From Cladosporium halotolerans (Eukaryota): a stretch of 64,000 nt of DNA. The position numbers and the translations under genes are program-made. The DNA lies in the NCBI RefSeq assembly GCF_011745625.1, contig NW_027191472.1, forward strand, positions 186,001 through 250,000. Reading direction: 5' to 3'. Below the pieces are notes generated by a model, which was given only the letters and a program-made list of their open reading frames with translations, had not been told where the DNA came from and ran no database searches. Of this stretch, positions 1 through 64,000 are shown one piece after another (within the stretch, counting starts at the first letter, position 1; the number at the start of each line of letters is the position of its first letter).

Positions 1-1
1 A

Positions 2-919
2 CCAGTCGTCTGCAACGAGAACGTCGGCGAGAATCTGCAAGACCACGTTTATATGCCGCTGGGCTTCGAAGTCAACCCCGGCATCTTCACACTAGACGAC
101 TTAGCGAACGAAACGATCTTCAACGCGGCGTTCGACGAGTACCTCGCCAACGCCACAGGCCCGCTGGCTACTGTGGCCCTCGGCGGAGCTCTGCTCTCAA
201 TGGCCCAAGTCATCCCCTCAAATGAAACATACGCCGCCTTCGCCAAAGACATCAAAGCCCTGACCTCCAACACCACCCACCCCGGCCTCGCAGCCCAACA
301 CGACATAACCGAACGCAACCTCCTCTCCCCCCACGAAGCCGCCGCCCAACACATGAACACCGCCAGCGGCATGAACCCGGCTTTCGCCAACGACACGACC
401 AAGCTCTTCGCCGCGCCCACGGCAGGAAACTACTTCACCATCCTCGCCGTCCTCGAACACCCCTTCTCCCGCGGAGCAGTGCACATCACGTCGTCCAACG
501 CCTCCGCACACCCAGAGATCAACCCCAACTACCTCTCGCACCCCGCCGACGTCCTCGCGCTCTCGCACATCGCCCTGCACGTCCAGGACGTGCTCGCGCG
601 CACGCCGCCGCTGGCGGATTTACTCGTGGGCAACGGCACGGTTCTGCAGCCGGCGTATGAGCGGTTGACGGATGAGAATGTGCATAGTGAGATTAGGAGG
701 CTGGTGCAGAGCGAGTATCACCCCGCGGGGACGTGTGCGATGTTGCCGAGGGAGAATGGGGGCGTGGTGGATGAGAAGTTTAGGGTGTACGGGGTTCGGG
801 GATTGAGGGTTGTGGACGCGAGTGTTGTGCCGTTGCTGCCGAGGGCGAATTTGCAGACGCTGGTTTATGCGGTTGCTGAGAGGGCGGTGGGGTGGGTTTT
901 GGAGGAGTTCGGGCTGTAG
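2..919 (+). CDS. GMC (glucose-methanol-choline) oxidoreductase, C-terminal part; 5' end lies before the window
   Basis: Frame is open from base 2 (PVVCNENVGENLQDHVY). GMC motifs: VGENLQDH, PFSRGAVHI, INPNYL, YHPAGTCAM (catalytic His), VVDEKFRVYGVRGLRVVDASVVP and ANLQ (His/Asn pair). Stop at 917-919. Confidence 0.93.
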   Translation, partial: PVVCNENVGENLQDHVYMPLGFEVNPGIFTLDDLANETIFNAAFDEYLANATGPLATVALGGALLSMAQVIPSNETYAAFAKDIKALTSNTTHPGLAAQHDITERNLLSPHEAAAQHMNTASGMNPAFANDTTKLFAAPTAGNYFTILAVLEHPFSRGAVHITSSNASAHPEINPNYLSHPADVLALSHIALHVQDVLARTPPLADLLVGNGTVLQPAYERLTDENVHSEIRRLVQSEYHPAGTCAMLPRENGGVVDEKFRVYGVRGLRVVDASVVPLLPRANLQTLVYAVAERAVGWVLEEFGL

Positions 920-945
920 GGTTGTTTGTGGTTCGTGAGTGTGGC

Positions 946-3717
946 CTAGCTAGGCCCTGTTGTATCTGAATCTGCGTCCGACGGCGTCGAGGAAGTCCAG
1001 TCTTGGAGCAATCGCACGACAGTCACAAGCCTTGTCTTCCGCGCAACTTCTAGCGCCGTGCCGTACTTTCCAGACCTGTAGTGCATGTTCGCCCCATGTT
1101 TCAGCAAGAGTTGCACCAGTTCAGAGTCGTCGTTAGCCGATGCCGCAATGAGAGCAGTGTCATACTTTCCGCCAACGGCGTTTGCATCTGCTCCAGCTTC
1201 TAGCAGCATCCGAGAGATGGAAACACGGAGATCCAAAGAACTACCAAGGTGGTTCGAGCGTGTTGCCCAGGGATCCTGCCGAGAAGCCAGCTTGTGCAAA
1301 AGTGTACACCCGAAAAGGTCCCTTACGTTCGCATCTCCGCCTCTCGAGAGCAGCAGCGGCAAAACTTCCGCATTCAAATATTCGACAGCTGCGGATAACC
1401 GCGTATCGTAGAGAAGCTGCGGGGGATTGACCTGGGTATCCAAGATCACCTGCAAAGTTTCTCCAGTGCAGTTTCGGGCGGCCGCCTTGAAAGGATCGTC
1501 ATGATCCCGACAGTCGTTTACGCTCCACTGTGGTATTTCCCCAAACTTCGCCATTACACCGACAAAGCCATGCCGATTTTTTCGATCTGTTCGCGTAGCG
1601 TACGCCAGTATTGGTACTGGGAGCCCTTCACCGATCCGGACACCAGCGTCCGCCCCAAGCTGGAGAAGTAATTCTAGTAACTCAACATCACCATATAGCA
1701 CTGCACGGTCAACCACTCTTCTCCGCTGTTGCAGAACACTGTCTGAAGATGCACCGTACTGTAAAAGAATACGTGCATTTCCTAGGTCGCCGGACAATAA
1801 AGCGGCCAATAGAGGTTCAGAATGTGGCGGGTTGGGATCTGCTCCGTTTTCTAGGAGCAATCGCACGTCCTCGGGGTCCCCCCATGCATGTGCTGCAGTG
1901 ATTAGATAGCGATGCTGGCCTCCGCAGAACGCGTTCAGGTCGATTTTGGCGTCCCATTGACCTGATGTGATCATAGGGGATAGTGCAGAACCATGGTCGA
2001 GGTCAGGGGGGAGACGGGCCTGCGCGTAGCGTTGCAAAATGGCTCGAGCGAGCAATTTGCAGCCATACTGGAAAGCTAGATAGACAAAAGTAGTCGAATT
2101 TTCAGCTAACTCGACCTCCGATCCATGTCTCTTGCGATTTTTCCTGATGATCCAAGTCCGCCACGGGAATTGATCAAGGCACTCGAGGTCTAGGCATCCA
2201 CCAACGTAAGCACCTTCCATGTGGTAGTAGACCTGGTGCATGGCGTACGACAAAAAGAAATACCTTCTGGGAATGAATCTTGTATCGGCCACGGACTTCC
2301 CTGCGTTCGGTGACAAGTACGTCTGGCAGCACTTTGCCAGATCCGCATGGCTGCACCCTACCGCGGTCTCTTTCTTGCGATTAGTGATTTGAGCAAGACC
2401 AGCGTCGAGCATGTATTCTCTGACAAATTCGTGAATGAATTGTGCTCTGTAATTGGACCCAGATGCAGCGAATTCCACGAGCCCTCTCGAGGCGTTGAGA
2501 ATAAAGGATTCCATATCATATTGCACGGTATATTCGCGTTCCACATTGGACCCCTGGAATCGGTCGGTACTGTGACGTACTGCAGAGTACAGTTCTGCAA
2601 CGTTGAGTGAGGCCCGAGCAAGTGAAACAAGCTGAACAGTGCGAATCAGGCGATCGTCAGGGTCTTCGATGATGTATGCAAGCAGTCCCTCAAGCTCTTC
2701 TGGGATGTCATTGAGGGCTGCAATCAGTTCAGACCGAGTACAGCCGCGGTCAGCTTTTCCATTAAGCCTGCGTACGACAAGCACGACCCAGAGGAAGACT
2801 TGCGAAGATCGGTGACAAATGAGCTTTCCAAGTTCCTGGCTGAATGCTCCATTGCGGAGTTTGAGCTTATTCTTCACGTACTCCGAGATATCGCGCATCT
2901 GCCCTGTCTGCTCGTCAAGACGAATCTCTTCGCATTTTCGAAGGGTTATTTGCGGATAGTAGCGGCTCGCCAGACAGATGTACAGTTGCCAATTCCGGGC
3001 GTGTGCTTGTTGACCGAATTCTTCAAAATGCTCGAGTGCCTCCCGTATCTCCTCCTCCGGACATTCGTCAAGAGCGTCAATCAACATATTGATAGGGTGG
3101 CGCGATTCTCCTAGGTTTGAAAAGGCTTTTCTCCAGAGATTCCGCAACAATTGCACTGGCCACCCTTTTTCTGCGACATCCGGAGGTGCATGTGAGGGGA
3201 ACATTGAGCGGAGGGCCGGGAAAGACTGTAGGGCCTGTGACAAAATAGATCGGTACATTACCTCCACAGATTTCTCAAGCTCATGGCCGCGGGCGTTGAA
3301 GAAGAACGAGATGACCGTTTCGTTTGGGTGAGCTACTTTGATGTACTCATAAGCACATTTCATTATGGTCGACTTGCCCGACCCAGCTTTGCCCTTGATC
3401 CATAGCAGGTTGGAGTTAGTCTCGCGGTACGTAGAATCGCGCCACCTACTATACTCAGGCCTCTGGAAAAGCCAGGTGCAGGTGTCTGCGTGTGGCGGGT
3501 CGATACTGTCTAGGCGAAAGTCCATGAAACCGAACTTCAGGGCTTCGACAAAGTCAAGCAGCTGACCACCGGCGGTGGGCCGCTCTGAATTGCTGGCCAC
3601 GTTGGTGATACTTTGATGCTCGATGTAGTTGTTGCCATAGTGCACTCTAGCTTGGCCCTGCGCCACATTTGAAGAGTAGCGTGCTCCTGACTCTGCCCTT
3701 GTTTGAGGCTCCTCCAT
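946..3717 (-). CDS. Fungal NLR-like protein: N-terminal amyloid motif, NACHT NTPase, ankyrin repeats
   Basis: Intronless ORF with first ATG at 3717 (MEEPQ). Pre-NACHT TCTWLF..PEYSRW, Walker A WIKGKAGSGKST, Walker B LIDALDEC, helical VFLWVVLVV and FIHEFVREY. C-terminal ankyrin repeats, e.g. GGKYDTALIAASANDDSELVQLLLKHGAN. Confidence 0.92.
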   Translation of the reverse strand: MEEPQTRAESGARYSSNVAQGQARVHYGNNYIEHQSITNVASNSERPTAGGQLLDFVEALKFGFMDFRLDSIDPPHADTCTWLFQRPEYSRWRDSTYRETNSNLLWIKGKAGSGKSTIMKCAYEYIKVAHPNETVISFFFNARGHELEKSVEVMYRSILSQALQSFPALRSMFPSHAPPDVAEKGWPVQLLRNLWRKAFSNLGESRHPINMLIDALDECPEEEIREALEHFEEFGQQAHARNWQLYICLASRYYPQITLRKCEEIRLDEQTGQMRDISEYVKNKLKLRNGAFSQELGKLICHRSSQVFLWVVLVVRRLNGKADRGCTRSELIAALNDIPEELEGLLAYIIEDPDDRLIRTVQLVSLARASLNVAELYSAVRHSTDRFQGSNVEREYTVQYDMESFILNASRGLVEFAASGSNYRAQFIHEFVREYMLDAGLAQITNRKKETAVGCSHADLAKCCQTYLSPNAGKSVADTRFIPRRYFFLSYAMHQVYYHMEGAYVGGCLDLECLDQFPWRTWIIRKNRKRHGSEVELAENSTTFVYLAFQYGCKLLARAILQRYAQARLPPDLDHGSALSPMITSGQWDAKIDLNAFCGGQHRYLITAAHAWGDPEDVRLLLENGADPNPPHSEPLLAALLSGDLGNARILLQYGASSDSVLQQRRRVVDRAVLYGDVELLELLLQLGADAGVRIGEGLPVPILAYATRTDRKNRHGFVGVMAKFGEIPQWSVNDCRDHDDPFKAAARNCTGETLQVILDTQVNPPQLLYDTRLSAAVEYLNAEVLPLLLSRGGDANVRDLFGCTLLHKLASRQDPWATRSNHLGSSLDLRVSISRMLLEAGADANAVGGKYDTALIAASANDDSELVQLLLKHGANMHYRSGKYGTALEVARKTRLVTVVRLLQDWTSSTPSDADSDTTGPS

Positions 3718-5802
3718 TCTGACGTGTAATGTTGAGCACCCTGATCCCAAACCAGCGTTGGGCCTTACGTCTTGAGAAACTAGATGCTGTGAGGTGTGCG
3801 CTCAGCCTGATCGGGTTTTCATAACCACACCAAAAGCGTCATGTCAGCCGACGACTGCGGAAGCTCCTGCGCAGCATTTGCCGCGTCGGCTGCATGATGG
3901 CTGCATTATCACGTCCAGCTGCATGGGTCGGTGTTCCGCCCAACAAGAGGCCAATCGTCATCTTCATACGAGGAACTACGTGGCGAGGCAATTGATCGAT
4001 AGCGCCACATTGCTGGTAAAGAAGGAGGCATTCATGGCCCATAGAACCAGAACATTTCGATGGGAAGAACCAGGAAACGAAAAGGACAACGTGATACGCG
4101 AGGCTTTCGTCCTTCGAAGATACCGTACGCTGATTGGCTCCAGTAAGGACGCTAGGACCTCCAGGCTAAGTTCCAGTTCCTTCAAGTTGGTCCGATCTTC
4201 GGATTCCCACTAGACCTTCAAGAAATCGCAGCCAAAATTCTATCACTCTTCGAACGCCTTGTGATCTGGACAAATACGCCAACGGAACGCGTGCTAGGAT
4301 GGTGAGACCAGCTTTTTGCTCCACAAGTGCAGAGAGCACGTGGTATTCGGAGCTGCAGGTGGCCAGCCTGTGCTAGGAGCGAACATGCTCCTCGCGGCGA
4401 AACCAACGTGCATACCCGAATACAGCTGTCTCTGCATCCGACCACGTGGGTCTTTGTCTAATCCGAGCGTCATGACAGAATTTTGCAGTCTTGGTCATGC
4501 TAGGGTCACTTTATTCAAAGCATACTTCACCACTCTGTCATGCCCTGAAAGGCTCCTTCGAGGGGTCTTGGCGGAGCTTTTGATGAGAGGGTGCTTGTCT
4601 AGAGCCTTGTAAGCGCCCTAGTTTTCCTGTATACTTTACTGCATGATGATTCCAGACCTCCTTTCCGGGGTCCCTACTGGCGTACTTCGGTCTTCCTGAG
4701 CGTCGACAGCTTACCTTTCTCGATGCAAAATACTAAACGCAGGCATGTGCATTACGGTACCCCGGGCTTCTATTGTCGGCTGATGCAGTTGAAATGATGC
4801 GGCGCAGCCCTGTACTCGATGAAATATCACGCGGAAAATGGTTCCGCTTCGTTTATGTCGACGAGTCCACTGCAGGTAGCTGAATGCCATCATCTGCAAA
4901 AGCGGAATCCTCCACACCGATTGCAGCCTCTTTCCGAGACTTCATTGGACAGGTAGCATGCGTAAGCAGCCACCTGGTTGCAAGTTATTCCACAGGTGTC
5001 GGCTGCCAGGGACAGCCTTCAATCTTGTCCTTGCATGCAGCTTGAGATATCTGCAACAATGAAGGTTATTTCCATGGAAGCACGCATCGACTCGGTGTAA
5101 GAAGGGAGGAAGCGAAAATAAAATTCTCTGGTGTTTACAGAAACTATTGCTTCATGAAGCATATTCGTCAAATCTTCCGAAGTCTGGCCCCTAACAATTG
5201 TATTTTCCATTCGTATACGTCAATCAATCTTTACAAACATTTACGAGGGGGATCGATGCGGCCTCTGACGACCCCGGACCAGTCGCATAACATTGATGCT
5301 CGCCGGAAGCAGTGCGACACGATTTTGTCAATGTGGCTGCAGGATGGCTTTGCGGGTCATGTACCACCTGTTCGGTGCGGCATTGCTCCAAGGAGGTTAT
5401 CAGTCATGAGATTGAAGTCAAAAGGGACGCTTTGAAAAACCGTCATGAACGACTGTACGCTCATGCAAATCTCCAGTATCAACCAGCAAGCTGTCTGCTC
5501 ACGATTATTCGGCGTAACAGCCTAATGCATATCATGATTTCCCTCGAACGCAAGCCTCATGTGGGTCGGAAGCATAAGAACTTGGCACTCATCTCAATAT
5601 CCCTAACAGGTAAGCTGACGAGGCATCGGCACAAAAGAAGACTTTGGCCAGTGTCTCATGACAACAGGATCCAAGCCATCCCGCAGAAGTACAAAGAGAC
5701 GTCTATAAAGTCTCGCGTTATTGCACCACTCTGCCCATTTCTTGTCAAGAACTACCTTAGCCTGCCTTCCTGAGTCGAAAACATCACTCCGCTCCAGTCA
5801 CC

Positions 5803-6407
5803 ATGCATGCAATTTCGATCGTTGCGAGCTTCCTGCTTCTGGCCCTTAGCGCCAAAGCTCTGCCTCCCGTCAAAGATACATCATCCAACGGTTGGGTGAT
5901 CGAAAGCCTCAGTCAGTCCGAACACAAATTGGCCTATTTGCTCTCCACCAAGGACTATGCCGCCCTTGATGAGGTCATGACCCAAGACATCATCTACGAC
6001 GCGACTGATCTGGGCGAGTATGGCGGCAAGACCGAGGGCCTCACCGAAACCGTCGCTGGTCTTCGTGCCAACGGCGAGGGAGCAAAGGTCGAAGCGATCG
6101 TCTCCAATCTTTTGCTCCTCGATTTGATCTCACCGAAGAAAGCGAAGACAAGCACCTAGTATGCTTGCTGCTGTTGCCACACGCAAAGGATGCCTGCTGA
6201 CAGAATCACAGCATCACCAGGTCTCGCTGGGTTGAGAATGCCCTGGATGACATCAAGGAAACATACCGTGTGTTCTACAGATGCGAAGACATCTGGGTCC
6301 TGGAAGGCGGAGCCTGGAAGCTGCAATATAGCAAAGTGTACAACATGGGCTACGGAGTGGAGGCGCCATACTACGGTAAAACCGGTCCCACCAACGAACA
6401 GGACTAG
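5803..6407 (+). CDS. Small secreted SnoaL/NTF2-like fold protein (2 exons: 5803-6158, 6212-6407)
   Basis: Signal-peptide-like N-terminus MHAISIVASFLLLALSAKA. Intron 6159-6211 (GTATGC...GCTGAC...CAG) joins the frame to YITRSRWVE...YRCEDIWVLEGGAWKLQYSKVY. The KDYAALDEVMTQDIIYD segment and terminal D.WV..GGAWK are SnoaL_4-like. TATAAA at 5704-5709. Confidence 0.75.
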
Positions 6408-7616
6408 ATCGTGCTTGCGGGAGGTTTCGCCGTTGCTCAGTTGCGATGCCTTGACATGCGCATTTATCGAACCATGGCATGAAGGCAGCAAACGAATCCT
6501 GTCCAAGCATTACTGAGATAGTTCCGTTATCTCAATGAAGTATCGGATTTGTCCGATCCGTCCGTCACAGAGTATCCACATGTCTCAGCGAAGATGTCGG
6601 TCCTTGCAGGTTTCCAGTGAACACAACCGCATCCAGAGAGTGACACGTGCCCAACATATGCTGAACTTCGAGCTGTCGGTATGTGATATGATGGAGACGC
6701 ACCTCGTGGCGCCAGCACCTCATTAGGGTGCTCCGAACTGTCCAAGAGCATGAAAGATAAGCTGCTGAACAGCCCAGGCCCTTGAGTTACCTCTTCCCTC
6801 TCACCAGATGCATATCACGCAATATTTAAGAGTGTTATATCAAAGCTCAGACGCTGAAAGCCCAATGTTAGTGGCGCGAGGTGTTTGTTGGTATCTGGCC
6901 TCGTTGCTGTATGCGAAGAAAAGGGTCAGGCCGAGCGGAGCCGAAAGCCCCATTTTTTGCCCGAACTCCTGAGCGCACAATTCAACCAACGTCTTTACAT
7001 CACCCACGATCCAAGCACATCGCGCGAACGTCAATGTGCCTCCATGCTTTGTAAAATATTGACCGAGCTTGCTATCCGTGTGCGATCGTGACTGCTGCGT
7101 CTTGAGCGCCGCTCACCACGCCACGTCTGCACGTACCTCCTCCTTCGACTATCATCACCGGCTGGGCCATGTTGAAAGGATGGCCAGAGAAACGAATCTA
7201 AGGCTTGCCAGTGGGACGTTATGTAGGCATTTGGTGCCAAAATAATCGCTTCCCTGAACTTTTATCGCCATCACATTGTGGAAGGCCTGGTTGTAACCTG
7301 TAGGCTGCCGCTTCCAAATGGCTGGGCCCTACCTGAAGGATCCATGCTGGGCGCACCGGCCATGATCCACACGCTAACACGACCTTAATCGAATTACTAT
7401 CGACAGTGCGTATCTCTGTTCAGCATGTGCAACAGAGTGCTTTTGTCGAAGACTCCTTTGTTGCACTCCATGCCCGTGGGGGATCAGCGACGATGTTATA
7501 GGACTTGGTCCGTCGAAGATCTATAAAACCCAATTGGAAACGCTCGTAAGTGAAGCAATCAAGCAGTCTTTCGTTGATACCAGCTTCTTTCCTTTTTCAA
7601 TTTTCTGTGTGGCAAT

Positions 7617-9918
7617 ATGCCGGACCTTAAATCATGCCTCTGGTTGGCTATGCCTCCGACAGCTTTGCTGAGTTTTTCTTCTTTGATCACATATCTCGTC
7701 TTTCGCCTTTACTACCTTGCTACTGCTCAGCGAGTTCAACACGAGCATCCCGATCACGACGTCAGGACGAACGGACTTCGCACTATCGCGCTACCTTGGG
7801 TCTTCTTCGGTTTAGAGATCGTCATTCTACGTAAGTACTTATGACAACAATACAGCAAGAGACTAGCACGACGCTAATATCTCCAGTCCCCAATGCAATT
7901 CCATACATTCTCCGATTACTCGCAATCAAGCCAGCGAAGCGCGAGAAGGAGTACCTCACCGGCGACGATGTACCGAACATCGATGTGCTGATCACAACCT
8001 GCAATGAGGATGTCCACGTCGTAATGGATACCATTCGAGCTGCTTGTGTGCTTGACTATCCTGCCGACAAATACCGTATCTTCGTCTGTGACGATGGTGC
8101 TTCCAAGCCTTTGCGAACTGCCGTCGAGGCACACGCGCTGCAGCATACTCAATTGCATTACACTGCGCGTATCAAAGGTCCGGTGAAAGACTACAAAGCC
8201 GGGAACCTAAACGCTGGGCTCAGCTACTCTGGGTCTTTGCATCCACTGTCCTTCTCCGTCCCGAATTCGAAGGAAGGTCTTGTTGTGAATGAGAAGGAGT
8301 CCGAGTCACCGCAGACCGTCATAGCGACCGACACCGATGCAACCGGCAGTACAGTTGATCTTGGTATCGAACACGGAGTCCCGATGTGTGTTGAGCTGGC
8401 ACCGTGGGGCCAATATGTTGCAGGACTGGATGCAGACATGATTCCTGAGCCGCATTGGCTACGCACATTGGTACCGCACATCGATGCTGATCCCAAATGT
8501 GCTATGGTCTGCCCGCCTCAGGTAAGTAAAATGCTCAAACGATTTGGGATAAAGAAACTGATCTGACGCTTCAGACGTTCTATGACATTCCTCTGAATGA
8601 TCCATTGACTCAAACGATGGCACATTTCGCCGGCATGACGGAAGTCATCAACGATGCTTTAGGCCATGCAGATTGCCTAGGTTCTGGCTATGTCATGCGT
8701 CGTGCTGCTCTTGAATCCATTGGAGGTTTCCCCACGGAGTCCCTCTCGGAAGACGTATGCTGTTCTGCAACGCTACTTGGGGCTGGTTGGAAGACCGCCT
8801 TTGTTGCCGAAGCTGTACAGTATGGATCTGTACCGGAGTCTTATCTTGGACACGTCAAGCAGCGAACCCGCTGGGTGAGTCGATGGCAATGGTGAAGCTC
8901 GTTGCCCATAAGTACTGATTTGGTAATGCAGTGGATCGGCCACATTCAAACTGCCATGCTTTTCAAACTCCGCATGGGCTCCCGCGCAAAACATCTTAAC
9001 CTTCGACAAAGGCTAGCAGGCTTTGCGTTTGACCTGCGACAGCTTGTCCAGATCCCCATTGCGCTGAGCTACATCATCATCCCATTTGTGCTGCTTTCGG
9101 GCAGCCCGTTGGTCTTCTGGGCGACAGGGTCTCAGCTGAAGATCCTCATCCGCCTCGTATCGATCTGGAGTGCCTGTCATTGGCTTCACAACGGCGTCAT
9201 GGGTGCCATTGCCGGTAAGGGCAACGACTTCACCTCGTATGATGTCCGCATGGCTTCGTACGACTCTGAGATGGAGCAATGGTTGAGTCCGTGTAAGTTG
9301 CTCTCAATCTGGAAGCTTGACGATCGACTGACTTGAGTAGACTACTTCGTCGCTTTCATGCGGTCTTTCATCCTACCGAAAGCGCTTGGTGGCGTCGCTA
9401 CAGGCTTCAAGGCTTCCGGCAGCATCTCCAGCGACCTTCAAGAGCGATCTGCAGCTGACCGAGCGCCGCTTTTACGCAGACTCAGAGTCACGCTCTTCTC
9501 TCATCATGCCATCGTGCACTTGATCTTCGTCTCCGCGTGTGTCGCCGGCGTTGCACTCAACTTCGCTCGCACCTTCAGCTCTGAAGATATCCCAAATCTA
9601 TGGGACACTACTATCCTCACAACCACCAGGGAGCAACTCATTTTCCTCATCACCCGGATGGGCTGGCCGCCACTATTCTGGCTGCAATTTGTCGCATCCG
9701 CACTGACTCCCATTACGTACACCTTCTGGCCGCCTACTCAACCTGATCGCGAGGAGCTCCTCGATCGAGATGAGAAGACTGGGCTCGCGTATCCCAAGCC
9801 GGAAGCGAGAATGCCGAGCCGGACGGCGGCTGGCGGGTGGCGGTACGGGAGGGCGGCTCTGTCGATGGTCTACACTCTTGTCCTTTTTGTGGCTAATGAA
9901 TTGGTGGATCTGAATTGA
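7617..9918 (+). CDS. Processive glycosyltransferase family 2, cellulose-synthase-like (fungal CelA/Tft1-type glucan synthase); 5 exons
   Basis: Motifs in order: DVLITTCNED, DDG, KAGNLN, LDAD, PPQ-TFY, SED, QRTRW (QxxRW). Hydrophobic N- and C-terminal segments. GT-AG introns at about 7831-7886, 8522-8574, 8875-8931 and 9293-9340. TATAAAA at 7522-7528. Confidence 0.9.
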
Positions 9919-10554
9919 TCGAAGCTGGACTTACGGTAGAGTTGTTGGGGTCTTCATAATATACGGCGCCTTGTTCATGCGGGATTTAGATTGGCTTTAC
10001 GCTGGTTCTACGATTTAAGTCAGACATAATGTATGATAATCTAATTTGGTGCTGTATCAGCTCGGTGCGCTCAGACGTTATATTCAAAGGTATGTTTCGG
10101 CTACATCAACGAAAATGACGCCGTTGAGGTGGACGTGCATGCACGAAACCCGGCCGATCTCTTTGTTGTGTCACGACTCTCTGACGATTTGCGGCAACCC
10201 GGCAGCGGCCATTCAATCAAGCTGTTTCCACATATCGATCATGACTTCACTGATATCTCGGAGGATCTGATAGGTAGTTTCTGTATATCACCCTACTTAT
10301 GGAGCTGTTGTATGTGAGATCGACGATGCAGTGGGCCAGATACTCAAGTGTTGTTAGGGTTAGGGTTGTGGTCGCTGAGATCCCAGCAGATCACATGCTA
10401 GCGATACGAAATTATAGGTACGCGTTTTGTAGGCGGTTGAAGAGATTCTAATGGCATATGACCAGGCATTGACGGTGTCAGCCATTCCGTACCATCAGAC
10501 TTATGTCTCTGAGTGTTCGAAACTTGGACTTCATTGTGTGGATGGGATTGCCTC

Positions 10555-12066
10555 TCACGATAAAACTTTCTCCCTCCATGCACCGTTCAGTAACTCCTCC
10601 CTCTCAACTTCGGTGACGCCCTTTACTTTCATGCTTGCTACTAAGCTAGCTCCGGACCACGCGCCTAGGGACTCTACACCTCTTACAACGCCTTTGACTA
10701 CTTTCTCCTTATCTTTTATACTCGTATGGAGAACCTGCTGCGAAAGTCGATCGGAGATGTCATCGTGTACCCGATCTCGAGTAGGCGTCGGCCCATCGAC
10801 ATTTGGCAGTGGTTTCGCAGCAGCGCTCAACTGACGCGAGCGAAGTCGAGCTGGCAACGGATCTTTGGCAGTGCCGTAATTTTCGACAAAATCCCAGCCT
10901 CGCTTCGCGATGACCTCCGAAAGTTCCAATAGTAATCGAGGCTTGAGACCGGGAACTGCGCTGTTTGAGCCCGTGATTACGATTCGCGATACACATAGCG
11001 CACGCAAATCGACGGGTAGAGCGAGGAGTGCTTGGCCCATGACGGAAGGGATGGGGAGATCATGGTCGTCTGTTGTATGCCCAAAGAAAGCTTTGTTCGC
11101 AGGTTCGGACAGACGGGAGAAAGGCAAAGCCAGCTCCTCTGCATCCTTGTTCGGCAACGGAATGCTGATGGCACGATCGTGGCCACCCTCGCCAGCGGCA
11201 GCCGCGGGCAGGTGTCGTCTGCACCAAGCGAGTCGCCGTGTGACGTCTTCCGCAAAGGGAAAGTCAATCTCATGCCCATCCGAAACTTCTTTCAACAGTG
11301 CTGCCATCTCACGCACCATCATCTTCCCTCCACGCACGCTGCGCCGCTCTGCGACCGGCTTGTGCTCTCCAACGGCTGTGACAACTGTCTCTTCCCAGCC
11401 TATGTCAACCACTAGCGCACTCCTCAATCCAGAACTCACGCAAGACAGGACCGGAGTAGTAAGAAGTGTGATAGTAGGCGGCTGCGCGTGATGCGTGAAC
11501 AAGACTCGAAGAGTGATCTCTAAGAGCGGGGTTGGGAATAGCGGTGGTAACACAAGAACTGCTTTGCGTGATCTCGTAGAATCCAGCTGAAGGTACTCGG
11601 TATGAACGTTGCGAAGCGCACGCTCTAGTCGATCTTGTAATAAAGCGAAGTCCAGATCACCGACATCGACACTAAAAAGCTCGTACGGCGCGCTCCACCG
11701 TGCATCGTCTCGAGGCCTCTGAGTCGCAGCCTTGGGCTGTTCAAAGAAATGACGAAAGTCCCCTACGCGTCTGCCGTCACCCGGCTGATATCCGAATCTG
11801 TGCACGCAACGCGGCTTGCCTTCCCCAGCGAACCCGGCGCTCAAAAACCGAGGATGTAACTCATAGACAACCACTTCTTCCGGCTCCCGGCTTAGCGCTC
11901 CTGGACTACCGAATTGACCTGAGATGCTGCGTCCGACCAATGGTGTCCGAGGAGACTTGGCATTGGGTGAGGCAGCGCTGGTGAATCCAGATCCGGAGGT
12001 TCGCGTGCGTGGAATCGGTCGGGATGCGAAATAGTCAGACTGGCGAGCAGATGCAGAGGTCGCCAT
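10555..12066 (-). CDS. Actin-related protein, RO7/Arp10-Arp11 (dynactin) type
   Basis: Actin-fold motifs AGFAGEGKPRC, SALVVDIGWEETVV, RIVITG...PGLKPRLL and terminal GAWSGASL. S/P-rich N-terminal extension. First ATG at 12066. Confidence 0.85.
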   Translation of the reverse strand: MATSASARQSDYFASRPIPRTRTSGSGFTSAASPNAKSPRTPLVGRSISGQFGSPGALSREPEEVVVYELHPRFLSAGFAGEGKPRCVHRFGYQPGDGRRVGDFRHFFEQPKAATQRPRDDARWSAPYELFSVDVGDLDFALLQDRLERALRNVHTEYLQLDSTRSRKAVLVLPPLFPTPLLEITLRVLFTHHAQPPTITLLTTPVLSCVSSGLRSALVVDIGWEETVVTAVGEHKPVAERRSVRGGKMMVREMAALLKEVSDGHEIDFPFAEDVTRRLAWCRRHLPAAAAGEGGHDRAISIPLPNKDAEELALPFSRLSEPANKAFFGHTTDDHDLPIPSVMGQALLALPVDLRALCVSRIVITGSNSAVPGLKPRLLLELSEVIAKRGWDFVENYGTAKDPLPARLRSRQLSAAAKPLPNVDGPTPTRDRVHDDISDRLSQQVLHTSIKDKEKVVKGVVRGVESLGAWSGASLVASMKVKGVTEVEREELLNGAWREKVLS

Positions 12067-12459
12067 GGCATCCACACTAGAGAAATAGTTGTTTTGCGAC
12101 AGCAAGCGCCGCGCTTAAGTGTATGGATCACATGATGTGCCTTTGGAGATCTTCTGTCGCGCGGGAGTGAAGTCGGGCTTTGGACGTCGTTGGCACTAGC
12201 TTCACGGTCTTGGCACGGGCCGCGGGCGGCTAGGCCCGCGTGAGGTGCAGCAGCAATTTTCTAAGCTCCTCCAACTTTCTAGTCGAGAGAGATTCGCAGC
12301 TCGACCGTCCACGCGCCGCCGACGCACTCTCCACCACCGCTCTACTAACCCGGCAGCAACGCTTATTCGCTGCTTGTGCGCGAGTCCCAGTCGATTTGCC
12401 ACATTGACTGTGTGATTTTATACGCCCGCACCTCTGTCGCACCAGCGACCACCGCAAAA

Positions 12460-14349
12460 ATGGTCCTCTTCATCCTCACCGAGACCTCGGCCGGTTATGC
12501 GCTCCTCAAGGCCAAGGACAAGAAGCTCCTGAAGCGTGATGATATTGCCGAGGAGACCAAGACCGCCGAGGGGACCACTGGTCTGCTGAAGCTCAAGGAG
12601 TTCAAGAAGTTCGAGAATGCTGCGAGTGCGCTGGAGGAGGCTGCGGCTCTGACCGACGGAAAGGTGTGTCCGCGAAGATTTCCCTTGGCGCGCGGATGAG
12701 AGATACCGTGGAGCATACTGTTCGAAAAGCACCTGGTGGAGTGCATGGGTTGTCGAGCTGTAGTCGCAGTGTCAATTGCGACTGCAGCTCCAAAGCCACG
12801 GCATATGACCACTGCGGCGCGCTTGAGGAAGATCACGATAGAGACTGTACTAACAGCCGATTAGGTCACTCCCATGCTTTCCAGCATGCTCTCTTCACTC
12901 AAGGACGAGAAGAAGGTTCAGCTCGCAGTTGCTGACGCCAAGCTCGGCAACTCCATCACCAAGCTCCCTGGTCTCGATATCTCGCCCATTTCCGACTCGA
13001 CCACCGCCGACATCTTTCGTGCCGTTCGCGAGCACCTCCCCTCGCTCATCCCCGACATTCTTCCTCAGGACTTCAACACCATGAGCCTTGGTCTCTCCCA
13101 CAGTCTGTCGCGTCACAAGCTCAAGTTCTCCCCCGACAAGGTCGACACCATGATCATCCAGGCCATTGCGCTTCTTGACGACCTTGACAAAGAGCTGAAC
13201 ACCTACGCTATGCGTGTGAAGGAATGGTACGGCTGGCACTTCCCCGAGATGGCCCGCATCATCAACGACAACGTCGCTTTCGCCCGTGTCGTTCTGACCA
13301 TGGGTCTCCGCACCAACGCTTCTACTTGCGATCTTTCCGGTGTCCTGCCCGAGGAGATTGAGGGCGCTGTCAAGGCTGCCGCCGAGGTCTCCATGGGTAC
13401 CGAGATCACCGAGGACGATCTTGACAACATCCAGGCTCTCGCCGAGCAGGTTGTTGGATTCACCGAGTACCGCCAGCAGCTCTCTTCGTACCTGACTGCC
13501 CGTATGCAGGCCATCGCGCCTAACCTTACGGCTCTCGTTGGCGACCTCGTGGGCGCCCGTCTTATTGCTCACGCCGGCTCCCTCATGAACCTCGCCAAGT
13601 CCCCTGCCTCCACCATTCAGATCCTTGGTGCCGAGAAGGCCCTGTTCCGCGCTCTCAAGACCAAGCACGACACCCCCAAGTACGGTCTCATCTACCACGC
13701 CTCCCTCATCGGCCAGGCAACTGGCAAGAACAAGGGCAAGATCGCCCGTATGCTCGCCACTAAGGCTACTCTTGGTCTCCGCGTCGACGCCCTCTCTCCC
13801 TGGGGCCAGAACGGCGAGGCTGACGCTGAAGAGCCCACTGAGGAGGAGAAGGCAGAGGTCGGTGTTGCCGCTCGCGCGCTTGTTGAGCGCCGCCTGCGCG
13901 GTCTGGAGGGCAAGCCCCTCAAGCCCGCTGGCGTTGCCATCGGCCCCGGCGGTCAGGAGAAGGCCAGCAAGTGGTCCATCAACGAGGCCCGCAAGTACAA
14001 CAAGGATGCCGACGGCATCGACGCCGATGCGCCCGTGAACGGCGAGGCCGAGACCGAGGCCCCTGCACCCAGCAAGAAGCGCAAGATGGTCGAGGAGGTC
14101 GATACCCCCAAGTCAAGCAAGAAGAGCAAGCCCGAAGTCGTTGCCGAGCCCGACAGCGACGCCAGCTCAGACGAGGAGGCCGCCGCCCCCAAGTCGGAAT
14201 CGAAGAAGGACGACAAGGCCGCGAAGAAGGCTGAGAAGGCTGCCAAGAAGGCCGAGAAGGAGGCCAAGAAGGCGAAGAAGGAGGCGAGGAAGAGCACCGG
14301 CGGTGACGACGAAGAGCCGAAAAAGAAGAAGAAGAAGACCAAGGCGTAG
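12460..14349 (+). CDS. NOP58: Nucleolar protein 58, box C/D snoRNP core (exons 12460-12663, 12865-14349)
   Basis: [17 protein letters not shown] start; [77 protein letters not shown]-rich tail. Splicing gives GK|VTPMLSS. Confidence 0.97.
12664..12864 (+). other. Unusually long, highly self-complementary intron of NOP58 (candidate structured RNA element)
   Basis: GTGTGT donor, TACTAAC branch at 12848-12854, TTAG acceptor. Nested stems at 12677-12693/12817-12834 and 12703-12711/12796-12804, plus a 16-bp hairpin at 12755-12790. Confidence 0.7.
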
Positions 14350-14711
14350 GAGTCCGGTCTTCCTCTTTTGCTTTTGCAGAAAACTTGATGTGCAAGCCTT
14401 GAGCTTTGGGATCGGCGTTTCTTCCATGAATGGGTTGGTATTTTCCGTCCGGCGTTGTTCTTTTAGCTGGTATGTTTCTCTTGATGGCATGGAAGAGAAA
14501 GTTTGTATGAAGAAAGTGTATACAATTACTCAAGACTCTGATTACTCCATTTGCACATCGCCATGGTGCTGTTCATGCCCTGTACATCTTTTGGCTCTCC
14601 TTCCTCGATCTGTTCATACAATAAAGTCGTATCGTCGTGACTCGTAAATCTAAAACATCGCTATCCTATCACTGTCTCAACAGACCGTTTTATGGTTGAT
14701 GCGAGACCGCC

Positions 14712-17596
14712 TCAGTCAATTGTCAAATCTAACACCTCAACACCACTAGCCCGCCACTTGCCAGCAGGCCGCTTGCCTTTCCCTGCGCGAGAGCTGTCTG
14801 CCCGTACGCCACTGCCGTCTCCTGTGAGATCCAACGCTTCAGCTTCCTCGGTGGTGGCGGCGCGCCAGGTGCCAGGCAGAGAGGGCCGAAGAATAATATG
14901 CGTAGATTTGCTCTTCTTCGATGCTTTAGGTGCATCTTGGACTGCTGGCTGTGGTGACGGTTCCCGCTGAGCGAGAGCAACTTGGGCTTGGCGTGGAGGT
15001 GGTATGGCAAATGGCTGAGCGGGTGAGGACGATAGGGTTATTGCTGTGGGGTTTGTGGTTGGAGGTGGAGTCCGTGCTCTTGCCTCCCGTCTCGCGCTCC
15101 CGATATCCATGGGATTCGAAGGCAGAAGTGCAGGCGAGCTGCTCTCGGTGGGTGGTGTAGGGAGAGAATTTGATGAGGGAAAATCCATATCCGTCGGCCG
15201 GTTGACCGAAGTCATTTTGACCTGCTCATCGTTCGTCTCCAGATGCCGGTTCGCATAATTCTCCTCGTGGCGAATTCGAGTAGGCGACGAGCTACGCTGT
15301 GGCGACTCTTCCCTCGCGCTCTCAAGTGTCTCAAGTGCCCAATCTAGGATGTCGTCCGAGCCTTGACGCATAAAGAGTGGGCTAGTCGTCTGAACGGGGG
15401 CACTCAAGCTCTTTTTCAATGGTCCTCTCTTCCTGCGCTTTGTTACAGTACCCGGCAAAGGTGGCAGTTCGTCCTCTGAAAGCTTTCTTTCTCGACGTGG
15501 CGTGGGGCTTTGATCCCGTGCGATCTCTTGCATGGGAGAAGATGACAGCAAGTCGATGACTTCTGTCTCTGCGTCCTTCGCCAGATCGCACTGCGACTGT
15601 GTGCGTTTCGCTTTCGGCGTGGGCGAGAAGTACGAAGTGATCTGTCCTCTTCCCCGGTTGGACCGAGTCGTCGACAAGTCTGGTGAGGGACGCTTGAGTC
15701 CACTCATTTTCTTGGGCGTGCGCTGTGATCTGGTCTCTGGAGCGAAGCACGTGATTGGATGTGATGAGGGCATCGGATTTTCCGTCGTGACCGAACTCCT
15801 CCTCATCATAGAGCTTGGAACCCGAATCCCAGGGAGCTTGAAGCCAGAGACAGGGTATGGGTCTTCTTGAACTTCGGGCATCATGTCGTCTTCCTTAGGC
15901 TTGTTCGCAAGCATTTCCGGTTCGACCGAAGCAGCCTTGGTCACTTGCATATGGCGCATGAGAGCATTCGCGGGCATGTCGCTGCCTTTGCCAGCTTTCG
16001 CGTTCGCCGGCCTCCCTCGAGGCTTCGGAGCGCGTCCTGATTCTGTGTTCGCGGCGCCCTTTCGCTTCGATTTAGCTGTTTCTCGAGGTACTCGAAGCTG
16101 TGCTTCATAGTCCTCAACCAATAGAGGACAGCCCAGTTGCAAAAAGTCCTTCAAGATCCAAAGCTTGTCCGCAGCATTCGGGTCGTATGGTTTGGGTTGG
16201 CGTGCTCTTTTGCTAGGTGAAGCCGGTGCCTCTTCAGCATCAGAAGCCTCCGTGGGTGTCTCGCTGGGTACCGTAGGGATGACATCTTCTTGATCGCTTC
16301 CATCTCTGTCTTCGCCAGCAAGCAGAAAGTCGTCTTCCTCGTCCTCAATGTCAAGGTCAATGGGTACCAGGTCCGAAGGGGTGAAAGAGATTCGCAGCTC
16401 AAGCTCGCCATCGGTGGAGGAATGATTCCTTTTGCCATGGACTTTGGCGACGAGCTTTGCTTCTAGGCCCGCTTGTTGGTCCGGCTCAAGGTCCTCTGCA
16501 GTTTCAGCGATCAATCGCAGCCGTCGAACAAGCATGGCAGGTGCCAGATTGCGGATGAATTTCTTTGCGCCACCTAGACATCGCCAGTCAAAAGCGTCGC
16601 CCGTGAAGGATCGGAGAGCGGGAAAGTCGATATCTTGATCCCAGCGAAGCGTCCCACGTAGTTGCGCCAGTTTCTGTGCAGAAGAGACGCATGGACGTGT
16701 GTAGTAGCCCAAAACTTCTACACTAGGGAAGTCCTCGGGAATGACCAGCGTTTTGTTCTTGCGCGAGAACAGTTTCGATTCGTTTGTCCGGATCTCGTGC
16801 TGTAGTCTTTCACGCCAGGCTCGTAGTCCATCCTTATCGGATCGTCCAAGTGCGCACAGCTCCTTTCCGAAACCTGCTCTAGCAGCGTCGCATGCGACCT
16901 TAGGCCCGCATCCAGGTATACCCTCCGGTATATAGTCTCCTCCACTCATCAGAGCAACCAGAACCATGCCTTGTCCGTCCATTCCGCTCTTTGCAGCCGT
17001 CTCTTCTGCGCGATAGACGTTCACGTGTGTCGGTGTCTTGCCAGAGCTCCCCTCAGGTGTCCAGCTCCGTAGAGTCACGCCAGAGCCAAACATCATTGTG
17101 TCCACATCTTCACTCAGCACGGCGTCCACGATGCCTTCTTTCTGCAGCAGCGCACATTCTGCCTCTGCCTCACCGGGCGCGACATGCCACGGGAACCCAA
17201 ATTGTTTGAGAAGCTGTTTCGCTAGGAACTCCGGAACGCTAGCCACTCGCACTCCAGGCCCTCCGACTTTCTTGTTGCGCTTGAACAGTGGTTTGTTCGG
17301 GCCATCGAAGACGAACAACGGGTGGATGTTGAGACTGAGGAGTCGAAGAAGGCGGTAGTAGAATGTGCGCAGTGCAGGATTTGAGCCACCTTTGCCGGAT
17401 TGGATTTGAAAGAGCCAGATACTGATGTCGATTGCCAGGCGGAATGGGCGGTCGAGTTCTCGGTAGTACTGCGCGCTCAATTTGGCTAGGGAAATGCGCT
17501 GGCCGGGGCCAATGTCTTTGAGGACGCTGGTGGCGGTTGTTAGTAAATGAGCGAACGAGTAGGAGGTCTGAGAAGAGCTTACCCATGTATGCCCAT
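14712..17596 (-). CDS. GEN1: XPG/Rad2-family structure-specific nuclease, GEN1/YEN1-like (exons 17596-17583, 17526-14712)
   Basis: Spliced start MGIHG|VLKDIGPG. XPG-N motifs LAIDISIW and FVFDG; XPG-I motifs APGEAEAECA, SEDVDTMMFG and GGDYIPEGIPGCG (H2TH). Long disordered C-terminus. Confidence 0.88.
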
Positions 17597-18046
17597 GGCG
17601 AGGGCGATTTAGGATCCAGGAGGGAATGTTAATATCACTGCGGCATGACTTCAGATGTTACAGACGAGTGTCAGAGCCGAGGCGCATTCGTGAGTGAGAT
17701 TCTAGGCATTCACTTCTCGGATGTCATCCCGAAGAGGAAGCTTCAAAACCCCGCTGTCAGTCGGTTGCCAGGGACAACAAACTGCCGGCGCCATTTTCGG
17801 ACTAACGATGAAGAGACACATTCGGCGCGACGACATCATTATCGATATCCTCCCGACGAGGCGCATTGCTGCTATACAGCAGAGTTGCTGTCGCCGCACT
17901 ATTGTACATTCGTCAGGAGTGGCGCGACTCGGCTACGACCCGAGTTTGCACGCGCGACACGATAAACAAAATCAAAACACGCGCAATTCCAACGGAACCG
18001 GACGACACACACGCGACAACAACATCAGCAATATTCACTACTCACC

Positions 18047-21000
18047 ATGTCGTCCTTGTCCGGATCCTCGCCAGACCCTCTTCACCTTCCCTCCTCGCCC
18101 GTATCTGCACACCCTTACACCCGCCGAAGCGTCGCACCGTCGATCGCACATTCCTCAGGGACGCCTGGCCCACGCGGATCACCTTCCAAGTCTTTCCTCA
18201 TGGACACCGGCGATGCGCGCATAAGAGTTACAGTACAATCCGTCGCGCCCAACGGTTCGCAAAGTCCGAGTAAACGTCCTTCCAGCCGCACAACAACAAT
18301 TCCGCTTCGCACCGGGGAATCCAGCCCTATCACTCGCCGTAGACGACTGCCCACACCTGCTGCGCATATTGACGAGTCGGATATATCGCGTAGGAGTGTG
18401 AAGAAAAGAAAAGGCACACCTGTAGCAGAGACCAGGCGCAGCGCGAGAAGCCCAAGAATACAACCGGATCCAGAGGAGGACTCCATGGACGTTTCAACCA
18501 CACAGCAGCACTCGCGCGCCGCGAGCGCTGGCATATATTCAGAGCAGAGTGTGCCATCGTCGGAAATCAGAAGAAGGAGGAGCCTGTACCCCATGCGCAA
18601 TCAGCGGTACAAACGTCTGAGTGCGGCGCGTGAGGAGCTGAACGACGCATTGCAGGACGCGATTTCGGAACGCGAAGCTTCCTCAGACGATTTGGTGTCT
18701 GAGCGTGGCGGTGAAATGACTGCTGCGAACGAGGACTTCACCATGATCACGGGCGAATCATTGGCGAGCATTAAAGCCAGCACGACGATGCTCAGCACAC
18801 ACGACGAAAACGAGAGATCGCACGTCAGCATCGAACACCTTACATCCTCGCCACCCTCGGTCAAATACCCTGACATAGCTGGAAAAGTGCAAGAAGCCAA
18901 GACACCGCAGTCAGGCGGTGCTCACAATGCTATGAATTGGAAGCCTACTGGACCCGTGCTTGCGCACCGTGAAATGGCGAGAGCAGAAGAAGCGGTAGAG
19001 GACGAAGATGAGCAAGAAGACCAGGACGAGCAAATGGATGGACTTGATGGAGAAGATGACCGTGAGGACCACCAATCCGAGACTGAGCCATACGATACGC
19101 GAGCCGATGCATACCACGACTCTCTTATGTCAAATCACAACTCGCCCACGCCGAAGCCCACGCAGACTATTACCGAAGACGACGCTGTCCTTGGCGCTCG
19201 AGACCCGTCTCACCACTCGGACGAAGCAGCAGACGACGACATCTGGGCCGAAGAGGCTTCTCGCGACATCGACGACTCGGCCGCTTCCCATCGTCCTTTC
19301 AGAGCCAGCAAGAACTCCACGACGGTCAGCATACCGCCCATATTCGCGGAAGAGCCTAACCCTAGGCCTCCGAGGGCTAAGCTACCGCGTACGTGGCGGC
19401 AAACTTCGGGAGTTGATCTCACATATTCTGATTCGCCAGATCGACCAAGTCGTACTCAAGAAGAAGGTGAGGCGCGGGAGTCTGGTCGTCGGGGCTCAAG
19501 GGATGATGAGGAGAGTGGGCGGAGCAGTGGTGTTCTCACGCCGCCTAGCACGGATGACGATGAAAGCAGACATAAAGACACCATGGTGGTTGACGAGGAA
19601 TCCGGCGAAGGACGAGCTGTTGACCAAGAGGAAGCAGAAGGCTATGTTAAAGCGCCAGAAGGCGACGGGTATGACGACGTCGAGCTGGACGACGAAGCAA
19701 ATGGCGATCAATACGAAGAAGACCAAGAAGAGGGCGACATCAGTGGTTTCACCAATCCGCATGCCGCAGATACCCAGCTGGAGGTACATCACCGCCTGGG
19801 GCAAGGAGACCATCACACGCATGATGGAACCGATGAGGATTTTGCCAGCTCTCGGTCTGAGGCGAGTTCCAGTATGACAACCCCAAATGAGAGTGGTGAA
19901 GATACTGGATTCTTCTGGCGGAGCAATATGCCTCAAGTCTATCGCCGAGAGAAGCCCAGGCCGCAGGAGAGAAAAGCAATCGATCTCAGTGCTCTCTTGC
20001 GAATGGACTCATCGAAGGTCGAGGATTCTCAGGAGAAGACTGCCCAGAAGAGCTCAAATTCAATGTCAGGTCGATACTCTAACGCCGAGACCAAGCACCG
20101 GAGTTCCCCAATTCAGAATCCTACCAGCAACCCACCTAAAGACGAGGGCGTAGGGCGACTTCTCAACACACCAATGCGCAAAAGTCTGCTTCGAAGCAGT
20201 AAGGCATTCGACGATAGGAACGTCGCGCAAAAGCAGGCCTCCAGAGACCAGATCAAGCACGATTTTGAAGTCAGAGTCGAAGAGACCGAGCCCAACGTCA
20301 CCGATGACAGCCTAGCCAGCAAGGCTAGCGATCAGAGGCAGTTGCTAGGCGAGTTCAGAGTATCAACGCCAGCCGCGAAGAAGCCTGCAACCGAGAGATT
20401 AGCCGTCATGCGTGACGAATCTCCGGACGACGAGTTCCAGGAGGTCAACGGTGAGCCTTCTTATGAGGAAGAAACACAACCAGCTGAGGTATGGCCTGAG
20501 CGCTCTTACGAAGAGAATCTCAATCTCGCCTCTCCACAGAAGATCACAGTGAACTTCAACGACTCCACCCTCTCTTACCAACAACAACCCAGCGTCCTCG
20601 CTCCAAGAGGCCCAGTCCGGCCATTGTTCGACAAGACGAACGCAGCTGCTACCCAGCAAACCCACACCGGAAAGACGAACGCCTCGCCCGGCTCCCCAAT
20701 GCTAACGCTCGTCGGCCAGCGCCCCATCGCACCCCAGCAAGAAAACGAAGGCGTCTTCTCCCGCCTGACGACCTCCTTCTGGTCCGCAGTCACTCGCCAG
20801 CAAGGCCCACCTCCCACCCCCGCGCCCGCAGCGCGCACGACAGAGCAGACCGTCTCGATCTCCCTTCGCGCCCAGCTGCGCTCCCGCTATGGCGTCTTGC
20901 CCAACACGCACCCCTGGACGATGGCGCACATGCGCACCCTGCACAGGCTGCTCAACAGCGTCGAAAGCGGGCGTCGAGACAGTATTGTGCCGACGCACAG

Positions 21001-21466
21001 TCCTCTGCCTGGCCATCTGATCGAGACCATCGAGACGGATCGGCAGGACGCGACGGGTCGACCGTGGAGGTGTGCGAAGAGGCACGCGAGCATCGTGCAG
21101 GCTTTTATGCAGCTGCTCGTTGACCCTGCGCTTTTCCGCTCGATGGAGAAGGGCGAGGTTGAGTGGCTCGGTGATGCGCAGGCGGCTCATTTGCGTGGTA
21201 CTATGGGTGGTCGTGCTGGGAGCGAAGTCTGCTTCAAGACGGTCAAGCGCCGGAGCGGGTTGATCATGTGGGAGTGGGTGTTGGATTGTTTGGGATGTTG
21301 TGTTATCTCGAACTTGGAGACGGGTGGTGTGAGGATGGTAGATGTCAAGCAGCAGGTTCCTGGACCTGCGAGGGACGTGGAGTACAGTATCATGGGCGAC
21401 GGAGAGGGTGACGGGAGGGTCAGAGAGTGGTTTGAGAGGGAGAGAAGCGAGATGGTTGAAGCCTAG
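18047..21466 (+). CDS. Large, mostly disordered S/P/D/E-rich hypothetical protein with a small folded C-terminal region
   Basis: 1139-aa uninterrupted ORF with good Kozak context (CACCATG). Short motif-like islands (IRVTV, EDFTMIT, DIWAEEA, LPRTWR, PWTMAHMRTLHRLL). No domain recognised. Confidence 0.78.
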   Translation: MSSLSGSSPDPLHLPSSPVSAHPYTRRSVAPSIAHSSGTPGPRGSPSKSFLMDTGDARIRVTVQSVAPNGSQSPSKRPSSRTTTIPLRTGESSPITRRRRLPTPAAHIDESDISRRSVKKRKGTPVAETRRSARSPRIQPDPEEDSMDVSTTQQHSRAASAGIYSEQSVPSSEIRRRRSLYPMRNQRYKRLSAAREELNDALQDAISEREASSDDLVSERGGEMTAANEDFTMITGESLASIKASTTMLSTHDENERSHVSIEHLTSSPPSVKYPDIAGKVQEAKTPQSGGAHNAMNWKPTGPVLAHREMARAEEAVEDEDEQEDQDEQMDGLDGEDDREDHQSETEPYDTRADAYHDSLMSNHNSPTPKPTQTITEDDAVLGARDPSHHSDEAADDDIWAEEASRDIDDSAASHRPFRASKNSTTVSIPPIFAEEPNPRPPRAKLPRTWRQTSGVDLTYSDSPDRPSRTQEEGEARESGRRGSRDDEESGRSSGVLTPPSTDDDESRHKDTMVVDEESGEGRAVDQEEAEGYVKAPEGDGYDDVELDDEANGDQYEEDQEEGDISGFTNPHAADTQLEVHHRLGQGDHHTHDGTDEDFASSRSEASSSMTTPNESGEDTGFFWRSNMPQVYRREKPRPQERKAIDLSALLRMDSSKVEDSQEKTAQKSSNSMSGRYSNAETKHRSSPIQNPTSNPPKDEGVGRLLNTPMRKSLLRSSKAFDDRNVAQKQASRDQIKHDFEVRVEETEPNVTDDSLASKASDQRQLLGEFRVSTPAAKKPATERLAVMRDESPDDEFQEVNGEPSYEEETQPAEVWPERSYEENLNLASPQKITVNFNDSTLSYQQQPSVLAPRGPVRPLFDKTNAAATQQTHTGKTNASPGSPMLTLVGQRPIAPQQENEGVFSRLTTSFWSAVTRQQGPPPTPAPAARTTEQTVSISLRAQLRSRYGVLPNTHPWTMAHMRTLHRLLNSVESGRRDSIVPTHSPLPGHLIETIETDRQDATGRPWRCAKRHASIVQAFMQLLVDPALFRSMEKGEVEWLGDAQAAHLRGTMGGRAGSEVCFKTVKRRSGLIMWEWVLDCLGCCVISNLETGGVRMVDVKQQVPGPARDVEYSIMGDGEGDGRVREWFERERSEMVEA

Positions 21467-21986
21467 AAATTGGGTGTCTCTTTCTGCTTTGGATACCTTA
21501 ATGATGAATAACGCTTTGTAACGACAGCATGATCAGTGATTGAATATGGAATGAAGGAAAATATTTCCGTGGCATACTCAAAGTCCTACCTATACGCTTC
21601 AGCTCATGGCATGGTCGCTGCTACACTCCGTCTGATATTTCTGAATAAGCTGAGCGCAGAAGTCCATCTGCCATGTACAGCTGATTCGATCTTCTGTCAA
21701 AGGATACAAGTCATACTAACATGTGATCACCATTTCCGCTGAAACGTGTGTGCACCTGAAAGTTAGTTACTGTGCCATCTCCTCAAGATTGGGTCAAAGA
21801 GTTTGTAGAGCCAGAAAATCCATCAATGTGAATCAAGCTCGCAGCCCGAGTCTCGAGTGACGTCGATCAACAAAATGCCTCGGAACCTCGCAATCAACTT
21901 CCAAAAACACGCGCTCGCGCGCAAACACCTGACAACAGACCTTACAACATCTACGAAGTCTCGAAGATCCACCCAAGCAACCCAAA

Positions 21987-22603
21987 ATGCCTCCCTCCCC
22001 AGCCCGCCTCATAAAATTCGGCCCCTTCACCGTAACCTCCCAAGTAAGCCCCTCCTCCACTTCCCCCCACCACAGCCCTCTCAATCTAACACCGCGCAGG
22101 TCTTCCACACAACCCCCCACACCTTCGCGCTCGTAAACCTCAAGCCCCTCCTGCCCGGCCACATCCTCGTCTGCCCGCTCACGCAGCACAAATTCCTCAC
22201 CGACCTCTCCCCGCCCGAACTCTCCGACCTCTTCCTCACCGTCACGCGCGTGCAGCGCACGCTCAAGCGCCTCTACGGCGCGCCGGCGTTCAACATCGCG
22301 GTTCAAGATGGCGCGGAATCCGGACAGAGCGTGCCGCACGTGCATGTGCATGTCATTCCGCGCAAAGCTGGGGATGGCGGCGAGGGGGATAAGGTGCATG
22401 AGTGGTTGGAGGGCGAGGAGGGGGACGTTGGGGGGCATTTGAGGGAGAGGGATGGGGGTGCTGGGGCTGGGAGTCAGCGGGGGAAGGGCGAGTGGGCAAA
22501 GGATGAGGATAGGAAGCCGAGGAGTATGGAGGAGATGGAGGCGGAGGCGGGGTGGTTAAGGGGGGAGATGGAGAAGGATGCGGGTGGTGAGGGGCGGTTG
22601 TGA
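21987..22603 (+). CDS. HNT2: HIT-family dinucleoside triphosphate hydrolase (Fhit/Hnt2); exons 21987-22043, 22100-22603
   Basis: MPPSPARLIKFGPFTVTSQ|VF; VNLKPLLPGHILVCP; NIAVQDGAESGQSVPHVHVHVIPR (histidine triad); RKPRSMEEMEAEA. Intron GTAAGC...CTAAC...CAG. Confidence 0.93.
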
Positions 22604-23081
22604 GGGGTGAAGAAGAGGACTATGGTGAACAGATGAGGCATATGATATATTATAGACGGGCTCAGAGACAATCAGAGGGCATCGTTGTGCTCTCGGGGTG
22701 TTTGGCGCAACCCATGTCGAATCCATGGTTTTGGGCGGCACTGTTCCTTTGCTGCCAGCGTCTCAGAGCAACTTATGAAATTTGGAGGCGACTGGAAGGG
22801 CATGTACAAATCATAGCTCTGGTGCATACTGTGGAAGAAAAACAACAGCCTTTGGGTCTCGGCGCAGCCTGTACACCATCGAAAGAGATCCGGCGCCTTG
22901 CTCGCAGTGCTTCCCATCTCCCGCTTGCTGCCCAAATCGGAATTCTTTTCCCGCAGTTCCCGCATTATTCCTGAACTAAACAAAACAACAAAACGCCAGT
23001 ATCCGTGCAAAGGTCATACGCGTGTCGGTCGGAGGTGATGAAAAAGAGACGACAAGAAAAAAGGAGTTTCAATCTCCTCGC

Positions 23082-23864
23082 TCAGTTCGCCAGGATCGTC
23101 TTGACCATGTCTGTCGCGTATCGTCGTCAGCAAGATGTCTCGTAATTTCCAGTCTGCAACGGCACAACTCACCCATGTAGTTCAGCTCGCCCGAGCTGGT
23201 ATCCACAGCCTTGAGCAGCTCGTCGACCTCCTCGTCGCTCATCTTCTCGCCCAGGTTCGTGAGGATGTAGCGGAACTGGCCGACGCCGATGAAGCCCGTG
23301 AGCTCCTTGTCGAAGACCTGGAAGCCGCGGCAGTACTCCTCGGGCTCGCCGGGGTCGCGGAAGCCGCCGGGGCGGTTGAGGACGCGGGAGAAGTTGTCGA
23401 AGTCGACTGTCGCGCGGATCTTGTCAGTCCTTGTGTTTTTTTCTTTGTGGATTCTGCGTTTTGCTCTTACAGTCGCCGCCCATCTGGCTCTCAAGATCCT
23501 TGATCTCGGCCAGGGTGGGGTTCTGGCCACAGGCGCGCAGGAGGTCGCCCAGGTCGGGGAGAGCGACACGGCCGTTGCCGCGCTTGTCGAAGAGGGAGAA
23601 GGCCTCCTTGAAGTTGGTGCTTTGCGCCTGTTGGTCGGACATGGTGCGTCAGTGGACTGTGTGTTTTGCGGGTGGATGGAGTGGTTGTGCGCGGAGGAGT
23701 GAAGTGATTGTGATGGTGCTTCAAGGAGTGCGGCGGCGCGGGAGTGTGTTGACGGGGTGTTGTTGACGGTCCGCTGCGGTGATTTGGCTTTCGCCGGGTC
23801 CCTCGCAGGTCTGGTGTGGTCGCACGCTCGGAAGGGCCGCTGCAGGGTCTTGTTTACGTACCAT
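23082..23864 (-). CDS. cdc4: Myosin light chain (Cdc4/Mlc1-type EF-hand protein); multi-exon, start either at 23864 (ATG-only exon) or 23642
   Basis: STNFKEAFSLFDKRG, LGDLLRACGQNPTLAEI, GFQVFDKELTGFIGVGQFRYILTNLGEKMSDEEVDELLK, end YMDMVKTILAN*. Introns 23628-23861, 23407-23470 and 23111-23172. Confidence 0.92.
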
Positions 23865-24258
23865 TTGTGCCGAGTGGGGGAGCTTTGAGTTTGGTGTTTG
23901 TTGGTAGGCGGGGTCTTGGTGTAGGTATTGTTTGCAGTGAGAGTGTAGTCTGGTATAGACGAACGAGCGGTCTCAGCAAGGGAAACTGAGGGAGAGTCCA
24001 GTCGTGGCGGCAAGCGTAATGTGGGATGGGCTCGCAGGGGGCGGTTGGTGGCTCTGCACGCCGGGCGTTGCCCATGCCTACGCCCGCCATGCAGGGCTGT
24101 TGCACTCCGGATGTATCCACTATCGTCTTGCAGATGCTCGATGACGACGATCGCTGCATTGTTCGACGACTGAATAATCGAATTGTACCGAAAATTGATG
24201 AGCTTAAATGTACAGCCAATTACTAAACCACCAAATACCAATAGTCGACTCGCCTGCC

Positions 24259-25205
24259 TCACTTCCTCCTCGCCATCACCAATGCAGAACCCCACTCAAT
24301 CCTGACCAGATTCTCATCATTCGCAAACCACTCGTCCTCCTTCGCTATCAACTCAAACATCTCATCCATCACATCCCCTTCCCCGCCCCTAATCCTCGCC
24401 ACCATCCCCGGATGCGCCTCCATCCACCCGTGATAACTGCTCCAAGTCCTCACGTACTCCTTGACCTCTCCAACACTCACCTCCCTCTCCATAAACCGCG
24501 TCCCCTCACCACTCCCCGCCCCCTGCGTCCCGGGCTCATACTCCACCCTCCGCACATCCTCCCACTCCCCCTCCGGCGGCACAATCACCCGCAGCTTGTC
24601 CTGCACGTAGGACCGCCCGGGCTGCGGCCAGTACGAGCCCAGCAGGTCCGGGTGCGGGTCGTACGCGTAGCGCTGCATGATCTCCGTCGCTTTGGGGAAG
24701 TCGACGAAGACGTGGTCCTTGTAGCCGAAGAACGCGAGCGTGCCGCCGGGGCGCACGATGCGCGACATCTCGGGCCACAGCGCGGCGTAGTCGAACCAGT
24801 GCGCTGCTTGCGCGGCGACGACGGCGTCCACGCTGCTGGGCGCGAGGTGCGAGGAGCCGGTTTCGGCACTGCCGCGGGCGAAGGTGAGGTTGGCGTATTG
24901 GGATGAGGGGGAGTTTTGGTTCGCTTGGGTTATCATGCCCGGGCTGGGATCTGTGCCGAGGCCGCGAGTGAAGTGCTTGCTGAGTTCGCGGGTCATGATG
25001 CCCGTGCCGCAGCCGAGGTCGAGGCAGAAGTTTTTGGGGCCATGGTGGTAGGCGAGGATGGCGTTGTAGAGGGATTGTGGGTAGGAGGGGCGGAAGGCGG
25101 CGTAGGAAGCGGCGGAGAAGGTCGATTTCCTTGGTTGCTATTAGAAGAGTAGATTGTTTGGAAAGAGGGAAGTGGCCGGAAGTACACCTACGCGAATGTC
25201 GCCAT
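24259..25205 (-). CDS. Class I SAM-dependent methyltransferase (trans-aconitate methyltransferase Tmt1/Crg1-like)
   Basis: Spliced start MATFA|KSTFSAASYAAFRPSYP via intron 25130-25191 (AAG acceptor). Motif I LDLGCGTG; AAQAAHWFD; RPGGTLAF; YVRTWSSY. Confidence 0.9.
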
Positions 25206-25524
25206 GGTATTGACTAGAGTAGGCGCGAAGCCTCAGATGCTATTATTATGCTAGCAATCACCAGTCTCTCAAGTGGGTCACCAGTAAATATATATACAAG
25301 TGATCGCAATAAGCATCCCGTCCGACATCGGTCTCTCGTGCATCCTCCTGTATCGAAGTCGGCGTCTGCACATCAAGCAGACAGAGCCTCGGCACGCGAG
25401 CTGACATCATCCAGCCATCGCGCGCGCGCCGATCACATCATCGCAAACCACCAACCGCTCTCTCAATCCTGGCGCATCCCATCAACTTGCCCTACCACAT
25501 CCTCAGGGTATACCACGCAGTACA

Positions 25525-26043
25525 ATGCCCACAACCCGCTCCTCCACAAGACCCGCCGCCCCAGAACCAACAATGCAAACCGCCGCCCGCGCCTTCCTCT
25601 CCTCGCCCTCCTTCGCCGTCGCCGGCGCCTCCTCCAACCCCGCCAAATACGGCCACATCCTCTTCACCTGGTACCTGTCGCACTCGCTGCCCGTCACGCC
25701 CCTAAATCCCTCTTCGCCCTCAATCACAATCCCCTCGCACCCCCAGCCCAAATCCCACGCCACCGTTCCCTCGCCCTCGGCGCTCCCGCATCCGGGCCAG
25801 ACGGCGCTGAGCATCGTGACGCCGCCTGCGGTTACGAGTAAGGTACTGAAGGAGGCGAGGGATGCGGGTGTTAGGGCGGTGTGGTTGCAGCCGGGGAGTT
25901 TCGGGGAAGAGGAGCTGGCTTATGCGGAGAGGGAGTGGCCCGGTAGGGCTGTGGGGGGTTTTGGGGAGGGGACGAGGGGTGCGGAGGGGTGGTGTTTGCT
26001 TGTTGATGGGGAGGCGGCTATGAGGGGAAGGGAGAAGATGTGA
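25525..26043 (+). CDS. CoA-binding domain protein (YccU-like Rossmann fold)
   Basis: FAVAGASSNPAKYG, VTPLNP, SIVTPP, AVWLQPG and GWCLLVDG. The second ATG (MQTAAR, 25573) is an alternative start. Confidence 0.88.
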   Translation: MPTTRSSTRPAAPEPTMQTAARAFLSSPSFAVAGASSNPAKYGHILFTWYLSHSLPVTPLNPSSPSITIPSHPQPKSHATVPSPSALPHPGQTALSIVTPPAVTSKVLKEARDAGVRAVWLQPGSFGEEELAYAEREWPGRAVGGFGEGTRGAEGWCLLVDGEAAMRGREKM

Positions 26044-26407
26044 GGGTTAGCAGACTGAGGGAGACGGGATGGCTTTCGGTGCAGAGGGGGATGTGTTGTG
26101 GTTTGAAAGGGCAGGAAATGAAAGGGAACTTGGAAGGAAAGGAAGTGTGCCGTAAGAGAGTTAGAAGAAAAGTTGCTTTGCAGTGCATAATCTTATGAAC
26201 ACAATAGAAGAACGCCATCATTCATCAGCAGAAAGCCGCAAGCCAAGTCGGAGCAAGACAGGGACCAAACAATCAAGCAGAACAACAACCCAAAGGAAAA
26301 GCTCCACGGCAAGAGCCGTCAATCGCCCAACGGTGGAGATCCGGAAGAAGCATAGGTGAAAGAAGGAGGCAGAGATTGGCGAAGTCGACGAAGGAGGAAG
26401 CTTGTCC

Positions 26408-27427
26408 TCAATGGATCCACTCCTCGGCCTGCGAAGTGTTAGCAAAAGACAAAGCAAACAGGAGAGATCGGCAAGTGGAAGACAGTATCAAACGTACTTT
26501 CAGCTTGATCGGGAAGCAAGCCTCGCCCGAGGCGTCGTCGAACTTGGAGTCCTTCAGCACGTCGGTGTAGAAGAACTGGTAGTCGAGCGGTTCCTTGATC
26601 GCAACGCCAGTCGGCTTTGACGAAGGAGAAGCCTTCTTCAAGTCCAGCTCTTCGCCCTTGTGCATCTCCTCCTGCAGCTCCGGGAAGAAGTCGACGAGCT
26701 CTTTCGGGACCTTCAGGCACATCCAGAAGTGGCCAGGCACCTTCCTGTTGACGAGGTCGTAGGAGGTCTTCTCGCCGTCGCGGACGAGCTGCTAGCCGTC
26801 GCGGCCGACCAGCTCGGCATTCTTCTCGGCGTGGTAGTGGCGCTTGTTGTTGTTGGTAGTGAGCACAGGGCTGAAGACCTTTGGCCTCTTGCCCTGCCAG
26901 AACAGACGCGAGTCGCGGCGGAGCTCGTCGGCCCAGAAACGGAAGTACAGGATGTCCTTGATGGGCGCCGAGTTGTCGGTCTGCAGCATACCCTTCTTGA
27001 GGTTCCAGCGGGGCTGTTGAGGCGGCTTCGTGGTGGCGGCGGTATTGTTATCCGCGTCCGGCTCGCCGATGCGCAGGTTCCAGATGTCCGGGCGGATCTC
27101 CTGCACGTGGATGGCTTCCTTCCAGTGCTCGCCAATGCCGAAGTCGGTCTCCATGAAGAGCTTGAACGACTTGTGGTGATCGGTGGTGTCGTTGAGGGTT
27201 CTTTCGGCTTCCCAGTGGCGGTCGATGTCTTTCGGCCTGTAGCAGGACTGGGTGGGCTTTGGCGCTAGAGTGGGACGCGGGATGGATGTTGGGCTTGTTG
27301 GGCTTGTTGGTAGAGGGGTGTTTGTGACCCAGATGTCAAGAGTCGTGGTTGATGAGATCTTGGTCAAGACGCCTGCCAGGGCAGGGCCGGCGAGGGCCAT
27401 GGAAATGGCCGCGATGTTTACGTGCAT
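26408..27427 (-). pseudogene. Secreted/cell-wall-like protein gene interrupted by one in-frame TAG (26794-26792); pseudogene or recoded gene
   Basis: Signal peptide MHVNIAAISMALAGPALAG and a T/P-rich linker. The frame continues past the TAG for 98 codons (QLVRDGEK...GHFWMC...YQFFY...ACFPIKLK), then a canonical intron 26429-26497 (GTACGT...GCTAAC...CAG) and a final exon AEEWIH*. Confidence 0.7.
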
Positions 27428-27990
27428 GGTGAAGGGCGGAAGTGTTACTGTTGTATTGGCTGCGTGTGGATTGATGGAGGGATGCAATGATCTGATGAAG
27501 TGATGTGCTGCTTGGTCCAATCGATGGATGATGTTGTAGAGAGAACAAGGAGAGACAGGGGAACAAAGTAAAGGACATAGATGAGGGTAACATGTTGAGA
27601 GAAGCAACGGCCTGGTTGCTGCGGTGTTGAGCAAAGAGTGGAAAGTTGAGTGATTTGCCGGGCAAGAGCAGGTCTGTGGAAGCAAGCACGATAGTCGAGC
27701 CATTGCAAGTGCGCCCGACGGGCTTAGTATATTGAGCAAGAGAGGCAGGTGTCTTCAAAATGTTATTACCTGGGTACCTTCTTGCTTTTTATTAGTGGGA
27801 GTCGATGTGGTAGGATTCATAGACCGTAAACGCATTGCCTCCTTCACCGTTCTGGCAACACCGTTTCACACTCCAACAGTTACCACGAGGAGCAGTTCAG
27901 GATAATCGAGCAGGCCTTAACTCCAGACATTTTATTCCGATCCCAGCTGCCAGCAAGAAATCACAGTTCAAGCTGAGCATGTCGGTACGC

Positions 27991-29247
27991 TCATTTCCTC
28001 GCCCTCAACCCAAGCGCCACAGCCCGAAAGTCCGCATCCCCAAGAGAAACATCGCCATTCGAGATCTTCCGACGCTTTGAATCATGCTCTTCGTTTGCCC
28101 CCCTTGCATCTTCTACCAGCTCGTTCGCGCCAAGTTCCTCCATCTTCACATCTTGCCCGCCCTCTCCTTCCATTTGCACATCCTCTCCGCGCTGCTCATC
28201 CTCTCCGCCCTCCTCATCCTTGTCCACATCCGGGTCCGTAGCATTCCCCCAATCGAGCACAATAAACCCTCCCTCGACCTTCTTTACAGCCAGGTCACCG
28301 AAAGTCACCTTACAACTCTCATGCTCATCCCATTCTCGATCCGGCTTGCCGTTCCTCTCCCAGCACCCTGGCCTTCCTCCTTGCCCGATGTGGTGCCGAC
28401 GAACGTCTTGCGGATGTCCGAAGCGCTGTCCGCACCGCGCGTGGATGTAGGGTTTCGTGAGCGGGCGCGAGAGGATGGCACGGCGGGTTGGGTAGATTGT
28501 GTTTGTTGGTGGATCGGTTGAGGCCGGAGGGTCTTTGGCGGATGTGGTGATGTTAGACGTCTGCTTGGGCTCCGAGGAGCGGACGGGCGTGGGCGTGTGT
28601 GTGCTCGAGATCTCGTTTGGCGTATGAATCTGCCCGTCTATTGCTTCCTGGTCTTGCATTTCGATTAAACCGATGCCGCTGGCACGCGGAGGGCTGGCCC
28701 CTGATCGAAACCCATTGATCGGCCTCTTCTTCCTCTGCCTCGATTCCACACCACGACCACCCTCCTTGCCACCCTCACCCTCTCTTCCTCCTCCTCCCAT
28801 TTCCACATCCCCCTCGACACTCCTCTCCAACCACCCCACCCCGTTTCCTCCGCTCGTCCACCCCACCGGCACAAACACCCTCAACTCCCCCAACAACCCC
28901 TCCCCACCTGTCCTCAGCAGCAAGCGATAAGCCGAAGCGTAAAACACAGCCGCATCCGTCCTCCCTTCCAGATACTCCCTGCAGAGACGGTAGAAGAGCT
29001 GCGGCGTGCCGTTGTCGGAGAGGGAGGCGTAGTGGGCGTGCAGGGCGGTGACGAAGGACGCGGCGCGGGCGCGGGCTTGCGTAGTTGTTGGAGTTGAGGG
29101 AGTTGGGGTGGGGAGGTGCGGGTTGGTTGAGGCGGAGCGGAGAGGGAGGGGTTGGGGTAGGGTGGTTGATGCGCTCGGTGGTGTAGTGTTTGAGGTGCGG
29201 CGAGAGGTGGCGTGCTGGGGCGTGTTGCGTTGTGGGTGGGAGGCCAT
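27991..29247 (-). CDS. Hypothetical nuclear protein with a PAH-like helical domain and a degenerate C2H2-like zinc finger
   Basis: 418-aa ORF. Amphipathic segment ASFVTALHAHY...LFYRLCREY...FYASAYRLL...LLGELRVFVP; KPYIHARCGQRFGHPQDVRRHH; basic NLS-like RQRKKRP and SKRRK. Confidence 0.7.
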   Translation of the reverse strand: MASHPQRNTPQHATSRRTSNTTPPSASTTLPQPLPLRSASTNPHLPTPTPSTPTTTQARARAASFVTALHAHYASLSDNGTPQLFYRLCREYLEGRTDAAVFYASAYRLLLRTGGEGLLGELRVFVPVGWTSGGNGVGWLERSVEGDVEMGGGGREGEGGKEGGRGVESRQRKKRPINGFRSGASPPRASGIGLIEMQDQEAIDGQIHTPNEISSTHTPTPVRSSEPKQTSNITTSAKDPPASTDPPTNTIYPTRRAILSRPLTKPYIHARCGQRFGHPQDVRRHHIGQGGRPGCWERNGKPDREWDEHESCKVTFGDLAVKKVEGGFIVLDWGNATDPDVDKDEEGGEDEQRGEDVQMEGEGGQDVKMEELGANELVEDARGANEEHDSKRRKISNGDVSLGDADFRAVALGLRARK

Positions 29248-29390
29248 GGTGGAGAGCGATGTGCAAGGACGCGTGTGTTGTTTGTGGTCGTTTGTGTATG
29301 TGCGTGGGCGTTGAAAGGCGAGGTGAAAGGTCTGTTGTGGGCGGTCGGAAGGAGCATCAAGCGAATAGTGGGGCTGCTGTCAGCCGGCGG

Positions 29391-29410
29391 AGTGAAGTGA
29401 AGTGAAGTGA
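29391..29410. repeat. (AGTGA)4 pentanucleotide microsatellite
   Basis: agtgaagtgaagtgaagtga read directly, upstream of the PAH-like gene. Confidence 0.85.
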
Positions 29411-29710
29411 GTTCAGGCAGCCGAGGGAGACTCGCCGGCTTCAGCATACCAGCAGAAACTGCAAAGGACACGAGCAGGAAAGCAGCAGCAGAAAGCTTCA
29501 ACTTCGAAAATCTTACAATGTCTACTTGTACTCGATCATAGAGCTGTACTTCGCGCCGTTCTATCTCGAGTTGGAAGACTCGCGGTCGCTGGGAAATCTA
29601 GATCCGCATGAGTGCAACAAGAGTCTCTGGGTATCGTACCCCATTTTCGAGCCTTCGAAAAACGCCACCCAACCTGAAACGCCGCATTCTTTACCTCTGA
29701 GCAGCAAGGC

Positions 29711-31300
29711 TTAGTGTGCCTTGTTTTGCCTCGCGAGCCACAAGCCCACACTCTCCCTAGCGATCTGGCTGCCCCAAAGGCCGTCCTCGCCACCTTTCCT
29801 CCATTCCTCGCTCGCGCCCTCCTCACCGAGCCCACCGCTTCCACCGCCGCGAGTGGCCTCTGCAAGGATGACCTCAAGATCACGCTGCTGTGAAGAGACC
29901 CATCGCTTGACGAAGCTGGCCGGGTCCTTGGCGAGGTTCTCGTAGAACTTACGCTTGGCGTTTGTCTGGTTGAGTTTCTGCACGAGCAGAGCGAGGTCGT
30001 CGTCTGTGCGGACGATGGACTGCAAGTCTGCAAGGTGGGATTTCGAAGTTGCGTATTTGTGGATTTGGTAAGCGGTTGGGTTGGGGAGGGGCACGCGGAT
30101 GTCGTAGATTGTGGGTGTCGAGGGCTTGGTTTCGCTGTCGCTCGCGGGGGAGATGTAGGGCTTGTCGACGCGGATGGTGTAGTTGAGTTTAATGGGCGGG
30201 AGAGGGCGGAGATGGGGTTGTAGGATGTCGGGGAGGTAGGGGAATGAGAGCTTCTCTTGGTGGAAGAGCTGGGCGATGTCAGTACTCGTATTTTCAGGAG
30301 CGTCCGTTTCAAAACCTACTTTTCGCAATGGCTCGTCACACACGATGGTTCTCTTGTCATCGTCCTCCTGCAGGTGCATTGCGCGCGCGTACTCCCAGAT
30401 ACCCTGCACAGCACCCAGCATGTCTTCCTCCTCACTATCGAGGATCTCAGCCAGGCCAGGGCTCAGCTTGTAGCGCTCCCTCTCGGTGTCTCTCAGCATG
30501 CTGATTGTCACATTGATGTTCTCATCGCCCTTGCGCTCAAATTCAAGCTTGTCGAAGCTGTTCTCTGACGAATTCGGATCATAGTTTGGGTTCGGGTTCT
30601 GCGGATTGGGCGGTTGCTGCTTTTTCCACTCGATTTGCGAGTAGCCGTCGGGCATGAGTGCAGGATTCCGGTGGAGGTCAATGGTGATGGCCTTGAAGAA
30701 CGTGCTGAGGCGCGGCCTCTTGTCCGGACTGGGCTTGTCTTCCTCCAGCTCCTCCGGATCCTCCAGCAAACGGCCCTCGATCTTGACGCGGAATGTCGCC
30801 TGGCTGTTCTCGCCCAGGTCGAAGATGCCATCTTCACCCATTCCACTGCCGTCCTCCATGACCTGCCACGGCTGGCCCTCGGCCGTGTTTGAGACCCACA
30901 CTCTCAGCACTCCCTCCCTGCGCGCATACTCTCTCTGCGCGTTGTCCATGACATCCAGCCTCTTGCGCATCATCACCGCATCAAGCCTCTTCTCCACGTC
31001 CCTCAACTTCTTGTACCTCTGAACTCCATCGCCAACAATCACCTCTCCGACATCCTCCGAAATATCGCGGTCCGTCGGCTTCCTGCTCTGTCTGCGCGCC
31101 AAATCGCCGCGGCGCGCTGCCTCGATCTGTTGCGCCTGCATCTGCGCGGCGGTCATCTGCGGCTGCTGGCTGGGGTGTGTAGGAGGGGCGACCATGGGTC
31201 CTGCGTTGCGATAGGTGGCCATCAGGTCAGCGTGGCTAATCTTGCGACGGTGCGAAGATTGGGGCGTGGTGAATTGGACGCTGCTGCCGCGGCGGTCCAT
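29711..31300 (-). CDS. SWI/SNF-RSC complex SWIB-domain subunit (Snf12/Rsc6/Ssr3, BAF60 family)
   Basis: RKPTDRDI, VEKRLDAVMMRKRLD, LRVWVSNT, FRVKIEGRLL; SWIB segment YKLSPGLAEILD...GIWEYARAMHLQEDDDKRTIVCDEPLRK; WVSSQQRDLEVI. 51-nt in-frame intron at 30269-30319. Confidence 0.93.
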   Translation of the reverse strand: MDRRGSSVQFTTPQSSHRRKISHADLMATYRNAGPMVAPPTHPSQQPQMTAAQMQAQQIEAARRGDLARRQSRKPTDRDISEDVGEVIVGDGVQRYKKLRDVEKRLDAVMMRKRLDVMDNAQREYARREGVLRVWVSNTAEGQPWQVMEDGSGMGEDGIFDLGENSQATFRVKIEGRLLEDPEELEEDKPSPDKRPRLSTFFKAITIDLHRNPALMPDGYSQIEWKKQQPPNPQNPNPNYDPNSSENSFDKLEFERKGDENINVTISMLRDTERERYKLSPGLAEILDSEEEDMLGAVQGIWEYARAMHLQEDDDKRTIVCDEPLRKVGFETDAPENTSTDIAQLFHQEKLSFPYLPDILQPHLRPLPPIKLNYTIRVDKPYISPASDSETKPSTPTIYDIRVPLPNPTAYQIHKYATSKSHLADLQSIVRTDDDLALLVQKLNQTNAKRKFYENLAKDPASFVKRWVSSQQRDLEVILAEATRGGGSGGLGEEGASEEWRKGGEDGLWGSQIARESVGLWLARQNKAH

Positions 31301-32159
31301 CGCGGTGGTGGGAGTGCTGCTGGGCCGTCGCGCGGGCTAGCAGACGGGCCAGACGCGTGTGGGGCACGCGCGTTGCGGTGGTCGCAGAGGGAGTGCGCGC
31401 GCGCAGTGGGCAGAGGAGTGGATGGGATGTATGGCGAGGATCACGTACCAGGGCCCCGTCGCGCCTGAGTAGCATGCGGACTGCGCTGCTGGCTCGCTTG
31501 GGAGAAATTTCGATAGTGCTGCATGCTGGCTGCGCCGGGCGATCACGCGCTGAGCGCCAAGAGGAGAGAGGAGGCAGGAGGCTGCTGCTGGCTGCGGTGG
31601 TGCTAATGCGACAACGAGGGTGATGGCGGGCGGTATGGGATGGGATTGATGATGACGGGAATAGTGCAGTGAGGTCGGCAAGTTATGCAGCGGCGCGTCG
31701 CGTTCGGGGACTGGAGGTGCATAAGTAGGGACAAGCGAGATTGGTGAGGGGAGGGGTTGTCTCGTGTCACCTTTGGCTCCGCGTGGCTGGTGCGCTGTGA
31801 GTGAGGGAATACACCTGACTCTACCAACACCTTAAGGTGATGATGAACAATCGGACCAATTTTCAATAGAATTAAAACCGCAGGGAAAACAACAGCAATG
31901 CATCCGCTATCTTCCATCACTGCCCATATAGCAAGCGTCAAGCCTCGCGCGTCCCGGCCGATCTTCAATTGCTTAGCTCGACCCATCATGCATCATGCAT
32001 TAATATCCTAGGGTTCCTGTACCGAGGATAGCTTCCATCGATTACGACGTCACATCTTCGTATCTTCCTATACTATTGAACAGCTTACCAGATTACACCC
32101 CACCTTCGCCTTACTCAATCCATTATCACAATCTTGATACTTCCCGCTCAGCATCCACC

Positions 32160-33632
32160 ATGGCCCAAGCCTTCCTCGCCACCCACGGCATTGACCTAGA
32201 CGCCGAATTGCACCGCCTGCAAGCCGATCCGAACAATAGCAATGAGAATCCTCAAACATCGCCTGAAATAAGAAGCATCACCAACGCCATCCTTCCCGGC
32301 ACAGCCCACCCCTCAACCCTAACCCTCACCTCCTCCACCATAACCTCCATCAACCCCTCCAACCCATCACAACAAGAAAAAAGCCCACCCCCGTCCCAAC
32401 CCCTCCCCCAATCCACCCTCACCTCCCCGCACCCAACCCTCCTCGCCCCCTCCCTCTGCCACCCGCACATCCACCTCGACAAACCCTACCTCCTCTCGCA
32501 CCCGCGCTTCGCCGCCGCCCAAATTCTCCGCGAAGGCACCTTCGCCGAAGCAATGGCGCTCACCTCGGCCGCCAAACGCTCTTTCACGCGCGCGGACCTG
32601 CTTCAGCGCGGACAGCGCCTGCTGGACGAGAGCGCTGCCGCGGGCGTCACGCACGCGCGGGCGTTTGTGGAGGTTGATGGGGTCGTTGGGACGAAGTGTC
32701 TAGAGGCGGGGCTGGAGCTGAAAGCGGGCATGGAGGGGAGGCTGAGGGTGCAGGTATGCGCGTTTGCGCAGGAGGCGCTGTTTTCGGGGTCGGAGGGGGA
32801 TGAGGATGGGGGGAAGGGGGTTGTGAGGGCGTTGATGGAGGAGGCGGCTGTCAGGGAGGAGGTCGAGGCGCTGGGGAGCACGCCGTATGTTGAGGGTGAT
32901 CGGGGGAGGATGGAGAGGAATGTGGAGTGGATGGTTGAGTTGGCGGTTGAGACGGGGAAACATTTGGATTTTCACCTGGATTATAATCTTGATGCGGGCA
33001 AGGAGGCGCTGGTGTGGTTTGTGGTTAGGACGTTGAGGGGGAAGGGGTGGAGGGAGAGGAATGCTGGGAAGACGGTGGTGTTGGGGCATTGTACGCGGTT
33101 GAGTCTGTTTACGGATGACGAGTGGAGGAGGTTGAGGGACGAGATTGGCGATTTGCCGGTGAGTTTTGTGGGCTTGCCAACGAGCGACTTGTTTATGATG
33201 AGGACGCCGGAGAGGACGAGAGGGACGCTGGATGTGCCCAGAATGATTAAGGAGTATGGACTGAATGCTTGCATTGGTGTCAACAATGTTGGGAATGCGT
33301 TCACGCCGCAGGGAAGCTGCGATCCGTTGGCCTTAGCCTGCAGTTGTATCGGGGTGTACTCGGCGGGTCTCCAGGCGGACGCGGAGATGCTGTATGAGTG
33401 TGTCAGTACGAGAGCTAGGAAAGCAATCGGATTTGGCAGGGTTGATGGAGAGAAGCCGGAGGATTCGAGGGTCGACACGGCAATTCATGAAGGCGACAAG
33501 GCAGATTTGCTTCTGTTCGGTTCTGATAAAGAGGAGTGGAGAACGCGGGCTTCAGTCAGCGAAGCCATCTACCTACACGACCAGGGCAGAGGGAGACGCG
33601 CCATGCTTGAAGGACGCCTGGCCAATGAGTAA
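32160..33632 (+). CDS. Metal-dependent amidohydrolase, cytosine-deaminase-like
   Basis: LAPSLCHPHIHLDK (HxH metal motif), GVTHARAFVEVD, QVCAFAQ, DFHLD, LGHCT, GLPTSDLFM and GVNNVGNAFTPQG.CDPL. First ATG at 32160. Confidence 0.88.
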   Translation: MAQAFLATHGIDLDAELHRLQADPNNSNENPQTSPEIRSITNAILPGTAHPSTLTLTSSTITSINPSNPSQQEKSPPPSQPLPQSTLTSPHPTLLAPSLCHPHIHLDKPYLLSHPRFAAAQILREGTFAEAMALTSAAKRSFTRADLLQRGQRLLDESAAAGVTHARAFVEVDGVVGTKCLEAGLELKAGMEGRLRVQVCAFAQEALFSGSEGDEDGGKGVVRALMEEAAVREEVEALGSTPYVEGDRGRMERNVEWMVELAVETGKHLDFHLDYNLDAGKEALVWFVVRTLRGKGWRERNAGKTVVLGHCTRLSLFTDDEWRRLRDEIGDLPVSFVGLPTSDLFMMRTPERTRGTLDVPRMIKEYGLNACIGVNNVGNAFTPQGSCDPLALACSCIGVYSAGLQADAEMLYECVSTRARKAIGFGRVDGEKPEDSRVDTAIHEGDKADLLLFGSDKEEWRTRASVSEAIYLHDQGRGRRAMLEGRLANE

Positions 33633-34204
33633 GAAACGTTGAACAGGGTTCTTCACGGGAATGAGATGGGTCGGTAGCTAGTCGAACGATCGAGACCCGC
33701 CCCGCCTGTTCCAAGATGAGGACTCGTTGATCACGAGAGGCCAGGGAGCCAAGTTAGACCGATACAAGGCGTCGGCCTCTGTCTGGCCGAAAGTCATAGC
33801 TCGGTGGTGTGGGTTAGCAGTGCATTCCCGAAGTTGACCCTGCAATGGTACCGCGCTCAGCTCGACCCGGAAAGGGAATGCTGTACTCGAAAGTATGAGA
33901 TGTGCTGGACTGGAAATATTGAGAGACGATAAAATGACTTAAATGACCCGGTCTATAGTGGTATCAGACTAAAAAGTGCCAAATGTAAAGAAACCCGAAA
34001 TGAACGCCAACTCAGGGACAACGTCGCCCTCTTGGGTGCTGTTTTACTGCAAGCCCGATTCGCTAGTAAAAAGTACGTTTGCAGTATCCCAAACTCCGGA
34101 AAATGCAAGATCAATGTGACAATTCAGCTCCCTGGCTCCGGCTTGTCGGTCTCTGTCGGCCGTTGATGCAAATAAGAAAATCCAGATGGAGGGAGCGAAG
34201 CAGA

Positions 34205-35506
34205 TCAGTTCTTTGGAACGTTGTTCATGGTCCAATTTCCGAACCAGTCCAATACGACAGCTGTGAAGTCCAGGCCGTCGAAAGCACAAATGTCATGGTT
34301 ACGCTGAGAATCCGAATTGTTTTGTGTGGCATCAGGCCAGCAGTGGTCGAGATCGGGGATGTAGATGCCCTTTACGATGTCGTCGTAGCCGTCGCACGAG
34401 TACGTTGACACGTTATAACCATCGTGCTCGACAACAGAGGGATCGGCACTCTTTTTGCAACCATCGCGTCTGGCCCACCAGCCCAGCCACTCTGCGATGT
34501 CTGGGGAGTCGCCGCCAACGCCGTTGTCCCCGCCTTCGTAAGGAACAGTCTTGTCTTCACCACCATGAGACTCAAGGATAGCGCGGCTTTTACTGCAACC
34601 TCCTTTGGGCTTGTAGCTCAGGTCACTGTACAGCGCGGCTGCGGCCATGGCAAATGCGGCGAAGGGGTCGCCCTCATCCGAGCAAGCGAGCATGTCGACG
34701 AAGCCACCACCATTGGACTTGCCACTTGCGTAGATACGGTCTTGATCGATGCAGTAGTCGTTGTTGATGTGCTCGAGAAGATCAGTGACGAATTGGAGAT
34801 CGTTTGCATCCTTGTCGGCGTAGAATGCACTCTCCCATTTGCCACCCATGCCTTCGGGGTATACGACAATGTAGTCGTCACCGCGAGGATCAGCATAGTA
34901 CATGGAGTTGTTGTACTGGTTGTCGGCATCACGGCTGGCTCCGTGGAAGTCCAGAATCAAAGGCCAGGGCTCAGATTTCTTGTCGTTGTAGTGAGAGGGA
35001 ACGTCGATGGTGTAGTAGCGGTTACTGCCACTGGACGTGATGTTGTGGTTGGACATGTCATCGCTGTATCCAACAGAGTGCGCAGTTCCACAGCCAGGCG
35101 TCATGGTTTTGGTAGGTGTAGAGCCAGATGAGGTCGAAGTTGGTGAGCCTGATGATCCTGAACCAGAGCCAGATCCAGAGTTGGAACCAGACGAGCCGGA
35201 TGAACCGTCGGAATTTGAACCATCACCCTTCGGTACCAATGCTGCTGGCAAAGCAATGACAAGAACGACAGCAACCAGAATAGAGGAGAGGATCGCCAGA
35301 CGAGTAATGGGTCTGTTCCACAGTCTAGACATGAGCGAGGGTTTTCCGGCAGCCGCGGGGGCCCCTGCGGCCTTGAGATCCTCGTCAGACATCATCTCGA
35401 ACGCGGCGACTCTGGTAAGGGGTTAGCAATGAGAGGCCTAGGTTTGGTCATGGGATGCTCGAGAAGATATCTCCACCAACCTTTTCCCGTCCTGGTTGGC
35501 AGGCAT
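34205..35506 (-). CDS. Carbohydrate esterase family 1 / feruloyl esterase-like alpha/beta hydrolase with an N-terminal membrane anchor (exons 35506-35481, 35411-34205)
   Basis: PLILDFHG, VVYPEG, YCIDQDRIYASGKSNGGG (GxSxG), HGGEDKTVPY (Asp) and LDHCWP (His). Hydrophobic LAILSSILVAVVLVIALPAALV followed by a G/S linker. Intron 35412-35480 (GTTGGT...GCTAAC...CAG). Confidence 0.87.
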
Positions 35507-38435
35507 GGTGACGACTCAGGACGCAGACGTTCAGCCCGGGCGGAGCAGCGGACGGGCCGATACAAAGGAGCAGTATAGCGAGCGTGATGTGGCAGGGCAC
35601 GCGCGCATATGGAGGGCGAGCAAGAGGTGTGGGATGTGTTGACGATGGCCGCCGGGGGACTGGAGAATTCACAGGCCAGAGGTGATGCACGCTGGGCGCT
35701 CCGCCGGGCGTTTGCGCGTCGCGGGCGGAAAGCCGAAACGTTGAACTACGAGCGACGATCGTCGCGACACGCGCACACACACCCCCCGAGCCGCCCCTTG
35801 GCGACGTCAGTGAGACATCGGCCCTCGCTGCTGGACCAGGGCTGCGAGCGCTGGAAAGCAGGCGATTGGGCACATTTTCAGCGTGCCCACCCAAGCCACG
35901 GACGATGGGGCGCGATGTGCTCTATCTCGGACCTGGAGTCGGCGGAGTCAGGAGCGGCTGTGGCGTCCTCCAGGGGGATGCTGCGGGTGTCTCTGGCGGC
36001 CCGGGCGGCGTAAATTGCATGCATGCGCTGGCGGTGTCATCAGGTTGTCTACATGGTGATGGACGCCGATTGTCACAGTACGCGCACTCGCGACAGCCCC
36101 CAGGTCGGGCGCTCGACGCGCACGCTTGTCGTCGGGGGCCTGACAGCAGCCCGGCGCGATGATCTGTATCTTCAGGCGCGCGACCCACTCGAGGGCGATG
36201 CGCAGCAGGCTAGATAAAGATGGCGAAAAGTGTGATGGGTAGGGCAAATCCTGTAAACCCTGCGGACTGCCGAATCCTTCTCTTCCTCCCAGGCACATCC
36301 GGCGGCTCTGCGGGTCGCGCGGCGCCTCCCGCTAGCGTGGCCGTCTGTTTCACGTCTCCTGCTCAGGATCCGCCCTGTGGATTGGCAGCTATTATTCTTA
36401 GACACATCACGCCACCGTGTCACATGTGCCTACAACAATTGTATATCATCCCTGCATGCTACATGGGCTGTATCCCCTCCTTGCAGTGAGACAGCCACTT
36501 CTTCTATCTGGCACGGCCAGCCGTGTCTCAACAACACCTCGATGGTCCCAGCAGTCCGCCTCGGCCGCTGTCAGCAAAGCTCCAAGCACACCACAACGCC
36601 TGCCACGCGACTCAGGTAGCGTCGCGCCGGCCCTGGTGTAACCTCGCAGCCATTTCGACCGACGCAAGAAATTTGCCCACCTTCTTTTCTTGATTCGACC
36701 TCACTCCATCCACGCCTCTCAACAAACCCTAGATCCTCCCTCCGCGCTCCGCTCCGCCCCTCCCCGTGGAGCTACATCCTTCCGGTCTGCCGGTGAAGAG
36801 GCTCACGCCGTAATCTGATCAACCGCGATCTACCGAATGTATTTCTCCAGCGTCGACCGGGGCCGAAGCACGTCAATTCCTACACGTACCTCTGCTTGCT
36901 GGTCGGCGCCATGCCCAACGTCCTTCCCAATCCGCAACTTGTCCGAAGGTTTGCCGTATAAAAGTGCCCACCTACCCAAACTTGCTCACTCCAGTTCATG
37001 CCGGTATCCGGCATCGCACCTTGCCCAAGGTGACAATCCGAACACTTACCGATGCACGACACCTCCATGGTGCTGCCACGCCGATCTGCCTGAAGAACGT
37101 TTTATCACGACTGCCTGCCAATGATGAGTGCCTTTTGGACACGTGATGCATTAGCAAAGACACGATGCCAAAGATCCGTGGATCTTGATAGCATGCACCA
37201 TGCCGATACCCGCTTCTCGTTCGATGATTGACAGACCGAGTCCGCTCTGCCTCGCAAACGACTACCTTATGCTTCTAGCATACAATTTTAGCTTCTACAA
37301 AGGTTATCACGTATGTGAGGCTTATGAGTCGTATCCCTGGATGGCATTCGAGGCATTACAGAGCCCCAAGCGTCCTTCGATCATTTGTCAAGCTTCTGAT
37401 GCTTCAGAAGAAGAGTCTGGTAGCTGACCCTAGACGCCGTGGAGGCATTGCGGGTCATCCGCAGATTGCCGTGGGAGTCATGTATCCCATTCGTCTGGTA
37501 ACTAGCGTCGGGTCTCAAAGGCCCTAAGCCGACGAGATCTGCTCTGCCGTGAATGCCGCGGTCATGCCTGGGACGAAGCTCAACAACCTCGATGTTGATG
37601 TCCCAAGCACCCTTCCGCTATCTTGACTTGTGAATTCACTGTGATCGCCCTCTCCTTTGGCCTCCTTTGCTGATCTTTTATCTGAATCGCGCGATGCTGT
37701 AAGGGGTTGAGGTCGTGCAGTGTAGATCGCAAAGCACGCGCAAGCAAACAGGTCGCCTCTCACGACGGTTCTTCATGTTGTATGAGCACAGCTAGTCGCT
37801 CTATCATGTAGCACATCTCGCAGTGCCAACGTTAGGTCAACGAAATAATTTCTAAGTAATCATTAGAACCTTGTACGCTTTGATCAAAATTACCTTGCTC
37901 CCACAGACTTGCGAAACCTTCGGTGTGTGGTTATCAGACGCGGAATTGCCCCGCACCCTGGATCCAAGTTTAACCTCACTTCACCAGTCGCTTCTTCGCG
38001 TACACCTACAGGCCACCAACCATTTCATCACAGTGACAACGCCACTGTCATTGATTTACTTGTGACGAGGCTTCTATATTCTATGCGCTGTGTACTTGTT
38101 CATCTTGCGCTGCCAGGTTGGTTCCTGTGGCGCCGCATTTACCATCACGACCAACTGGCATGGTACCGCAGTAAAGTTGCCTTACCAGCGCCAGTGTTCT
38201 TTTTGCTCGGACCACGATCTCAATGTTACAGATCAATGCGCTGCCAAAAATGCCTGTGAACACATTATGCAACGCTCCATTTGAACCGGGCGACCGCGCT
38301 CAATAGCGCACCAGCCTACATTGCCACACCATTTTTCACACGCGTCCTTTGCACTGCTCAGGATAAATCTCACAATAAAGCTCCTTAACAGCCACTTCTC
38401 AAAGGCCAAAAGGAAGAGAGAAAAAAACAGTGATT

Positions 38436-38606
38436 AAAAAAAAAAAAAAAGTGGTGGCCAGCTCCGAACGGCCCAATCCCAATCCAGAGACCCTTCTCGA
38501 CGAGGAGGGGATTCGAACCCACACGTCTTCCCCAACTCGCGGACTCTTAGGTGCAAAGATATCGCACAGCCTAGCTGGGTCGCTCTAACCGCTGAGCTAC
38601 ACCTTC
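38436..38606 (-). ncRNA. tRNA-like RNA polymerase III element (pseudo-tRNA or tRNA-derived ncRNA/SINE-like) with ~45-nt trailer and T15 terminator
   Basis: The minus strand carries A box TAGCTCAGCGG, D-arm GCTC/GAGC and B box GGTTCGAATCC. Acceptor and T stems are mismatched and there is no canonical anticodon loop. A15 on the plus strand at 38436-38450. Confidence 0.7.
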
Positions 38607-40083
38607 TCGAGGACGCCAAGAAGGTTTCCTGTTTCGGAATGACGGTGTAGGGAGTTTTGCGTTTATCTAGGTTAAAGGGGGCGATGGGGGTCATGTGACT
38701 TTAGGTGAGCTGCGAAGGGGACTTAGGCGTTTCGTGGCTGCCCCGTTGCATTGTCGACTCGCCGGGGCGTTGTATTGCTGCCTTAGCAACTCATGTGATT
38801 TGAGGTACTGTTCAATTGGGATGTTAGTGAGGTTGATGTATCACTTCGCAATACGGTCGCTTTGCAGTATGATGTGTAGCTAATTGTCTGCCACTTTAAT
38901 TGATCTTGTTGTTATGCGGCCTTCCCACGTCTTAGCCACAACCATGCTGACCGGGACAAGACGCTTCAACACGCATACCTATTCCCACAAGCTCCATGAA
39001 CTGCGCCAGACATGTAAACGATAGATCGATAAGTGCACATGCTCAGTGTTCTCCCCACGTTAAATGTCGTTCTACCTGGTCCTCGCTTACGTTAGTAGTC
39101 TCTCTCCCGCTCTACGCCAACTGCAAAAGTCCTCGAGCCTCCAAATATGCTTGCGCCTCTCGACCTCTCCTCTGTCAAACATGCGCTGGCGGCATCAGCT
39201 CCGCGACATCTCGACTCGACCGCTACCCTTGGCCAGCCACCAACTGCAAACATACCACCGCGGACACGATGGCGTCAATTGCATAGATCCGATCCATACG
39301 TACAACCGATTGTTGCCAACGAACAGCCACGAACCACCTTATGAACCGACAACCAGAGAGAAAAGGAGACGCGCACCAACTCCACACGATATTGTCTCGG
39401 ATTGCAATGATTGAATTTGCGGAAGAGCTTTGTCGCATACTTTGGATGTCCCCGAACCTTTTTTCTGACCGACGCCGCCGAAACATCACGCGACAGCCAG
39501 CAGATGACCTTCAGCATTCGGAAAGCGCGTTGAAACACCATCAAGGATGCAGTACTCGAGGCGGACCAGGCTTTTAGCACTCATGGTTCGATGATTCGCG
39601 ATCAAGCAGGTCAGAAGCTCACTCACAATCGTTCAAAAAACACAGAAGATTACGGTCAGGCTCAAAAAAAGCGCGGAAACCATGTTTATCTAGTCAGAGG
39701 GCCTTCAAGACGGACGCGAACATCGAAGTAGTGCCTCCTATGGCATACGGCAGAGACTCTACGTCGATTTGGAGAATGACGTGGCGTAGAACTTCTCTCG
39801 ACGGTCGAGACCTGGGGATGATTGCAACAGAAGGAAAAAAGTCAACAATCCAATGCTTCGCTTTCGTGCTGGCTCAGGCAATAACATATACAACAATGCC
39901 TCATGACGCCGCCATATCGGCCCTCCTGTGGAACGGTGAAAGCGCAAGTACCACTCCGACGCACATGAAATAGACGGCTCGCGTGTGAAACGTACGATCT
40001 TTTGCATCGAGCGACAATCTGAGCTACACGCCGAGTAACAGAAGAACCTCCAGTCTAGCCTCTGGGCAGTAATTCCGAACATT

Positions 40084-41999
40084 CTATTTCTCATGAGGCC
40101 TATCCTTGACCGGCAACTCTGGTATTTTGCTTTCCGCGCCCATTTCGAACACTTGCACCTGCCGCGCCTCGACTTCCTGCAGCTCCATTGGAGACTTGCT
40201 CAAATACGGCACGCCCTCTTCGAACGGAGAATACTGTAGCATGGGAGACTTGACCGCTTGCGCAGCCGACTCGTCCCAGCGGCGTTGCTTTCGTTTCCGG
40301 AGGAGGAACCATATCGCAGCGGCGACGATCGCCAGACCTACGATAGCGCCGACCACGATGCCGGCGATGGCACCTCCAGACAATGCTGCAGAAGAGCCGT
40401 CTTCGGGATACGACTGGTTTGACGAGCTTGTTCTGCCCTCACGAGCTGGCAACGCTTTCAAAGTACTGGCCCACGAACTCTCCCAGCTCGGCGGGTTCTT
40501 TGCTGGCGTCAGCGTAGTATCCATGTGTCCAATCTTTTGCACGCTCGCGCTTAAGAAGTCTGGTCCGGGTGCTTGAGCGAGGAAGAGTTTGTTCGTCTGC
40601 CAGTTCTGAGCCAGGAAGGCGGATTGCAAGAACGCGTTGCCGAGCGTGTAGCCTGTAGTGTCTGGTGTCCATCCCTTGCACGGGAAATACTGTGTTGCCG
40701 TGCTCACGATTGGAGAGGTGAGAGTAAGGTTCAGTAGCGCAAACGGCACGCCGATTGTTTTTTCTTGACCGTCGTCGGAAGCAAAGGTGAAGTCCAGGTG
40801 ATGGGGCGATGATACGATCTCTTCGTATGTCGAGTCGTCAGTGTCCCACAGATACAGACCGAGCTCGCTGTTGTAGGTGACCGGTAAATGGTATGCAATG
40901 GCGTCACAGGTGTCCTGCGGAAGGTACAGATGTGGAACTCCGGGTCTAAGGTGAACTTCCAGGCTGCTTACAGAACTTCCGTTGGCACTGAGCCGGCTCG
41001 GTACGTAAGCGGAAACGGTGTTAAAATAGGCGTAGCCACCGGTGGTTACGTTCATGGTAATCCCACGAAGTTCAACAGTGTCGGAACTGGAGACTATCGG
41101 ATCGGAGAGGCAGCGCGACATGTCGTAACCTCCTAGCACAAGGCTACTGGTGATGTTTGGTTCAACAGAGCCTATGTGCAAACCGTAAGACATTGAAGGC
41201 GCCAACCCTTTCTGGTAAGCTTGAGGTAGGGTGAGATTGGAACGGACGGTGGTGCCATTTGCAGCTTCGTACTCTAGTGTGTCTTCAGCGCCATATAGCG
41301 AGAACTTGTCTTGGTTAGCTTTGAGATATGGGCAGCGTAGCAACTCTTCTTTGAAGGCGAGCGAGAGGCCAGCCGTGTCAAGGGTACTTACAAAACCGAC
41401 GTTCATCGTATACCCTGTATCAGGAGAGTACCTCACTGAGTAGTCCTCAGATACACTCATGGTATGATAGTCGAGATACGCTGGATTAGCAGTGCTTTCG
41501 CCATGATACATGGTCATGCGCTGTTGGATATGCCTTCCCGAGCCGTCAAGGCTTAATAAAGCTGCGTAGTCTGGATCCCATGCTGCACCGTCAATGAGAT
41601 CGCTTTGCGTGCGTAGTCCTCCACTGTACGCGTAGGCACCGCTAGCTGTCCACATGTCCGGAATAGGAAGCTGACAGGCCGCCGTCTGGCTGCGACATGC
41701 GCTAGCATTGACGGTGAGTGAAGTCCGGGAGACGGACGGCAGCATTGGCAGGTACTGTTCCGGAAAATCAATGGGTTGTGATATGTACCACCATGGTCCT
41801 AAAAGACTTGGTTAGTACGGCGGTCAAAACAAATGGAGATGGCATTACCGTCTGATCCAGAAGATGCATTATTGACCATTGCCATAGGGTAAGGCTGGGC
41901 GTCATGGTTGATAGTGTCTTGAGCGGCAGTGGCTGTCCATTGCAGAGCAAAAGACACCACGCAGGCGAAGATCCAGATCGTTCTTGACGGCGAGCCCAT
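40084..41999 (-). CDS. Pepsin-like (peptidase A1) fold single-pass membrane protein, probably non-catalytic; 2 exons
   Basis: Signal peptide. An intron (GTAATG...TACTAAC...TAG, about 41799-41848) joins GSDG|PWWYISQPIDFPEQ. Motifs SMSYGLHIGS, SLVLGGYD, YTLGNAFLQSAFL and LFLAQA. TM segment LSGGAIAGIVVGAIVGLAIVAAAIWFLLRKRK. Confidence 0.85.
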
Positions 42000-43265
42000 C
42001 GCAAATGCCAATTTCTAGAACTCTCTAGTGAGACTCCCCAGTCGTAGTCTTTCTCTGTGACCTTCTCCGCCACTGCCTTGAGATGCGGGAGAGGGCGCTC
42101 GCGGAACGGGGTGGAGGAGAGGCCGTGACACCTTCAGTTCTTTGGACTTTGAACCGGTTGGATCATAGCAAGCACTAGCGATTGAGCAGGAGTTCTCGGA
42201 CGCTACCTATATTTGGTAAGTAGGGAGTGAAGAGTGAGGAGACGACTTGGGTGTAATCATACGTTCCAGGCCACAGGACTCACAGTATTCCCTGTAGCCG
42301 CTGTAAATACACTTACAGTAGCCTTGAATGGGAAGCCATTCACGATAAGTTGCATAACACCAGTAGACAACCTGCCGTCAAGAACCCACCCGGCGCGTAG
42401 ATGCTTGCATCGCTCGAGCCAGCACGCCTGGTGATAGGTCGAATTGCTCGCCCATGCAGTCAAGCGCTAATCGATTGGCCACATTGAGAGAATCCTTCGG
42501 TTTCGGAATCGAAGACCGCTGCAACTAATTGCAACCGAGATTGCGCGTACTGGAGAGCATCCTGTGTCCCCGGCAGCTGCGAAATCGGCCGTACATGGTC
42601 ATCTCGCCGGTATAGACCAAAGCCGCCGTTGTCTGGACCTGAGGACACACACAATCAATTACTTGCCGCGATCATATTGCCCGCACAAAGTGGATATCTC
42701 AGAATCTAGGACAGGTGTGTACGGTAGACAGGAATAGATCTCGAAGCGCCGTGATACATTGACTGCATGGCGCTAGGGCAGCCCATGACGCAAGGTCACA
42801 CAAGCCGAGTGCACAGTGCTTTTGCACCCTTTATTGTCGCTTCTGGTATCCGAGACTTATCAATAATTGTCAATGATAATGACCATCTATAATGTCTGTT
42901 GGCCTTATTAATGGCGAACGTGAAGCGTTGGAATTCAATGAGTGCTTTTCAGACCCTACATTGCGTCTCGGAACCAGCACAAAATCGTCCAGCGATCTTC
43001 ATCCATCGAATTTCATGCGAGCCGTCGACGGATTAGAACGCATAGTGCTACCGAACGGGGATTACGATGAATTTCCATTAGGCACCAGTGTGGCAGAGAA
43101 CTCACCTCCACGGCGGTAACGAATTTGGTTCATGATGAACAGAATGCTGAATGCGGTTGCCTAAACGTCCCATAAGCGACTGTGACTAGGCTGCCATCCC
43201 TCTAGTTGTTTGCGTCGAGTCCCCGTCTGGAGCTCAATGACATCTGATAACGCCAGAACTCCAAG

Positions 43266-44726
43266 ATGCAGTCGGCAGACTTCGACCTGGACATGCGATT
43301 GCTTTCGGCTTCAGCGATCGCCTTGTGCGCCATATCGCTCTCCATTGTGTGGCGGGTCATAAGCAGCCACCGCAACAATGCCTTCAAAGAAGACATAGCC
43401 GTCGACGACAACTGGATCATCCAGCGCCTTAACCTTCCAGAGACCTTCGAATTTCACCGGTATCGCATGAAAGTCCGAGAGCAGGAAGATATGCGGAGAA
43501 AGGGCGTGGTTCTAATGCAAAAATATCTCGATGTCTCCACACCACTCGCAACAATCAATAAATCCGAGGGCAACGTGACGCTGCCTCCATCCTCGGAGCA
43601 GATGAGTGCCCATGTTCCATCATTCCGACATCTTAACACCGAAGAGACACAATTCCTCGTGCTAGGATTAGCCACAAAGTTCGACGACATCATCCCTGTG
43701 TTGAATGACATGCGCCGCTGGCTATCCCGCACAAGAACAAGGCTGCTGATACTCGTTACCGACAAGACCTGTTTCGTCAGGGAACGCGAGGCTGTCGACA
43801 AAGTCTACGCGAGAGCAGCCGAACTCGAGATCAGAGTGGAGCTGTTTCCCTACACTGTCCCCGAAGAGACCGATTTCACGAGAGAATGGGGCTTTGTCGA
43901 TCGGCTGTTCTCGGAAGCTGTGAACGAGCCAAAGGCCAAGTGGGTTGGCATCATCGAAGAAGAAACCTTCTTCGTGTCTCTGCCGCAGCTGATGGACACG
44001 CTCACCCAGTTCGATCACACGAAGCCGCTCTACCTAGGCCAGCTGAGTGAGAGCTGGTCGCGCGTGACCCACGAAGGGATGAAGGCATGCGGAGGCGCTG
44101 GGGTCTTCGTCTCGGTGCCTCTACTGGCTGCGGCTCTTGGTGAATTAGACATGTGTAATGCTTTCGAGAAAGGGTTAAATCACGTCCGCTGGCGCGACTG
44201 CATCTACAACATCACGGATCCCAGGGTCAGACTGACGCAGGTGGAAGGGCTGAACCAGCTGGATTTCCGAGGGGATCTCTCCGGTTGGTACGAGGCTGGG
44301 CACGAGAAGCTGCTTTCGCTACACCACTGGAAGTCCAGGCATTCGCATCCAGTACCCGCGGCTCACATGGTGACCGACATCGCGGGTCCAGATAGCTTCC
44401 TCGAACGCTACATCTGGCCTGCGGATCGCGTGATACTTACCAACGGCTACAGTATCGTGAAATATCCAATGGGAGTTCCGGACATCCGTACACCGGAGCT
44501 GACTATGGTTGAGGATGGGAGCACTGAAAAGGCGCCTGACTGGAAGGAGTTCCACCACAGTCTTGGATCTACAAGACCTGCTTTGGAGATCGGTGTGGAA
44601 AAGGTGAGCTGGAAGTTCGTTAATGCATGGAAAGACCGCAAGGGCAACGTGAGGCAGTTCTATGTCAGGTATGGAGCCGGAGACGGCGAAAAGGCGAGTG
44701 TCATTGAGATCGACTGGGTAGCTTAG
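43266..44726 (+). CDS. Glycosyltransferase family 31 / Fringe-like (DUF604) type II membrane protein
   Basis: N-terminal TM segment; LVLGLAT, KWVGIIEEETFF, YLGQLSE, GGAGVFVS, LNQLDFRGDLSGWYE, LLSLHHWKS and LTNGYSIVKYP. Confidence 0.85.
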   Translation: MQSADFDLDMRLLSASAIALCAISLSIVWRVISSHRNNAFKEDIAVDDNWIIQRLNLPETFEFHRYRMKVREQEDMRRKGVVLMQKYLDVSTPLATINKSEGNVTLPPSSEQMSAHVPSFRHLNTEETQFLVLGLATKFDDIIPVLNDMRRWLSRTRTRLLILVTDKTCFVREREAVDKVYARAAELEIRVELFPYTVPEETDFTREWGFVDRLFSEAVNEPKAKWVGIIEEETFFVSLPQLMDTLTQFDHTKPLYLGQLSESWSRVTHEGMKACGGAGVFVSVPLLAAALGELDMCNAFEKGLNHVRWRDCIYNITDPRVRLTQVEGLNQLDFRGDLSGWYEAGHEKLLSLHHWKSRHSHPVPAAHMVTDIAGPDSFLERYIWPADRVILTNGYSIVKYPMGVPDIRTPELTMVEDGSTEKAPDWKEFHHSLGSTRPALEIGVEKVSWKFVNAWKDRKGNVRQFYVRYGAGDGEKASVIEIDWVA

Positions 44727-45092
44727 GTTGAAGGCGATGTCAATCCTGGACAGCAGAGAACGCAGAGGCATTATATGCCCTGCACCGCACCTTGCCATCG
44801 GATAATTCTTCGAGGAACATACCGATATCTCATTGTTCCATTGCTTGCGCTTTGAGCTCTCCACTAATCGCCTGCGTCCGCACGATGAGTATCGCACTCG
44901 TCATTGTTGAAACGCAGCCCGTACCGTGTGCGCGATCACCTGGCATCGAGAATATACTCAGACATCGGGGTACCAAACGCCGCATGAGACTGCAAGCTGA
45001 GCGATGTCGAAACATGCAATTTGGATACTACGATGATGTGCACATGCATGCTGCGAAGTACATGCAAGTAATTCTCCGCAACTACAACACGC

Positions 45093-47438
45093 TCAAGACA
45101 AAAACCGCTCGAACCGCCCCTCTCTCGGCGGCGTGACATCCAGACTCCCGCCCAGCCTCCTCCCCAGCCAGATGTCCCGCTCGATCTCCAGCCCCGCAAG
45201 CTGTTCCTCGAGCTGGTTTTCTATCTCCTCGCTGACACTGTACCGGCCATTCGGGGGCGATTGAGAGCTCCCGTTTGCGGCACCAGGAGCTGCGCTATCG
45301 ACAGCTCTTTCCCGCGAGACAGGGATAGGATCGATGTTGACGCTGGTATACGTGCCTCCGCTTGGAGCGTTGGTCGGGTACGTGTTGCGGTACGCACTCT
45401 TCTCTGGGATGACGGGCCGTGGCGCAACGAGGACTTGGCCGACGCAGAAGGTCTCGCGGTGGACGCTGGAGTCGGAGCGGTTGCGACTCCGCCTGCTGGA
45501 GCGGTGGATGTCTGCCGGTGTCTGCGGCTGTAGGTGGGCGGGCGTGGCGTCGTTGTAGACGGGTAGTTTGGGCGTTGCGGTCGTTGAAAGGTGTTGAGGG
45601 CGGCTGGGACTCGTGGTCTCGAAGTTTGCTTTGCTTGAGTGGGCTGTGGAGTGGTGTGATGGCAGCTTTGGAGATGCTGATGATGGATCCCGTGGTTGGG
45701 AAGGCGTTGTTGGCGCGGGTGCTGGTTTCGTCAATGTCATGCGTGAGGGTGACGCGAGAAGCCTTGATAGCGAAGGCTCTGATTGTTCGATAAGGGATGT
45801 AAAGCTTGTCTGGCTATCCACGAACGATTCGAGATCTGAATTTGTTGTGTGGTGTGCTTTCACATCGCCGCCATGGAGAAGATCACCACTCAAAAGTCTG
45901 ATGCGGTTTCTCTGTTTGTTTGGCGTCTGCCCAATACTGGAGGAGTTGCCAGGCGGACCCAAAACTGTCGATAACCTGCTCAGTTCAGCGGTCAATCCAT
46001 CCAATGGCGACGAACGAAATTTCAGAAATTCGGCAGCTGCGTCAATGGGTAATGTGTACGGACGTTGGCAACTGGATGACTGGCTAGGCAGCTCAAGGTT
46101 GGGGGTTCTCGTGGCAAAATTGACGCTGCTGGAAAGACGCTTGGTCTCTGGTAGATCGAGTGGAAGGTTACGCCATGACAAGGAGCTGCTACGATTATGC
46201 ACAATGGGTGAGGCTCTTGGTGATATGCACGACCCTCCTTCAGGAGTGGTCACTGGTTGCAGTCCTGGTGAGGTGGATGGGGGTAGAAGCGCCTCAGTTC
46301 CGGCACTAGGAGACTGGTGTGCAGCCTCCGCACGATCAATTTCTCGGTGAGCCTCATCTATCGATTGAGGCTGGGGAACAGAAGCCTGAGACGAGTGTCT
46401 GTTTCCACGATCGAAGGCGTTGCGACTTGACCTCCCGGCATTGGTAGTAGGGAGAAGGAGTGGATATCGCTCAAGGTTTGGACGAGAGTCCGGAACAGTG
46501 TTGTTTTCGCTTAGCCGTCTGGGCCGCGATGTCACCGCATTGGATTGAGGTCGACGCAGTCTTTGCGTTGCGGTCGACGTGTTTAGTCTGGGCGTAATCT
46601 GCGGCGGCTCATGGCTTTCCTGAGGGGCATGGTGACGCTGTGGGCCGGCGTTCTGTTCAGATGGCGTTTGTAGGCGCAAACTTCGGTCGCTATCACTGTT
46701 CTGAAGTGGTTGACACTTTACTGCAGGGTCTGGGTTGCGTACCACAGTGGTTGAGCCAAATCGTACCCTAGGCGTGAACACAGGAGCGACAGGATCAAGG
46801 AAGTGAGCAATCGCTTGACCGGGCTCCCCAGCAGCGTCAGGGTAATGTAGAGATGAGGTTTCCAAGTATCTTGCGGAAGGATGCGCGATCCTGGAGTCGC
46901 TGGTGCCGTCGAAAGCTTCCAGTACGTGATGCGATGGTGATGTCTGTCGGCGACGGTGTCGCAGACGAGTGTCCCAGGCAGCTTGCTCCAAGGGTGACCT
47001 CGATATTGGAAGATCCGACGGTGGTGGTTGGGATGCGCTTGATTTGATTGGATCCTTTCCGTTCAAAGGCCCCGAATCGCAGGTCAAACGTGGTCGAGAT
47101 TGATGAGCTATTGCAGCGGTATTTCTGCAGGCCTCCGAAGCAGTGCTGGGACGACATTGTGTGATTGTACTGTACTCTTCCTCAAATATATGAGGACTGC
47201 CCGAAGAAACGCCCAAAGCTTTGTTGCAATGCTCTGGATGTAACGTCGTCACGATAGTCGGCAAGCCAGGTCCTGTGCTTAGCCTAGCTTTGCCTTTGCC
47301 CAAGTCGGAAAAGGCTCTCCGGCGGAGGGCGATCCGTTCATCAAGATGCTGAATGTCGCTGGGTACGAGATTGATCTGTGAGGACCTATAGGAGATCATG
47401 ACGTCCTGCAATTCCTCGGATTCGACGATGCTGTCCAT
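45093..47438 (-). CDS. Hypothetical S/P/R-rich disordered protein
   Basis: 781-aa uninterrupted ORF starting at ATG. Motif-like islands LDPVAPVFTP, PVYND..P...QPQTP and TPPREGRFERFL. No domain recognised. Confidence 0.72.
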   Translation of the reverse strand: MDSIVESEELQDVMISYRSSQINLVPSDIQHLDERIALRRRAFSDLGKGKARLSTGPGLPTIVTTLHPEHCNKALGVSSGSPHIFEEEYSTITQCRPSTASEACRNTAAIAHQSRPRLTCDSGPLNGKDPIKSSASQPPPSDLPISRSPLEQAAWDTRLRHRRRQTSPSHHVLEAFDGTSDSRIAHPSARYLETSSLHYPDAAGEPGQAIAHFLDPVAPVFTPRVRFGSTTVVRNPDPAVKCQPLQNSDSDRSLRLQTPSEQNAGPQRHHAPQESHEPPQITPRLNTSTATQRLRRPQSNAVTSRPRRLSENNTVPDSRPNLERYPLLLPTTNAGRSSRNAFDRGNRHSSQASVPQPQSIDEAHREIDRAEAAHQSPSAGTEALLPPSTSPGLQPVTTPEGGSCISPRASPIVHNRSSSLSWRNLPLDLPETKRLSSSVNFATRTPNLELPSQSSSCQRPYTLPIDAAAEFLKFRSSPLDGLTAELSRLSTVLGPPGNSSSIGQTPNKQRNRIRLLSGDLLHGGDVKAHHTTNSDLESFVDSQTSFTSLIEQSEPSLSRLLASPSRMTLTKPAPAPTTPSQPRDPSSASPKLPSHHSTAHSSKANFETTSPSRPQHLSTTATPKLPVYNDATPAHLQPQTPADIHRSSRRSRNRSDSSVHRETFCVGQVLVAPRPVIPEKSAYRNTYPTNAPSGGTYTSVNIDPIPVSRERAVDSAAPGAANGSSQSPPNGRYSVSEEIENQLEEQLAGLEIERDIWLGRRLGGSLDVTPPREGRFERFLS

Positions 47439-48726
47439 GGGTGACGATCATGGTCATGGTCGTTGGAGAAAAGGACAGAAATCATTATACAGCAATCGCT
47501 TGGGAAAGGTACCTACTGGTTTCCAAGTGGAACCCGCGTCTTAGACAAAGAAGGTGCATTTGTACCTATACCGAATGTAATGGTGGAAAGCGCGCAACGG
47601 GAGAGCGAATGGCTGGTGCAGTGCAAGAAGTGGCAGGTACCTTTGCATTTGCTAATGATTAGCTTCCTTGATACCTACATACCTGCAATGCACGTCAGCA
47701 GCTATTGTTAGCATCCGGACGCAATGGCGAACAACCACAGGGCGGACACGGTGAGTATCTCATGCGATTAGCCGAGACCATCAAAGATTGACACGTCATA
47801 TTCGGCCTCGGTACTGGGGGTCGTTGTACGCCATGGAGAGGACATCTGAGCTCTCACGACACAGAGCTTGGCCAATATCCTCACGAATTGACCAGGAGAT
47901 CCTTGTATAGGTGTGCCAATGCTGCCCGCAATGAGCCCCATCTCAATCTCAGACCTGATTATTCTGCCCGAGAAGGGAAGCTGTGTGTCGGCGTAATCGA
48001 GCATGGTGAGGGCCAGTTGTCACCGTCCAACTTCAACGTTCTCAGCATCAACATGCTCGAAACGGCAACAGATACGCGAGGGCTGCTGGGCGCATGTCAT
48101 GAATGCAGGCGTAGGGCTGAAGAAGGAAGGGCGATGTGTGACTTCAGTGGCGGCCAGTCGGCGCGTGTAGCGAGCACGCTGTCACGTGCGGCGCGCGGAG
48201 GGCAGCCTGAGGAAGGCGGAGGGGCGAGTTGGGAGGAGGCGATCTGCAGCGTCGGCTGCCTTAACCGCTGGCTGGCGCCGGCTGGCGTTAGGGCCGACGA
48301 CGCAGCAACACAGCCAGCAGCCAGCAGCCAGCGACCCAGGCGGAGTGTCCAGCGTCGTCTGCACGTCGTGCTCGTGTCGTTCACTCAGCGCCAGCCCGCC
48401 TGCCAGCCCGCCGCTGCCACCACCACCACCGCGCCCTGCTCCCGCCCGCACCGCCCCTGCGCCCACTCCATGCCACATATACCATAGACCGCCCGCCGCC
48501 CGCCCGCCCATTGCTGCCCGCCGCGGCCGCCGACACCGCCGCCCCGACTCCCTGCTGCCTCACCACCACCGCCCTCTGCCCGCGCCCGCTCCACGCCCCA
48601 CGCTCGCTACGCCCTCACCGCATGCAAACACCCCATGCTGCCGCATAGCCCTCGCTCGTTCCGCCCCTTGCCTGCATACAGCACGTCCGCTCCGCTGGCT
48701 GCCGCCAACGGCTTCGGCCACGCACT

Positions 48727-51420
48727 ATGTCTGGCGACCTGAGTCTTTCGCAATCGCTGGGCGGCCTGCGTATCGCCAACCCGGACAATGACACCGCCGG
48801 CTCTCCCACCTCTCCTCCGCCAGACCGACAACCCCCGCCCTCGTCACATTCATCCGGAAGCACCGTGACTGAACACAGGAGGCCCGAACTCCTGCCCACA
48901 TTGTCACATCAAAGCTCAAACTACGACTCAAGTCTGGGCTTCCAAGCCGATGAGTACTCCCTGCAAAACACCAATGTCCCGCCTGCTGTACAGCAACCGC
49001 CCCAGCCGATCCCGGCTCAAAGCATACCGCAGGCGCAGGATCCCACACCCAGACCACATTTGAGTCACAGGAGTAGTATGCCTTTGGACTACCAAGCTCA
49101 ACAGGCAGCGCCATATCCACAAAACGCGCCTGCATACGGTCCTCAGATGCGTCAGCCCGGCACTCAGCCTGCTGTGATCCGCCCGGCGTCAGGCATGTAT
49201 AGCCAACCAAATGCTTCCGCGAGTTCAGGATTCAGCCAAGCCTCTTATAGTTATCGATCGGACATGAGCTCGGCGGACGGAGCCGGACCGGGTCTCATGA
49301 GACAAGGGTCAGGAGGAATGAGGCAACCCATGGGGCCTTTACCATCAAGAGACGCAAGCAGGATATACAGACAGCCGAGCCTACAAATGAGTGGTCCCCT
49401 GCCTCCTCGGAGGAATTCCCGAAGGGCTAGGCCACCGCCGCCAGGAGCTTCTGTTGGCTATGACGACGGGAATTATGGGGGAAACGCTCCGATGCCTAGA
49501 GGATCAGAGGACTGGAGGGAGAAAGGCGCCGCTGTTTCCACGCGACAAGGCACCGATGCGTCAGGTCAACCCGTCCAGCGAACAATCAAAAAGGGCGTCA
49601 AAGACTTCAATTTCGGAAGGACGTTAGGCGAAGGCAGCTACAGTACCGTTTTGGCCGCTACCGATCGACAGAATTTGAAAGAGTATGCTATCAAGGTTTT
49701 GGACAAGAGGCATATCATCAAGGAAAAGAAGGTCAAGTACGTCAACATCGAGCGAGACACCCTGAACCGCTTGACGGATCACCCTGGCATCGTTCGACTA
49801 TATTACACATTCCAAGACGAACGATCACTGTACTTCGTATTGGATCTAGCCTCCGGAGGCGAGCTCCTGGGCGTTCTGAAGAAGCTGGGCAGTTTCGACA
49901 TCGAATGTACCAGATTCTACGCTGCGCAGATCTTGGACAGCATAGCCTACATGCACAGCAAGGGCGTAATCCACCGTGACTTGAAGCCGGAGAACGTCTT
50001 GCTCGACCGGGACATGCACGTTAAGATTACCGACTTCGGCACAGCGAAGATTCTGAACACTGAAGTCAAGCCGAATGGAACGAGCAATGCCAGTAACGGC
50101 GACACACCAGGCGATCCCACGGATGGATTTGAGTCTGACCGAGCGGTCTCTTTTGTTGGAACCGCCGAATACGTCAGCCCTGAGCTGCTTCGTGACAAGA
50201 ATGCATGCAAATCGAGTGATCTATGGGCGTTTGGGTGCATTCTCTTTCAACTCATTGCCGGTCGACCACCATTCAAAGCGGCAAACGAATACCTCACGTT
50301 TCAGAAAATCCTTGGACTGGAGTACAGCTTTCCCGACGGCTTTCCTGAGGTGGCCCGTGACTTGGTAGAACGGCTTCTCGTGCTGGAACCCGCCAATCGC
50401 CTGCCAGTCGAGCATATCAGAAATCACAGGTTCTTCGAAGGCTCGCAATGGGGTAAAGGTCTGTGGAGGCAGAAAGCTCCGCGGCTGAAACCATACGTGC
50501 CACCAGCTGCGGCTCCCATCAAGCTGAACGGATCGGGTGGCTCAACGCCGTTTGGACAAATCAGCTCTGGACCGCCGCCAGCCTCCATGCCTCAAACTCA
50601 GACACAGGGTCCGACTGCTCGTCCGCAATTGCGTGGAATCACTGAATTACCCCCACCGAGCCAGTTGGACATCGACTGGTCTCCCGTACTCACGCACAAC
50701 AACGAGCGCATCCTCAAATTGGGCAATCTGATAGTCCATACTTCATCACAAGCTAGTTCGCCTGGCGGCAAAGGTGGCGATCCGGTCACTCCGTCAGAGA
50801 AGCCGAAGTTTTCTCGTTTCTTCAGTGGTAACACGACAAAGAAGAAGGAAAGGCTGGTGCTCATCACGTCGAGCGCGAGGGTCATTCTGGCTCCTGCAGG
50901 TGGCAACGAGAAAAAGGCAAAGATGGAGATTCCACTTGTTTCGCCTGGTTGCTCATGGAGAAGTTATGTGGACGGAAAAGGGCTGACAGCATGGTCAATT
51001 GATACGGTAAGCAGGCGGAATACTTGGCAAGCTCTATCGACCCTTCGCTAACTTTCATGACAGAAAGATAAGCATCTGACCTTCGAAGATCCACGCGCCA
51101 CGACTTCCGACCCAGCAGGCAGCAAGTACAGCACGCAAGAATGGATTGACTCCGTTGAGCAAGCCAGGGAGATCGCACTCTTACAATCTACCTCCGGCCC
51201 GTACTCGAGCGAAAACATTCTCAACGGGCTGAACACCAACATGAGCAGCCCGGCCCATTCACTAGGAGGAGATTCGGCGATGCCTATGTCCGGACCAAGC
51301 AGCGGGGCTCACTCAGGTCGCCAAACACTTCGCAAAGACAAAGACGATGGAGATAGCTCGAAAGGTCGCAAGAGGTTTAGTAAGAGACATAGCAAGAGCG
51401 GACTCGCCGCCGTTTTCTAG
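48727..51420 (+). CDS. PKH1: PDK1-family Ser/Thr kinase (Pkh1/Ksg1) with C-terminal PH-like domain (exons 48727-51006, 51064-51420)
   Basis: DFNFGRTLGEGSYSTV, YAIKVLDKRHIIKEKKVKYV, HRDLKPEN, ITDFGTAK, SFVGTAEYVSPE and NEYLTFQKI. Intron GTAAGC...CTAAC...CAG. Ends GLAAVF*. Confidence 0.96.
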
Positions 51421-52125
51421 GCATGAGCAAAAAGCATCAAATGGGGCTGCACACACCACCACATCACCATCACACAAATTAATATTCACCACAATCATTG
51501 GCACGACATCACGACTTTCCACGGCCAGCCTTGCAACTTCTGGCCTTCCTGCGTTGCCTGTCGGCCGAACTCATTTGGGTCGGCACAACTCCCTTTTAGA
51601 TACACATCACGCAGCGATACACAAACTCTGTCAACTCGAGTTGATCGCCTCATCTTCAGCATGGAAGCCTCACACATTTCCAACCCGCTCTTTGGCCTCT
51701 CCATTTTCGCCTAGATTGTCGCGGAGGCAGCTGGGGTCCCCCTCGAGCCTACTGCACCCTTCCCATTTTCTTATCCCTCGTTAAGCAGAGCGTGGCGTTG
51801 CAGGTTTCATTTGTGCAAGGGGTGTCGTGTTTTCCCTCCAAAAAACGAGCATGAGCTTCCTGAGAAGACATTACAACGGCTGTGTGTTCTTTTGTTTTCG
51901 ATTTCCTTCCTGTCGATCCCGGCGATATTAGAGCGAGTCGAGCGTTTCGCTCTTCACCTTTCAGCGGACCCTTTTTCTCCCTTTCACAACCAGCTAGCTT
52001 GAGCGGATCATTTTGGGTACATAGGTGTACGTATAGTGCCGGCTTATACCGAGCGAGACAAGCAAAAAGGATCTTCTGCCTTGCCCTCCCAATCTCCAAA
52101 CCCTCCTCCCTCCATCCACCTACTC

Positions 52126-53325
52126 TCACCTCTCCTTCTTCCCACCCCCAAACCCCTCCATTGCCCTATCAACCCCACTCGCCCACCTCGCCACCCTCTG
52201 CATACTGTACGGCAGCACCCCCAAAACCCCCACCCACCGCGCATACAGCGGCAGGCTCACCTCCCCGCTCACCCCCTCGTCCACAACCCTCACAATCTCC
52301 CCCGCCAATTCCACAGCTTCCACCACCGGCCCCAGGAACGCGCTCGGCGTCTGCACACCCGCGAACAGCGCCGTCCCCAGCTGTCCGGGCGTCACCAGCA
52401 CCGTCCGCACGTTCTCTGCGCCGGCCGGCGCGGAGGGGGAGGCGAGCTCGGCGCGCAGAGACGCGTGCAGGGCGATGAGCCCGGCTTTGGCCGCTGCGTA
52501 GTCGGTTAGGTTCGCGGCGCCGATGCGGCCGAGGACCGAGGCGACGGTGACGATTGTGCCGCCGTCGGGGTTGGTGAGGAGGGTCGGGAGGAAGGTTTGG
52601 AGCGTGTGGAAGTGCGAGTGTAGGTTTGTTTGGAGGGTTAGGTTGATTTGGGAGGGGGTGAGGGAGAGGAGGGGCGCGCCGGAGACGGTGCCGGCGTTGT
52701 TGATTAGGATTGTTGGGGGGCCGAGCTGGGGGTTTTGTTGTTAGTTATGCAGTTGGAGATGAGAAAGGGGTGGTGGAGGGAGGGACTGAAAGAGGTTTGG
52801 CAAGGAATCACAGTGTCTACGTACATCCTTCTCTATCTCCTCCTTCGCCCTGCGCACCTCCTCGATCTTCGACACATCGCACCGGTAGAGCCGCACGTTC
52901 TGCATCCCCTCGCTCTCCGCCTCCTCCGGCTCCCTGATATCGAGCACCGCCACACTCACGCCGCGCATACTATACGTTTCCGCGAGCACTCTCCCCAGCC
53001 CGCCCGCGCCGCCCGTGATGACAACCACCTCTTCATCCCAGTTGATCTTGCGTGGCGGGCCCCAAGCCAGCCTCTTGTCCAGTTTACACAGGAGCGCGAA
53101 GAGCGTGACACCAGCCGCGTATGCGCATGAGTAGTGGAAGTACGGGTGCGAGTAGGGGTAGGAGAGCGAGCGCAGGCAGAGCGGGATGAGCCAGGCGATG
53201 AACGGGTGGAAGACGGAGCGGGCGAGGACGGCGGCGAGCAGGTCAATGGTGATGTAGGCGTGCCATGGTTTGTCTGGGACGGCGCGGGTGGAAACATGCG
53301 ATTTTAAGCGCTGCGGAGACGCCAT
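52126..53325 (-). CDS. Membrane-associated short-chain dehydrogenase/reductase (17-beta-HSD XI / Tda5-like); 2 exons
   Basis: VVVITGGAGGLG, YRCDVS. Intron 52726-52824 joins KD|LGPPTILINNAG. Catalytic DYAAAK; VTPGQLGTALF. ATG at 53325 (MASPQR). Confidence 0.9.
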
Positions 53326-53701
53326 TTGCGAAACGAATGGGAGGTGTTGTTGGAGATCGACACGATTGAAGTGAAGTGGAGGTGGGGCAGTGGGCAGCTC
53401 GGCGGGTCCCGCTTTTTGACATCGGATGGGTCGAGCATTATATTTCACAACCGCGCCTTTGATTAAATCCAACATTACCTTGCACTCATAAGGGTAACTC
53501 TGGAATTCGGTTCGAGATGGTTTTAAAGCGCGAACGAATGTTACGCTTGCTTTTGTCACGCTAGATGACCAAAGACAAGCTCGCTGTATTAATTCTATCT
53601 ATATGTGTCTTTTCCACCATCTCCTCGATATTTTCAATATAGTAGATTCCCTGCGCGAACTCGAAAGCTTCGGCAGAGTTTCTACCAGGTCCCACGTCGC
53701 T

Positions 53702-55629
53702 CTAGAAGAGGACGCCCGCCTCGTGCTTGTTGATCTTGAGATCTCTGATGACAAACATCCACACCAGTGACAAGGCCATCACAGAAGTACCGGCAATGAC
53801 CATGCGGCTCTGAGCAATACCGTAAGCCTGCTCAATAGCGTAGCGTGTCGCAGTACCCTTAGGGTAGCTGAGCTGGGTTTCTAGATCGCCAATAATAGAT
53901 TCAAGATCCGGAAGAGCCTCAGCGGGCAGCAGGCGCTCGAGAGCCTTAGGCAGGGTGGCTTGCCAGATGGCACCACTAATAGATCCACCGATGGCTCCAC
54001 CAATGTTGCCGAATACGCTGAGAGTGGCGAGCGCGCCAGCGTAGTTCTGGTGATCGGATGCCGCGAGAACGGCGACTTGCTGCACAATAATCATCGCTCC
54101 TCCAGAAAATGCGAGGAAGATCTGGCACATGATCAGGTATCCCACGCTTTGATCGGGCTTGCGAAAGTAGATCATGAGGCCCTCGCCGAGGATGTACAAA
54201 GGCACGGCCCAGTAGTAAATCCACCGGAAACGGCATGTGTACCTGATCATCAAGCCGACGGCGAAGAGCCAGACTCCAGACACGACGTCGAAGATGGATG
54301 CGATATAACCCGCGACTTCGAGGCTCTGGCCGGCATTAACCTGCAGGAAGGATGTGTAGTAGTAGTACCAGCAGTAGTACGCGATCTGGTAGCAGACGTC
54401 GAGCGCACAGGTACCGGCGACGGTTCGCGAGTGCAGAATCTCCCACTTGAGGAAAGGCTCCGGAGCCACGTATTTCTCGACAAGCCCGAAGACGAAGAAG
54501 AGGACGAATCCGAGAACGATCATTGCGATCATTCCACCGTCAGCCCACTGGTTCGCTTGGTATCCAGCAATGTTGAACGGGAGAAGGAAGAGCACCAGGG
54601 CAGCAAGCAGGAGGAACGTTCCAAGAACTGTGAAGGAAGTTAGCTCTCTATCATGTTAAAGGTCCGGCAACAATAGCTCACCATCGAACTGGATGATGTA
54701 GTACCAGATGCTCTGGGGAATGGTCCTGCCCGAGCTCTCCTTCGGAGGTAGAAGGCCCTGCTTCTTAGCCTGGCTGCGTGCATACATGAGAATGCCAACC
54801 ATGGGCGCCGCGAACACAGGCAGAATGATCGCGAAAGCTCCGTATCCCCAGCGCCAGTTATTCTCGTAAAATCGTGCAGCCGCGGAAGGGCCGGCATACG
54901 CGGTGATAATGTATGGCGACGAAGTGAAGGCGTACGCCAGGCCACGATCGCGAAGGGAGGAAGTGTCGGCAGTGATAACGTCGATACAGAAGGTCATGCC
55001 GGTAAAGCCGATGGTATAGAACACCTGGGTGGTTGTCAGCGATGATCGACACGCGTGTAACAGGCCTGATCTCTTATCTCACCTGAGAAGCGCAGTAGGT
55101 GCCGATGCCCTTGCAAGTAGCGCCAAGAATCAGACCCAGTGTCGCAAAAGAAACCATGAGCGTGAAGCCGACAGCACGATCCCAGAGGTTAAGGATCTTT
55201 GCAAGAGGCATGTAGGTAGCAGCACCCATGACGCTTGACACAACGCCAATGATCGGGAGCAACGAGTGAGACTCGAAATCGCTGGTGATATACGCGCTCA
55301 GGTTGGCCGTGATCGATGAGTTGAAGCCGTTGATGAGATATAGGAGCCACATGCTGTGATCTGATTAGGATCCGCTATCAAGGCGGTCTTCATGAGAGCA
55401 CGTACAAGATGTAAGCTGTCGCAAGCGACTTCTTCGTCCAGGCCATGGTGACAGCCTCGACTTGCTTGACGCCATGCTGAACGTGTCCATCAGATGAATC
55501 CTCGCTGTCGCTCTCAACAGTGTGCTTGGGATCTTTCGCGTCAGAAGGATAGCGGTCGGAGTCGGCCGGGATCTGTTGTTCGCTGTCAATGGGCAGAGTG
55601 CCGGTCATGGCGGCCTGGTTATGCGACAT
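53702..55629 (-). CDS. MFS siderophore-iron transporter (MirB/Sit1/ARN family), multi-exon
   Basis: QHGVKQVEAVTMAWTKKSL, ITSDFESHSLL, PLAKILNLWDR, DVITADTSSLRDRGLAYAFTSSPYII, NWRWGYGAF, GNIGGAIGGSISGAIW and AYGIAQSRM. Several short GT-AG introns. Confidence 0.93.
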
Positions 55630-55838
55630 CTCGGCTGACAACCAAGTGCAGTCTCCCAGCAAAGACCAAGGAAACGATAGTCGACAAAGACAAGAGATCT
55701 GCAACCAAGCAACTGCGCGGCAGGCTTCACCTCTTTAACGAACATCTTTCGGGCTCGTCCTCCGCACGGCGGCAGACGCTAAAAACCCTCCTACACGAAG
55801 GATGGGTCTAGCGAAGCCGTTCGCCAATCGATGCCAGG

Positions 55839-55847
55839 ATCTGATAA
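55839..55847 (+). promoter_or_regulatory. SreA/Urbs1/Sre1 iron-repressor GATA site (ATCWGATAA)
   Basis: Exact ATCTGATAA about 210 bp upstream of the siderophore transporter start codon. Confidence 0.75.
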
Positions 55848-56601
55848 GACGAGCTATCAATTTCTCATGCACGCGAATGGGCCAGAGGCCGCAACCCTAC
55901 CTCCTATGCCGGCAAAGTGAGTGGGGAATTTGGCATGGTTGCCCAGTCTCAGTGGATCGCTGAGACGTTTCCGGGGGTCCACCTCGGACACCACCTAAGC
56001 GAACGGATGATTCCTGACTTGAGGACATGCTGCGTCGAAGAAATGGTACGTGATTTTCCGAGCCTTTGGTTCTTGGCTGGCCGCCACAGGTTTATACTGT
56101 CCGAAGTCGGACGCATCTACAGCCAGCAAGCTTCTCAGCCATTCGTTTGCAGGAGTAGAGGGATGCAATATTGAAGAGCGGCATGACCTTGTCTAGGGGT
56201 GGCAGTCCGCCATACGTATGCATTAGCTCTCAGTCAAACGCTCTTGGGCCTTGAAGTGAGCAGTAGTGCCCAGAAGCAGGCCGTCGTGATCCCAGCGTAG
56301 GTTGCCTTGCTCTCTCGCGAGGGAAAACACTCTCCCTGCAGACTCGGAAAAACCAGGACATGCAGTCGGCAGGGCTGAGACGAGCAAACCAAGACACGCT
56401 CCTTCGGAAGCCTTGTCTGGACAAGCTAAAGCGCCGAGGAGGCCGCTCGAGGCTTCGCCGCCGTTCTTGGTGGCTTGCCAAGGTCGACAGCCGCGTCGAT
56501 GCAGACGCGCCGCTCGCTCAATCTAATCAGATCGGGACAAGCTTCCCCCATCAAATGCAAGCGTGGAAGCTCGGTTTTCGCCGTGGGTCGTTGGTATTAG
56601 G

Positions 56602-56616
56602 TTATCGATCTGATAA
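56602..56616 (+). promoter_or_regulatory. Second SreA-type site within an inverted GATA pair (TTATCGATCTGATAA)
   Basis: ATCTGATAA at 56608-56616, preceded by TTATC (GATAA on the minus strand), about 1 kb upstream of the transporter. Confidence 0.65.
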
Positions 56617-57533
56617 TCACGCAGGCGGGCCGACGACTGGCCTTGGTCTTGCTCACTCGTGACTCGCGCCCCCACTTCGGTCCACGACACTGCAAGCCAT
56701 GCACTAGGGCTCGGCGTGCTTTTCCATCCCATGAAGACTCTTTGCTCTCTGGGATGACTTGGGCAGACTCACTGTGCTCTGCGAGTGGTCGATGAATTTT
56801 CCTCCCAGCAGAATATCTGGGTGAGCACAGCCGATATTGGCTTGGCCTTCACTCTGGTGGGCCAACCACTACTAATGCTACTGGAAAGAGGTACCCACAC
56901 TTAGGGATACAGTCTCCATAATGTGTAGCCTCGGGTCAGGCAATTGGCGAATTTGATGATCCGCCGATCACACGTGAATCGCTATGTATCCTGCGCATCC
57001 TTGGAAATCGCTCCTGCCTAACGACGGTTGGAAAACGTCTAGGCTTTAGAAGATCGCGACCGAGAAAAGGGCCAGCCACGTAGACACGTAGGCTCTAGCA
57101 TCTCTGCAGCTAATAAGTACGTGCGCGAGTTTGTGAGATCTCTACGGCAGACCCATTATTCGCCATATGTTGCGCCAGCACTCCAGACTTCAATGGCCAG
57201 GTGCCGAGCTGCGGATGGAGACGTCCTTGCAAGTACTATTCAGTATCTTGACGATACCGGTGCGGCCATTGCTTTCGGCTGTTCGTCGCAAATGTTCATC
57301 CGCATGCCGACGCGCGGGCCCACTCACGCGTCCATTAACGTGCGCGTCCGCGTTTTCGAGGGATGGGTGCCGTGTCGCTGAACATTTACCAAAAAAATAG
57401 CGGGTGACGATTCAGCTCGGAATGGTCGTTTCTTTCAATGCATTTTGTCTGCTATCTGTGTGTATACCTGCCGTGATGTAGCAGACTTCTGTTTCTTGAT
57501 CATGCTCACGTAACAAGACCTGGTGGATCAGCC

Positions 57534-59116
57534 TCAATACACACTTCCTCGTAGGCTCTTATCATGCTTCTCCTGCTCTTCGAGCTTTTCTCCCTCCTCC
57601 TCTTCCTCCTCCTCTCCCTCTTCCGGCTCATCACCCAACGCGTCCGCTCGCTTCCCACTACCCATCCCGCTTTCATTGGCCCAGCGCTCGAGGTCCTCCT
57701 CCGTCGGCTTCCGCCTAGGAGGCCGTTTGGCAGCACCGGGCTGGGCTCTGCGACTGGGCAGGACAGCGTTAGAATCGAAATAGTCGCTTTCACCGCTTCC
57801 ATCGCCATCACTAGGGCGCTCGTGTGGGGTCGGAGCACCGGAATCAGTACCGCCGTAGTGCTCTGCGAATAGCTGAGTTGGGGTTTTCCCTGGACGTATG
57901 GGGAGTGTGTTGGGCGTCGTGGGCGAAATTGATTCATTGGTGGTGGGCCCACCTTCTTCCTGGTGTGCGATAGGGTGGTCTTCGCCTTCGTACTGTTGTT
58001 TTTCTGCAACGATTGGTGGCTGGGCTTGCAATTTGCGGCGAGGGTAGCGGTCGTGCTTGTGGTCGCAGCCCGCCACACAGCCGCCCCATTTTCGCGGTGG
58101 CAGAGGATTCGATGTCGGCTGGCTATTGGGCAAAAACTGTGAAAGAGTGTTGCGGCGTTTAGGGTCGACTACAGGGTGGTGTGGTTGAGGGGCGTCGGCG
58201 TTGGCTTTCGCGGCTTCGAGAGCTCGCTGCTTCTTGAGTTCAGACCAGGTTCGCAGTTCTGATTTCAGCAAGTATTTCCCGTTGTCGATGTTTTTGTCCA
58301 TGATTATGAATTCGCAGTGGTTGACGTTCCGGAGGTCCTCGAAGTATTCGACAGACCAGTGGTACCTGGAAGACGCAGATCAGCATCCTACTAATTCGTA
58401 TCGCTTCAAATGGGCTTGTACACCCTGAAAGAACTCACCATTTCATCAGGAAAACCCTTGTCATCAATCCATGCGTAACAAGCACGCATACGCTTGGGAA
58501 GTCCGCCTCTCCAAAGCTTCTCCACAGAGTCTCGTTGAACCCGCTCACCCGATCGTACGCATCCGCCGCGCTCTCGCCGTTCGGGATGCGGTAGAAGAAA
58601 TGTCCATAGTCCGCGCGTTCCTGCCACATGCGCTCCATTTCGCTACTACATGGCTGGAAGTTTCCAAAGTCTTGCTCTCGCAGCCTAGGCTCTTCATAGA
58701 CCTTGATCGCGTGCCTGTTGAACGGACTCGGTGCGCCGGATTCGGAGGAGGATGTGAGGGTGCGGAGGATGCCCTCGGTCGTCTCGCGGGTACGGCGGTA
58801 GGGCGATGTGTAGAATTGGAGCGTATCGTCTGGTTTCAAGAGGGAGCGGAGGCGGCGGCCGGCGTCTTCTGCCTGGAGTGGTTAGTTAACGACCGTGTTC
58901 CACAGGTGGGGATTAGGCGCTTCGCGATTCTGGGAGTTTTACCTGGACCCAACCATCTTCCGTGAGCTTAACACGGTGGTCAGGAATGAGTTGGTGGATC
59001 TCGCGGTTCTTGTTGCCTTCACTCTGCGCGTGGCGGATGAGTATGATCATCTGGATGGAATGTTAGCTTTCGACCAAGATTCTTGCATCCTGAGCACGTA
59101 CTCGAGGTTTGCCCAT
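57534..59116 (-). CDS. Histidine phosphatase / phosphoglycerate mutase family protein (Det1-like), 4 exons
   Basis: MGKPR|MIILIRHAQSEGN, FYTSPYRRTRET, EEPRLREQDFGNFQ, FFYRIPNGESAADAYDRVSGF and LVTHGLMTRVFLMKW|YHWSVEYFEDL. Disordered acidic tail. Confidence 0.92.
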
Positions 59117-59405
59117 ATTGCCGACTAGGGAATCTGCTGCTCCTCTCGTCAAGTGTAAAACGAGTCGTTTCCTTAAAGGTATGGAGGGTCCAAGGCGTGG
59201 TCAGCAGGAATGCCTAGCGCCAACGGCGGTTGGACGTCATTTGGGCAGCGAGCCGGCTAATCTGCAGCTGTCGTCCGCCGTAGTCTGCGAACATCTGACA
59301 TGTGATTCTCGACCCTGCGACAATCGCAACAGATCTCTAACAAATAACTTCTCTCACAACACCCGGTCGCGCAACCCTGCACTCGCAGGTAGATTCCCAG
59401 CAAAT

Positions 59406-60023
59406 ATGTCGGAAAACATTCCCCAATCAATCCCCACCTCGGCCGACAACCGCTCCCACCGACCAACCAAGAAAACCCGCCTCACGCCCAACTCTCAGCA
59501 CTCGGCACAAATCGAAGCACTTTTCGCAAATCCGGATCGCCCCATAACCATTCCCTCGGGCCCAAAAGCGCCAGTCGCGCAAGCACCGCCCGAAATTGTT
59601 GCCAATGTGCAAGGTTCCAGCGCTGGTGCTGGCTCAGGCGAGTTCCATGTCTACAAAGCGTCGCGCAGGCGAGAGTATGAGCGGCTGAGGATTATGGACG
59701 AGGAAGTGGAGCGGGAGGAGAAAGATGCCGAGTGGGAGGCTAAGCGAGCGAAGGCGCGAGAAGAAGAAGAGGAGAAGGCGAGGAAGAATCGTGAGAAGAG
59801 AGAGAAGGCTAAGGCGCGGAAGGCGAAGAAGGGCAAAGGTAGCGGGCCTGCCGTGGACGGAGATGAGGAGTCCGCAACGGCTGAGCCGGCGGTGAAGAAA
59901 AGGTTAGGGCCTGCAAAGGTCGCAGCAGCGGCGAATGGATCGGCTGAGAAAGGCACCGAGGAGCCTGTTGAGGAACAGGCTGCTGCTGAAGAAGTGGGCT
60001 TGACGATTCACGATGATGATTGA
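59406..60023 (+). CDS. PRKR-interacting protein 1 homologue (DUF1168, spliceosome-associated)
   Basis: PPEIVANVQGSSAGAGSGEFHVYKASRRREYERL signature followed by a K/R/E coiled coil. ATG at 59406 (MSENIPQS). Confidence 0.9.
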   Translation: MSENIPQSIPTSADNRSHRPTKKTRLTPNSQHSAQIEALFANPDRPITIPSGPKAPVAQAPPEIVANVQGSSAGAGSGEFHVYKASRRREYERLRIMDEEVEREEKDAEWEAKRAKAREEEEEKARKNREKREKAKARKAKKGKGSGPAVDGDEESATAEPAVKKRLGPAKVAAAANGSAEKGTEEPVEEQAAAEEVGLTIHDDD

Positions 60024-60992
60024 GTAAAAGATCCTGTGTGATACACGCGCACTTCTACAACGAGCCTAATGGACGACAGCAAGGTCAGACTTGGAAGCTG
60101 GCCACGAGAGACCTGGGCAATCGTCATTTCCCTGTTGTTTTCCAGCGCTGAGGGACCGAATCCAGAGGCCATCATTGCTGAATTGTGTTCGCCATGAGCA
60201 TTCTGCAGCCCCAGTCGAAAGCGAGTCCCTGCTTGCACATGTTCATTGCAGCGGCTGATTGGGTGCCCAACTCTACATCGAGTCGCAGACGTGAGAAGCC
60301 TTAACCAGATGCGATGTCTGGTGAGAGAAGAGGCCCCATCCCATCACAGGATCGGCGTGCGATCGACCGTTGTGTAGACAGATAGTATCATGAGATGCCC
60401 AGAACAACTTAACATTATCAACGCGAAGGAGTCGATCCCAGCAATGGCTATCACCAAAGCTAAACTACTTTGCAATCGACCAGACTTCTCTGTTTTGCAA
60501 TTCGCCCTGTCGTGCTCACAATTCTTCCTCTGTCACTCACAAGTCACTGTGGTCTGACTTGCCCCTGCCCAGAGGTAATGTGTTCGACCCACTCAGCTCA
60601 GGAAGCCCAACCCATTCTCTTTCCTCTATGCGCCTCCTTTCCTCCTCACCAGGCCCATCTGCAGGTGGCACAAAGACGGTGCCCCTTGAATTCGCCAAGC
60701 GCTGGCTGTAAGGTGAGAGCTCTCGTGCGCGGGTTGATTTCAACGGAGGGCCCGGCGCCGTGGCATGCGCCGTCCGCTCCGGCAGAGCTGTGGATGCCAT
60801 GCTAGAATCCCGCGTTAGTACCTGTGTACTCGAAAGAAGCAGCCTGAATTGAATCCACAAATGGTGGGCAAGCCGCTCATTAGCTAGCGATGTGTGGCCG
60901 TGTAGCGGAGTGATTTGTCCTGTGGTCGCCGGCTCTCGACAAGGGACGGTCTCGAGCCGACAAATCGTGCAAGGAGTTCCGCAACCAATCAA

Positions 60993-61559
60993 TTACCTGC
61001 CAGTGTTCTCGATCTCCGGCAACTTCTCTCCGCACCTGAACACCTCCGTGATGACCTGTACCACGACCTCCATCTCCTCCGCACTGAACCGCTCCTCCCA
61101 GTCCACAACAATATTCTGCAGAATCTCCACACACTGCGGCGCCAGATTATAAATCTGCAGCAGCTCCGCCTCGCTCAGGCCCTTAGCGTCGTGCTCCTTC
61201 TCCAACTCCTTCTCAACAACACCCTTGTCCTCCCCCGCCTCAATCCTAGCCTTATACTTCTCCTCCACAGGCCCCAGTAGCCTCTCGTCCAGCAACTCCG
61301 TGAAGACCGCCACGCTCTTGATGCGATTGTCGCCCTCGTACGCGCCCGGGTTGTCGGAGTACGGGTACTTGCGGGCGGAGAGCTCGCGCTCGTGCTTGCG
61401 CAGGGCGCGCTGGTAGTTGTCCGGGGGGAAGGTCTTTTTGCGCCCCGCGGCTTTGTCTGCGGCGGCGTCGGCGGCGTGTTGGGTCTTTTTCTGCGCGATC
61501 CAGTTGAGCACGTCGGCGTTGGAGAGCCGGACGGTGCCCGGGTCGAGGACGGTGGGCAT
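60993..61559 (-). CDS. RPC17: RNA polymerase III subunit C17/RPC9 (Rpb4 family)
   Basis: LSNADVLNWI at the N-terminus and an HRDC-like segment LSEAELLQIYNLAP...LQNIVVDWEERFSAEE. Confidence 0.82.
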   Translation of the reverse strand: MPTVLDPGTVRLSNADVLNWIAQKKTQHAADAAADKAAGRKKTFPPDNYQRALRKHERELSARKYPYSDNPGAYEGDNRIKSVAVFTELLDERLLGPVEEKYKARIEAGEDKGVVEKELEKEHDAKGLSEAELLQIYNLAPQCVEILQNIVVDWEERFSAEEMEVVVQVITEVFRCGEKLPEIENTGR

Positions 61560-61973
61560 CGTGGCGGTTGGTGTGTGGTTGGCTGTCGCAAGGCGGTGAG
61601 GTCGCGATTCTGAGTTCGCGTGTAAGATTTAGAGAGAAAAGCAGGGGGTAGCGACAGCGACGTGTTCCGTGTAAAGGGTGTTGTGAGCCTCCGAGGTTGG
61701 AGGTTGTTGCTCGCAGCCTGTTTTCGAGATGGCGGGAGCTTTTTCTTGAACGCGGGGAAACGATGAAGGCATGGCGGGGAAGCGCTAATGCAGGAACCAG
61801 TATTTACCTTATTATTCACAGTACCTACATCAAGTGCACTGTGAGCTGAAACTGCAGTTCAATACTCGCGAGAAAAGAGAATCGTCTGATCAAGTTCGCA
61901 ATGCAATGCATGTTATGCTCTACATGCTCTCATCTATCACAATGTCTTCCTCCTCACTTCCTGAACTACGCAA

Positions 61974-64000
61974 TCAACGCAACTCATCCCTAATCTCCGC
62001 CACCAGCTCCTTAGTATCCTGCCTGATCGCCTTCGCACCAGCAAGGTGCAAGGTTCCACTAATGCCCATCTTCATCTTGCTCCTGAAGTCCCCTCCAAGC
62101 GTCATCAGCGTGCCCAAAGCGGCGAGCGTGCGGTGCACGGCGTCCGGCTCGCCGGCATGCGGGCTGTCAGACTCGAGCAAGAAAGCGATGTCGCGCAGCA
62201 GAACCTCGGCGCGGGCCTCGCGGCTGCCAGACTCGGATGAGGGGGCTTGGGAGGCCAGCAGCACGGCGTGGTTGAGGTAAAGCGTCGCGAGGGCTTTGGC
62301 TTGCGCAGGGGATTCGGGGGCGGAAGCGAAGGGGCGGGCGAGCTGGAGTGTTTCGTCGAAGGTGCCGGAAGCGATGAGCTGGCCTTCCGAGGTGGCGAAG
62401 ACGTTTGCTAGCAGGCGGAGGCCGTGGACTACGTTGTTGGCTGATGCTTGGTTGGGCGCCAGAATGCCGGCTTCGGAAAGAGTGTTGGTGATGTCCTTGT
62501 CGCCTGAGCTTGTCGAGGCGATGAATGCAGGAGAGACTGCGAGGACTGCAAGGACGCCGATTGCCGGAACGCGGGCTTTTTCGTCCCAGGTTGTTGCAAC
62601 CTTGAGAAGCGCCGCTGTTTGCTCGGATGTAGGATGCGGGTCCTTCTTATTGGGAAGTTGGTCTGGGAGCTTTTGGAGGGCTGCAGACTCATCCGCTGTG
62701 AGGCTGTTGGACGCTTGCGCCTTGTCGACGATAATCTTGATCGCGTTGGCTGGGTTGCCTTCAACGATTGTCACGTAGCTACGCTGTGGCAGCTTACGGC
62801 CTCCTGACCCAGAAGACACGTCGCCAGGGCGGTACCTGCGTTCCATACCCCACGGGTCTGATGCCTGAGTCTGCTGCGCCTGACCTCCCGAGCCTTGTCC
62901 AAGGCGAGCTCCTTTTGTGTTTTCCGAGATCCAGTTAGCCACTTGCTCGTAATAGCTCATCGGCAACTCGTTCCTTTCGAGGAACTTGCGCGCAGCGTCC
63001 CATGGTGATTCGGTAAGATTGTAAGGTAGCTTGAGAGGCGGCTTTCCTTCCTCGATGTCAATGTCAAAGACATAATCGTACTGCTGTCCGTTGAGCTCCT
63101 TCTTTCCAGAGCCGGAGCCTTCGCCGGAGACGACAGTGCCAATCTTGATAGATTTCGTTAGTGTTTTGCATCAAAACATTCCAACTCTCAGCCACTTACA
63201 AGATCCCACTGCCCTCTCGAGCTAGACCACAGATGTGCCGTTACGCTGCCGTCTTGCTCACGGATGAAAAGCTGCTGGCCATCTCGCTCGCCAGTCTTTG
63301 TCTGGAGAGCCTCTGTGCATCAAATGTCAGCGCAGTTTCCAGATATCAAGACGCTATCAAACGGTCGACTTACCGGGTCCCGGCAGATCTTCCTTCTCAA
63401 AAGGCATGTTCTGGCTCGCCGTCTCCGCAGGAATAGCATACATCTTGTTGCTCTCTTCGAACGACTTGATAGCCTACAACATCATCGTCAGCACCTTTGA
63501 ACGAAGACTGTGAATCGATCCATGGAACATACCTCAGGATCAGCATATCTCTCCGGATCTCTCGTGAAGACCCTGATGGTCTTGTCCGACGCTCCGCTAA
63601 CGATATCGCCAGTCTCCTCGCACGCCGCCACACTCCAGATGCTCACGGCCGGGTGTGTAATGGTCTGCACGCACTGCCCATCGCGGAACACACGGACGGT
63701 CCTGTCCTCGCCCGCGCTCACAATGTCGCCATTCGGCGCGATGGCGATGCTGTAAATGTACGCCTCGTGGCCGTGCAGCTCACCCATTGGCTCACCATCC
63801 AGCGACCACAGACGCACAACCTCATCGTTGCCGGCCGAAGCGAATGCCGCACCTGACCAGTGACCGGCTGGGATCTTGCAGAAGCAGCGAGGGACGTCCG
63901 TGTGACCCTGAATGGTGCGCAGGAGCTTGCCGTTGATGTCGAACATGCGGATGGCCTTGTCGGCGCAGGCGGTGAAGACGAATTTCTCGTCGTACACTAG
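61974..64000 (-). CDS. DOA1: Doa1/Ufd3/PLAA ubiquitin-homeostasis protein (WD40-PFU-PUL); 5' end lies beyond the window
   Basis: WD40 repeats (GHEAYIYSI, SAGEDRTVRV, HPAVSIWSV, SGASDKTIRVF). PFU segment YDYVFDIDIEEGKPPLKLPYN and YYEQVANWISENT. PUL helical region ending LVAEIRDELR*. Confidence 0.93.

Follow-up and report, generated by a model that had tools for sequence, protein, structure and literature searches.

At positions 946..3717 of the window, the 64-kb stretch of Cladosporium halotolerans DNA analysed here, the minus strand carries an NLR gene consisting of a single ORF of 923 amino acids with no internal stop codons (stop codon at 946-948), in which a short motif, a linker, a NACHT module of the NPHP3_N type and ankyrin repeats follow one another. 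Residue n of this ORF lies at positions 3717-3n+1..3717-3(n-1). The NACHT-type NTPase module (Pfam NPHP3_N, E 4.5e-30) occupies residues 78-252 (2962..3486, minus strand) and is also matched, weakly, by the NACHT model when Pfam is run on the whole protein. Within the module lies a Walker A sequence, G-K-A-G-S-G-K-S, at residues 109-116 (3370-3393, minus strand), whose G109, G112, G114, K115 and S116 are invariant in an alignment of whole homologous proteins. About residues 605-895 (1033..1905, minus strand) form an ankyrin-repeat region, recognised by Pfam matches to Ank_2 (E 6e-20), Ank, Ank_4 and Ank_5, which is presumed to be the ligand sensor. As in a fungal NACHT NLR (STAND NTPase) with an ankyrin sensor, a NACHT module with a P-loop precedes repeats that form a superstructure; our query shares its layout with its orthologues P0001, P0002 and P0003. 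Since Pfam, run on the whole NLR, finds no domain N-terminal of residue 78, the leader is short and carries neither a HeLo nor an enzymatic domain, as the initial annotation had claimed. The nearest named relatives for the gene are Cladosporium species.

The same annotation had pointed to a HET-s/NWD2-type peptide at 3625-3684 in this leader. That span is part of the intact ORF, where it corresponds on the minus strand to residues 12-31, and it overlaps the putative r0 amyloid motif that profile matches place at residues 10-30 (3628..3690, minus strand; positions 1-21 in the numbering of PMC4518210), the one motif copy near the NLR N-terminus. The motif is followed by a conserved extension visible in the alignments, Y-I-E-H-Q (residues 31-35; 3613..3627, minus strand), which is typical of the NLR-side copies in the clade of the query; Y31 and Q35 are nearly invariant in the alignment of whole homologous proteins. 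A linker that is variable in the alignment with P0003 (residues 36-77; 3487..3612, minus strand) leads to the NACHT module, conservation resuming at residues 55-77 in the alignment of whole homologous proteins.

We found the core of the motif just upstream of the NACHT module in 72 of the 120 best NACHT homologues listed. In P0003, an orthologue 41% identical to the query, 16 of 25 motif residues are identical, against 1 of 10 at residues 1-10 and 5 of 19 at linker residues 36-54. The motif is better kept than its flanks between orthologues this far apart, which argues for selection on the motif. Among 28 related metagenome loci, five have the motif, each time at the start of the NLR, and no second copy was found in the flanks of these five (several of the 28 contigs are short). 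A word-index search with the 60-aa leader against proteins of 106-2000 aa, in a collection apparently without the source genome, gave 16 candidates, two of which match, both being orthologous NLRs. In 18 of the 120 listed homologues of the NACHT clade, PF01048 (PNP_UDP) is fused N-terminally where the motif would be; none of the 120 listed carries a HeLo fusion.

A profile of the NLR motif, searched against 1.84 billion proteins, returned 162 matches at E <= 1e-3. Of the 135 new matches among the 150 listed, we scanned with Pfam the 93 that have at least 140 aa. The 93 comprise 43 NPHP3_N NLRs and 13 proteins with a HeLo domain (12 exceeding the Pfam cut-off) and no PNP_UDP protein. Nine of the 13 HeLo proteins are full-length with two C-terminal motif copies, and these double repeats were retrieved by the NLR profile at library-wide E <= 5e-4. 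The second (r2) copies of the effectors are identical to query residues 11-33 at 11-13 of 23 positions, and tblastn aligns r2 of P0225 to the query motif with 54% identity over 24 aa. For one of the HeLo proteins, P0224, the match to 2wvn, a HET-s HeLo structure, has E 4.7e-63 and that of its C-terminus to HET-s(218-289) (2kj3/2rnm) has E 0.0072; judged by sequence, P0224 is clearly a homologue of Podospora HET-S. Four further matches are neither NLRs nor HeLo proteins: P0121 has three motif copies ahead of ankyrin repeats and weakly matches a zinc finger; in P0127, two copies occur without any Pfam domain; and in both P0192 and P0216 a single copy precedes a ubiquitin-like ULD_2 domain, to which P0192 adds C2H2 zinc fingers.

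Two profiles single out the leader from the 2104 six-frame pieces of the window. An HMM built from 68 homologous NLRs, with the query and P0001-P0003 excluded, gives the NLR N-terminus 39.7 bits (E 2.7e-11), the runner-up piece scoring 8.7 bits. An HMM built only from the 18 r1/r2 C-terminal repeats of the nine Pfam-confirmed HeLo proteins gives it 30.2 bits (E 3.1e-8), with a runner-up at 9.6 bits. At the level of sequence the leader is a real conserved motif, more than a chance resemblance. The match to a Pfam HET-s profile that had been proposed as a check did not come out: PF17108 (HET-S, the NWD2-type N-terminal motif) scores 14.8 bits against a gathering cut-off of 24.3 (E 0.028), over the second half of the model (positions 11-23), and PF11558 (HET-s_218-289) gives no match at E <= 10. 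When each of the 72 NLR motif pieces was scanned with Pfam, the only recurring families were PF11558 (20/72) and PF17108 (17/72), every other family matching at most two pieces. PF11558 is reported in PMC4518210 to match just 38 of 155 double-repeat proteins, and the Pfam HET-s models are therefore known to be narrow. In PDB, the HET-s(218-289) entries 2kj3, 2rnm and 2lbu are not among the matches of the motif profile at E <= 10; the matches that it does give (phosphatases, a capsid protein) score at most 12.5 bits and were set aside as chance. The 50-aa leader has no PDB match by sequence. The description of the locus as a NACHT-ankyrin NLR with a single HET-s-related repeat of the NWD2 type is nonetheless backed by homology: by the conservation in 72 of 120 listed homologues, by the HeLo-repeat HMM and by the retrieval of double-repeat HeLo proteins.

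In the numbering of PMC4518210 the key residues of the query are Y14 (position 5), N17 (8), A19 (10), G21 (12), R24 (15), V25 (16), Y27 (18), G28 (19) and N29 (20). The glycine at position 19 (G28) is invariant in the 72 NLR pieces and in the 18 HeLo repeats, and the positive charge at position 15 (R24) is an arginine in 70/72 and 15/18 of them, respectively. Hydrophobic positions 5, 10, 16 and 18 are filled (Y14, A19, V25, Y27), which makes four of five, position 8 being Asn (N17), with Val at position 9; Asn is found at position 8 in 4/18 HeLo repeats and 8/72 NLR pieces. Position 20 (N29) fits the rule of a large polar residue, and position 22 is Tyr in 48/72 NLR pieces. Position 3 is Ala (A12) in the query, not the large polar N, Q or H that PMC4518210 requires; Ala stands there in 6/72 NLR pieces, and His is the commonest residue (19/72 NLR pieces, 10/18 HeLo repeats). 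Overall the query agrees with 7 of the 9 consensus positions of PMC3321046.

On its 3' side the NLR faces a GMC oxidoreductase gene, the 3' part of which lies at 1..919 (plus strand; GMC_oxred_C at 2-919, E 1.2e-32). This gene is convergent with the NLR, running toward its stop codon, and, though next to it, does not belong to the system. On the upstream side, 3718..5802 (no strand) is a stretch without a recognisable gene: Pfam recognises no coding piece among the stop-to-stop pieces of 3718-5800, and the motif HMM, tblastn and the HeLo HMM reveal neither a HeLo relic nor a motif copy in 3718..5802. The neighbours are those first described, a GMC oxidoreductase and about 2 kb in which no gene is recognisable. 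The first gene that can be recognised beyond that stretch is a small ORF at 5803..6159 (plus strand), whose N-terminus is hydrophobic and which weakly matches a SnoaL-like family (SnoaL_4, E 4.5e-4, under the gathering score); it lies outside the system. There is no second motif copy in the NLR or in the 64-kb window, nor any piece of HeLo, HeLo-like, SesA or PNP_UDP type in the window, and tblastn of the HeLo effectors against it gave, at E <0.3, solely matches of effector repeats to the NLR motif region, within 3472-3735. No adjacent effector gene with the motif was found, the 3' side of the NLR being visible for 945 bases only. The motif HMM, Pfam, tblastn and the HeLo HMM all agree with the earlier statement that the flanks hold no HeLo/HeLL gene or two-repeat motif. 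A HeLo-like fragment beside an NLR in two other loci (L020, L022) was dropped as a candidate; that NLR has a hydrolase-type N-terminus and the fragment looks degenerate.

An adjacent cognate effector is common, not obligatory: PMC4518210 counts it in 98 of 155 cases, and in the NLR13 and NLR12 classes of PMC9815663 a motif-bearing neighbour lies within 20 kb of 16/131 and 4/110 NLRs, respectively. The absent neighbour is unremarkable, because by the counts of PMC9815663 the majority of NLRs with a motif have no neighbour within 20 kb that carries one. For the family of HET-s-related motifs, partners that are unlinked or have not been seen are already on record.

Copies of the gene in other samples differ in integrity. 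A contig of run X10, 98% similar, has a 1-base deletion at 2005 (codon 571), and P0001 (97% identical, from a cluster of five sequences) loses the frame at the same site and stops after 581 aa, lacking the ankyrin repeats; a frameshifted allele of the NLR without these repeats is thus present in other samples. The copy in run X2, on a contig 99% identical, is intact, with no indel, as is the 923-aa copy of the window. The X10 contig has loose ends at 1024 and 4299; a different flank was considered there and rejected, since the same locus simply continues with greater divergence. In runs X17 and X18, guessed to be RNA, the contigs are scattered, of low depth and located both within and beyond the NLR gene; they show no transcript, start or strand.

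The closest described parallel is NWD2 of Podospora anserina: residues 3-23 at its N-terminus serve as the template for the amyloid fold of HET-S, a HeLo protein (PMC3321046, PMC4344463). Our query resembles this pair in being an NLR without an N-terminal effector domain and with one 21-residue HET-s-type unit near its start, in retaining the last-arch Gly, the Arg four residues earlier and the hydrophobic pattern, and in that its motif profile finds two-copy HeLo proteins, including the HET-S homologue P0224. It differs in having no adjacent het-S-like gene, in its sensor, which is made of ankyrin repeats instead of the WD40 repeats of NWD2 (compared by description), and in two residues, the Asn of the first ladder position being replaced by Ala and one core position being Asn. 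According to PMC4518210, N, Q or H at position 3 sets the HRAM subfamily. The query departs from the canonical HET-s subfamily (HRAM1) in having Ala, not Asn, at this position and in giving no direct match to HET-s(218-289). With HRAM3 (His at position 3), as presented in PMC4518210, it shares G19, R/K15 and the hydrophobic residues at 5, 10, 16 and 18 and differs by Ala at position 3 and Asn at position 8; a single NLR-side copy with fewer charged residues is a further likeness to the HRAMs of that paper. The position-3 rule given there, the only basis for such a placing, would put the motif family nearer to the His-3 (HRAM3-like) subfamily than to canonical HET-s, even though Ala stands there in the query.

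Wojciechowski et al. (2022, PMC9815663) describe HRAM-type motifs at the N-termini of ascomycete NLRs in the classes NLR12, NLR13 and NLR40, mostly starting at residues 5-9, for which non-adjacent partners are suspected. Our query is alike in its N-terminal HRAM-type motif and lack of a neighbouring partner, compared by description. In that survey the partners of the HRAM3-like NLR12 motif are PNP_UDP proteins with one copy each, the pairs being rarely adjacent, with NLR-side and effector-side copies at 5.7:1, and NLR40 is listed as an HRAM class with no effector found. The sigma motif of the het-eN/sesA/sesB system and the PP-motif offer a more distant likeness: in them too a short N-terminal prion-like motif of the NLR is common to the effector C-terminus, and het-eN is a NACHT-ankyrin protein. 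The motif of the query is, however, of another kind. Sigma and PP motifs were rejected, as N-x-G-x-Q-x-N-x-Q-x-G is absent from the window and neither a Pfam sigma nor a Ses_B match falls on the leader.

We consider it probable that residues 10-30 of this NACHT-ankyrin NLR are a single NLR-side (r0) HET-s-related amyloid motif (HRAM), which would signal to a HeLo-type effector by templating. We identify the motif as an r0 HET-s-related repeat because the NLR profile retrieved two-copy HeLo proteins, one of them a clear HET-S homologue. That amyloid forms and acts as a template, that a partner exists and of which type it is, we infer from the analogy with NWD2/HET-S. By this analogy, binding of a ligand by the ankyrin repeats would cause the NACHT module to oligomerise; the clustered N-terminal motifs would then fold cooperatively into a beta-solenoid-like amyloid nucleus, and this nucleus would serve the two repeats (r1/r2) at the C-terminus of the effector as a template for the same fold, whereupon the effector would kill the cell. 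The effector would most likely be a pore-former of the HeLo type, with its gene at another place in the genome.

Motif and templating might be the same and the partner enzymatic, a nucleoside phosphorylase-like PNP_UDP protein that has one motif copy at its C-terminus and whose gene is distant from the NLR, as PMC9815663 describes for the HRAM3-like NLR12 class. We regard this as unlikely. The 18 of 120 listed clade homologues in which an N-terminal PF01048 replaces the motif, with none listed carrying HeLo, combine with the rule of 'two alternate architectures' (PMC3321046) to point to PNP_UDP as the effector domain of the clade. The 93 scanned matches speak the other way, with 13 HeLo and 0 PNP_UDP proteins, the 42 matches under 140 aa lying outside the scan; PNP_UDP proteins may perhaps have failed to reach the 150 listed, because a single-copy match scores below a double one. 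Less probable still is an orphan receptor, whose effector was lost or never accompanied this paralogue, the NLR being one that is decaying, or does not signal, within a birth-and-death family. The lack of a partner within 64 kb, the 1-base deletion of X10 at 2005 with P0001 off-frame there and ending at 581 aa, and the example of NLR40, an HRAM class without a known effector in PMC9815663, speak for such a receptor. On the other hand, the ORF is intact over its 923 aa in the window and the copy of run X2 has no indel, working pairs are commonly unlinked, and the motif is better kept than its flanks between orthologues of 41% identity.

That the leader is a conserved non-amyloid peptide, serving as an autoinhibitory segment, a degron or a docking site and resembling HET-s in composition only, we judge very improbable. 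The sub-threshold Pfam scores, the lack of a direct HET-s(218-289) match and the two unfilled consensus positions would fit it, but the HMM made from HeLo repeats only separates the peptide from the rest of the 2104 pieces by a 20-bit margin, the NLR profile retrieves the C-terminal double repeats of HeLo proteins at library-wide E <= 5e-4, and the invariant Gly19, Arg15 and the hydrophobic pattern are common to the NLR and HeLo sides. We also give little credence, if somewhat more than to a non-amyloid leader, to a partner of the clade that is not a pore-former but a protein like P0121, P0127, P0192 or P0216. Were NLRs like the query to template proteins of this kind, amyloid signalling in these fungi would extend to transcription or to ubiquitin-like pathways, in addition to membrane lysis or in its place.

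Read as an r0 motif directed at a HeLo-type effector, the leader makes the query and the HeLo repeats, which are 50-57% identical, a candidate cross-seeding pair. Both Pfam HET-s models miss this motif subfamily, and a profile made from the NLR side finds its HeLo proteins. With the query, the known set of fungal NLRs thought to act through amyloid templating gains one more receptor of the NACHT-ankyrin type.

The receptor is encoded by a single unbroken reading frame on the reverse strand (946-3717, 923 aa). Residues 78-252 match Pfam NPHP3_N (E 4.5e-30), which is the NACHT-type NTPase module found in fungal NLRs; Pfam also reports a weak match to NACHT itself and ankyrin repeats at about residues 605-895, and finds no domain before residue 78, in agreement with the initial annotation, which had described a leader devoid of an enzymatic or HeLo domain. 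The peptide quoted there as an amyloid motif is exactly what window positions 3625-3684 encode (residues 12-31 of the NLR), so that the observation on the leader is real and was read correctly.

To follow the motif in related receptors we used residues 1-260 as query, which gave 1819 candidates, 474 of them at E ≤ 1e-5; the counts given here rest on the best 120 of the 474. A regular expression describing the motif core (a small residue and R/Q/K, a spacer of two or three residues, and G-N/H/D/P) located it just upstream of the NACHT module in 72 of these 120 listed homologues. When the query was aligned with 71 different pieces of 40 residues from them (P0053 and P0054 yield an identical one), Gly28 proved invariant and Arg24 was kept in 70 of the 72 pieces. 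P0003, one of the closest relatives of the NLR, is identical to it at 378 of 923 residues overall and at 16 of 25 in the motif, against 1 of 10 in residues 1-10 and 5 of 19 in the linker, which makes the motif an island of conservation within the start of the protein. An HMM built from the alignment minus the query and its closest relatives (P0001-P0003), run on 2104 six-frame pieces of the window, gave 39.7 bits for the NLR start (E 2.7e-11) and 8.7 bits for the second-best piece.

Scored against Pfam, the 50-aa leader matches only PF17108 ('HET-S', a 23-residue NWD2-type model), over the second half of the model and at 14.8 bits for a cut-off of 24.3, and PF11558 gives no match; by Pfam's own standard the leader is thus outside the HET-s models, and the check proposed initially stays below the threshold in this form. 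The HET-s-related reading is supported by three other comparisons. When the 72 pieces were scanned singly, PF11558 matched 20 (best E 0.005) and PF17108 matched 17 (best E 5e-4), every other family being confined to at most two pieces. Searched against 1.84 billion representative proteins, the profile of the alignment gave 162 matches at E ≤ 1e-3; among the best 150, which were detailed, 15 were NLRs already listed as homologues and 135 were new. The Pfam scan covered 93 of the new matches (the other 42 are all shorter than 140 aa) and found 43 NPHP3_N NLRs or fragments and 13 HeLo-domain proteins, of which 12 exceed the gathering score. Among these 13, nine are full-length (274-330 aa) and carry two C-terminal copies of the motif: P0135, P0170, P0172, P0176, P0203, P0224, P0225, P0232 and P0249. 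P0225 is labelled by NCBI as a Chaetothyriales protein, with relatives in Rhinocladiella, Cladophialophora, Exophiala and Fonsecaea, one of them annotated 'Heterokaryon incompatibility protein s'. Finally, an HMM for which the 18 r1/r2 repeats of the nine HeLo proteins were the sole input recognized the query leader with a score of 30.2 bits (E 3.1e-8), the next window piece reaching 9.6 bits.

When the effectors were compared with the window by tblastn, the matches below E 0.3 were solely those of repeats to the motif region of the NLR (3472-3735), the best from P0143 (E 4.8e-4), with the r2 copy of P0225 at 54% over 24 aa (E 0.003); residues 11-33 of the query share 11-13 of 23 positions with effector r2 copies. 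Against the PDB, the alignment profile did not retrieve the HET-s(218-289) chain at E ≤ 10, so that the motif is tied to canonical HET-s indirectly, by way of intermediates like P0224. This protein matches the HET-s HeLo structure 2wvn (E 4.7e-63), and the amyloid entry for HET-s(218-289) (2kj3/2rnm/2lbu) is matched by its C-terminus (E 0.0072).

The HRAM definition in the available text of PMC4518210 asks for Gly at position 19, R/K at 15 and hydrophobic residues at 5, 8, 10, 16 and 18, the polar residue at position 3 setting the subfamily (N, HRAM1; Q, HRAM2; H, HRAM3). With position p as residue p+9, the query reads A3, Y5, N8, A10, G12, R15, V16, Y18, G19 and N20; it shares G19, R15 and the hydrophobic positions 5, 10, 16 and 18 but differs at A3 and N8. 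Asn at position 8 occurs in 8 of 72 NLR pieces and 4 of 18 HeLo repeats. In NLR pieces and HeLo repeats alike, position 3 is most often His (19/72 and 10/18), and the query satisfies 7 of 9 consensus positions in the numbering of PMC3321046, as far as that text is available. On these grounds we place the motif near the His-3 (HRAM3-like) group by the position-3 rule, the His having been lost in the query's clade.

Several other matches to the profile have unusual architectures. P0161 (184 aa) has no HeLo match but ends in two copies, the second of which shares 13 of 23 residues with the query and likewise lacks His at position 3, making P0161 the most query-like effector-side candidate among the matches listed. 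In P0143 (525 aa) a HeLo domain (224-400) lies between copies at 47-70, identical to the query at 12 of 23 residues, and 441-465; perhaps an NLR start and an effector gene are fused here, or were wrongly merged in the gene model. P0121, the best match (72 bits), begins with a weak zinc-finger match and has three tandem copies at 252-337, with ankyrin repeats after them, and P0127 has two copies at 372-448 and no Pfam domain. These two are alike in the repeat region only and could represent either novel effector-side architectures or gene models that were merged. The non-NLR proteins P0192 and P0216 carry a single near-N-terminal copy (80-105 and 60-93) and, after it, a ULD_2 domain of the ubiquitin-like type (E 2.5e-12 and 6.3e-13), with C2H2 zinc fingers also in P0192, a combination not met in the available text of PMC4518210, PMC9815663 and PMC3321046.

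The initial annotation had found neither a HeLo gene nor a two-repeat motif in the flanks, and this holds for the whole 64-kb window: no second copy was detected by the regular expression, the alignment HMM (next-best site 9.1 bits) or the HeLo-repeat HMM, and no HeLo domain by tblastn or HeLo HMM. The 3' neighbour is, as annotated, a GMC oxidoreductase, convergent with the NLR, with 945 bases seen on that side. Upstream, 50 stop-to-stop pieces from 3776-7841 gave only a weak SnoaL-like match in Pfam. Over 7001-64000, the 150 longest pieces (≥ 114 aa) of 172 of at least 110 aa contained no HeLo, HeLo-like, SesA, PNP_UDP or patatin domain. Ordinary genes are found there (GT2 glycosyltransferase, actin-related protein, Nop56/58, GEN1/XPG nuclease, HIT, methyltransferase, SWIB, protein kinase, two SDRs, MFS transporter, histidine phosphatase, DUF1168, Rpb4 and Doa1/PLAA with WD40). 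Since the content of 7835-64000 is of housekeeping type, the NLR lies at the margin of a block of conserved genes, outside any NLR cluster. The flanks of five related motif-bearing metagenome loci also lack a second copy. In two related loci, L020 (13693-13839, reverse strand) and L022 (5209-5355, reverse strand), a related NACHT-ankyrin NLR is followed downstream by a short piece resembling the N-terminus of HeLo (32 bits), in frames that appear broken; the NLR there begins with a hydrolase-type domain in place of an amyloid motif.

In the available text of PMC4518210 an NLR adjoins 98 of 155 HeLo effectors, and in that of PMC9815663 a motif-bearing neighbour within 20 kb is given for 16 of 131 NLR13 and 4 of 110 NLR12 receptors; on these counts, a missing linked partner is the common case. 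Non-adjacent pairs are also reported in PMC9815663, with an NLR to effector ratio of 5.7:1 in the HRAM3-like class. Both HeLo and PNP_UDP proteins are plausible partners. The effectors of the HRAM3-like class in PMC9815663 are, in the text available, PNP_UDP proteins with a single copy, and 18 of the 48 motif-less proteins among the best 120 homologues, all within P0065-P0119, have an N-terminal PNP_UDP (PF01048) in place of the motif, HeLo being recorded in none of the 120. Such a replacement is known as 'alternate architecture', and it hints that the clade's effector may be of PNP_UDP type. Our own profile search favours HeLo, which it retrieved in 13 of 93 scanned matches.

Variants of the NLR locus occur in two sequencing runs. 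The whole of 900-4300 is present in run X2 with 36 differences and no indels. A 98%-similar contig of run X10 spans 1024-4299; it shows 71 differences and has lost a single base at 2005, in codon 571. P0001 (97% identical, a cluster of 5 sequences) loses frame at this same codon, ends at 581 aa and has no ankyrin repeat; the window and X2 copies are intact. Nature thus contains both intact and truncated alleles of the NLR, which is what a birth-and-death NLR family would be expected to show. In the signalling we envisage, a ligand would bind the ankyrin repeats and lead to NACHT oligomerisation, which would crowd several N-terminal motifs so that they adopt a beta-solenoid-like amyloid fold; seeded by this nucleus, the effector's r1/r2 region would be converted and the effector thereby activated. 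Our results suggest that this NLR is a further, ordinary member of the known NLR/HRAM amyloid-signalling systems, in which its signalling role is predicted from sequence.
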